Assembly: GCA_951406725.2 (NCBI GenBank)
Contig: OX597814.1
Coordinates: 141,174,001 to 141,238,000, forward strand
Length of the DNA stretch: 64,000 nucleotides
Direction of reading: 5' to 3'
Source of the DNA: Octopus vulgaris
Lineage: Eukaryota
Under the pieces are notes generated by a model. It worked only from the letters and a program-made list of their open reading frames with translations. It made no database searches and had not been told where the DNA came from. Positions 1 to 64,000 of this stretch are shown here, piece by piece. How positions within the stretch are numbered: position 1 is the first letter of the stretch; every line of letters starts with the position of its first letter. A program made the translations under genes and the position numbers.

Positions 1-774
1 TCGCTGACTGTTTAGTCAGAGTTAAACCATATCGGTTTGAAAAATTTTTGACCCAGTAATTCAGCAGCATGTAATCTGATAGATTAAGTGCCAGACATAA
101 AATAAGTACTGCGGCCGATTTATTCAAATAAATCCTTAAAGGTGGCGCTCTAGCATAGGTAAGTGAAACTAGTAACAGAATAAGAAACTTGCAGTAGAGC
201 TGCGTCATAGTGGTGTCAAACATAGAATGCAGACCGCCAAATAACTTGTTTTATTCTTCTCTTCCGTTTTATTTTGACATGCGCATTGCGTTTTATTTTT
301 ATTTTCCGTTTGGCGAATTCAGTGTGCACATGTGCATTGCGTGCTCAATCTTCTCTTTCCGGTTCCTACTCAAAACTGTTTACCGATCACAGCACTCCGC
401 GCTCTGATGGTTGTGAAATAACAAGATATATATTTTTAAGTACACCTACCGTGCGATGATAATGTCAAATAAATGCAGTATGTTTATGCATGTGTGTATA
501 TGTATATATATGTTTAACTGTATGTATACAGTAGTAATTTCTGTACCAGCATTTAATCGCATTCAGGGAAAAAAAAAAGAAAAAGAAAAATGTATAAAGT
601 GTTGCATGACAACCTTGATCCAGTGCCAATACTTGACCAATATGGAGTGCAGTATGTTGGAAGTACTGGATGCTTTCCGGTTCACTAGTTTCGAAGTGTT
701 TGGAAAATGCTGATAGGAGCTGCCTTGCTTCCCTCTCATGACTAAATCATTATTTTTTATTTAAAAGATAAAGT

Positions 775-776
<2 letters not shown>

Positions 777-859
<83 letters not shown>

Positions 860-1037
860 CATCCACTTACCTACCCACCCATCTACCTACCTACCTACCT
901 ACCTACCTACCTACCTACCTACCTACCTACCTACCTACCTATCTATCAACCAACGTACCAACCTACATACCTACCTACCTACCTACCTACCTACCTACCT
1001 ACCTACCTACCTACCTACCTACCTACCTATCTATCTT

Positions 1038-1081
<44 letters not shown>

Positions 1082-1150
1082 CCTACCTACCTACCTACCT
1101 ACCTACCTACCTACCTACCTACCTATCTATCTATCTATCTATCTATCTAT
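777..1150. repeat. Compound (TCTA)n/(CCTA)n tetranucleotide microsatellite
   Basis: Alternating TCTA and CCTA arrays read directly. Confidence 0.95.
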
Positions 1151-2549
1151 TATACTTATATATATTCATATGTATATGCATATATATACACACATATATA
1201 TATTTATATGCGCATATATATGTTCACATGTATATATATATAGATATATATATACATGTATATGCATGTGTATATATATATAAATATATATATATATATA
1301 CACATGTATGTGTGTGTGTGTATGCGTGTGTGTCTGTATTCCTAGTCATAAACATTCACTTATATATGTCCGTGTGTGTGTATGAGTATGTTAGTCTGTA
1401 CGCACACAATTTGTGCGTCCATCTCAATGTTTTTGCTTTTATTTGTTAAACTTCTTTTTCATATTTCTATGACTATTCTTCGACGACACATTGCGCATTT
1501 TTTTTCATTCTTGCCAGAGATATTTTTGTGAATACGCGTAAGGTTATCGTTGCTCTCTATAGTTCTGTGGTTAAAGTAATGTCTGAAAGAAACGCGATGC
1601 ATAAAGAGTAAAAAAAGAATAAGGTAATGAGAGAGGGAGAGATGGAGAGAGAGAAAAAGAGAGAGGAAAACAAGCCTTTCTATTGATTATTTTTAAAGGT
1701 TTGTTTGAAATGGCGGGAAATGTTGCTTTCATTACGCCATCAACTGTTGATTTGGAAGCTCACAATAAAAATCGATTTTTCTCATTTTAGATCAGACCCA
1801 TGGTGGGTTATTTTTTCGAGAAAAGTGGGGGTACATTACAGTAAACGCACTTAACTCTCAATAGTACACACTAATAAGTTATAAATGAACGTCATGGATT
1901 TATACTGTTCATCTCAAGAAGCAATGGGATCATGTTAAAATTATTGACGTTCGTTTCGGAATCTTACAGTGCTGTGTTTAATTTCTTCCTTAGAATCTTT
2001 CTTTCAGTTCGTTTCATTGATTTGTTACACATAAATAGTTTTAGAAACAGTCAAAAAGAGACATTTTTCGAGCTCGCTCAACTTGTTAGAAATAGCAACC
2101 AAAATACTCAGCATCCTTCTATTCCCAGATATTGTCCTTTCAGTCCATATTACAAAATGTATGCACAGTCTTACCAAGTCATGCCAGATCTTAGGTGCCT
2201 GAAGTGGTAAACATCTTGAGTGGGATAAAATTAAAGCATGTCCGAGATTGTCATCATTCTTGTCAACGATTACTCTCACCTTCCACTATACCTCTATGCA
2301 ATTTTATATAAATGTGGGAGTTGTCTCCCCTTACCTTTCTTGATCAGATATGCAATTAAACCTAGTGATTAATGCTAGTTCTCACTTAAATGTTTCTTTA
2401 TTATGCAGAACGACCTTCTAGGTAATTTCTATCACCTTCCATTATTTCTCTACAATATTCTATCGACTATAAATATTGATTTATCATGACAAGGCAAAAA
2501 TAACGTATTTAGAAAGAAGAAACTAAATATTAGAAAGTTTGAGTATAGA

Positions 2550-2700
2550 TGCCGGAGTGCCAGTGGTAAAACGTTTACTTCACAGTCACATGGTTCCGAG
2601 TTCAGTCCCACTGCATGACAACTTGGATAAGTATCTTCTGCCAACCAATACCTTGCGAGTGGATTTGGTAGACGGAAACTGAAAGACGCCCGCCATGTAC
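2550..2700 (+). mobile_element. tRNA-derived SINE family A, 5' half (degenerate)
   Basis: cacatggttccgagttcagtcccactg...gtggatttggtagacggaaactgaaaga matches the full copies at 19945 and 45277. Confidence 0.85.
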
Positions 2701-2760
2701 ACACACACACACATAGTAATCTCCTAATATAATAATGGGCGTAGTGTTTTTATATATATT

Positions 2761-2802
<42 letters not shown>

Positions 2803-2806
<4 letters not shown>

Positions 2807-4258
2807 GAATTAAAAAAAAAGAAGACGGGTGTGTAAACAACAAACAGATGTATTAGTTTAACGCTCGGAAAGTGAGATAGTCTTTTACGTTTCGAGCCTA
2901 TGCTCTTCGACAGAAAGGAACACAGAAATGAACAGGGAGAGAAAATAAAAAAAAGGTTTAGTGGCTAGCGATCTATCTTAGCGAATGCCGGATCGAGGGG
3001 TCACACAGGAGAGCTAGGAAGAAGGGGAGATAATAAAATCGTGGTGATCCCAAAACGAAGGTACGTGTGCGTGTGAATGTGAGAGCGTGTATGTGTGTGT
3101 GGATGGGAGTTGGTGACTTTGACGTGTGCGTGTGTGCATGTGTAGGTGTGTGGATGATGGTGTGGGTGCTGAGAAGTCGTCAGTGCTAGTGTGTGCGGGG
3201 TGGTGTGTGGTGTGGCAAGATGTGGTGTGGTGGTGTGTGGTGCGGTGTGGTGGTGTTGGGGTGTGGTGGAGGTGAGAGTGTGGGAAGCAAGGGTGGGGTG
3301 TTGGTAGAGATGGGGTATATGAGAGTATGGTTAAGAGATGGGATGGGGGTGGGATGGGATCTATAGGGATAGTGGGGTTGGAATGTGTGAGGGTGGGGTA
3401 ACGATGAAAGGAAAAGGCGGAAGGGAAAAGGTGGGTAGGAATGAAAAGAGGAAGTAGGTGTCAGAGCAAGAGAGGAGAGGTGAATGTGAGGAAGTAAGTG
3501 TGAGAAGAAGAGAGGAGAGAGAGGAGGAGGCTTAGATGAAGAGGGGAGGAGAGTTGAGCCCATGTGGGGCAAAGGACAGAAAGGAGAAGATTAATCCATG
3601 TTCACGGCGAAGACGGGAGTCCGGATGGTCCCTGTGCAAGGACAATCCGAACACAGACAGTTGTTGTAAAGAATGACCGGTAGAGAAGAAATGGCGCGAG
3701 ATCGGGGTGTCGTTGCCGAGTCTGATGTCTCAGAGATGCTCCGCGAACCGGTCAGCCAAGCGGCGTCCCGTTTGATCTCTGTATAGAGAAGGACAGAGAG
3801 AGCAGGAGATGAAGTAGATGACGTTGCAAGAAATGCAGGCGAAGGAGTCAGTGATATGATAGGATCGATGATGGGTGCCTGTGAAGAGGGTGGTGTTGGA
3901 AAGGTAAGCGCAAGTGCGGCAGCGTGAGCGGGAGCAGGGGAACGAGCAGGGTTGGGAGGTTGGGTTAGGGAAGAAGCTGTGGGCCAAGAGGTCTCGTAGG
4001 TTGTGGGCTCATTTGAAAGAGGAGCGTGGTCGATTATGGAAATGTGCGAAGTGAAGGAGTCGGACTGGAGTCGCTGGAAGGCTCGGAGAATGGTGCGTTG
4101 GAGAGGTAGGGTGGTGGGGTGGTAGGTGAGGGGAAACGAGTGACGACGGGGCGGGGGCGGGGTGAGAGAGCAGATGCACGGTCCACGGAAGTGCTCTATC
4201 AAGGGCGGTGTGGATAGTGGTGAGGGGATATCCACGTAGGATGAAGTGGCGAGCCATG
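2803..4258 (-). mobile_element. 5'-truncated Penelope-like element (Neptune-type), GIY-YIG region plus 3' UTR
   Basis: Frameshifted minus-strand peptides RGYP...FPLTYHP...CSRSRCRTC...NVIYFISCSLCPSLY..QTGRRLADRFAEHL...PHGLN ending near 3532; (TA)n on both sides; hammerhead-like motif in the tail. Confidence 0.9.
2882..2917 (-). ncRNA. Minimal type I hammerhead-like motif, CUGUCGA core variant
   Basis: Reverse complement: cttt CTGTCGA A GAGC atag GCTC GAAA CG TA aaag. Confidence 0.65.
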
Positions 4259-4273
4259 TGTGTGTATGCGTGA

Positions 4274-4341
<68 letters not shown>

Positions 4342-4662
4342 GTGTGTATGTATATTTGTCCAAAATCACAGAGGAGGAGTAGGACGGAGTAGGAGAAAGA
4401 GAAGTAGAGTAATAGCTTTGACTGAGAGAGTGAGAGAAAGTAATAGCAATGGAAAAAGGAAGGGTGATAAATGAATAAGGAAGGAAGGGGTGAAAAAAAT
4501 CAGTGTTTCAACTCTGTGTGAGTATATGTGTGTATGTGTGTGCGTGTACAAGGGAAGTATATGAATGTTTGTATCTGTGATTAGTATGTACCTCATTTCA
4601 TACCTTATTTTTATATAAAATACTACAACTAGCCGTCGTTTTTGACGGCTCAGAGTCAGCTA

Positions 4663-4693
<31 letters not shown>

Positions 4694-5078
4694 GCTATGT
4701 ATGGAAATCATAAATATTCTCATGCATCACTACACGCGTTTCCTCAAATCACATGTTTCTTACGATCATAGTCTGTATTCTTAGGATGATTACATTTCAG
4801 TTAGTAGTGTCCATGATTACCGAATGGATCATATTCATCAATTCATTGTATGAACACACGTGAAAATGTGTGCAGCGATGCATTGAAATATTTATGAATT
4901 CATCCATGGATTATTATTATTATTAATACTATATATTTATCCTACTTTATATCGGGATAGCTCGGTACAACCCCATAAACCTGCTATTGCAAGTTGGTAT
5001 CATTAGGCTGTAGCCGACATAATAGAATGGGAGTCTTTATATATCTACTAAAAACGTTTCCCCTAAACGGACTTAAAG

Positions 5079-5153
<75 letters not shown>

Positions 5154-5184
5154 TCACACATATATACACACGCACATACATATA

Positions 5185-5590
5185 GGCGCAAGCGTGATTG
5201 CATGATAAGAAGCTTGTTTCCAACCACATGGAGCCGAGTTCAGTCCCACTGCGTGTGTATATATATATATATATATATATAGGTTTGTATGTATGTGTAT
5301 ATATATACATAAATATATATATATATATATTTATGTATATGTGTGTGTGTGTGTGTATATATATTTATCTGTGTGTGTTTGTGTCTGTTATTTATCCCCT
5401 CCACCGCTTAACAACTGGTGCTGGTGTTTTTACGTCCCCGTAACTTAGCGGTTCGCCCAAATAATCCGGTAAAATAAATACCAGGCTTAAAAAAAAAGCA
5501 CCGGTGACATTTTTTCGACTAAACCTTTCAGTGCGTTGACCCAACATGGTCGCAGTCCAATGACTGAGACAAGTGAAAAATAAAAGACAA
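5185..5590 (+). mobile_element. SINE family A with internal deletion and expanded (TA)/(TG) spacer
   Basis: Head ggcgcaagcgtg...gttcagtcccactgcg; tail acgtccccgtaacttagcggttcg...cagtccaatgactgagacaag. Confidence 0.85.
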
Positions 5591-5714
5591 TAAAGTGGAG
5601 TGACAGAACTTTCACCAGGAATCGCATTTGGTTCATAGGTTGGAAAACAGAAAGCTAATCGCATTAAAGATTAAAGCTTGGCGCCTTATAAATTACGTCC
5701 TTATTAAATCTTAA

Positions 5715-6690
5715 CCCTTCGTGGGCCGGCGGGGTTGGATTTACACAAAAGGCCATTGGGATCCCTTTTATTTTTGCGCATTTTCCGCACTATCCATAAA
5801 GTAACATTTGTTTAATCTTGTATATATGTATGAAACAGAGCAAGAAATTTAGCACTTCATAGGTATATATTTGGGATTATGGAGGCGCAGTGGCCCAGTG
5901 GTTAGGACAGTGGACTCGCGGTCATAGGATCACGGTTTCGATTCCCAGACCGGGCGTTGTGAGTGTTTATTGAGCGAAAACACCTAAAGCTCCACGGGGC
6001 TCCGGCAGGGGATGGTGGTGATCCCTGCTGTACTCTTTCACCACAACTTTCTCTCACTCTTTCTTCCTGTTTCTGTTGTACCTGTATTTCAAAGGGTCGG
6101 CCTTGTCACTCTCTGTGTCACGCTGAATATCCCCGAGAACTACGTTAAGGGTACACGTGTCTGTGGAGTGCTCAGCCACTTACACGTTAATTTCACGAGC
6201 AGGCTGTTCCGTTGATTCGGATCAACCGGAACCCTCATCGTCGTAACCGACGGAGTGCTTCCACCACCATTTGGGATTATTAGTGTTTAATATGTTGACT
6301 GAAAAAAACCTTTATTGAAAGAAATCAACATTTTAAAAATAGTTTTATAAACTATACATATAGCACTAAATATAAAATAAAACAAAATTATTTAGTATAT
6401 CGATTTAGACCAGTACAAATATGAAGAAAATTAATTTATAGCTATCAGAATATCTGAAAAAGGAACAGAAAACAATAATTCCACCCAAGGCCAATGCGAT
6501 CCAGTTGAACCTCAATGACCATATTTTATGCTATAACATCCATATGACTGAACATATTTTAACTCAAAATTCGTTGTGCCTACATAAACTGTTGGCAATA
6601 AAAAGTAATGAGATATAAAATCATTTAAATAAAAATGTAAAAGTTGCATAACTTATAAAATTTGCGTAGACCCCGCTGGCCTACGAAGAG
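5715..6690. mobile_element. Non-autonomous piggyBac-type element
   Basis: TTAA on both sides (5711-5714, 6691-6694); TIRs cccttcgtgggccggcgggg / ccccgctggcctacgaagag. Confidence 0.8.
5881..6268 (+). mobile_element. SINE family C (tRNA head) nested in the piggyBac element
   Basis: A-box tggcccagtgg, B-box gtttcgattcc; 12-bp TSD atttgggattat at 5869-5880 and 6269-6280. Confidence 0.9.
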
Positions 6691-7108
6691 TTAAAGACTG
6701 AAGCAAAAGAAGATGTGTTACTTTCTCCCAATCTTCGTGCAATATGTAATATGCTAATAAGCTGTCTGTAAAATCTAATTCGCTCAGGACAAAAGTCATT
6801 CCGTTTATTAGGTTTTGTGAGCTGCATTTCTTTTGGTTTGGAGCCTAGGTTGCGTTTCCGGTAATTTAGGTGATAATACGATTACATTGAATGGTAACGG
6901 TGTGAGTTAAAAGTGTACATTTCCTGCAATATCAGCAAGGCGTCGAAATAATGCTTTAGATAAGATTTGTTTCGTGAATTATTTCAGAGAACTTGTATCG
7001 CTCGAAGGAAAGAAACCGAATTGAAGACATACATACATGTATGCATCAATATATACATATACCCCTACATTTATATATGCAAGTTACATATATACGCATC
7101 TGTCTGCC

Positions 7109-7141
<33 letters not shown>

Positions 7142-7221
7142 CCGTACATACACACACAAACACACACGCATACATGCATGTATCTGTATATATATATATA
7201 TATATATGTATATATAATATA

Positions 7222-8020
7222 TGTTAAGGTATGTAGAAAAATACAACATGGACAAGAACGTATAACTCTTAGAAGACGATACAATAAACACGGACAGGAC
7301 ATTCGAAACCCTCAGTCTTCAGTCAAGAACCGGATCATCGTAGTAATTTCGGCTGATTAATCTTGAGATTACTAGATCACGGCCAGCCCTCCAAGAAAAA
7401 CTAAGCAACGAGCATTAGAAAAACTAAGCTGGAAGCGTAGATTTCCTGGAAAAAGGATCGAATGCATACGAACACCAGGACAGCAAAAGGGACAAATATA
7501 AAAAAACAAAAAACAATAATGGAATACAGAAACATGAAATACAGAAGCATTAACGGTGAAAACAACAGTGTCTTACGGCTGATAACAAGCAAACAAATTT
7601 TTTCTCTCTGGCGCATTGGAAAAAGCCTTTATAGCGGCGGACGAAAACAGCGATGTTAACACGACGAGGGTCAGGAGCTGAAAGGCAGATTTCGGCCAAC
7701 AGTCACGTGACAGAGAAGAGGGAAAAGAAAAGAAAGAGAAGCAAAGGAAGAGAGAGAGAGAGAGAGAGAGAGAGGAGGGACAAACGCAACAAAGAGAGAG
7801 AGAGAGAGAGAAAGAAGGAATCAGAGAGGAGAAGGGATGGGTGTCGAAGAATGACCTGTGAGTGCAGAGCGAGACAAAGAAATAGGAGGGTAGTGGAAGA
7901 CTAGACCAAAGAATCAGAGGAAAGAGAAGAGAAAAAGAGGATGAGTAGAGAGAAAAGAGAGAGAGGGGGACAGATCAAGTAAAAATGAGAGAGAGAGAGA
8001 GACAAACAGAGAGTCGTACC
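7222..8020. repeat. Unclassified interspersed repeat between (TA)n tracts, with GA-rich segment
   Basis: Compositionally distinct block bounded by (TA)n; no recognisable ORF; may be a PLE tail. Confidence 0.35.
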
Positions 8021-8074
8021 AATTATTAAGAATATGTGCTCACATTAATGTTAATATATATATATACCAGAGTA

Positions 8075-8390
<316 letters not shown>

Positions 8391-8487
8391 ATGCATATAT
8401 ACATATACATACATGTGTGTATGTGTGTGTGTATATATGTGCGTGAGTATGTATGTGTGTGCATATGAATGTGTTTATGTACATACA

Positions 8488-8527
<40 letters not shown>

Positions 8528-9769
8528 GTACACACACATATATATATATGCACATACATATATACATATATATATACATATACATACTATTACGTATGAG
8601 TGTATATATGTGTGTCGATGTATTTTTATAAGTGCAATTCGTAAGCAAGAACCAAAAGGAAAAAAAGAAAATGTGACATATTGGAGCTAGATTGAACCAG
8701 GGATGTCCTGCTGACAGCCAAATTTTATCAAGAAGTCAGAAAAACATTTGAAATTATCAACATTCAACATTCAGGAAATTATGAAGAACAAATTTCCTTT
8801 ATCTGGAAGCCTTTGGAATTCGCGGTTGACAGTGGAGTATTGACTTTTACAAATGTGACATCACATCGTTTGCTTCAACCTTTACAACTTTAATAAGAAC
8901 ATAATTTATTAAAGGCCAGCTTTGCTCTTTGATTTCATCATATTTCAAAAACTTCCTTCTCCTTGTGTGAAAGTTTGGGAATTAATACTAATTTTATGAT
9001 CTTCATTCATAATTGTAATTAAAATGTTAATAACCAGTCGTTGCTTTTTATGTTGAGACTCTGGAACAAAAATTCCACTTGTCTCGGTCAGTCGTAGTCA
9101 TCATGCTCACTTCATCCAAATAAAAGACATTATAAAATTTAAAAAATAAAGCTGATCGCCGTTGTTGATATTTAGAAAATATGCTAAACCGGGAATTTGA
9201 CCCTTATATCTAGAAATCAAAGACCAGACTTCTTGTTCGATTCACAGATTAAGTTTAGAAGAATTAAGAGCTGAATAAAAATAATAATAATAATGATGAT
9301 GATGATGATGATGATAATAATGATAATAATAATGATGATAAATCATACTAATAATAACAATAAATCCTAATGGTCAATAATTTCGTGACAACGCACCATA
9401 ACAACGGTTTTGTACTCTTTCAAACTTCTGTTTTAATTTAAGATGTGTTTTATGACACGAGAATAGTAATTCGTGTTAGGTCACTTCCTTTATATTGGAT
9501 CTGATCTGGCATCGTCGTTGTGATATTTTGTTCAATAAAAACCTCACTTGAAAATGGAGCTTAAATGAAAAGAGTTGGCGTGACATTCAACTTAGATATT
9601 TCTAAGCATAATGACTATTTCACAAGATGGAAAATAGGAAATGTGAGGTCTATATCTGATTCTTAAACTTATCAGCATGTACAAATGCAGCTTAATTTTC
9701 GCAACATAATCGGTAATTATGTTCATTTATTTCATTCGTACTGACTTGACTCATGAGGATATATAAAAC

Positions 9770-11234
9770 GGGAAAAATATTTCTTGAAAAACAAAACAAG
9801 AATTCAACAAAATGTTTTATTGAAAAAAAAAATATCAACCAATATTAAACTCTAAAAAGAAAAAAAAAGTAGGTATTTCTTTAAAAAAAATTACTAATAT
9901 TTTTTAAAAGTATTTCTTTAAAAAATTTACTAAAACGCATTTTGTTGCACTTTTTTAACATTTGACACTTTTAGTTTACAATGTATCTACATACTATGCT
10001 ACACACTACTATACTCCTTAAAATTAAAGAAACTGAATTCGATCAAGAAATTGCTAGTAGATTGAGGTCATTGCCAATAGTCAATCGCTAATATCAAATC
10101 ACATTGAATATAATGAAAAAAGTTGGCGGAATAGATATACAGTATATAGGTTGAATTCGTCTAAGTTTAACCACTTAAATAGTCATTTCAGCTAAGTCAT
10201 CATTTAATATTACTTTTCTTTGAATAATTATTTTTATTATTTTAATTTATTTTTAATTAAGCTAATTCTACTGTTTACTTCAAAATTAGACAATTTTTTT
10301 TTTGTAATGATTGTGATTATAAATGTATATTTTGAAATAAGAAGCACAGGAGTGAAGTGAGTTCATATGAAGACTTGCACTATTCACCTTTGAGTGGGCT
10401 GCTTCCTTTTCAAACTGATTTGATCTACATATATATCATATAAAAAATAGCAGTATGTACACTTATTTTTTATGCAATTAAATCATGCAAGCTTATTTTA
10501 TTTTATTAATTTTTAGTTTACCTTATGTAATATATGTTATATAAATTGAGCTAAAATGGACAGCCCACTCATTTTGGGTAAATTTTAGTCATTTTAGACT
10601 GTTTAACTTTACCTTTCTGCACAATTAATTTATGTTGAATGTACATTATTACTGATACTTTATTACTACTTTCTAATTTTAATTATATTTTAAAATTAAT
10701 TATTATTTTAGTTATAATGATCTAATTTTTTTGATAAGAATAATATTGCGCTGCAACTTTCAAAATTGAAATAATAAATTGAAAGAGTTACAAAGATTTA
10801 AATGAATTAACTATAATATAAATGAAATAAAAAATAATAGATATTTTTATCACTGTTAATAATTTGCGATTAAAAATCTTTTTCTGCTTGATAATTTCTA
10901 TACATAATTGCAATTCTTAATCTTTGTTTGATCAAATATTTTTGTGGTTTTGTTGTAACAGTAGTCACTTACATCTTCTTTTCTGCCTTAAAATATTCAT
11001 TAGTTTTGTATGTATTTAAGATTTAAATTATAAATGATTTTAAATTTAAAAAAAAAAGTGCAGCAAAATGCGTTTTAGTAAATCTTTTAGGAAATACTTT
11101 TAAGAAATATTAGTAATTTTTTTAAAAGAAATACCTACTTGTTTCTTTCTTTTTAAAGTTTAATATTGGTTGATATTTTTTCAATAGAGCATTTTGTTGA
11201 ATTATTATTTTGTTTTTCAAGAAATTTTTTTCCC
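9770..11234. mobile_element. Non-autonomous DNA transposon with ~190-bp TIRs (MULE/foldback-like)
   Basis: 9770-~9957 (gggaaaaatatttcttgaaaaac...gcattttgttgcactttt) is the diverged reverse complement of ~11050-11234; AT-rich non-coding interior. Confidence 0.8.
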
Positions 11235-12094
11235 TTAAAATTTCTTCCTTTTTCAGATTATGTTTTTTAAGCGTTAAATTTTCATCAAGAAAAAGCAAGT
11301 ACCAGTACCATCGTTAGCCCGTTATCATACGGTTTACACCCACATACCGCGGTGAGGTAATGGATGGATTTAATGGGGAAAAGGTCGCCAAATATTTAGT
11401 TTATTAGATAAAGAATTGCAATTTCATATCTTTTAATTCATTTAATTTTTTTAAAATTTGATTAAATACGTTAAAAAAATAAAGCAACAATATTAATCAT
11501 TTTAGAAGGTAAATTGACATTATATGCAGTAAATTGAGTGTCACTAATAATATTCCATTTGTCATTATTTTTTTACCATGCAAGTATAATGACCACTATT
11601 GACTTGATTCAATGTATGCATTATGCCAGCTTTTAATTTTAAATTAGTGTCAAAAATATTTTGCTTTCTGATATTAAAATATGTGATTTCAATATTAATT
11701 TTTCTGACAATAACATTATTATCATTATCATTAGAATCGCTATTCTATAAAAAAGTTATAAATGAAATAATTTTAAATGCAAATTCTAAAAGAAACAATA
11801 TAATTTCGAAATAAATACATTTAGAACTATTAAAATGAAAAATTATCTGATATTTAATCCAATATAAATTATAAAAAAAAAAAAATTTTAATTTACGCTT
11901 AAAAGAAATTCCAAAAAAAATTATGGTAGTGTCAGGGTTTCTGTGTTAGTTTTATATTAATATTAATTATGATCTGCCGTGGGCTGGGACGCAGTAATAA
12001 CAATGAAAATCGAAAGACTTCTCGCGTAACACAAAAGAGCGTACTTCCCCCACATGTACATACATACATACGTACATAGATACATACATACATA

Positions 12095-13165
12095 TATAGA
12101 GGAAATCCACTCCATAGATATCAAAGCTCGCAAAATCCTGACAACTGGGAACTTCCACAGAAATGAAGGTGATAGAGGCCTGAGATCAGTGCAAACGGCC
12201 TTCGCAAACGGCCTTCGAATGCTGTATGGTATCACTCAGGCAGCACCTGCTAAACAACAGCAGCAAAAATAAATATATCAATGCAGTCCTGAAAAGTGAA
12301 GTGAGCAATATTGTACGAGTTGGCAGAGAATCCCACAAGAAACTCTCTCTTCCTGATGATCTCCAATACATCCCCCAAACAGCTGGGTTCTCTTACCTCA
12401 CTCTTTGAAGGCTATGCATTTGCAATCCAGAAAGTGTAGATTGCTACAAAGTACCTGGTGAACAAGAGAGACAGTGACGCTCTTGTAATCCCAAAGTGCA
12501 ACCGCATGTGTAGGCTATGTCATGTTTTTGTGGAAGACATTACGCATGTGATTAACAGCTGTCCTAAAACGTCGTCACGGTATTACCTTCCTATGTGGCA
12601 CGATGTTGTTGCTAAAACAACTTACAATAAACTTGGAAAATCCCTCTGTTATGGAATACATTCATAAACACCAACTCAAGGAATACTGGTGGAATATTTC
12701 CATCAAAACTTCTGTCAAATGTAAGCATAACGCCGGATATTGTTGTTTGGGACAGAGAGGCAAAAGTATGTACCATCGTAGAGGTTCGCTGCCCTGCAGA
12801 TATAAATATCTCTTTGAAAATCAAAGAAAAAGAGGATATCTATGGACAACTGCTTCGACACCTCCAGCTTCTAAATCCAGATTATGAATTCATATTCATA
12901 CCAAAAATAATTGGAACACTAGGTTTTGTTCGTAAATGCTTAAAGGAGAATCTGGATAAACTGGGATTTTCAGAAAGAGAAACTTACCGGCTGATTCGTA
13001 CATTACAAGTGCAATCTGTGAGTGGAACAGTAAAAATATGCAAGACTTTTTTCAAGTTCCAAATCTATTTGCGTTAACTATATCCCAAAGATGGAGCCTT
13101 GTATCTTTGTTGGAAACCGGCTCCCTCATCAGTGGAAGATTTATAATAATAAAAAAATGGAAGAG
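12095..13165 (+). mobile_element. 5'-truncated, degenerate RLE-type non-LTR retrotransposon (R4/Dong-like)
   Basis: CRLCH..EDITHVINSC zinc knuckle, HDVVAK, PDIVVWD, KEKEDIY, IIGTLG motifs across frameshifts; (TACA)n on both flanks. Confidence 0.85.
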
Positions 13166-13518
13166 ACATACATACATACATACATACATACATACATACA
13201 TACCTACATACATACATACATACATACATACATACATACATGTATAATTTATATGTGTATATATTAATTTATGCTTGGGTTCATATGTTTAAATCTATGT
13301 TTGTGAAGTAGTGTGCAATTATATATATTGTTTTGAGTGTATTATATTATCGAAATACACGCATTTGTACATTATAATTTATTATAATTTATTAGAATAA
13401 ATCCATAGCTGTACTATAATTTCATTGTTGTTTTATGTGAAACCGTTAGTTTTATTTTTTAGCGTATTATTGGCGTAAAACCACCCTAAGACGACGTTAG
13501 TTTTATCATAATCACTAC

Positions 13519-13607
13519 CTTCTTCTTCTTCTTCTTCTTCTTCTTCTTCTTCTTCTTCTTCTTCTTCTTCTTCTTCTTCTTCTTCTTCTTCTTCTTCTTC
13601 TTCTTCT
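13519..13607. repeat. (CTT)n/(GAA)n trinucleotide tract
   Basis: Pure CTT run read directly. Confidence 0.95.
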
Positions 13608-13654
13608 TTCCTGTTCTGGCTTCTCTCTGCATCAATGATCCGATGTACATATTC

Positions 13655-13699
<45 letters not shown>

Positions 13700-13975
13700 G
13701 TCTGAAATATATTTACTTCATTTATCATACGAGTTATTCAACAAAGCTGTTTGTTTCCATAACTGTGGACAAGCTTGAATTAATCATTGGTGGATATTTG
13801 ACGGTTGTATTTAAATATGTACACGCACGCACGCACGGCGCATAAACACATACGCACATATGCATGTATACATAACTACACATATATCTGTAATTGTATA
13901 TCTATGTTAGATATATATATCATATATACCATAAACACACACACACATGAAATATATATTATATATATATCATAC

Positions 13976-14089
<114 letters not shown>

Positions 14090-14106
14090 GAATATATAGA
14101 TTAACC

Positions 14107-14137
<31 letters not shown>

Positions 14138-14380
14138 AAGTTCATCTGACACATTTTGAAGCACATTTGCTTATTTCAGTATTCCAAACCCGTATATAGA
14201 TGTTATATTCGTGTGAGATAGAGGATTTACATAAAAGTTGAAAATATTGGAAAATATTTTTTACAGGGCAATAATGTCAAAACATGAGACAGGAGATTGG
14301 AAATTTTTTTTCTATTAGTTATTCACCTTTATAGTAGTGAATAAACAATACCTCCAAATTTTCCAATCTCCTGTTTTGAT

Positions 14381-14468
<88 letters not shown>

Positions 14469-14719
14469 TATACATACACATACATACAGACGCACATTTA
14501 TATATACATGCTTACACATATGTATATGTATTCATTTATGTCTGTGTGAATATTTCCTGGCTCAGTAAACTGATAAAAATTTCAAAATGCATTATTAAAA
14601 TCATAACTATTCCGAAACTTTATTTGATTTTTAAGTACTTTTATTTTTGGGTAAAGAATTTTCATACTTGCTTGTTTGTCCTTTACCGTTCCTACGTCTA
14701 TCGTTCTTCCTAAATCTTC

Positions 14720-15060
14720 ACTTTTATAAGTTCTGAATGAAGTTGTTATTTGTGATGTAGTGTTGTGCTCTGAATATATCTTCAATGATCATTCTCCTGC
14801 TTGGCGGAGAAATTTTAGATGTGATACTTGTGTTGTCGGCTAATGTTTTTCTATCAAGTCACGTTTTATGTTACTCGGTGTAATGTGCATTGCAAAAATG
14901 CCTTCTTGTAAATGCTCGGGGAGTCTGTGATAAAGTGTCATATTTGTATGGTTAATGTTATTGCTAAAGCCATAAGGTTTACAACTTTGAAGTTTACTTA
15001 TACATATGTCGATAATATTTATCATCCTAAGTTTGTTCACCATGTAGACGTTTCGTGTCG
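14720..15060 (-). pseudogene. Decayed GIY-YIG endonuclease remnant (probable old PLE)
   Basis: Minus-strand HTNMTLYHRLPEHLQEG...KRDLIEKH...RRMIIEDIF resembles the PLE EN pattern T..L..RL.EHL...RL.I.E. Confidence 0.45.
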
Positions 15061-17340
15061 TTGATATGTTGTTTTTGTTCTTTTTGATGCTTTTGTAACA
15101 TACTGTTTGTGTTAAGCCAGTGATAAAAGACTCTAAACATTCACAGTCACTCTAGCTCATTTAATTATATCATCTATAATGAATAATTTCCAGAAGCACA
15201 CTAATTTAAAATAAAAATCAACAAGTTCAACAATCTTTGGTTTACTTCAGCTGACCTGACAATTCCCTTCTTGCCTTGCACAAAAATTGTCTCATTTAAC
15301 ACGGACATGCACTAACGTATAAAACTTAATTTACACATACACGTATATACATAATTCCGCATAGTCACCTGCACGCGTAGTCATCTTCGTCTATCTTCCC
15401 TCCCTTTCACTATTTCCTCTTTATCTTCTAATTCCAGCTTTTAATAGGATATCCTCTTTAAACTAGAGTTAATGTGAGAATAAACGGTGCCGATAATGAG
15501 GCTGGCTCATTTCCCCTTTCCATTTACTCACGTTTTAAATTTTTTGTTTGTTATATTGTCTCTTCATTTAAATTTAATGCAATACTAGGAAGGAAAAATA
15601 TTTTCCTGTTAACCATTAAACGCCTCTGAGATTTTAAAAATTCCATCCGTGTGAACAGTTCTATAAAACAATATTAGAGAACGATATCGTCTTCTTTTGT
15701 AGTGCGATAATACAATGATCAATATTGTATAATAGTACGGCTCTTCCACTCGATTTCCTGAAAAGCAAACGACCGTAATTTATACTCGAATTAGACAGAG
15801 ATTTCTAGGAAATAATTTTATGAAAAAATTAGCATTTTTGAAGCATGAAATCTGGCGCGAATTTATTTGAAATCACGAAGAAAATATTATACAGCTAAGA
15901 CTACTTTTGCAGTTAAATCCTCATATAATCTTTCATAATATTTCTAAGCCACCTCTTTTATACAGTTTTAAATGACTGAAGTGAGCAAACTGTCATGAGT
16001 TCACATAAATTAAACGTTTGATTTTGAATGGAAATAACAATCTTTAATTTAGTTGAGAGACTGAAGCAACTTAACTAATAGTTTCTTCAATAGAATTATT
16101 TTCTTCCAGTAAAAGATAAAAAGAACAAAGGATATAAAATTGAATTTCCATTTTTACAATTGGTTACTCAGCAAGAATATATGACAATAATAACGCAATA
16201 AACCACAGAGTAAAGCTGTTAATTTTGTACAAAGAAACCGTATTTAAAATCACTGAAGCGACGATGCCGTTGAGGAAATCAATGATGAAGTTGTCTAAAA
16301 TATATGTATAAGAAGTTACATACGAAATCGTATTGAGTCTTACTGAAGAATCGGATGACGATGAGATCCAAGAGAGAAATGAAGCTGTGTCGAAAATGTA
16401 TTGACATGAGGTGATTTGTTTTTTTCTCGCAGCTGTTTAATCAATTAATTTTAATGCTTTTACAGAACTTCTAATAAAGGAGATTTAAGAAGTATTATTC
16501 CGTCTCATCAAATAAAAACGATAATGTATAAGAAATAGAGCAAATATATCACCCGAAAATCTCAGCCAACATCACAGATAGGGATCAATGTTGTGAGGCG
16601 ATAGTCTCTTGTCTTTAAGAAAGATACAAATTTAATCCTACCATTTCAGTTTAAATCTTATTTCAGTTGTATATGACGTTTTCAATAAATTCTCTCCTTG
16701 CCTCTCTAGATATTGTGGGGGATTCGATTACCAATATTACATTTGATTATAATATAATGAGTGCTACCAGAACAAAGAAATTGATTCTTTTCTAGGAAAT
16801 GCCAGCGCCAATCTAACGATATATGTCTTTCTCCATATGACACAATTTAAAGTGGCTTAAGTTGAGGAATTAATATAGCATTTTATATCATACACTCGCA
16901 TTTTATCTTCTTTTAAGCAGACTAAACAATATCAATATCAATAATTGTAAGAATTTAAACTTCAGCTGAGTTAAATGATCAATATCTACGCAAGTTAAAT
17001 GGAAGCCAATCAATATGAATGGTAGACTAATGGCTCATATGAGGTAAATGTTTGAATGAGATTTAGGAAGATAAGGGCGTTCAGTCGAATATACGCTGAA
17101 ATCGATTAGCGGCATATCAGCTTCTACAGAATTTTCCTTTTAACTTCAATTTAGTTATCTGATTCAATGAAAACTTGATTACTTGACAACAGTATATATG
17201 CATAAATAGTTATCAGTGGACAGCTTATGTATTTATATATATATTGCTATTTACATGCCTGTATGCATTTATGCAAATAGATTTATATTCCTAATACCGT
17301 TGTATATTCTTATATACGTCTTTTTACATAAAAATGTGTA

Positions 17341-17522
17341 GTGAAGGCACGTGGCTTAGTGGTTAAAGTAATCGGCTCACAATCGTGAAGTCGTGAGTTC
17401 GTTACCTAGCGATGCGTTGTGTTCTTGAGCAAGACACTTTATTTCACGTTGCTCCAGTTCTCTCAGCTGGCAAATATGAGTAGCACTTATAATTCATAGG
17501 GTCAACCTTGTCACAGTCTGTG
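17341..17522 (+). mobile_element. SINE family D, 5' part
   Basis: A-box tggcttagtgg, B-like gagttcgttacc, then tgttcttgagcaagacacttt; same head as the copy at 46805-47123. Confidence 0.75.
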
Positions 17523-18038
17523 GAGGACGTTATTCTGCTTAATGAACCTTTAAAGTGCCACAGATGTATACTGGATTAAAATCTCATTGTAAGCAGTCGA
17601 AAGAAATATATCCCATGAGCGCGTTTTCATCGGAAAGTAATTTATTGAATTTAATTTCTAGTTATGTAGAGTTATCTTTCCTAATTCTAACAAATATCCT
17701 GTTATTATAACGTGTCATATTGTATATTGTCGATTTATGTAATATATTCGTGTTTGTTCACAACAGATTGGTATTAATTACTTTTTCATATATCAATTTT
17801 ATCGTTTTCCAGATCCTATAGAGCTAGTTTAAGATTCCTAAGTGCGTTTTCTTGTGTATTTATATACATTTCTTTTTATTGCTTTTACACCTGGATAAGT
17901 TAAGCAATTTAAACGTCAATTGATAACATGTACTTATTTCAAAGACTCACAAGAGACTGATGCAATAATTTGAGTTCAACGTGTATGTGTGTGTGTGTTT
18001 GTGTTTGTGTGTACGTGCTTGCGTGCTTGCATGTGTGT

Positions 18039-18114
<76 letters not shown>

Positions 18115-18124
18115 TTAGCGATAC

Positions 18125-18870
18125 TAGTATAGTCATTCAAATCAGAAAGTCATTGCTTTTTTTAACTAAAGATTCTTGAGTAAAAAGCACTAACAATTAA
18201 CAAAATGACATTTGATGGGTTGCTTTAGCAGGGCAGAGGTTTGTGATGTACTTGGATTATTCATCCTAGATGAACTCACCTCAAATTTTAATCCCTTAGA
18301 ATTAGAAGATGAAGGTTTAGCTATTTCTAACAAGCTTAATATATATAATCTAGATAAAATAAAGATAGATCAAATAAGCACATTCAAAGAACTATACCTA
18401 AAATCACTGTAATTACAAACACAAAAACAGTTAGTTTCCTGTAGACACAAACCATGTGGAAAACAGGGCGAGAAGTTCATTTACTTCAAGAAAAAAAATC
18501 TGTGCAATAATATTGATTTCAATTTTTGGCACAAGGCCAGCAATTTTGTGGGAGGGGAAAAGTCGATTACATCAACCCCAGTGTCCAACTAGTATTTATT
18601 TTATCAAGCCCGAAAGGAAAAAAAGCAAAGTTGACCCCAGCGGCATTTGAATTCAGAACGTAAAGTTAGAAGAAATGTCGTTAAACATTTTCTCTGGCGC
18701 GGTAACGATTCCCTCAACTCGCTGCCTTAATCCAGCCAATAATATTACTGAGAAACTTGCCAGCAATATTGTTAGAAGAATCTCAAGCATTTTCTCGGAC
18801 AAATGATCATTCGACAGAGATGCAAACCACTTTAACAAAGTAATTGAAAATGGATGTAGGGGAAGAAATA
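18125..18870 (+). pseudogene. Decayed Hydra-type PLE reverse transcriptase, interrupted by a SINE
   Basis: IRKSLLF...MGCFSRAEVCDVLGLFILDEL...EDEGLAI...TVSFL and, after the SINE, NIVRRISSIFSD; collinear with the intact ORF at 26149. Confidence 0.75.
18505..18730 (-). mobile_element. SINE family B
   Basis: Reverse complement of aaggcagcgag...gttctgaattcaaatgcc...tttcctttcgggcttgataaaataaatactag. Confidence 0.8.
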
Positions 18871-18899
18871 AATTTGCTCTCAGATCTTAACTACAACTA

Positions 18900-19290
18900 G
18901 CTATGGAAACCAAAACCATATATGGGCTTTCAAGTGTCATATATGGCTTGATAATGTTATGCAATTTCTTATCTGTATGCCTGAAGGTGAGCTTATATTT
19001 TAACATCCGGTTCTTTAAGCTACTCTCGCTCATTCCGATGTATGACCTAGAAAATGGCATTCACTACCGTACCTTGGTATATCAGAGTTTCATCTCGGAT
19101 TAAATTTCTCAAGTTTCCCTGGTTCTAAAGCTTATTAGGTGATTTAGGGCATCTACTATCTACGATGTTCTCTATGTTGTTCATGCAGCTGAAGTTAACT
19201 TTTAAATTTTGCCAGCTATATAACTTACAATACTTGTGTTCTATGGGGAAATGTTTAAAAATTTCTTAGCAATGCCAGAATTCATCATTA
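18900..19290 (-). pseudogene. Decayed Hydra-type PLE linker + GIY-YIG, inverted relative to the adjacent RT
   Basis: Minus strand gives IAKKFL/KHFPIEHKYCKLYSWQNLKVNFSCMNNIENIV and LIYQGTV/SYIGMSESSLKNRMLKYKLTFRH..TLSSHI. Confidence 0.7.
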
Positions 19291-19734
19291 ATGCTACATG
19301 TTCGATCGAATTAGATTCCATTACAATTACTTATTTATTTATCTGTGACTACTACAATAGAGAAATACTTCATTGTTACCAAAATAACAGATACCTTAAA
19401 CAAAAATTTAGAACTAATTTCTAAGTGTAGTAACAATAATAAATCTTAACTTCTTAATAAAGTTACCGAGCGAGACAAAGTGCGTAGGCTATCGTTTCCG
19501 ATGCTAAACGAACTGAAAGCCAACAATACGTCAAACTATTCTGATAAACACCGACCGAGTGGGACACCCGTTCAATTAGCAAAACCTGTTTCAGGATTTT
19601 TTAAGATAAGAGCAATAGAACTCTGTGTAATGGAAGAGGTAACTATCATTTGGAGCTATGGCACTGTATACTAAATATTTGTTCTATCAAATTCATTGAG
19701 TTCTCTTTTACTTTGTTCGTAAAATTATGGAACA

Positions 19735-19847
<113 letters not shown>

Positions 19848-19944
19848 ATATAGGTGTGTATATATGCGTGTGTTTATATGCATACATACACAAATACATA
19901 CATACACACGTATATAACATCAAATTAATACATATTTGTTTATG

Positions 19945-20362
19945 TGCAGGAGTGGCTGTGTGGTAAGTAGCCTGTCTACCAACCACATGGTTCCGGGTTC
20001 AGTCCCACTGTGTGGCACCTTGGGCAAGTGTCTTCTACTATAGCCTCGGGCCGACCAATGCCTTGTGAGTGGATTTGGTAGACGGAAACTGAAAGAAGCC
20101 CGTCGTATATATGTATATATATATATATGTATGCGTGTGTGTGTTTGTGTGTCTGTGTTTGTCCCCATAGCATTGCTTGACAACAGATGCTGGTGTGTTT
20201 GTGTCCCCGTCACTTAGCGGTTCGGCAAAAGAGACCGATAGAATAAGTACTGGGCTTACAATAGAATAAGTTCCGGGGTCGAGTTGCTCGATTAAAGGCG
20301 GTGCTCCAGCATGGCCGCAGTCAAATGACTGAAACAAGTAAAAGAGTAAAAGAGTAAAAGAG
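19945..20362 (+). mobile_element. Full-length SINE family A (tRNA head, CORE-like ccttgggcaagtg, internal TA/TG tract, aaagagt tail)
   Basis: Complete bipartite copy highly similar to 22450-22878, 44230-44627 and 45277-45680. Confidence 0.9.
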
Positions 20363-20549
20363 TATTGTAGCATAATAATATATACACGCGTACGTGTGTA
20401 TTTAGTGACAGATTCTTAACGCTTGTTAACTCTAGTGTAGAATTTGTTTCTCTCCTTGCAATAAGTCTTGTTTGTAATCCAGTCACCTTGTTGCCAAGCA
20501 ACAAATTTACATTCCTGCGACTGCACAGTTCTTATTGATGTTCCCTCAT

Positions 20550-20891
20550 ATTGTTGGTGTGGTGGTGGTGATGGTGACGGTGGAACATTTTTTGTTGTTA
20601 TTTATGATGATGATAACAATGATGGTAGTACTGTCGGCAGTGGTGGTGGTGGTGGTTGTTGTAGTAGTAGTTTTACTGCTGATTGGAATGGCGTTGATAG
20701 TAACAGCATCGTTGGAGATGGATAGTATGGGCGATGTTGCTGGAGGTAGTAGTAGTAGTGGTGGTGGTTGTGGTGGTAATGGAATCATTTTGTTGGCAGT
20801 AACCGTAGAAGTATCAGCGTCATCACCAACCACCACCACCACCACCACCACCACTACCACCACCACCACCACCACCACCACCACCACCACC

Positions 20892-20924
<33 letters not shown>

Positions 20925-21112
20925 CTTTTCCTCCTCTTCCTCATCGTCGTCATCGTCATCATCATCATCACCATCATAATCATCTCCACTATCGCTGCCA
21001 TCATCATCAACATTAAAAGTTATAATAGTAGTAGTCATAGTTGTAGTAGTAGCAGCAGTAGCAGTTATAGAAAGTAGTGGCAGCAGCAGCAGCAGCAGCA
21101 GCTGCAGCAGTA
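20550..21112. repeat. Compound trinucleotide low-complexity region (GGT, CAC, CAT, TAG, CAG)
   Basis: Successive triplet runs; the overlapping ORFs are homopolymer artefacts. Confidence 0.9.
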
Positions 21113-21629
21113 AATTTGTAAAAAGCATTTAGCCTTCTTTAAATTCAGTCTGTGGGGTTCTTTTTCGGGAAGTGGGCCCAACCAACCAACCAGTTTTATA
21201 AGATCCCACACTTCGCATGATGTACCTTCTGTGATGGACTCATTCATAGAAATCAGTCGTCCGCCCTGTCAGCTTTAATGACAGGTTGTTTCTCCACACA
21301 CCAACCAATATCGATCTATTGGATTTTATCCGGTCCACTCACAACTAAGAAATGTGTGGGATTTACATTCGCCACAAGGTCTCTCTTTGCTATATTTTCT
21401 TTGTTCTCTCCACACATCAACCGCTTTATTTAACCGCCTCTGTGTTCAACAACAGAGAATGATATATCAGCCCAAGACAAAAAGAAAGCGCGCAATCAGA
21501 GTGAACTTTGGAAAGCATAACCGTCCCTGAACAGAGAGAGAGAATGAGATGGAGGTCGTAGGATTACGTTGCTTGTAGGTTGGTGGTACTAGCGGCCGAT
21601 TTGATTGTCGTAGATATTGAATAATATAA

Positions 21630-22020
21630 TTCTACTATAGGCACAAAACCTGAAATTTGGGGTGAAGGGAAAGCTGATTACATCAATCCTAGTGCTCAAC
21701 TGGAACTTATTTTATCGACCCCGAACGATTGAAAAGCGAAGTCGACCTCGGCGGCGTTTTAACTCAGAACGTAAAGGCAGAAGAAATACCTATTTCTTTA
21801 CTACCCACAAGGAGCTAAACACAGAGAGGACAAACAAGGACAGACAAACGGATTAAGTCGAGTATATCGACCCCAGTGCGTAACTGGTACTTATTTAATC
21901 GACCCCGAAAGGATGAAAGGCAAAGTCGACCTCGGCGGAATTTGAACACACAACGTAACGACAGACAAAATACGGCTACGCATTTCGCCCGGCGTGCAAA
22001 CAATTCCACCAGCGCATCAC
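21630..22020 (-). mobile_element. Two tandem SINE family B copies
   Basis: cgaccccgaaaggatgaaaggcaaagtcgacctcggcgg occurs twice. Confidence 0.85.
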
Positions 22021-22449
22021 TTTTAGCTGCTAATTAATATAATAGTAGTCAAATTCTCACTGTTAGATCTTTACAGGTCGGGAGCATGAGTTATAGGTTT
22101 TCTCTCAACTTCCATTGGGATTCTTCTCTGCCCTGATGAACTATAAACTGCGTATATCTATCTGAATGCGCTTTGGATCCTGAATTCGGCAGATAATATA
22201 AGATTGGTTCCCTCATAGATAACCGGAGTTATCACTTCCTTTTATTGTCAAAACACTTAGAAGTCAGTTGTATAATTAAGAGCGCGGTGTGAAAATACAT
22301 TTCTCCACCAGCAGTCTTGATTGCGGTGAAAAGTGTGCACCAGATGGAATAGTCTCATTCCTTTGGAAACAAAAGAGCTGTTTGATTTGTGACGTAACAT
22401 TAATAGGCAGTCTCGCTTGATCTCACAAGATCTAACATGCACAGTATCT

Positions 22450-22634
22450 CTTTTACTCTTTTACTTGTTTCAGTCATTTGACTGCGGCCCAGGACTGATT
22501 CTTTTGTGAGCCCAGTACTTATTCTATCGGTCTCTTTTGCCGAACCGCTAAGTAACGGGGACATAAACACACCAGCATCGGTTGTCAAGCAATGCTAGGG
22601 GGACAAACGCAGACACACAACACAAACACACACA

Positions 22635-22713
<79 letters not shown>

Positions 22714-22878
22714 GACGGGCTTCTTTCAGTTTCCGTCTACCAAATCCACTCACAAGGCTTTGGTCGGCCCGAGGCTATAGTAGAAGACACTTGCCCAAGG
22801 TGCCACGCAGTTGGACTGAACCCGGAACCATGTGGTTGGTAAACAAGCGACTTACCACACAGCCACTCCTGCGCCTAT
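22450..22878 (-). mobile_element. SINE family A
   Basis: Reverse complement of the 19945 copy, with a long internal (TA)n. Confidence 0.9.
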
Positions 22879-23574
22879 CTGGGTAAGAAATGAAATCTGC
22901 AAAATACTAAACTTAATTCGGGTATTATATTATATTTCAGCCATTTGCATAAGAGATTAGCACCAACTGTGGACCATCTACTTCTGTCCTGAATTGAGTT
23001 AAAAAGTTAAAAAGGGTAAGCTCTAATACGGTTGATTCAGAGGGATGGATTCAATTCGAAAAAGTGCGGTTTCTTGTACGGCTATGATCTTTTATCTCTT
23101 ACTTGCTTCAGTCATTAGACTATGGCCATGCAGGGGCACTGCCATCAAGTATGTTAGTCGAACGATTCGACCCCAGTGACGGATTATGTCAGCCACGCAG
23201 GAACTCAGAACGAGAAGAACCGGGACAAAAACCTCAAGGCACCTTGTTCAATGCCCTAACATGGCCACTAACCCTCCGCCAAGGCTGGTACTTTGTTATC
23301 GCCTTCAGAAAGTATGAAAAGAAAGTCGACTTTGGAGTGTTTTGAACTCAGAGCGGAAAAACAAATACTGCAAACCGTTTTGTTCTGCTCTCTACCGATC
23401 CTGCCTAGGGTAAAGATTATCAATAATGGAAAGATAGAAGATCAAAGTCCTCTTCTTCGGGTTTTGAACTCAGATCGTGTAGGAAAGAAACTAAGTACAG
23501 TGCTATACGGTTTTTGCCCCAAATTTCTGACAATGACACACTATTTGAGATTTGTAGGAAATTTGTATAACTTT

Positions 23575-23819
23575 TACCTTTTACTTGTTTCAGTTATTGG
23601 ACTGCAGCCATACTGGGGTACCGCTTTGAGAGATTTTATAGAAAAAAAAAACTGACTCTAGTACTTATTTTTTAAAAGCCTGGTACTTATTCTGTCGATC
23701 TCTGTTTTCTAAATTATAGGGATGTAGACAAACTAACACCGGTTGTCAAGTGATGGGAAAAAGAACAAACACACATACACACACACACACACACACGGGC
23801 GCACGCACGCACGCGCGCG

Positions 23820-23856
<37 letters not shown>

Positions 23857-24015
23857 CGACTTCCACACAGATTCCGTCTAACAAATTCAATCATAAGGCA
23901 TTAGTTGGCGCGGGTCTGTAGTAGAAGATGCCCAATGTTCCGCATAGTGGAACTGAACCTGAAACCTCGTGATTGCAAAGTGGGCTTCTTAAATACCCAA
24001 CTATCGTCGAGCCTA
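23575..24015 (-). mobile_element. SINE family A (diverged)
   Basis: tacttgtttcagttattggactgcagcc...gtggaactgaacctgaaacc. Confidence 0.75.
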
Positions 24016-24719
24016 TGTAGTTCAGCTTTATCAGTGACTGTCATCACCAACACAACCCACTACCATCATGTTACTTAACGACTACTTATTTTATCAACTC
24101 CATTGAGGAATGAAAGTCAAAGTCATTCCCGGTGGGAATTTGAACTTTGAAAGTAAAACAGGTTTAAACAACACAGAAAATCTTTAGTCTTTTCGGCACT
24201 TCAGTAATTTAGATATTTACCGACCTAACATTGATGATGCCAATAATTGATTTATTGCGTTTTATATTTCGATAGCGAAGAATTTCGTGACAACTTTGAA
24301 AGAAACACTTAAACGAGTACGCTCTAAGCTATTTATTTCTCAGTTAGGAATTTGCGCTTTTTATCGATTCGCTACTCTACAAAAAGGAAATGAAGAATGT
24401 TCCATTTATCGAAACCATTCTCAAGAGAAGCAGAATAGGAAATTACGAGAAAATATTTGTTATATAGACAAAATTTGTTAAAAAAAAAGAATAAAAAATC
24501 ATACGACAGGAAAAACCAAAAAAAAAAAATTTTGAAGTTATGTTTTAAAAAATATTTTGTAATTTTGATGGATTTAAATGGTTTTTTTTACTTATTGACT
24601 GCTGAGTTTATTGTTGGCGTTATTGTTGATGTTGTTATTGTTATTTTATTGTTTTCTACCATTTTCTCAATTTACCATTCATGAATCACCGAAAGTTAAA
24701 AAATCTCCGCAACCTAGGC

Positions 24720-24864
24720 TCAGGTGTGGCTATGAGGTAAGAAGCTTGCTTCCCAACCCATGGTTCCAGGTTCAGTCCCACTGCTTGGCACCTTGGGCAA
24801 GTGTCTTCTACTATAGCCTCGGGCCGAACAAAAACCTTGTGAGTGGATTTGGAGAGAAGCCCGT

Positions 24865-24904
<40 letters not shown>

Positions 24905-24915
24905 AACACACACTC

Positions 24916-24959
<44 letters not shown>

Positions 24960-25155
24960 TTGTACCCCACATCACCTCTTGAAAACGAGTGTTGGTGTGT
25001 CTATGTCTCCGTAACTTAGCAGTTCGGCAACAAAGAACGGTAGAATAAGTACTAGGCTTAAAAATAAGTTCTGGGGGTCGATTTATTCAGCTAAAATCCT
25101 TCAAAGCTGTGCTCCAGCATGGCCACAGTCAAATGAAACAGGGAAAAGAATAAAA
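24720..25155 (+). mobile_element. SINE family A
   Basis: Head, CORE-like block, microsatellite spacer and tail all present. Confidence 0.85.
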
Positions 25156-25181
25156 GAAAGGAAAAACCTGTTCTATATTTC

Positions 25182-25891
25182 AGAGATGAGGAATTATTTA
25201 CATTCGACAAATATTTGCCCTCATCTTGTTTGTTGTTAACACAATGTTTCGGCTGACATACCCTCCAGCCTTCATCAGGTGTCTTGGGGGAAATTTCGTA
25301 CCTAGGTTCTCATTCCTAAGGTATTTTCGATGATATTACTGGTGTTAGTAGTCCACGCGCTTAACCACTACGCCATATCCCCGTGGGCAATTATGTAGTG
25401 AATTTTAGAGCTTATAAATCTAATATTTTCCTATCATTCCTTAATACCGGTTCCCATATGCTACTCATATCTACACTCGGTCTGCTTAGGAGGTTGTTGT
25501 GCCCTAACATATGTGCTGCTTTTAGTTTTCGTATTTTCCAGTGGTGTTCTCTATCTATTATTTTAACTTCATTCCACAGGGGGAGGTGGTCTCCATTTTT
25601 CCACACATAATCAGCTATACCCGATTTATCAATATCTCTTCGTGTCACAGCTTTGCGATGTTCGTTTACCTTTATTTTGAGGGGGCGGCGTGTTTCGCCT
25701 TTGTATAACCTACCACAGCTGCATGGGATGGAGTACACGCAGTCTTTGGTCATATTCTCTTCTATTGATGGTTTTACTCGAAGGAGATATTTGCGAAGTG
25801 TTGCATTGCTCAAGGCTGGAGAGTATATCAGCCGAAACGTTGTGATAACAACAAACAAGATGAGGACAAATATCCGTCAAATGTAAATAAT
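25182..25891 (-). mobile_element. 5'-truncated Penelope/Poseidon-type PLE with an inverted partial terminal repeat
   Basis: ORF 25412-~25805 has VYSIPCSCGRLYKGETRRPLKIKVNEH...SGIADY..W.EVKII (GIY-YIG); 25812-25891 is the reverse complement of 25193-25272. Confidence 0.9.
25238..25283 (-). ncRNA. Minimal type I hammerhead ribozyme motif
   Basis: Reverse complement: gacac CTGATGA A GGCTG gagggtatgt CAGCC GAAA CA TT gtgtt; the inverted copy at 25812 keeps GAAACGTT. Confidence 0.8.
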
Positions 25892-25909
25892 GTAAAAAAA
25901 TAACCTATT

Positions 25910-26055
25910 AGGAGTGACTGTGTGATAAGTAACTTGCTTACCAACCACATGGTTCCCCGTTCAGTCTCACTGCGCGGCACCTTGGGCAAGTGTCGTCTAC
26001 TATAGCCAAAACCTTGTGAGTGGATTTGATTGACGGAAACTGAAAGAAGCCCGTC

Positions 26056-26058
<3 letters not shown>
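25910..26058 (+). mobile_element. SINE family A, 5' half (3' half displaced to 31710-31910)
   Basis: Ends at gaagcccgtcg plus (TA)n, where intact copies have their internal microsatellite. Confidence 0.85.
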
Positions 26059-26131
<73 letters not shown>

Positions 26132-26148
26132 CAATTAAAATTAAAGAT

Positions 26149-27380
26149 ATGAGAAATATGGATGGTATTATAGTACAATCTGATAAAACTAGGAATCTAT
26201 ATAAATTAGATGTTAAATTATATGATAAACTATTAGGGAAAGAAATAATTAAAAAATATAAAATTGTTCCAGATGATATTCTTTATAATATTAATAAGGC
26301 CTCTAAATTAGTAATGTTAAAATATGAGTTGGATAATAAAACTGAACCTTATGTACCTTTGCACCCCAGAATTACTCTTAAAGACCATAAAGATAATTTT
26401 TATTCAGACCCTAAAGTTAGATTAATTTGCCCATGTAAATCTGACCTAGGTAAATTAAGTAAATTTATTTTAGATAAATATATCGATAAGTTAAATAAAC
26501 TTAATTATTTAAAATTATGGTTTAGTAATAACTATACATTGAAATGGTTTAATAATATTAAAGATAAAAATCGTTATAAATTTATTCAAATAGATATAGA
26601 TAATTATTATTCTTCTATTACTGAAATTGTGTTTAATAAAGCGCTTATTTTCGCAATGAATAAAGTGGGTATGTCACACGAAGAAGTTAATGTAATTAAA
26701 ATGGCTAGGAAATCGCTTATTAAATATAAAAATAAATTATTGGCTAGGAATGATACCAGAGATTGTTTTGATATACCTATGGGAGCACCAGATTCTGCAC
26801 AGGCTACTGATTTAGTAGGTATTTTTCTTTTATCTGAACTCCAATTAGAAAATCTTAAGATAGAGGGTGGCTTATATAGAGACGATCTTCTACTAGTTAC
26901 AAAGAATTGTACTAATAGGAATCTAGAAGTATATAAGAAAAAACTATATAGTTTCTTTAAAAGATATGGTTTAAGTATTACTATATATAAGGAGAATTAT
27001 AATGTTAATTATTTAGATGTTAATTTTAATCTAAGTACTGGTAAAACACAACCATATCATAAACTTAATGAGAACCTTAGATATATAAATGTTAATAGTA
27101 ATCACCCATTTTCTATTAAAAAATCGTTGATTAATAATATAAGTAAACGTATTTCATTACTCTCTTATGATATAGAGATTTTTAATAAACATGCTAATTA
27201 TTATAATGAGGCCCTTAGAGGGGCAGGTTATAATAGGAATATTAAATTTTATACTATTAGTGATAAAGATTTAAATGATAATTTTCGAGATACTTCTAAT
27301 AATAATTATAATTTTGTTAGTTTTAGTGGTAAAAATAATAGATATTATAAAAATAATAATAAAAATGATAAAAATAAAAA

Positions 27381-27411
<31 letters not shown>

Positions 27412-28311
27412 AATACAAATAAGAATAATAAAAATAAAAATAAATTTAATAATAATTATAATAATTATATTGATAAAATTAATAATATTAATAATTCCTT
27501 AAATGCTGTACATAGATATAATTCTGATAATAATTTTAATAAAATAAAGAATTATAAATATATTTATAATAATGACAATAATAATAAGGTTAATAAGAAT
27601 AAAATTTGGTTAATAGTTCCTTATGGAGATCAAGTAAAAACGAATATTATCAAAGCGATTTTAGATGTTATAGAACTATTTATTAGAGATAATCGTAAAT
27701 ATAGAAACATTTTCTCTAGTAATAATTTTGGAGTAAGTTATTCTACCACTAATAATGTAGGTAACATTATTTCTTCATTTAATAAATTTAAACTGAATAA
27801 TTTTTATAAAAAGAAATTATTTGATAATAATAATAATAATGATAAGACTTATATTAATTGTACTTGTAGAGATAAATCTAATTGTATATTAAATAATAAT
27901 TGTGATATTAACGATGTAGTGTATAAATGTATAGTTACATTACATGATAATAACTTTAAGAATAATAATTACCCAAAAGCGGTTTATATAGGGTCTACTT
28001 CCTCAAAAATAAAATTAAGAATCGCACAACATATGAATTCTTTTAAAAATAAAAACTTAATCAACTCAACTGGACTTAGTAAGTACATTTGGAGTCTTAA
28101 ATCACAAAATATTAATTATAGTTTAATTTGGGAAATAATTTGTAAAACTAAATCATATACTATAGGAGCTAATTGTTGTTATTTATGCTCTAATGAGTTT
28201 AAAGAAATTTTATTTTATAAGTATGATAATTTACTTAATACAGGTGAAGAGCGCAAAATAAAATGCAGACATAGGTTACTTTACCTATATAATAAGTTTC
28301 ATGATAAATAA
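26149..28311 (+). CDS. PLE polyprotein: reverse transcriptase + Asn-rich insert + Cys linker + C-terminal GIY-YIG endonuclease (720 aa from first ATG)
   Basis: Uninterrupted frame with SDKTRNLY, ITLKDHK..P.VRLI, IDIDNYY, PMGAPDSA, GLYRDDLL, NYLDV, SNHP, CTCRDKSNC, VVYKC..YIGST..LRIAQH, CYLC, LLN..KCRH. Confidence 0.9.
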
Positions 28312-29017
28312 CAATAATAGTTCCCTATTAAAGGTTACTTTAGTTTAATATTAAATTTAGTTTAGAGTATTATATATATTTAGTTATGTAGTCTAGGCTT
28401 TAATTATAGTTAGTCTTTAATTGATATTTCTTTGTTTTAATTAGTTCATTTTTAATGTATATTAATATATAACAGTTTATGGTACGTTAAAACTTTAATA
28501 ATTTATATTAGATTTATTTTCTTTTCTTTACTTATTTATTTATTTTATTTTATTCTGTATTTTTATTATGTATATGTTATATGTATATTTGAGGATATAT
28601 TCTTATGGATGATTGGGTGTATTTAGTGGTGTATATATTGAGTTTTGTATGTATGTGTGAATGTTTACGATCCCTTTGTATTTTATTTGGTATGTTGAAT
28701 TGACAGTTTTTATTTGGGTATTGTCTGTTATAATACACGTTTATATAGATATTTGGGTGATTGTCCGTGAATATGTAGGTATGGGTGTGTATGTATGTGT
28801 GCGTGTGTACAAGTGCAAGTGTAGATGCGGGAGTGTATGAGTGCTATGTAATTGAGTGGGATTATTTATGCACTTGTATACATGAATGTTTTGAAAGTGC
28901 GTGTGTTTGCACCTGTCTGCGTGTACACACTCATATATAAATATAAATATATTAATATTTATTTACTTTTTTGAAAGACTGTTTCTTATATATATGTGTA
29001 TGTGATGTTATGTGTGA

Positions 29018-29052
<35 letters not shown>

Positions 29053-31138
29053 TTATATATATATATGTTTATGTTTGTATATGTATTTATTTAATAATTT
29101 ATTGAGTGTGGGAATGAATATATTGGTGTATAAATCGAGGTTTGTACGTATGTATATGTTTGTGAGAGTGTGTATATGGTTATGTTTGTGGGTGTGTGTA
29201 TATATGTGTGTGTATTTGTGTGTATTGTTTTTTGGTAAGGGGTTTTATTTGTATGTATGGATTTCATTTATCATGATTATTTTATTTAGAATTTTTTAGT
29301 ATTTTAGTCCCCATGCATTATGGCTTGGTTTGTTGCTCATGGTAGTTTTTTTATTGGGTATTGTCTTGTAGCCATTTATACGTATATTTGGATGTCTAGG
29401 AGAGTGTCCGTGAATATGTATGTTGCATGGGTGTGTGTGTATGTGTGCGCGTGTATAAGTGCATGTGTAGATTTGGGAGTGCATGGTGCTATGTAAAAGT
29501 GTGTGCTTGTGTATGCACTTGTATACATGCATGATTGATGTGCGTGAGATTGCACCCATTTTTAAGGATGTATATGTTTATTTATCTGTATGGGTGTGGG
29601 AGTGAATTTTTGGTGTATATATCGAGGTTTATACGTATGTATAGGTATGTGTGAGTGAGGTGGGTATTTGTATATGTCGTGGGTGTGTGGTTTACGTGTG
29701 TGTATTTGTGTGTGAATGTATAGGTTAGGGGGATTGCTATATAGGTATGTTATAGTGTTTAGTAAAGGGAGGTTTTATCATTATATGTATTTATGAGTTT
29801 TAGTTTATCATGGTAGTTTTATTAAAGAATTTGTAGTAATTTATGTCTATTTATGATGTTTGTTATTTTATCACATTATTCCATTCATAATTTTTAAGTA
29901 ATGTTCGTTTACCACGTGAATATAATTTTTAATTCCATTTATTCCATTCATAATTTTAAATGACGTTCGTTTCCAGAGCGCGTATACTTTTTATACATAT
30001 GTTAGGTTCTTATGGTAACGTAATTTTGTTTGACGTTTTTAACGGCTAGAGTTTAATTTCACTTCATAAATTGAAACTGATTTGAAAGTATGTATATTTT
30101 TTTCTCCTTATGTTAATCTTGTTACTTATGATATTCTGGTTACTTATGAAGTATTTTATATTTCGTATTATGTGTAGTAATGTTGTTTTTCTTTTGAGTG
30201 TTTATGTATGTGTGAATGTGTGTGTGTGCGTGCGTATTTTAGTTGTGTAATTTATTTATCTGTATGAGTGTGGGTGTGAACATATTGTTGTATATATCGA
30301 GTTTAGTACGTATGTATATGTATATGTGAGGGGGTATAAGTATATGTTGTGTGTGTGTGTTTTACGTATGTATATTTGTGTGTGAATGTATATATGGAGA
30401 TTGCTATATAGGTATAATTGTGTATGGTAAAGGGAGTTTTATTATTATATGTATATGGGTTTCATTTATCATGATGGTTTATTAATGATTTGTAGTAAAT
30501 TCTGTATATTTAAGTTGATTATATATTATTCCATTCATAATTTAAAAAAAAAAACGTTCGATCACCACGTGCAAAGAATTGTTTATTTTGCTTTTGAGTG
30601 TTTATGTATGTGTGAATGTGTGTGTGTGTGTGTGTGGGATTATTTGCGTAATTTATTTATCTGTATAGATGTGGGTGTGAATATATTGGTGTATATATCG
30701 AGTTCTGTATGTTTGTATATGTATGTGTGAGCGGGTATACGTATATTGTTTATGAATGTGGGTTGTATGTGTGTGTGAGGGAGTATGAATAAGTATTGTG
30801 TTGAAGTATTTGGCTATTTTATTTATTTATCGTTGCCTAGACGTTTTTATGTGTATGTATAAGGATATATATATATATAGGTGTGTGAGTTAGTGTATGT
30901 ATTTAGATATGGTTATATATACTTAGTTATATGTGTATGGGTGTATATATAGTTTGTTTTTATTTTGTTTTATATTTAATTGTTGATAGGTTTATTTTAG
31001 TTTATATATTGATTATATATGGATTATATATAGGTTATATATAGATTATATATTTATATTTTTTCATTGATACTTTAATTATTTTAAAATTATTTTTTAT
31101 ACTTATATTTTAAAATATTGATATTTTAGATCGGAAAT

Positions 31139-31181
31139 CCACCTGAAGATTGTCGATCAAGACATGAAACAATTGTAGTGG
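31139..31181 (+). ncRNA. Minimal type I hammerhead ribozyme in PLE 3' terminus
   Basis: ccac CTGAAGA t tgtc gatcaa gaca t GAAA caattg TA gtgg; palindromic stem III; predicted cleavage after GUA at 31177. Confidence 0.8.
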
Positions 31182-31272
31182 CGGTTTTTTTACTTTTTAT
31201 TAAAATTTTATGTATTGATTAAGTCTTTCCTTGTTTGTTTTGCAAAATAGTGGTTTTGTCTCTAATTAATAT

Positions 31273-31335
<63 letters not shown>

Positions 31336-31372
31336 AAAAAAGGAGATGTCGAACACGAGTGGTGATATATAA

Positions 31373-31636
31373 AAAAGGAAATGAAGAAAATGCTGACAAA
31401 TAATTGAAGTAATTTAAGTAATTTAATTAGGTGAAAGTTCTTTTTACCGGTTGCGCATTTGTTATGCTTATCAAAATATAAAAGAGAGATTAGAGTTCCT
31501 TTCTAGAAAGGAACTCTAATCTCTCTTTTATATTTTGATAAGCATAACAAATGCGCAACCGGTAAAAAGAACTTTCACCTAATTAAATTACTTAAATTAC
31601 TTCAATTATTTGTCAGCATTTTCTTCATTTCCTTTT
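31373..31636. repeat. Perfect 264-bp spacerless palindrome between (TA)n tracts (probable fold-back PLE tail)
   Basis: Centred on ttct|agaa (31504/31505); arms match base for base as far as I can read. Confidence 0.92.
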
Positions 31637-31643
31637 ATATATA

Positions 31644-31697
<54 letters not shown>

Positions 31698-31709
31698 GTG
31701 TGCATGTGT

Positions 31710-31910
31710 ATGCTTGTGTGTCTGTGTTTGTACCCCCATCATCGCTTGACAACCGATTTTGGTGCGTTTACGTCCCCGTAACTTAGCAGCTCGGCACAAG
31801 AAAACTATAGAATAAGTACTAGGCTTACAAAGAATAAGTCCTAGGGTAGATTTGCTCAACTAAAGGCGGTGCCCCATCATGGCCGCAGTCAAATGACTGA
31901 AACAAATAAA
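31710..31910 (+). mobile_element. SINE family A, 3' half
   Basis: tgtgtctgtgtttg...catcgcttgacaaccg...cagtcaaatgactgaaacaa; completes the 25910 half. Confidence 0.85.
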
Positions 31911-31977
31911 ATATTATTAATGCGTTTTATCACTGTTATCTTGAGGAAGAATATGACCAAGTATTTATTTACACAGT

Positions 31978-32283
31978 GGAGGCGCAATGGCCCAGTGGTT
32001 AGGGCAGCGGACTCGCAGTCGGAGGATCGCGGTTTCGTTTCCCACACCGGGCGTTGTGTTTGTGTTTACTGAGCGAAAACACCTAAGACTCCACGAGGCT
32101 CCAGCAGGAGGTGGTGGCAACCCCTGTTGTATTCTTTCGCCCCAACTTTCTCTCACTCTTTCTCCCTGTTTCTTGAGTAACGCAACGATGGACTGGTGTC
32201 CCGTCCAGCTGGGGTGAACACATACGCCACAGAAACCGGGAAACCGGGCCCATGAGCCTGGTTAGGCTTGAAAAGGCACATAA
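31978..32283 (+). mobile_element. SINE family C head with an alternative (V-domain-like) tail
   Basis: Same head as 5881; tail cgatggactggtgtcccgtccag...gaaaccgg; 11-bp TSD tatttacacag (31966-31976, 32284-32294). Confidence 0.85.
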
Positions 32284-32909
32284 TATTTACACAGATTATA
32301 TCAGTGATGTCTACCTACTCATGATACTTATTTACAACTAGTTTGAGTTGAGCCAGCGAATGTAAAGTATTTTCTGGCCATTGACACAGCGCAATGCTAG
32401 TGACGGTGTAGGCCCTACACTACCAGAACTGCAAAACTCCCGCAAGGATGTTTGACATCACAATAACTAGGCGGAATATATGCTTTCAGATTCAAATAAA
32501 ATATTTAAACACATACACCCTTTACATAAATTAATATCTCTCTATCACATTCTCACATACCTGTGCGCGTATATAGATATGCATACATGTATACGTATAA
32601 ACATACACACATATAAAAATACACATACATACATGCATACATGCATACATGCATACATGCATACATGCATACATGCATGCATACATACAAATATATATAT
32701 TATAATTAAGGGTTAAGCAACAAGCTGCTTCACCACATACCGAAAATTTAGAAATAGCAGCCAAATACAGCTTATTCCTTTTTACTACAGATATTACTCC
32801 ACAGATAACAATATTTGTAACTCACATAGGCAAAAGAAGAAAAATAACGAAATCAAACAGTCTTCGATTAATTGTGGACGCGTTTTTGGGTTAGAATTCT
32901 ATATATATA

Positions 32910-33102
32910 AGTCGCCATGATAGATCGGTAGCCACGACACACATTTTTTTTCTCTCCTTGTGTTTTTTTTTCTGTGTTCCTTTCTGTAGAAGAGCGTAGG
33001 CTCGAAACGTAAAAGACTTTTTCTATTCCTGAGCGTTATACTAATGCAGCTATTTGTTTTTTACACCACCTGTCTTCGACTTTTGTTTTTTTCGTGAACT
33101 CT

Positions 33103-33105
<3 letters not shown>
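32910..33105 (+). mobile_element. Solo Neptune-type PLE 3' tail with hammerhead-like motif (32980-33015)
   Basis: Homologous to the reverse complement of 2803-2990; cttt CTGTAGA A GAGC gtag GCTC GAAA CG TA aaag; TA runs on both sides. Confidence 0.8.
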
Positions 33106-33167
<62 letters not shown>

Positions 33168-33198
33168 TTATACATGATATATATATACATTTATACGT

Positions 33199-33254
<56 letters not shown>

Positions 33255-33939
33255 TGTGCGTGTGAGTGTGTGTGTATATATAATGGGAAACTATCTATCA
33301 TTATATATTTATAGGTGTACACCTCCACCACAACACACAGCAGTGCAATGAAAACAAAAACAAAAACACAGCAAAAAACAATTATAATGTTATGGTAAAA
33401 AAAATCATTTTGGAACTTCGATTGATTTTCATGCACTTACATGTCAAGTGCTCAGTTATTTGTTGACGAAAAAATTTAACGGAAGCTAAAACTTCGGAAA
33501 TCGTTAGTCCGGAGTTTTGTTCAATTTTCTGTCGTTTATGGAAAATGGAAGAAATTTTGGATTAAGCATATAAGTACAGAGTGTTGAATATCATAACATG
33601 CCCTGATTGGATGAAATAGGACAAAAAGGATCTTAGTCATTGAGAAGGTAACACTTATCTAAAATATATAGGGAACAGGTTCCAAAAAGGGAAGGTGAAA
33701 TTAAATAAAACGATAGATATCGGCATATGAAAAATATGACAAACCATGAAAGACATGTTTATGTATGTATATAACTATACATGTATGTGTGTGTGTATGT
33801 AATTATGTATATGTATGTGTATTTACATACATATATATGTGCATGCATATATATATATAACAAAATAGAAAGAAACAACTACAAAAGACTTGTATTATAT
33901 GGTTAAAAAATATATTAAAATCGTTATGTTAGGGAAACG

Positions 33940-34104
33940 TTATAAAATTTTGTGAAAGAAATCTAGCTGTTTCTTGCAATAGATACATCTATAACAACCT
34001 TTTTTCATAGACCCATAAAATAATAGTGGACTCTTTTGTTTATGTGGACCCTCCAAAACATATGGGCCCCCAATGGTCATATGGACCCCAGTTGAGAACC
34101 ACTG
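33940..34104. mobile_element. hAT (Charlie-like) MITE end
   Basis: Terminus ccccagttgagaaccactg is the reverse complement of CAGTGGTTCTCAAC; partner TIR not found. Confidence 0.55.
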
Positions 34105-34601
34105 ATTTTTTGATTGATCTCCATCGTACCATAAACGCAAAAGGGTTAAGAGCTATTGGCTCAGGGCTTTGTTACGATGTTTTACGTTTATTAATATCAT
34201 ATGTTAAAGAGCGTATAATCAACCGCTAGAATGTCTGCATCAGTGAATAGCTAATGATACATTATCATATAAATTAAAATTTCCTTGAAGGAATTAAATC
34301 TAAGTATTATATTGATTCCAATTAATAAATGAATGACAAATGGACAGGAGTCGCATAATTGCTTTCATTAGCTTACAGCTGTTTCTGCTATAGCGAATAA
34401 TAAACGTGCTTCCAGAACTGAGTGCTAGTGAGGCATCCCTTTCGTATTATTACTCTCATAGCAAGGCAGCGAGCTGGCAGAGTTGTTAGCACGTTGGACG
34501 AAATGCTTAGCGGTATTTCGCCCGTCGCTACGTTGAGCCCCCACCCCAAATTTCAGGCCTCGTGCCTATAGTTGAAGGGATTTATTATTATTATTATTAT
34601 T

Positions 34602-34643
<42 letters not shown>

Positions 34644-34665
34644 TTCATCATCATCATCATTATTA

Positions 34666-35045
34666 TTGAGTGAGAGAGCAGTGCATGCCATCAAAGTGAC
34701 ACTGGGGTAAAATATACGAAGCCCAATATACACATCATGACTACCCGTCTGATAAAGGTACACCAGGCACATGCATCACAACCATATGTGCGCGACATGG
34801 TGATCTCATATCAAGATAAACAGCACATGACCTTGCAGGTGGGGCCCAGTTAGAATTTTCTTCATGTTGAGTAGCCCATCCCGCTCAAAAGGTCCCTGAA
34901 TAAGGGTTGTTTAAGGATGTTGAAAGAACCATCCATGTTTCCAGAGGTGAATTATTCAAACCCCAAAGAATCCCTCTCAACACATGGCTATGATGCTCCC
35001 CCACTACTTCTGCTCGTGATCAGAGATGCACATATCGTCAGCCAT
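34666..35045. repeat. Unclassified interspersed repeat in a (TCA/TTA)n context
   Basis: GC-richer non-coding block bounded by TTA runs and next to an R4/Dong tail; may be a related 3' UTR or SINE. Confidence 0.35.
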
Positions 35046-35049
35046 ATTA

Positions 35050-35346
35050 TTCAGTAGTTTTATTTTTATAGCGTGCTTTCACTTCACTACCGAGCGCATC
35101 TCTGTGTGCCTTGGGTATGTGCTGTGATGTGTTGTGATGCTCTGATGGTTATTGTATGGAAAGTGTTCTGCGTAGGATGTGTGCAGTGCCTAGTAGTGCA
35201 ATTTTCTGTATGTTATATGTGTTTGTTAGTCCTGGAGTTTTTGTTATGTATTTGTCTGAATATTTTTTTATCATGCCTAATGCACCTACTATGATAGGGA
35301 TTGTTTCGCTTTTTAGATTCCGCATTCTGGTTACCTCTATTTCCAG

Positions 35347-35348
<2 letters not shown>
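35050..35348 (-). mobile_element. R4/Dong-like LINE 3' fragment
   Basis: Minus strand LEIEVTRMRNLKSETIPIIVGALGMIKK...IQKIALLGTAHILRRTLS; abuts (TTA)n. Confidence 0.85.
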
Positions 35349-35423
<75 letters not shown>

Positions 35424-35639
35424 TTTAAGGTGGTGAGCTGGTAGAGTTGTTAGCACGCAGGACGAAATGCTTAGCGGTATTTCGCCCGTCGCTACGTTCT
35501 GAGTTCAAATTCCACCGAGCTCGACTTTGTTTCTCATCCTTTCAGGGTCGATAAATTAAGGATCAGTTGCGTATTGGGGTCGATCTAATCAACTAGCCCC
35601 TACCCCAAATTTCAGGCCTCGTGCCTATAGTAGAAAGTA

Positions 35640-35743
<104 letters not shown>

Positions 35744-36044
35744 GGCGGGGAGCTGGCAGAGTTGTTAGCACGCTGGGCGAAATGCATAGCAGTATTTCGC
35801 CCGTCACTACGTTCTGAGTTCAAATTCCGCCGAGGTCGACTTTGCTTTTCATCCTTTCAGGGTCGATAAATTAAATCCTAGTTGCGTACTGGTGTCGAGC
35901 TAATCGACTGCCCCCCCCCCACACCAAATTTCAGGTCATGTGCCTATTGTAGAAAGGATTATTATTCGCATAGAAAATGGGTCTTCTTTAAGAATTCTGT
36001 TTAACGATATATTTGTTCTTGTTATTCGTTAAATCTTTGATTCA

Positions 36045-36440
36045 TTTACTTATTTTAGTCATTTGACTGTGGCCATGTTGGAGAATCGTTTTGAGAGGTT
36101 TTAGTCGAAAGAAACGACCCCTCATTCTATCGTTTTCTATTACCGAACTGCTAAGCTATGGGGACGTAAACGTACCAACACCAGTTGTCAAGCAGTGATG
36201 GGGGGGGGGGGACAAACATAGACACAAAGTTATAACACAACACACACACATACACATACACGATGGGCTTCTTTCAGTTTCCGTCTACCAAATCCACTGA
36301 TGAGGCTTTAGTGTCCCGAGGTTATGGTAGAAGACAGGGGTCTTTTCTGTTTGGCTGTACTTGTAGAAATTTCGAAGTTTATTGAAAATCTTAAAATTTG
36401 CACGCTATGGGACTGAACCTGGAACCATGTGGTTGGTAGT
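36045..36440 (-). mobile_element. SINE family A (diverged, interrupted)
   Basis: gtcatttgactgtggccatg...ggcttctttcagtttccgtctacc...gggactgaacctggaaccatgtggttgg. Confidence 0.8.
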
Positions 36441-36756
36441 ATTTTTTTTTCATATATTTTATGCCATTTCTGCTTTGGAAATATGCTTGGCATAAAGTTA
36501 TACATATAGCATGCTACATAGAGAAGAATTGTCCTAGTGAGTCATTTCAGCGATGTCAATTTTGATTCCTCTTTTCGGCCACTTAGAGTTTACTAAAAAT
36601 AACAGCCAGATCTCCCTCAAATTACGCCCTACTGTCTCGATAGAAGGTTGTGTTGAGTGATGTAATAATAAATATACAAAACGATAGGATGTTCACGACT
36701 GGAACGAATTTAATCATGTGTGATCTAGCAAACCTGGCCCGAAGAAGCAAGACAGC

Positions 36757-37580
36757 AACGACGACGACGACGAGGGCGATGGCGACGACGAGGGCGATGG
36801 CGACGACGACGGCGATGGCGACGACGAGGGCGATGGTGACGACGACGAGGGCGATGGCGACGACGAGGGCGATGGCGACGACGACGAGGGCGATGGCGTC
36901 GACGAGGGCGATAGCGACGACGAGGGCGATGGCGACGACGAGGGCGATGGCGACGACGAGGGCGATAGCGACGACGAGGGCGATGGCGACGACGAGGGCG
37001 ATGGCGACGACGAGGGCGATAGCGACGACGAGGGCGATGGCGACGACGAGGGCGATGGCGACGACGAGGGCGATGGCGACGACGAGGGCGATAGCGACGA
37101 CGAGGGCGATGGCGACGACGAGGGCGATGGGCGACGACGAGGGCGATGGCGACGACGAGGGCGATGGCGACGACGAGGGCGATGGCGACGACGAGGGCGA
37201 TGGCGACGACGAGGGCGATGGCGACGACGAGGGCGATGGCGACGACGAGGGCGATGGCGACGACGAGGGCGATAGCGACGACGAAGGCGATAGCGACGAC
37301 GAGGGCGATGGCGACGACGAGGGCGATGGCGACGACGAGGGCGATGGCGACGACGAGGGCGATGGCGACGACGAGGGCGATGGCGACGACGAGGGCGATG
37401 GCGACGACGAGGGCGATGGCGACGACGACGAGGGCGATGGCGACGACGACGAGGGCGATGGCGACGACGATGAGGGCGATGGCGTCGACGAGGGCGATGG
37501 CGACGACGAGGGCGATGGCGACGACGAGGGCGATGGCGACGACGAGGGCGATGGTGACGACGAGGGCGATGGCGACGACA
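36757..37580. repeat. GC-rich 18-bp minisatellite (GACGACGAGGGCGATGGC)n, roughly 45 units
   Basis: Direct reading; occasional 21-bp and GATAGC variant units. Confidence 0.95.
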
Positions 37581-38228
37581 GCGGTGGAGGCAATTTAGCG
37601 ATGACGACGACGAAGATGACAATAACGAAAATTACAACGACTACGATGAGAACGCCGCCGCCGACGACGACGACAGCGACTGCGATGACGATAATAACGA
37701 CTGCAACGATGACGGCGACGCTAACGAGAATTACAATGACGAGGTTTACAACGACGACGACGACGACGACGATACAGCTACAATATAAGGCCCTTTATTC
37801 TTTGATTTCAATGAGATCAAACACCCATTCAAGGAAACTGCTGATTATGAATAGTTAAACGAAAAATTCAGATTTTTAGATGTTTGCTTCACTTCATATC
37901 TCTTGTGTTTTCTAATACATAAACAGTTTATTGGTTTATCAGTGTACCGACATATTCATCTATCTGTGTGTATAGAATATTGATGATGCGGGAACATATC
38001 TGTTCAATTTTATAGATTTGTTTTCGTTAACAAACGCCATTGCTAAAATTTTCCAATGTCAACACTATACGGCATTTATCGTTGTTTGGCTGTGTAACAA
38101 TTTAAAATATCATAAATGATTAGTTATTTATTTACTGCGGTCGCCTACAACAATTTGTGACGTAGGAAACAGATGCACGATTGTTTGTCAAGATTTAAAA
38201 ATAATCACTTACAAGCTAGTTTGATTAC

Positions 38229-38311
<83 letters not shown>

Positions 38312-38627
38312 CTATTATCATTATTACTAGTAGTATTGTTATTAAGCGGCAAGCAGGCAGAATCAATCGTTGGCACGATAGTCGGGTGTCGTTGTTAGAA
38401 ATTACAATTTGAGTTGCAACTAAGGCGGCAAGCTGACAGAATCAGCAAAATGCTTAGTAGCGTTTCGTCCGTCTTCGTGTTCTGTGTTCAAATTCCACCG
38501 AGGTCGACTTTACCTTTCATCCTTTCGAGGTCGATAAAAAATGTAATCGACTCGCCCCTCTTCTAAAATGGCTGGTCTTGTATCAAAATTTGAATCCATC
38601 ATCATCATCATTATTATTATTATTATT

Positions 38628-39200
38628 TCTTTTTATCTCAGGTTTTACTGGAACTTCCATGCGTAGAGGGCTCTACTTCCATGCGTAGAGAACTTCCATG
38701 CGTAGAGGGCTTGCTGCCTGCAGCCTACGGTACGATGCATGATATCTGTTCTTTTCAACTATCTAATACTTGTCTGATTATTCTGGCTGTGCCAAGGAGA
38801 CAAACCTTTTGTTATAGATCTACTGGGCACTCTATTCCAGTTTCCTATATATTCCCCTTGATGCCTTCTGATACTGTTCCCAAAGACCCAGCAATAATTG
38901 GCACTATCTTCACCTTCTTTTTCCATAGCCGGGCTATTTCGTACTTAAGAGGGTTGTATTTATTTATCTTTTCGCCTCCCTTCTTGACTATTCGTGGGTC
39001 AAAGGAGCATGCAACATCAACAATATAGCATATGTGGTGCACCAGTAGGTCCGGTCTGTTATGTTCTAGCATCTGATTTGTTTGGATTAGGAAATCCCAG
39101 AGGATTTTACAAGTCTCTGGCTCTGCTACTCTCTGCATGGGAAACTGCCAGGTTTTCATATAGAAACCTTGTCCAGATCTTCACATACAGATGCGGATAA
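38628..39200 (-). mobile_element. R4/Dong-like LINE 3' fragment
   Basis: ILWDFLIQT...HNRPDLLV...IVDVAC..EKINKY..L..EIARLW...VPIIAGSLG...QKVCLLGTARIIRQVL; 3' end abuts (TTA)n. Confidence 0.88.
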
Positions 39201-39294
39201 ATGGTCAAGAATGACTGACAGAGGCCCCTAAATGATCCACACCTGGAGTCCTGCTCACATTTCTGAGATGGTGGTGGTGGTGGTGTTGCAACTA

Positions 39295-39339
<45 letters not shown>

Positions 39340-39532
39340 GCTACTGCTGCTGCTGCTTTTGCTGCTGCTGAGGCTGCTACTGCTGCTTTTGCTGCTGTAT
39401 ACATGCACATGCGAACTCACACACATCCAAAATAGCATCCAAATATGTAATTTATCTGATAACTGGCAAAAATTGACTTACCGATACTATATTAGAGTTT
39501 ACAGATATACAGTTTACACACACGCACACGCA

Positions 39533-39580
<48 letters not shown>

Positions 39581-39769
39581 CTCTCTCTGTCTTCTACCTT
39601 GACCGCAATAAAAACTACTCATCTGAACTTAAATATTCTCTCCAAGCCGTCAACGTCGTCATTGGCTTTATCTCATATCAGGAATTTATTTTCTTCAAAA
39701 CTGAACGTTTCCTTTATGCCGATGGCGTTGATGACTCTGTAGACCAATTCCTGCATAGAAGAGTCGAGG

Positions 39770-40150
39770 ACAATGGCTGCATGTCAATGTTGGTGGAGGA
39801 CGAGGTTGATTTCTATCAAGCCTTTTTCTCCTGTCTTCCATTTCTCTTTCGGTGGCTTTGAAGTTTTGGTCCCGATGGTACGGTCTCAGGCTTGTGTTAC
39901 AGACGATTTGGGTTCAATTCTAGTGGATTTCAGAGTTACTTTGAGTTGGTCCTTGTATCTTTGTAGAGGACAACCCCGTGGTTTTCTTCCTGAAGTGAGC
40001 TCACTGAATAAAACTTGGCATGGGAACCCTGACTCTTCCATTCCTGTTACATGTCTTGACCATCTAAGACGGTGTTTCAAGATCAGCGATTCGATACTTT
40101 GACTGTTGGCTTTTGCCAAGACTTTGTTGTTGGTAACATAGTGTTCCCAT
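39770..40150 (-). mobile_element. RTE/BovB-like LINE 3' fragment
   Basis: SIESLILKHRLRWSRHV..M...P.QVLFSEL..GRKPRGCP..RYKDQLK. Confidence 0.85.
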
Positions 40151-41253
40151 TAGATGTTCAAGATCGAACGAAACACACTCACTCAAAACAACCGTCTTTC
40201 TTACTTTTGCCATCGTTCCACAGATCCCACGCAAAAACAACCTAATCCTTCCTTCCCCCAAATTATTTCCTTCGTTGCTCACGTTTTACTTCCGTTTAAA
40301 CAGTACGTGATGGCTTTGCTATAAGTTTTCCCAGAGAAAAAAATCGTCGGCTCTGTGTTTCTGTGTTTCTTTCGTTGCAATTATTGTATATTGTATGGGA
40401 GTTACAGTTTTTGTGATCTTTTTTATTATTATCAGCAAAAAGTGTATTTATAAACTTTAAATATAAATTCAGAATATGAAGGAATTATAAATTCCTTTAC
40501 ATTAAATCTCTTCCCTAAATCCTAGCTCCTCAACTATCAATTGCTCTCTGTTCAGATAAGAGAATTATTTTGCAGTAAAGTCGTGAAACATACGGGCTCT
40601 AAGGTGTTTATCTAAATACATTTAGCAATTTTTTCAGCTTTGATAACGAAGATGAAATAGTTTTCTCTATTGAAAAGAACATGAATCAGCTATTGCCTTT
40701 GAGAAGATTAAAACTAATACTACAGGCTGAAGCAATCGATGTATAGTTGTCATTATCACCATTCTTTTTGCATTTCGATTTCATCTTCGTTTCATCCTCA
40801 AATTCATTTTGAAACGTTATTGTTTCTTAACGGCTTAAGATCATTGGAGGAGAATCTTTGATAAGGACTTTCTAAAGTTGTTGCAACTGGGAAAAGGGTC
40901 GTTTGTCGAAGCAAGTAGAATTATGAATGCGACACGAAACGCAGGATATTGATAGTAACAAAAAGCAATTCCACCTCATGATCTGAAAGAGGCTGACGCT
41001 ATATCCAAAACTTCATTGAGCCTTTGCATAAGCTATTTAGCTGATTTACATATTTGAAGAAATTCGTTGTCACCAGTTCAACCACCAAACTGTACGATAT
41101 TGAGATTTCATGTCTATATAAAATCTTTCCATAATTTTTTCAAATCTGTCTCAAACCACAACTGACTTGACTATCTAGGATTGTAATACGTAAGACTAGA
41201 ACAAATTTTGAAACTTTGAAAATAGTGCTGACATCAAACGCATTTATATATAC

Positions 41254-41284
<31 letters not shown>

Positions 41285-41314
41285 TGTATGTATGTATGTA
41301 TGTATGTATGTATG

Positions 41315-41346
<32 letters not shown>

Positions 41347-42101
41347 CATAAAGATAGGTAGTTATGTATTTTAATATGCATGTATACATACATAATAATG
41401 CATATATACGTACAACCATACATATTTACATAAAAGAATTAAAGTGACTATTCGCAATTTAAAAACTAAAAGGCACATGTACAAAAGTGACAAAGGGTGC
41501 AAATCAGCACCAGCATTGCTAGAAATAAGAGTCAAAGCAACTCTTAACCTCGGGCAAAGCACTTATCTATTGACTGACAAGGGAGAACAACCTCCCTACA
41601 GCAAGCGAAGAGTAACAGATCATGGATTATTTCGAATTGAATTTATCCTCATTAGTAATACTTACGCCGTTGCCTAACGTTAAATTGAACTTGCATTGTC
41701 AGTTTTATATCTTTTACCGAGCCGCAAAGTTACAGGGATATAAACAAACCAATACCAGTTGTCAAGCGGGGTAGGGGTGACAAAGTCGGGCACAAAGTCA
41801 GACAAACTTCCACTGCTCTAGCGATCAATTCTATAGGTTTTTACTCCACTCTAAACGCTTTGCAACGTTTGTTTTTGAAAGTAGTGGTTTCAAACGTTAG
41901 GTTGGGGGTCTCCATCATGGTAACGAGTACTGAAGAAGCTAAGTATTTGAACGTGAGTCCAATTACTTAAATGTACATTAGGAGATTTTATTAACCTGAT
42001 CTGTCTTCGGTTGATTTCTATAGTTATCACCGGCGATTTAAATAGGAGTTTTGACTGTTATTTTCAGCAGGTAGACATACTTAGTATGTCCTTTGATTAA
42101 T

Positions 42102-42216
<115 letters not shown>

Positions 42217-42224
42217 GTATATGA

Positions 42225-42418
42225 AAACACAAAGAGAAAACACAACAACGCGAGGACGTGGATCAAGTATTGTGTTATTTGACGCTCAGGAAAGGAAAGA
42301 AAGAAGGAGGAGTTAACGTTTCGAGCGGAGCTCTTCGTCAGAAACATAGGAAAAGGAAAGATCCAAGGAAGGAAAGACGGAGGAAAAAAAATCGCCAACG
42401 ATACACACGCGGTCACAT
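42225..42418 (-). mobile_element. Solo Neptune-type PLE tail with canonical hammerhead core (42312-42345)
   Basis: Reverse complement: gttt CTGACGA A GAGC tcc GCTC GAAA CG TT aac; shares the downstream cctgagcg motif with the 32910 tail; lies in TA/CA microsatellite. Confidence 0.75.
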
Positions 42419-43274
42419 ACACACACATACACACCCACATATATACATACATATGTGTGTGTGTGTCTGTGTATTGGCTCGCTTGAAGTACGAATGGTGC
42501 TATAAACGTTAGTTTCTTATATGAGGTAAAAATGTTACTCCATATATAAGAAACTGGGAATTAGGGTTCCATTTACATTGTAATAATAGCTTCAGATAAA
42601 AAGCAAACATACGTATATTCACACACACATACGTATGTGTGTGAACTACTATATATTTAAATATACAAAAGAATGACGCAATCTTTATATATAGATATTT
42701 AACGAAATACCTATTAAAATTACGCCAAACATTAAGTTTAATGTTTCATGTGATATTATAATTTTCAGAGGAATGAAAAGAAATTTAAGTATGCTGCCGC
42801 AATTCACAGTTGTTTTTATTTAGCCCGATCGCAGTATTGATTGGAAAGGCTTATGATCAAAGAAATTTCAACAGTGGCCATCTCATCATTCTAGGGATAT
42901 CCAATATTACATTATTTAATGTGATATTTCGATATTTAAGATGGTTGGAGAAATATGATGGAAGTTTGGCTGCTATTTCTAGCAGGTACTGCGACCACAT
43001 AAAAGCTCCTTCATAGATTCGTGCCGAAACGTCTTATTATTTCTCTATAAATCGAATAACTGAAACATGTCACTCTATTTCTTGGGAGAAGAGTCTGAGA
43101 AACAAGCTTATTGCATTTAGGAAACTGCTTCTATCGTAGCAGAAACTGCTGCAGCTTTTCAGTATAAGACTCACATCACATACTGCTTAATACTGCAACA
43201 ATATTGGAGACATTAGAACTGTTTAATGCGTGCTTTTACACATTCAAACATTTAAAATTACAAGGAGCAACAAT

Positions 43275-43915
43275 GCGGCGAGCTGGCAGAAACGTTAGCA
43301 CTCCGGGCGAGATGCGTAGCCGTATTTCGTCTGCCGCTACGTTCTGAGTTCAAATTCTGCCGAGGTCGACTTTGCATTTCATCCTTTTGGAGTCGATAAA
43401 TTAAGTACCAGTTACGCACTGGGGTCGATGTAATCGACTTAAACCTTATTTTCTGTCCTTGTTTTTGTCTCCTCTGTGTTTAGCCCCTTGTGGGTAGTAA
43501 AGAAATAGGTATTTGAAGGCGGCGAACTGGCAGAATCGTTAGTACGCCGGACGAGATGCTTAGCGGTATTTCGTCCGCCGCTACGTCTGAGTTCAAATTC
43601 CGCCGAGGTCGACTTTACCTTTCATCCTTTTAGGGTCGATAAATTAAGTACCAGTTACGCACTGGAGTCGATGTAACCGACTTGATCCGTTTGTCTGTCC
43701 TTGTTTGTCTCCTCCGTGTTTAGCCCCTTGTGGGTAGTAAAGAAATAAGTATTTCGTCTGCCGCTACGTTCTGAGTTTAAATTCCGCCGAGGTTGACTTT
43801 GCCTTTCATCCTTTCAAGGTCGACAAAATAAGTACTAGTCGAACATTGGGGACGATGTAATCGAATAACCCCATACTCCGAACATGCTGGCCTTGTGCGA
43901 AAATTTGAAACCAAA
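43275..43915 (+). mobile_element. Tandem array of three SINE family B copies (Meta-domain-like core)
   Basis: Three repeats of gttcaaattccgccgaggtcgactttgcctttcatcctttcggggtcgataaattaagtaccag-type core. Confidence 0.88.
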
Positions 43916-44229
43916 ATTACAAGGAATAACAAAGTCAGTATCCTTAGATAATTAAGCTTTTCCTGTCTTGTGTATGGCATGGTTCACAGGACGTATTTTC
44001 CTGGTCTCCATGCATCATATGTGATACATATTCCAATTTGTTTTTCAACCACCATAATAACTAGCGACTTGTGAAAAGAAAGCTTTATATTATTCAGAAC
44101 GTATGGCACAAGGGCAAACTAAATATCTGAAAACACACATGGACGTTTAGCACAGAATTATGAATATGTGTTGGGCAAACAAAAGGCTAATGAAATATCT
44201 ATTATAATTCTGCCATAAAAAAGGCGGTG

Positions 44230-44627
44230 GAGTGGCTGTATGGTAAGTAGCTTGCTAACGAACCACATCGTTCCGGGTTCAGTCCCACTGCGTGGCACCT
44301 TGGACAAGTGTCTTCTACTATAGCCTCGGGCCGACCAAAGCTTTGTGAATGGATTTGGTTGATGGAAACTGAAAGATGCCTGTCGTATATATGTATATAT
44401 ATATATATATATATGTTTGTGTGTCTGTGTTTGCCCCCCCCCCATCACTTGACAACCGATGCTGGTGTGTTTATGTCCCTGTAACTTAGTGGTTCGGCAA
44501 AAGAGACCGATAGAATAAGTACTAGGCTTAGAAAGAATAAGTCCTGGAGTCGATTTGCTCGACTAAAGGCGGTACTCCAGAATGGCTGCAGTCAAATGAC
44601 TGAAACAAGTAAAAGAGTAAAAGAGTA
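44230..44627 (+). mobile_element. SINE family A flanked by ~67-bp direct repeats
   Basis: 44163-44229 recurs at 44628-44695 with a few differences. Confidence 0.9.
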
Positions 44628-44984
44628 AATATGTGTTGGGCAACCAAAAGGCTAATCAAATATCTATTATAATCCTGCCATAAGAAAAGGCGGTGAGTTG
44701 GCAGAGTCGTTAGTACGCCGGGCGAAATGCTTAACTATTCCCTTCCTCCAAATTTCAGGTGTCGTGCTTATAGTAGAAAGGATAATTCTGCCATAAAATA
44801 CATATTCGTTTGAAGTTGATGATGCACTTGATCACTACACAATGCGTCACGACTCGCGATCACTTAGGCAACGTAAGGAAACACAGTGCGATTACACATG
44901 TTTAAAGGAAAGTTAGTTTGAACTCTGATGGCAAACAAGGGATAAGTACGGACAGTATCAGTATATTGGATCTCGTCAGCATAA

Positions 44985-45212
44985 TACCTATTTCTTTATT
45001 ACCCACAAGGGGCTAAACACAGAGGGGACAAACAAGGACAGACATAGGTATTAAGTCGATTACATCGATAACAGTGCGTAACTGGTACTTAATTTATCGA
45101 CCCCGAAAGGATGAAAGGCAAAGTCGACCTCGGCGGGATTTGAACTCAGAATGTAGCGACAGACGAAATACCGCTAAGCATTTCGCCCGGCGTGCTAACG
45201 TTTCTGCCAGCT
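44985..45212 (-). mobile_element. SINE family B
   Basis: Near-complete reverse complement of the 43275 unit. Confidence 0.88.
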
Positions 45213-45276
45213 AATCAAGCTGGAGATAAGTAACTGAATTTTAATTTATACAAAATAAATAAATAAATAAATAAAT

Positions 45277-45680
45277 AGGCGTAGGAGTTGCTGTGTGGTA
45301 AGCTATCTTGCTTACGAACCGCATGGTTCCGGGTTCAGTCCCACGGCGTGGCACCTTGGGCAAGTGTCTTTTACTATAGCCTCGGGCCGACCAAAGCCTT
45401 GTGAGTGGATTTTGCAGACGGAAACTGAAAGAAGCCCGTCGTATATATGTATGTGTATGTGTATAAGTTTGTGTCTGTGTTTGTCCCCCCCACCATCGCT
45501 TGACCACCGATGGTGGTGTGTTTGCGTCCCCGTAACTTAGCGGTTCGGCGAAAGAGACCAACAGAATAAGTACCAGGCTTACAAAGAATAAGTCCTGGGG
45601 TTGATTTGCTCGACTAAAGGCGGTACTCCAGCATGGCCACAGTCAAATGACTGAAACAAGTAAAAGAGTAAATAAAGAGT
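45277..45680 (+). mobile_element. SINE family A
   Basis: Full-length copy. Confidence 0.9.
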
Positions 45681-46804
45681 TACGAATGTTTTTGATCAGA
45701 ATAACTTGCAAATTTAAAAGCAAAAGTGTCAAGGGAAAAAACCCAAAAGGGACAATGCCACTAGCATGAAATTAAGTTACATAATTACATTAAAGATAAT
45801 GTACTGAATATCACATACACTAAATTCTTGATTGAAATTTCTTCATAAGTTGGAGGAAGAAATTAATTAGATTTTCAAAGAAAGGAGGGGATAATTTCAA
45901 AAAATTAATACAGGAAGAACAGATTTCGTTCCGATATTTCATGATGTCCTCCTAACTTACCCAAATAGCACGTCCAAGCAGTTTTAAAACATACATAATG
46001 ATATAAATATAAACAAACAGTTGTTTTATTTTTAAGCGCCGAAATGTGTATATAGATACAAATAAGAAATTAATTTATTTTCGAATGCAGGGACGCCGTT
46101 AGAACAGCAGAAACATTGGGTAAATTACCCTTACAAAGCGGAAAAATTTGTCAAAATCCAGTTATGTTATCCCGGATCAATGACGACCGAATAACGAGGA
46201 TAGGTTATTACAGTCAATAAGCTCTTACGTTACTAAAACCACTGACAATCTCTGAAGACGACGCCATGTTATCAGCGTTACGTTTCTACACGCTACACGT
46301 ACAACTTCATGACACTAGCCGTCACAAGCAGATAACTACCGCTGCAACTACATACGGAACGAGGGAGACTCTACATGGTCATTTGAGATACTAGAAATAG
46401 ATACAAATTTCCCTTGATACATATATTACTGTCTTAAAAACGACGTCTACGACTACAACATTGAATAATATTATAGCTGATCCGTAATTCTTTCTACTAT
46501 AAGCACAAGGCCTGAAATTTTAGGTGGAGGGGCTAGTCGATTACATTGACCCAGTGTTCGACTGGTGCTTATTTTATCGAGCCCGAAAAGCAAAGTCGAT
46601 CTCTGTAGGATTAGAACTCAGAACGTGCAGACGGACGAAATGCCGTCACGCATTTTGTTCGGCTTGCTATCGATTCTGTCTGCTCGTCGTTTTAGAATTA
46701 TATATAATTTCTATAAAAAATATATAAGATAGTCGTTGTTGAAATGCTCATAGATCTCTTCAACTAGGCTCGACTAGAGTTAAACAACAATAGCAATAAT
46801 AGCC

Positions 46805-47123
46805 TGGCTCCCGGTCAGTTGGGACGACGAGTGTTCCAGTCGATTCGATCAACCCAGCAGCCTGCTTGTGAAATTAATGTGCAAGTGGTTGAGCTCTCTA
46901 CAGATACGTACCCATAACATAGTTCTCAGGGAGATTCAGCATGACAGTATGTGACAAGGCTGGCCCTTTGAAATACAGGTACTACTCCTTTTCGCCAGCT
47001 GTGTGAATTGGATTGACGAGAAATAAAGTACGTTGTTCAAGGACACAACGTGCAACCGGGAAACGAACTCAAGACCTTACGATCGTGAGGCGAACGCTTT
47101 AACCACTAAGCCACGCACCTTCA
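46805..47123 (-). mobile_element. SINE with family D head and family C body/tail
   Basis: Head matches 17341; the tail from cctgtatttcaaagggccagccttgtcac to gatcgaatcgactggaacactcgtcgtc matches 6080-6245. Confidence 0.8.
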
Positions 47124-47941
47124 CAACAATAATCTTTTCTACTATAGCTATAAGGCCTGATATTTTGGGAAAGGGGGCTAGTCACTTATGTCGACCCCAG
47201 TACTTAATTTATCGACTCCGAAAGCAAGAGAGGCAAAGTCGACCTCGACAGAATTTGAACTCGGAACATAAAGACGGAGGAAACTCCGCTAAGTATTTTG
47301 CTCGGCGTGCTAACGATTCTATCTTCACAACAACTACACACACAACACCTTAGCCAGCAACAGCAGCAGCAGCAGCAGCACCAGCACCACCACCAGCACC
47401 ACCAGCACCACCACCACGTTATTAAAACCGAAACGCAAAACGGTTCACTGCATCCATCATCACTGTAATTTCAAACACGCTTATGTAATCACAATAGCTA
47501 TGTGCCTTCCACTATGGCTACCATCGCACTTTTATTGCTGCTATTATTCCTCTATAGCTATACGGAGAAACCTCGCGCGCGTGCACGTGTGTGTGTGTGC
47601 GCGCGCGCGAGTGTTTGTATACGGTTTAAGATATAAATCTAGCGCACGTTTTGTTGACATCAAAAGTAGTAAAACTATATGACACACTAAATTAATATTT
47701 TCAGTAGTAAGTTGCCGTTTCCTTTTTAAGCATACATACATATATACACACATATATGTATGCATGCATCCAGACGTACATACATGCATACATGCATACA
47801 TGCATATATACATACATACGTACATATTCATACCTACCTACATACCTACTTACTTACCTACCTGTACACGCGTACAGCGACACATACATACGTACAGGCA
47901 TATATACATTTATGCTTGCATACATAAATATATATATCTTG

Positions 47942-50015
47942 CGTTGTCAGAGCTAGGATGCGTGCTCTGAGGAACGAAGGAGTTGGAGCCGCCCGAGAGG
48001 CCCGAGTGGTGGAGACGCAACGAGGCAACAGAGCCACCATCAAGTCTCTTATAGATGAACAGGGGCGCGAATTACTCGAGCCTGAAAGGATGTGTGAGGC
48101 CTTTCAACAACACTTTGTCCGAGTGTTTGGAACAACTGGTGGGTCAGAATGCAGAGTGGACTTTAGTGCCTACCTGCATGGTCTGCCACGACTCTCAACT
48201 CGAGAGGCGGAGTGTTGTGAATGACCCATCACACCCACGGACGTACGGGATGCGATGGAAGGCTGCGCGAGAGACAAGTCACCAGGCTTGGATGGTCTGC
48301 CCTATGAACTTTATTGTCATATGCCAGGTTTGTTTGGAGGCGTCTTGGCAGCTGGCTACTGCAACTGGCAGCAAAATGGGACTATCCCCGTCTTTGTAAA
48401 GCTAGGAGCAGTGGCACTGCTAAAGAAAAATCCAAACAAGGGGAGCGTCATAGATAACTTCAGACCCATCACTCTGCTCAACGCAGATTTGAAAATTTGG
48501 GCCAAGGTGTTAGCCAAGAGGTTGGCGCTTGTCATCGAGAAACTAGTCGACAAGGCGCAAACATGCGTCGTGCCGGGTAGGAGTATCTATGACAACCTCC
48601 ATCTGATGCGCTACATCACAGACAGGGTAGTTACGGATCCTGGCATAGGTGGGGCGCTGATCAATGTCGATAGGGCAGACCATCACTACTTGAAGGCTGT
48701 CCTTAAAGCGGCTGGTTTCGGTCCCATCTTCCGCGGTTGGATCGCTGCCTTATACAACGGCATCCGCTGGGTAGTTCGCGTAAATGGTCATATATCCAAA
48801 CCATTTAACATCATGCGTTCGGTTCGTCAAGGATGCCCACTCTCGTCGCCTCTGTATGTATTGACTCTTGAACCACTACTGCGGAAGCTGGCGACGCTGA
48901 GGGGCATCTCACGAGAGGTGGGATGCGGGATGAGCGTTTCTGCATACGCGGACGACATCAACGTCACAGTGTCGATTCACAAGCACATCGACCTGGTCAG
49001 CGAGACACTAAAAGAATACGAAGCGGTAACGGTCGCAAAAATTAACCGGGAAAAGTCAGTGGGCTTGCGGCTCGGCACCTGGAGAGGGAAGCCTATGCCG
49101 TCCAACAGCGTCTCCATCGTGGGACGCTGGACCGACGGACCGGTTAAATTGCTCGGAGTCTGGTTTTGGTCCGGACCTCCAAATGGAGAAGAACTGGGGC
49201 GAAATAACGACTAGGGTGGCCACTCTCACCGAGAGTAAGCTATCCCTAAAAGGTCGGGTGGAGGTGGCGAACGCGTATATCGCATCCGTCATCGAGTACC
49301 GTCTGACCGTCGTGCCTTGTCCCGACCCTACCATCACCAAACTTGAACGCATACACTTCCGCTTCTTGTGGAAGGGAAGCGTTCCGATGGTTAGGCGATC
49401 CATTTGCTGTCAACACCCACTAAATGGAGGGCTAGGCATGCCGTAGTTGATGATGTACAGACATGCGCTGAGACTGCGACATCTCCGGCGCTTCATAGAC
49501 GACGGTGAGCAGGTGTAGTCGCTTTCTCGCAGCTCATCTCCTTGGCCGAACTGCAGTCGTCGATCAAACAGAGACTGAGGCTTGACGAATAGCACCGCAA
49601 GTGTCGCGTTGTTCTCAAGCAGCTCTGCCGTACGGGACCAAACTTGTACAACTTCATTACAATGAAGGCGTTCTATAGAGGATTAGTGAAGGGGAGGTGT
49701 GGGACGAGTCCGCCTGTCGGCCGAGTCTATCGTCACAATTGCTCCGTCACCTTCCCTCAACCGGGAAGGCAAGACAGTCTTTATCGTACTGGTGGCCATG
49801 TTGAAAGAATGTGTGTGGTGGACTCGAGCAAAAGGATTTGAGACAAACACTTACCTCTCTGGCTAATCGCTAATCAACTTTTTCAAGTAACACTTGAAAA
49901 GGAAGGTAAGAATGGAGAGGCAGGTCTTGTCTCGTGAAAGTTTCGAAAAAAGGTGGGTGAATGTAGCAAAGATGGTGCGTGCAAGTGACGAAACCACTTT
50001 GAGCATGATCCTGTA

Positions 50016-50086
<71 letters not shown>

Positions 50087-50348
50087 ACTTTACTCTGATG
50101 TGTTTATTCCCTACCTGCCTGAGGTTACCGTGGTCTTTTCCGTAGGCTTTTCGTTCCACGGATAAACCTAATCTTGCTTCTGTGATACACGATCCCTTTT
50201 AATCGCCTTTTTTCCCCCGACCCCTTCTGATCGGAATTTTACTTTTTTTTCTTTTTGTTTCTCTTTTTCTTTTTCATTTTCGAAAAGTAAAGCTCTACAT
50301 TTGTATTTGTCCCCACTGTGTTCAGCCCTGAGTGGCCAATAAAGAAAG
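47942..50348 (+). mobile_element. 5'-truncated, degenerate L1/Tx1-clade LINE (ORF2 RT)
   Basis: KSPGLDGLPYELY, NFRPITLLNAD.KI.AKVLA.RL, GRSIYDNL, VRQGCPLS, AYADDI, GGLGMP; stops and frameshifts; AATAAA at ~50338 before (TCCA)n. Confidence 0.92.
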
Positions 50349-50421
50349 TTATCCATCAATCCATCCATCCATCCATCCATCCGTCCGTCCGTCCGTCCGT
50401 CCGTCCATCCATCCATCCATC

Positions 50422-50509
<88 letters not shown>

Positions 50510-51737
50510 CACATAGCAAACATAAGCTAGTCAAGCAACATCTCTATCAATGGCCTATTTCAACATTTTCTGACGAAGTCTGCTAAAGGTACTTAGAAAT
50601 GAAGCAAAGCATATCTTACGATAAAGCTTTTAATAAGGCTCCATCATAAGATATACTTTGTAGTAAGCTATTCAGCGCGAATTAGATTAATTCCTGACTA
50701 AGCTTAATACTCTATGCTATCGATTGGGAAATGAAGGACGGCTAAAAGATCGAGAAACAGTCCATCAGGAGATTTTTTCACGCTTTCTCCGTACCTCGAA
50801 AAGGCATGCGTTTACGTTCTTAGCACAGCTAAAATTTTCTTAAATCTATTTCGATTCTTCTGATTCATACTATGATAAACATAAAATATTTGCTGTTCAG
50901 TTTAAAAAACAAGATAACGAAAAAAAAAAAAAAACAAAACAAAAAGAAATAATTGTGATTAGGAAATACATTTTCTTTATGACTAAAAAAATCAGAGACT
51001 AATTTTATTTATTTTGGTAAGAGAAATAACTCTAGACCTGTTTCTGTCGTTTATTCATTGAACTAATATATTTTCTTCATCATAGTAGCATTACTAACGC
51101 TCACTACATTTAAAATATGCACACAAGGCCAGCAATCTCGCGGCAGGGGGTAAGTCGATTACATAAACCTCAGTGTTCCACTGATATTTATTTTATCGAT
51201 CACGAAAGGATGAAAGATAAAGTCGACCTCGGCGGCATTTGAACTCAGGACGTAAAGATTGACGAAATGCCGATAAGCATTTTGCCGGGCGCGGTGTTAA
51301 CATTAATTTATGCTTTTCATGTGGATAGTATTTCCGAGTTAATTAATTAACCTCAGAGATTAATTTTATAATTAATGATTTCTTTTATGATAATGATTTC
51401 TTTTCTCAAGTCAATCTTTAGGGCAGAAGTTATTCTAATTACATTTTTGATGCTCATTACATGTAAACATGCTAAGACTAACTTAATTTTTGATTTTCAT
51501 GCGAATGGCGTCTCCAAGTAATTAATTAACCTCGGTGAAATATTTGTTTTTATAATTAATGTTTAAAATAAATAAAATTTTTTAAATGAGAATAACTGCG
51601 TGACTTGATTTGGATTGCTATATTTGGCAAATTTACCGGATGTCACTCATTGAAATGCTCACAAAAATCTGTTGAACCATCCTTACTCTTGTAAGTGGAA
51701 GTGTAGCATATGTTTCTAATATAAGTATATATATATA

Positions 51738-51946
51738 CAGAGTGTCCCAGAAGTCGCGCACCATTCTGGTTTTCATTGAAAACAATTAAAGCATTTTATT
51801 TTATTATATTTTTTCTGCACGTTTTATTGTAAAGGGTGCTCAATTTGAGCATTTGTTACGATTAATTTCAATAAAGTCTTTTTGAAATCAATAAGGGTGT
51901 ATTCTTTTAAAACACCACGGGGGTGCGCACCTTCTGGGACACCCTG
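51738..51946. mobile_element. Tc1/mariner-type MITE
   Basis: TA flanks; TIRs cagagtgtcccagaagtcgcgcacc / ggtgcgcaccttctgggacaccctg. Confidence 0.85.
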
Positions 51947-53111
51947 TATATAAAAAAAATTGCAAAGAGCAATCAGTCTATGTTTGTTCAGTTTTGGGAT
52001 AAACCTTGTCATTTCTTTTATAAAGGTCAATTAATCCTTAGTTGTTTTTTTTTCTGTTTTTACAAACGTCAATCAGTTGTATACCAGGCCTGTACTAGCA
52101 TGACAGACCCTGCAATCCGTAATTTCTTGGTAAGTCTAAACATCTACCAGTGATAAACAACTGGATTTAATAAGAATATTGTCATCAGGTAAAGAGACGA
52201 TGTATTACCAAAAGAATTGTTCATACTTCATTGTTGAACGCGAGAAAGCTGTTTTCCCTATCTAATTTTGAGTAGATTAATGTTTTTTTAAAATCTATCT
52301 GCCCTGTTCTACACAATAAGTGCTTGCAAATAAGTAAAGGCTCTGTAAACTTAGATAAAGTAGTGAAAGAACATTTTGCCAAACTTTTTTTTAAAATAGC
52401 AGTTCATATTTTCTCTTTGTAACAAGACAGTACCCAGCAATGCATTTGCCGTACAAGATACCGACAGCAACATAAGCAGCCAAGAGCGAATTATTAAAAC
52501 AAGCAAAGCCGTAGCATCAACTGGAAGATTATGTGCGTATAATCATATCGTCAGACAGAAGACAAAGGAAGGTATTTATGACGTATCCAGACAGCGTTTC
52601 AGTGTTCATATCATATTACCTTGACCTGCAAAAGAAATTCATCGACCAAATACATATTTTAAGTGAAGCCAGCGTCATCAATATTACACATAAGGCGGCG
52701 GGCTGGCAAAATCGTTAGCTCGCTAGGCAAAACGCTTTGTGGCATTTCTTCACGTCCAGAGTTCAATTTCTGCAGAGGTCGACTTGACTTTTAATTTTTC
52801 TATTTTTTTTCGCGGTCGATAAAATAAATACCACTTGAGCACTGGGATCGATTTAATCGACTTACATCCTTACCCGAAATTGCTGGTCTTGTGCAAAAGT
52901 TTGAAATCAATATTCATATCAGTAATAAGGTGACTAGCTGGTAGAATCGTTAGCACGCCGGTTAAAATGTTTAGCAGCATTTCGCCGGTCATTGTGTTCT
53001 GAGTTCAAATTTCGCAGTGGTCAGAATATAAGCATGCGCGTGCGCGTGTGTGCGTGTGTATATATATATATATATGTATATATATAAATGTGTGTGTGTG
53101 TGTGTGTGTGT

Positions 53112-53740
<629 letters not shown>

Positions 53741-54020
53741 CATATATATATATATTTACACACACATATATATATATATATACATGGTACAGTAGAACGA
53801 AGAGTATATGCCTGCATATATTTAAACCGTTGAACTCGAAGTTGATAAAGCTATAAGTAAAGGTGGCTTTATTGAATAACATTAGAGAAAAGAAAGTTTA
53901 TTTTTAACCTCATAGCATTTTTTGATAAATAAAGTTATCTGTTATTATATATCTGTTTTTTTTTAATAAACATAAATCTGTCCTCAAATATCTTACGCAC
54001 TCTATACGTGTGTGTGCGTG

Positions 54021-54080
<60 letters not shown>

Positions 54081-54091
54081 CGCGTGCGTGC

Positions 54092-54162
<71 letters not shown>

Positions 54163-54805
54163 TGTGTGTATGTGTGTGTCCTACTCTGGCTTAAAGATAC
54201 TCAGGAATGCTGAAAGCCATTGCGTTCCTGATAGTTGCTGGAAACCTCTGATCAACGACGCCATTGTTGTCATTTGGCAATGTAATAAATAAATAAATGA
54301 ATAAATAAATAAAGAGTGCAAAGCAAATAGATGCATAACTAAATAAATAAAATGGATGTAAATAAATAAACAGGAAGTAGAAGATTTAAAGTATGAGACA
54401 GAAAGATATAGAGTAAGCGTAAAGATACATTATGAATGTGTTCATGAGTACTAAAGGAGTTATCTTTTCAAAAGAGCAACGTAAGAAACAACGGGCTTCT
54501 AATATCATTATAAAACTTTAAAGGAATATTTTGATATCATCAGTAATCAATGTCTAAATCATTTACATAAAACACGAAGATTAATTATGGCTTATTTTGA
54601 ACGGATGAAGCATCGGATTAGTTTTCACATCTTTTCCAGAGTTGAGAAATCTGTTTTTTTTATTTTTTCCGTATTCATATATCTAAGCACATAAGCACAT
54701 GTGTGCAGTGTGTGAATGTGTGCATTTGTGTTGTGTGTGTATGTGTGCGTGCGTGCGTCAGTGTGTATTTCATATAAATATATATATATATATATATATG
54801 TTTAT

Positions 54806-54836
<31 letters not shown>

Positions 54837-54884
54837 CATATACACTATATATAGATTTGTATATATGTATATTTAATAATATGG

Positions 54885-54963
<79 letters not shown>

Positions 54964-54997
54964 ATATATATATATAAATATATATTTATATATAGAT

Positions 54998-55066
<69 letters not shown>

Positions 55067-55659
55067 TATATACACACGCATACACACATATACATATACA
55101 TGTGCGATAAAACAGAATCCAAAGCGATTGGTGTTATTCTACGTCGATAAGATTTGCGTTAATTAATTAGTAAAATAGACAAAAAGAGTACAGTGAACTT
55201 GCCGTAAGATATTGGAATGTTTTGGGACTGCACGTGCTGGCAATCATTGGCAACTTGCCTACCGAACCAGACTACACATAAGCTTCATGTTGTGCTTACT
55301 CGAGTTCAATTAATTCACGAAGATTTGTAACGTTGCGTTAGAAGAGGAAGTGAAACGTCCAAAGGTCTGTGGTTTTTAATGGGAAAGTGACCGAATGGAA
55401 AGTAAATTGAAGCGAACTCGGTCTTCATTTATGTGTGCTCCTTCTGGGTATAAACGCACAGACACACATCTAAGACGTTATGTTTGGTAAAGTGCAGCGT
55501 CCACAACTGAAAGTCAGAATATTACCATCTCAGCCTCTGAAGTCGGAAAGATTCAGAGAAGGCTTCTTGTAATGTATGTAAAATAAGTGGAATCTTTATA
55601 AAAATAAATAAAACATATATGCTTAATATGAGTTACAGATTTTCGCGTAAGGAATTTTA

Positions 55660-56810
55660 TAGGAGTGGGATTAAGTCGATTAGATCGATCCCAGTGATCA
55701 ATTGGTACTTAATTTATCGATCTCGAAAGGATGAAAGGAAGAGTCAACCTCGGAGGGATTTAAACTCAAAACATAAAAACGGACGAAATGCCGCTAAGCT
55801 TTTTTGTCCGGCGTGCTAACGATACTGCCGGCTCGCCGCCCTCTGTTAATGATAATATTGGTTTCAAATCTTCGTCAGTAATTTCTGAGGCGGGTTTAAG
55901 TCAATGACATCGACCCACGGTATTCAACTGGTACTTATTTAATGACTGTGAAAGGAGGTAAAGAAAAGTCGACCGGTGTAATTTGAACTCCGAACCGAAA
56001 GGCAGACAACGCGCCGCTAGGCATTTTGCCCGGTGTGCCTACGATTCTGACAACTCACCGCCTTGTGTATCCTTAATATTAATTACAAGAGTTCTGAGTT
56101 CAAATTCCGCCGAGGCCGACTTTGCCTTTCATCTTTTCGGGGTCGATAAGTTAAGTAGCAATTGTGTACTGGGGTCGATGAAATCGACTGGCCCCACTCT
56201 CCAAAAATTTCGGGTCTTGTGCCTAAAGTGGAAAAGAATATTAATTACCAGATGTTCGTCTGTCTTTACGTTCTGGGTTCAAATTCCACCGAGGTCGACT
56301 TTGCCTTTCATCCTTTCGCGGTCGATAAATTAAGTACCAGTTGCGTACTGGGGTTCATCTAATCGACTGGCCTCCTCCCCCAAAATTTCGGGCCTTGTGC
56401 CTAGAGTAGAAAAGAATATTAACCATAAGATAACGAAATGCTTAGTGCCATTTCTTCTGGCTTTACGTTCTGAGTTCAAATTTTGCTGACGTTGACTTTG
56501 CCTTTCATCCTTTCGCGGTCGATAAATTAAGTACCAGTTGCGTACTGGGGTTCATCTAATCGACTGGCCTCCTCCCCCAAAATTTCGGGCCTTGTGCCTA
56601 GAGTAGAAAAGAATATTAACCATAAGATAACGAAATGCTTAGTGCCATTTCTTCTGGCTTTACGTTCTGAGTTCAAATTTTGCTGACGTTGACTTTGCCT
56701 TTCAGTCTTTCGGGGCCAATAAAATAAGTATTAATCGAACCCTCGGATCGATGTATTCAACTCATCCCCCCACCCCATCAAAATGGCTAGCCGTACACCA
56801 AAGTCAAAGA
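55660..56810. mobile_element. Cluster of SINE family B copies (two minus, about four plus) including an exact 197-bp tandem duplication
   Basis: gactttgcctttca recurs at 56297, 56494 and 56691 with identical intervening sequence. Confidence 0.85.
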
Positions 56811-56848
56811 ATATTAATTAGAAGAGAACTTCTCTAGTCTTTCAACTT

Positions 56849-57245
56849 TTAGACATCAACTACAGAGTCATTATTAAGATCGCATGGCAGATGTGACAGC
56901 ATAGTTAAGGTCTCTTGATTAGAAAACCAGTCTTGATACATGGTCGACCTCATAACATTCTTAATACAAGCTAAGACAGCGAAAGATCTTTGAACCACTG
57001 AAGTCATTACTGTTAAGCAGTAAACGACTGGAAGTGCTATAATTACATTTGGCCAGAGTAAGTCATGAAGCTGCTCATTAAGTTTGTTTAACAATTCAAT
57101 TGATAGAACTTGTGTTGGAGAAATATATGATTTATTATTGATTTGAAAAGGAATATTTCATCTTTCATGTCAATTGATATACCGATGATATTATAGAGAT
57201 CACACATTAAATTACTTCTGTTTATTTTCTATTTCAGAGCAGTTC
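56849..57245 (-). pseudogene. Decayed hAT transposase C-terminal dimerisation domain
   Basis: WPNVIIAL..YCLTV.TS..QRSF..L..IKNVMRSTM.QD resembles hAT FPN...ERSFS.L..IK..LRSTM. Confidence 0.7.
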
Positions 57246-57392
57246 CAAATGCATCTACATAAATGATTAAAAAAAAGAAAAAAAAAAAGAAAAGAAAAAA
57301 GAAAAGAGCCATGTTGAGTCGTCTTGAATGTCAGAAATGTCTTAATTCAGTATGGAGTAAAATACTTCTAAATTTATTCTTGGCGATAGTAT

Positions 57393-57479
<87 letters not shown>

Positions 57480-57481
57480 GG

Positions 57482-57539
<58 letters not shown>

Positions 57540-57594
57540 CATACATACATACATACATACATACATACATACATACATACATACATACATGTAT

Positions 57595-58424
57595 ATTCTT
57601 TTATTCTTTTACTCGTTTCAGTCATTTGACTGCGGCCATGCTGGAGCACTGTCTTGAAGGGCATAGTTTTTTAAATCCTAGTTTTTTAAATCTTATTCTA
57701 TCGGTCTCTTTTGCTGAACCACATAAACACACCAACATCGGTTGTCAAACGATGGTGGGGTTACAAACACAGACACACAAATATATACATATATACGACA
57801 AGCTTCTTTCAGTTTCCGTCAACCAAATCCACTCACAAGGCTTTGGTCGGCCCGAGGCTATAGTAGAAGACACATGGCCAAAGTGCCACGCAGTGAGGCT
57901 TTATACTTATATATATGGATAAAAACAGTTTGATTCAAATTCCGTGTTACTTAAACTTTAAGTAACACGGAATCAAACTGTTTTGATCCATACATAAAAG
58001 TGTTGAGTGCCCTTCTTTCATTTGTCCCCTCACTCGTATTTGCTTACCAACCACATGGTTCCGGTTTCAGTCTTACTGCGTGGCACTTTGGGTAAGTGTC
58101 TTCTACTATAGCCTCGGGCCGTCCAAAGCCTAGTGAGTGGATTTGCTTAACGGAAACTAAAAGAAACCCCTGAAATTAGACTGCAGATGCCTGACTAGCA
58201 ACGGGAAGCGGCTGACCTCCCCTGTTTGAAGGTTATAATGGACACAGGTTCGTGTGTCACATAGCTAGCTAGAGGCAATGGCCTCTTGGAGCTAATCAAC
58301 GGTGCATTCGTCCTATATTTCTGGACTGCAATATTAGCTTGGCATTAACTATTAATATTAAACTATGTGAAACGAAGACATTTCTCTTCCACTTTTTATA
58401 TATGTTTTCCACATACTTTCAACC

Positions 58425-58469
<45 letters not shown>

Positions 58470-58665
58470 AAGCTTGTGCGTCTGTGTTTGTCCACCAACA
58501 TCGCTTGATAACCGATGCTGGTGCGTTTACGTCCCTGTAACTTAGTTATACCGATAGAATAAGTATTAGGCTTACGAAGAATATGTCCTGGGGTCGATTT
58601 GCTCGACTAAAGGGGGTGCTCCAGCATGGCCGCAGTCAAATGACTGAAACAAGTAAAAGAATAAA
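57595..58665. mobile_element. Two head-to-head SINE family A copies (57595-57897 minus; 58041-58665 plus, interrupted)
   Basis: Both match the family A consensus; hairpin between them; foreign insert at 58170-58425. Confidence 0.8.
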
Positions 58666-58675
58666 ATAATATATA

Positions 58676-58729
<54 letters not shown>

Positions 58730-60050
58730 TAGGTGTATAGATGAATGTATATTTTAGGTTCGCATGTGTGTGTGTGTGTGTGTGTGTCTGTCTCTGTCTG
58801 TCTTTCTCTGTGTGTTTGTCTCTCTCTCAGTCTCTGTCTGTCTTCTCTCTGCCTCTTTCTCTCCCCTATCTCTCTCCCTCTCTCTGTCTCCCTCACTTTC
58901 TTTCTCTCTCTCTCTCCCTCTTTCTTTCTCTCTCCCTCTGTCTTTCTCTCTCCCTGTCTCCCCTCCCTCTGTCTTTCTCTCTCTCTGTCTGTCTCTCTCT
59001 GTCTTTGTCTCCCTGTTTCTGTTTCTGTCTGTTTGTCTGTCTGTCTCTCTCTAGATTTATTTGCATCACTTCTTTTATCTTCATTATGGAACTTTTTCAT
59101 TTTCTATCTCTTGGTAAATTCTGTCGGTTTCCAATATTTTCAGGAACAACTTTTAATTTCATTGAGAAAACCGTCTATTTTTTTCAATAGGCCCATATAT
59201 GTGTGGTTAGAGAGCTCACTTTGCAACCACGTGTTTTGGGGTTCAGTGCCACCACCACGTGACATCTTTGGCAAGTATCTTTTACTATAGTCTTGGACTA
59301 TATTTGGTAGCCAGTCATATATGTATGTATGTATGTATGTATGTCCGTGTTTGTCCCATCTCCATCACCTGACAACAGGTGTCGGTTTGTTTATGTCCCC
59401 GTAACTTAATTGATCAACAAAAGAGATCGATCGAATAAGTATCAGTCTTTGAAATATAAGTACTGGAGGTCGATCTGTTCGATTAAACCTTTCAAAGCGG
59501 TGCCCCAGCATGGCCGGAGTCCAATAACTTTCACTTTAATCATAGCATTCCTAAATCGAAATGTCACAATTAAACTATAATATTTTACATGCAGCCTTTT
59601 CCGTTTGAACAACTGGGTCGCAGGAGTTACGCGTGTATGAAAAAATTTACTGTAACGCAAAGAGACTATTCTCATTGATTTTCATGCTATAAACTGATAA
59701 TGCATTCCGATGGATTTTTTCGTAAAAAAAAAATAACCCATCATCCACACACAAAAAAAACCCTAAAAAAAAACAAGCAACCCGACCACATTTATGATTT
59801 TTTATGCATCCAAATATCAATTTCTAAATATAGAGTACAATAAGTATAAATAAAAGCATTTGAAGTGAAATACATTACCGAATAAATACGAATTGTAATA
59901 TTGTAGTAGGATACGTATACAAAAGCTGCTGAGTACGATGTAAGGGATGGTGGTGATTGAATGACTGTTACTGGGTGGATGAATGGCACTATCTTCTATC
60001 TTGTAGTTCATCATCATCTGCTTCATAGGCGAAGAACTTACCTAAAGTTG

Positions 60051-60298
60051 TGCATATATGCCATTTGAATATGGCTAACCCAAAAGGGTGGGTGCTATTG
60101 TAGTTTGTAGCCCCAGGAAGACACCTCCTCCCGCTGGCTATAGACATCCTCCCCCGGGGAGGATGACTCCCCTTCACAAATACTGACAGGACACATATAG
60201 TGTGTCTATAGCCAGCGGGAGGAGGTGTCTTCCTGGGGCTACAAACTACAGTAGCATCCACCCTTTTGGGTTAGCCATATTCAAATGGCATATATGCA
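60051..60298. repeat. 96-bp-arm inverted repeat (fold-back element)
   Basis: 60051-60146 is the reverse complement of 60203-60298 with about two mismatches; 56-bp spacer. Confidence 0.9.
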
Positions 60299-60804
60299 TC
60301 ACGTTGTGTTACCGCTACTGTTTATAACTCGCTCTGAGATTTATCATTACCTAAAGTTATTTGATGTTTAAGGTGCACGATCTCTTTATACAAAGACGTC
60401 TACTAACTGAAGTTTTTGAAACTCCTCTTAAAATGTTCGTTAGATATACATACGTCATACGTATCACTATTTTGGTTTGACTTCATTATTACAACCAACA
60501 CGAGTCGTTGCCAGTACAAACTACCCGATATTGCATCCATATATCCGTGTGTGCGCGTGTACGTATTTGCGTGCACGTGCAAGGTCTGGGTGTGTCGGGC
60601 GGGTGGGTTGTGCATATGTGAGCGTGGAGTTTTGTGCTTCTGTTTGTCTCTTACCACTGACGACCGGTGTTGGTTTGCGTACGTTCCTGCAACTTAGCAG
60701 TTTGGGGCTGGACGAACGCATTTTGAAACATGTATAAAAAACGAAATACACACACACACACACACACACACACATGTGCACACATACATGCATGCATCTA
60801 TCTA

Positions 60805-60869
<65 letters not shown>

Positions 60870-61292
60870 ATACTTCTTTTAGTCATTTGATTGTGGCCAT
60901 TCTGGAGCACCGGTTTGAATGGTTTAGTCGAACAAATCTCCTCCAGTTCTTAACTTTTAGGCTTGGTACTCATCCTACGGGTCTTTTTTGTTGAATCGCT
61001 ACTTACGGAAATGTAAACAAAACAAGCCGGTTGTCAAGCAGTGGTGGGAGACAAAGACAGCACAAATACGAAAAAACATCGACGCGCACACACATACACA
61101 CACACACACATACACACACACACACATACACGACGGGCTTCCTCACAGTTTTCTTCTACCAAATCCATTCACAAGGCATTGCTCTGCCCTTGTCTTTGTT
61201 GAAATAAACTTGGCCAAGGTGCCACGGTGTGAGGAGGAACACGAAACCATTAGTTGCAAGCGAACATCTTAACGACACAGTCATGACGGCGC
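60870..61292 (-). mobile_element. SINE family A (diverged)
   Basis: gtcatttgattgtggcc...ccggttgtcaagc...gccaaggtgccacg. Confidence 0.75.
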
Positions 61293-61345
61293 CCACACAC
61301 ACACGCGCGTGCGCGCTCACACACACATGTATATATGAATGCATG

Positions 61346-61393
<48 letters not shown>

Positions 61394-61585
61394 CGAGTAC
61401 ATACATACATGCATACGTACATACATACATACATATATACATACGCACACAGATATACATACAGGTATATAAATATATCTTATATATACAGACATGCATA
61501 ATAAATAATATATATGTATTTTATAGACGTACTTATATATAAATATATATATATATAATATATATATATGTACATTCTACCCCAC

Positions 61586-61619
<34 letters not shown>

Positions 61620-62724
61620 GAACAGGCCAGGCAAGTAAAGGTGAATGCACATATATTTGATATATTTGTGCGCATAAAGCGAGCTATGCAAAAATGCAAG
61701 CAGGCATAAATAATTGCTTTCCTGAATGCAATCCTAAGTTTGTGTTTGTTGAATGCCCATAATAATTTATAGCGGGGGAAACAAGACCAAGATAATAAGA
61801 AAGAATTGAAGAGAAACATTGCTGGTCGAATGTAACGATATGTTTGCTCATGTCGTGGATTCTGTTTAACGAGCCGTTAATGTATTATTACAGACATGAG
61901 CCAACGAGCGACGTTCTTACAGCTTGGGGGGTTATCATTCTCTAACTTATTCAGATATTTGAATGCAATATTTGTCGTCGAATCTCACTGTTTAATCGCA
62001 GCCATAGCACAATACTCGTAAAGCAAATACACAACAACAGAGTAGACGGTGATATGAATCTAATGGGAAATAACTCAATGGTGAAGCAATGTGGATCGGT
62101 ATTATATAATTGGACAACCGGAATATTTCTATGAGCTGCGTCCTGGTTAATGTCGTTGCTATTATTTTATAGATACGTCCAGCTGTTGCAGTTTAGTATA
62201 TTTCTCATTTATTATTTTCCCCAGATCAATATAACAATCAGTGGTAATTATTTGTAATTCGGTATTGGAGGGTGGGGGGCTATTTACCAATTCTGCAATA
62301 TTTTTCTATGGGGAAATTCTGTGTATTCTTCCAATACAGCATGAGACTTTACTTGGTGAATCAGTGCTTGTCATACTGTCACCGATAACAACCATTCTCA
62401 TTTCAAATAAAGCAAACGTCTTCTTATCCGGCACTCAAAATACCGGAACTGCGAAGCAACTGGCACCGAGAACAAAATGTATTGTTAATTAGAGTCTAGA
62501 GAATTTGTGCTAATTTGTGTGAATTAATTAATCGTCATTAAAAGAAAGAAAATTTGAACTGCATAGCTCGCTGCTTCTCAAAGTAATGTATAGTATTTTA
62601 TTTTACTGCATTTACGGTACTTGTATTCTTTTGAGGTTAATAAAACTTGTACTTTAATTATAATTTTAATTCTTCCAATTTCTCTCTCATTTCTACTACA
62701 CTTAGAATATTAATGATAATCTTA

Positions 62725-63530
62725 GTATCACATTTTGGTATAAGGCTGGCAGTTAAGTCGACTCCAGTGCTCAACTTGTACTTATTTTATCAACTCCGAA
62801 AGGTTGAAAGGTAAAGTCGACCTCAGCGGAATTCGAACTTAGAACATGCAGACAAACGAAATGTCGCTAAGCATTTTGCCCGGCGCAGTAACGATTCTGC
62901 CAGCACGCCGCCTTGTATTAATGATAAAATTGGTTTTCAAATTTTGGCACAAGGCCAGTAAGTTCGGGAAATGGGAAGTCGATTGCATTGACCCCAGTGC
63001 TCAACTGGTACGCATTTTATCGACCCCCCAAAAGACTAAAGGCTAAGTCGATCTTGGTGGAATTTGAACTCAGAACGTGCAGACGGACGCAATGCATCTA
63101 GAGATTTTGCCCGGTGTGCCAACGATTCTGCCAACATGCCGCCTTGTATTAATGATAATACTGATGTATCTTTTTATCTTTTATTTGTTTCAGCCATTAG
63201 ACTGAGGCCATGCTGGGGCATCGTCTCGAAGAATGTTTTTTTTAGTCGAGTGAATCGAACCCACTACTTATTTTTTAAAAGCCTAGTACTTGTTTTATCG
63301 GTCTCTTTTGCTGAATTGCTACCGTACGGTGACGAAAACATACCAACACCGGTTGTCAACACACACACACATATGACGGCTTGTTTCAGCTTTTGTCCAC
63401 CAAATCCATTCAGAAGGATTTAGTCGGCCCGAGGTTATAGTCGAAGACATACTTCAAGTGTCACGCAGTGGGACTGAACCCGGACCCATGTGGTTGGGAA
63501 GCAAACGTCTTACCACACAGCCGCGCCTAT
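62725..63530 (-). mobile_element. SINE cluster: two family B copies and one family A copy
   Basis: aaagtcgacctcagcgg-type core twice, then cgcagtgggactgaacccggacccatgtggttgg. Confidence 0.8.
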
Positions 63531-64000
63531 ACAGAGTTTTAATGAATTTTGTAAAGATGCTTTAATGATTTAAAAAGTGATGATCAGATATCCGGAAAAT
63601 TCAGCTATCCGGCAATATTCTGGATCTAGAAGAGCTTACTGTAATGACAACATTAAATGTATAACATCTAGCTGTAGGAGCTTATTGTTCTTTCGTTAGG
63701 TTTTAGGGTTAATTTTGATTCTGCTCACAAAAGAGAACACAACGGCAATTCGGATCATCCATCCATTTAAAAGCAAGCTTCTTCCTATATTTCAGTGTCT
63801 CTTCTCTGGCCATTTAACACCGCTCCCGATCTCCTTCTATTATCCCTTCGCTTGTGATACCCTCAATTAAAAATGAGATGAGTGGATGTCCCTATCTGAG
63901 CAGGTGATAATTTTTCAGGTGGTGGTGAATGTGACATCAGAAAATTGAGGTATTTTACTGATACATCACCACCATCACTGCCGCCTCCGCCTCCGCCGAC

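Follow-up and report, generated by a model that had tools for sequence, protein, structure and literature searches.

The Hydra clade of Penelope-like elements (PLEs) and the tails carried by PLEs are already described in print. According to Craig et al. (2021, PMC8557442), Hydra elements, including Hydra-1_Obim, share the RWK and DKT motifs, a CxCX5C linker and an endonuclease (EN) with CxxC and CxH and without CCHH. They further share insertion into (TA)n, a hammerhead near the 3' end and a single ORF. Short length is a typical rather than a diagnostic trait of the clade, with 2.1-3.0 kb listed, and the accessible text of that paper describes no edited UTR hairpin for Hydra elements.

ADAR-type A>G changes in inverted repeats are known from two avian retroviruses (review PMC12925331), in which near 50% A>G in the inverted-repeat region was recorded via reverse transcription, as in the family described here. 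The present case differs in concerning a germ-line retrotransposon that passed the changes on, multiplied them and acquired more in later rounds. APOBEC 'DNA editing' of LTR elements (Knisbacher and Levanon, PMC4866542) likewise left strand-specific hypermutation fixed in genomic copies. In that system, however, G>A arises on cDNA in vertebrates and is reported absent from 19 invertebrates, whereas the changes reported here are A>G, tied to RNA pairing and found in an invertebrate. Our full-text literature search, conducted largely at abstract level and with most subscription literature outside its reach, found no report of ADAR edits fixed in genomic retrotransposon copies.

The window analysed here is a 64,000-nt stretch of the Octopus vulgaris genome. 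Its element at 26131-31277 belongs to a young, enlarged Hydra-clade Penelope-like family and has lost its 5' part; it is ordinary as a truncated insertion and valuable as an unedited reference for a lineage that was probably edited. From sequence comparison, we consider it highly probable that a 3'-UTR hairpin in the sister lineage was hyper-edited by ADAR on element RNA and written into DNA by the element's reverse transcriptase (RT), the window copy being an unedited, truncated relative. The unedited window copy, the once-edited hairpin and its flipped, re-edited descendants form a dated before-and-after series, which would document how RNA edits pass into heritable DNA in an animal noted for its extreme A-to-I editing. 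Such a series makes it testable whether ADAR restricts or helps a germ-line retrotransposon, and it shows a way for a PLE UTR to double in length.

The window copy and its Hydra-type family

The window copy lies on the plus strand between two unstranded target microsatellites, (TA)36 at 26059..26130 on the 5' side and (TA)28 at 31276..31332 on the 3' side. Its RT-EN ORF remnant (26131..28311) is stop-free over 726 aa, or 720 aa from the ATG at 26149. Within it, the RT core extends over 26584..26886, from IQIDIDNYY (26584) to YRDD (26875), followed by an Asn/Lys insert of about 110 aa (27253..27603), which lies in the basic loop after the RT thumb and is predicted to be disordered. The GIY-YIG endonuclease occupies 27916..28272, with motif starts at 27916 (VVYK), 27985 (YIG), 28177 (CYLC) and 28264 (CRH). 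A 3' UTR of 2,966 nt (28312..31277), composed of diverged internal repeats, contains no hyper-edited tile and ends in the short, tail-less form described below. The flanking (TA)n, the 720-aa frame with YRDD, linker and C-terminal CRH, the Asn/Lys insert and the roughly 3-kb UTR had all been read from the window alone in the original prediction, and each was found where claimed.

Full-length copies encode 840 aa. Their 110 extra codons open with MDFTG and include an R.KWK motif; upstream of MDFTG lie about 140 nt and then a pLTR made of the 3'-UTR end. Since both the 110 N-terminal codons and the pLTR are absent, the window copy is a non-autonomous, truncated insertion. The predicted loss of the N-terminus by 5' truncation is thereby borne out, and the description 'ORF-intact' holds for the remnant frame and fails for the whole ORF. 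An unbroken frame of 838-852 aa from the MDFTG start is present in eight copies among L001-L030, the 30 best ORF matches.

A genome-wide ORF search, which recovered the full 5' end in sister copies, returned 1,841 candidates, of which 40 matches were scored. Most of these are 93-99% identical over the ORF, in agreement with the young lineage that had been proposed. With the Asn insert left out, divergence among L001-L030 ranges from 0.0 to 4.7%; the copy nearest to the window differs by 0.9% and the youngest cluster by 0.1-0.5%.

Every motif listed for Hydra by Craig et al. is present, as the assignment to this clade demanded. A single ORF joins the RT to a C-terminal GIY-YIG domain with no N-terminal CxC, and apart from the insert it aligns collinearly with 14 homologues, each about 700 aa long; the IFD was judged absent from this alignment alone. 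The RWK motif appears as RIKWKAF in full-length copies and was removed from the window copy by truncation. DKT replaces DKG (SDKT, 26179..26190), the linker reads CTCRDKSNC (27859..27885), and the alignment shows CYLC and CRH in the EN without CCHH. All 29 complete 3' ends (L081-L109) enter TA or TTA repeats, directly or via a tail, and a putative hammerhead has its core and stems kept across copies. In a quick tree of 34 proteins, with seven outgroup proteins of one kind (three with ADKG) and no Neptune, Nematis or Naiad rows, the family falls on a long branch within the DKT-type group (support 100). Its sister there is the protein P0002, and the next branch is a second, compact Hydra-type family of the same genome.

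Relative to described Hydra elements (PMC8557442), the family stands apart in its 5.7-6.3-kb unit, 840-aa protein, 110-aa Asn insert and ORF GC of about 21%. The units measure 5,671 nt (L121) and 6,310 nt (L033), against 'generally short (<3 kb)' in print, and the prediction of an enlarged lineage is upheld. So is that of an AT-biased one, with GC of 24%, 10% and 22% in RT, insert and EN, versus 37% in the second Hydra-type family. That the family is not already catalogued is supported in part: Hydra-1_Obim (2,507 bp, PMC8557442), compared by eye, is clearly different in protein, UTR and hammerhead. P0014 in the quick tree resembles Hydra-2_Amil, a likeness also judged by eye only. The main text of the octopus repeat annotation PMC13282606 contains neither 'Hydra' nor 'editing', and its library may hold the family. 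A Pfam search of the window element gave no significant match.

Several relatives were observed alongside. The nearest protein, P0002 (43%), also contains an Asn-rich insert, but in another position, ahead of the linker. A related-element piece, P0041, is 64% identical over 106 aa and lies within an Octopus bimaculoides sulfotransferase gene model, which may be mis-annotated. The second Hydra-type family (L051-L080) comprises near-identical copies with open 727-aa frames, a unit of about 3.4 kb, a UTR of about 1.15 kb, GC of 37% and no GC skew; by eye, it is unlike Hydra-1_Obim.

Asn insert, element ends and untranslated region

The Asn insert is present in all 40 scored copies, which settles the proposed check of whether other copies lack it, and is absent at the same place from the 14 aligned homologues. 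The predicted retention of frame stands for 33 of 40 copies, with a length-variable segment measured at 312-435 nt; slippage in triplets would by itself tend to preserve the frame as well. A model of the full-length protein is confident except at residues 494-603, which correspond to the insert (pLDDT <50), and its best fold matches are telomerase RTs. Outside the insert, internal branches carry 59 replacement and 68 silent changes versus 149 and 68 on the tips (p 6e-5); inside it, internal branches carry 41 replacement and seven silent changes. Purifying selection thus acts on internal branches outside the insert and not within it. The insert is probably a tolerated disordered loop.

Near the 3' end, a minimal type I hammerhead motif (31139..31181, plus strand), which the original prediction had not mentioned, has a palindromic stem III and a predicted cut after 31177. 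Stem III occurs in two forms, both palindromic; in L136/L137 its two sides have changed together. Neither Rfam nor single-strand folding detected this minimal hammerhead. Stem II differs in a compact variant at L136:3960-7470 (minus strand).

Of 29 complete 3' ends, 16 stop like the window copy and 13 continue with a tail of 83 nt identical to the beginning of the 5' UTR. All 13 two-armed insertions in which both ends could be classified carry the tail on exactly one arm; in four more, the direct end is out of range. Partial tandems and inverted arms are shared with the pLTR and tail of Penelope (Craig et al. 2021; Frangieh et al. 2024, PMC11167929). Extension of one end only is shared as well and was read in those papers as the outcome of two RT start sites; two such internal sites were found in vitro for an anole element (PMC11167929). 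By analogy, the one-end-only tail is consistent with two internal RT start sites spaced by about 83 nt. It differs from the Penelope tail in its length, about 83 nt versus 30-40 nt, and in matching the opening stretch of the 5' UTR; it also provides a sharp prediction of the Hydra RT start position.

On its sense strand the window 3' UTR is rich in G and T, with 6% C and a GC skew of +0.56. The UTR is assembled from duplicated units, in a mosaic that varies from lineage to lineage. A long 3' UTR as a family trait is confirmed in the window, in the L050 group and in L137, whose ORF is 87% identical, and contradicted by the compact copy L136, whose UTR measures about 330 nt in a unit of about 2.98 kb, with the short form repeated in its pLTR.

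Substitutions on internal branches are biased on the sense strand towards C>T, C>A and A>T, whereas tips are nearly symmetric for transitions. At ORF third positions, internal branches show C>T at 0.39 versus G>A at 0.10; in the UTR, A>T stands at 20/547 versus T>A at 6/989. These strand-biased changes account for the direction of the AT and G/T bias, and RT error is its likely cause. ADAR was considered as the source of the G/T skew of the window UTR and rejected. Neither comparison with 12 other lineages nor comparison with its own repeats revealed an edited tile in the window copy. Outside hairpins, the A>G excess is weak (9/547 versus T>C 6/989, p 0.06) and absent at ORF third positions; the UTR skew is therefore not due to editing. 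A stronger A>G excess (19/211) shrank to 9/362 once hairpin-lineage copies were dropped.

The A>G hairpin of sister copies

Examination of relatives beyond the window brought to light a 3'-UTR hairpin rewritten by A>G, invisible from the window sequence alone. It is carried by 26 of the 30 best ORF matches, a sample biased by selection for likeness to the window ORF, and is missing from L001 (the window copy), L025, L029 and L030. Among 20 loci picked by the window 3' UTR, only three have the full hairpin. A search with the edited arm, in which 40 of 190 candidates were scored, gave five full hairpins, one inner part and 34 partial ones. In L049, L117, L118 and L125, the UTR departs from the window path at about 29981 and continues through an inverted arm into a direct arm, with the centre near 30222 between them. 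The window holds the unedited sources on its plus strand: 29502..29637 for the outer part of the arms and 30221..30532 for the inner part of both.

Compared with the window, L049 shows sense-strand A>G at 166 of 306 scored A in both arms, namely 114 of 196 A in the left arm, with 14 other differences over 435 columns, and 52 of 112 in the paired part of the right arm. The changes end where pairing ends, the last at 29606, and none of the 59 A in 29631-29880 is edited. Over 3,598 control columns of ORF and unpaired UTR, the same two copies differ by A>G at 4/1,238 and T>C at 6/1,472. Clustered A>G on one strand in both dsRNA-forming arms, confined to the pairing sequence, conforms to ADAR action. 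Arm-versus-arm mismatches in L117 comprise 165 of G.U type, none of A.C type and six others, and its hairpin folds at -609 kcal/mol (z -51). Polarity follows from the window, which matches each arm at the A state even though the arms differ from each other.

The neighbour context points the same way. With arms pooled, A after G is edited in 9/29 cases versus 157/277 for other A (p 0.01), and A before A in 48/71 versus 118/235 (p 0.01); in the right arm alone, the depletion after 5' G is not significant (8/21, p 0.47). Avoidance of 5' G and preference for 3' A are the invertebrate ADAR context given in PMC5625713, a survey that ranks octopus among its two most hyper-edited species. When 163 sequences were scanned, hairpins of this kind turned up in this Penelope family alone; the second Hydra-type family lacked them at all 30 loci examined. 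Other G.U-biased hits outside the element (L111, L114) were judged to be degenerate microsatellites.

The hairpin has a later history. In 25 of L002-L027 and in L135 it was flipped, being reverse-complemented after window position 28735. The 23 fully covered flipped copies carry 36-86 new sense-strand A>G changes out of about 393 A, and three partial ones carry 7-33. T>C is limited to 2-8 of about 177, and A after 5' G is edited in 0-2 of 29 cases. The A>G sets are partly nested and partly private, and the private component suggests several later rounds. An inverted arm whose unedited source lies at 29777..29981 (plus strand) was also edited in later rounds, with 37-44 of 95-97 A changed in L031, L033 and L043. 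The ORF tree places hairpin-free forms first, followed by the window copy, the once-edited L028 and the flipped clade; L121, like the window copy, precedes L028. All eight full-length ORFs among L001-L030, as well as the youngest cluster, belong to the repeatedly edited clade. As a separate observation, the flipped, C-rich arm decays fast by sense-strand C>T (14 to 52) with G>A flat; in L004 and the L007 group, these changes fall mostly at CpA rather than CpG (33/147).

Origin of the hairpin and neighbouring elements

A sequence of four steps would account for these patterns. Insertion into (TA)n, often as two arms with one inverted, leaves ends at two sites about 83 nt apart; the pattern is directly visible, and the nicking and priming behind it would follow Penelope biochemistry. 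A two-armed piece then joined the UTR of an ORF-bearing copy, with the junction seen in the sequences and its route presumed. With such a piece in its UTR, the transcript folds back on itself over about 440 bp. About half of the A in both arms became G on the sense strand, a change that we attribute to ADAR. Finally, the edited form was copied to several chromosomes, was recaptured upside down and gained further A>G sets. The window copy would have branched off just before the two-armed piece was captured, retaining the unedited state, and the youngest and full-length copies seen belong to the edited lineage.

It is possible, though we would not favour it, that a self-feeding cycle operates, in which fold-back insertions create UTR dsRNA, host ADAR edits it, the element's reverse transcription makes the edits heritable in the germ line, and the edited form gains an advantage by disarming dsRNA defence. 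If such a cycle is real, RNA editing would be a recurrent, selected source of heritable mutation. Slightly more doubtful is the reading that the edited lineage spread because editing weakened a perfect dsRNA, allowing escape from dsRNA silencing or retention. The concentration of full-length ORFs and of the youngest cluster in the repeatedly edited clade speaks for it, as does the fast C>T decay of the flipped, C-rich arm. Yet one lineage in a biased sample is involved, the fixed hairpin still folds almost fully via G.U pairs, and a copy with a compact UTR (L136) also transposed. Under the same ADAR-based explanation, the edits may instead have been neutral passengers in a dispensable UTR.

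Rival sources of the A>G changes fare considerably worse. RT misincorporation on structured RNA under nucleotide imbalance could draw on the strand-biased substitutions of the lineage, both C>T over G>A at ORF third positions and A>T over T>A in the UTR. These biases, however, reach a few percent and are mostly not A>G, whereas the hairpin change affects 54% of A, is of a single type, keeps to paired arms and follows the ADAR neighbour pattern; we regard this source as very unlikely. An origin on DNA seems just as improbable, whether by reversed direction (APOBEC-like G>A of a G-rich ancestor) or by adenine deamination in a cDNA or DNA hairpin. Precedents exist in vertebrate genomes, where G>A edits of LTR elements have become fixed (PMC4866542), and in the editing of DNA in hybrids by ADARs, known here from a title cited in PMC12925331, and deamination of a sense-strand DNA hairpin is compatible with the sequence. 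The reversed direction conflicts with the A state of both arms being held at once by the window and older lineages; cDNA editing would give sense-strand T>C and would not stop at the hairpin ends. An assembly or sequencing artefact can practically be dismissed, as 40 scored loci on many contigs share the edited hairpin (34 in part), contigs of four out of four public runs from three studies cover at least 90% of the edited stretch, and the hairpin variants follow the ORF tree. ADAR editing of element RNA remains the explanation that we prefer.

Other repeats surround the window copy. Within the same (TA)n, 31333-31640 forms a perfect palindrome (about 270 bp) in which just one arm is extended, by 32-40 nt, and looks like the two-armed end of another Penelope-like element. 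Of 896 candidates for its family, 40 were scored, many with the same centre and different spacer lengths. On the minus strand, 25177-25900 is a truncated piece of a canonical (DKG-type) Penelope-like element. It has a GIY-YIG frame at 25412-25876, an inverted end and, near 25278, a hammerhead of its own, and it belongs to an older, abundant family, with 150 scored of 13,192 candidates at 76-89% aa identity. Further downstream, 36765-37579 is a GC-rich tandem array of 44 copies of an 18-nt unit.
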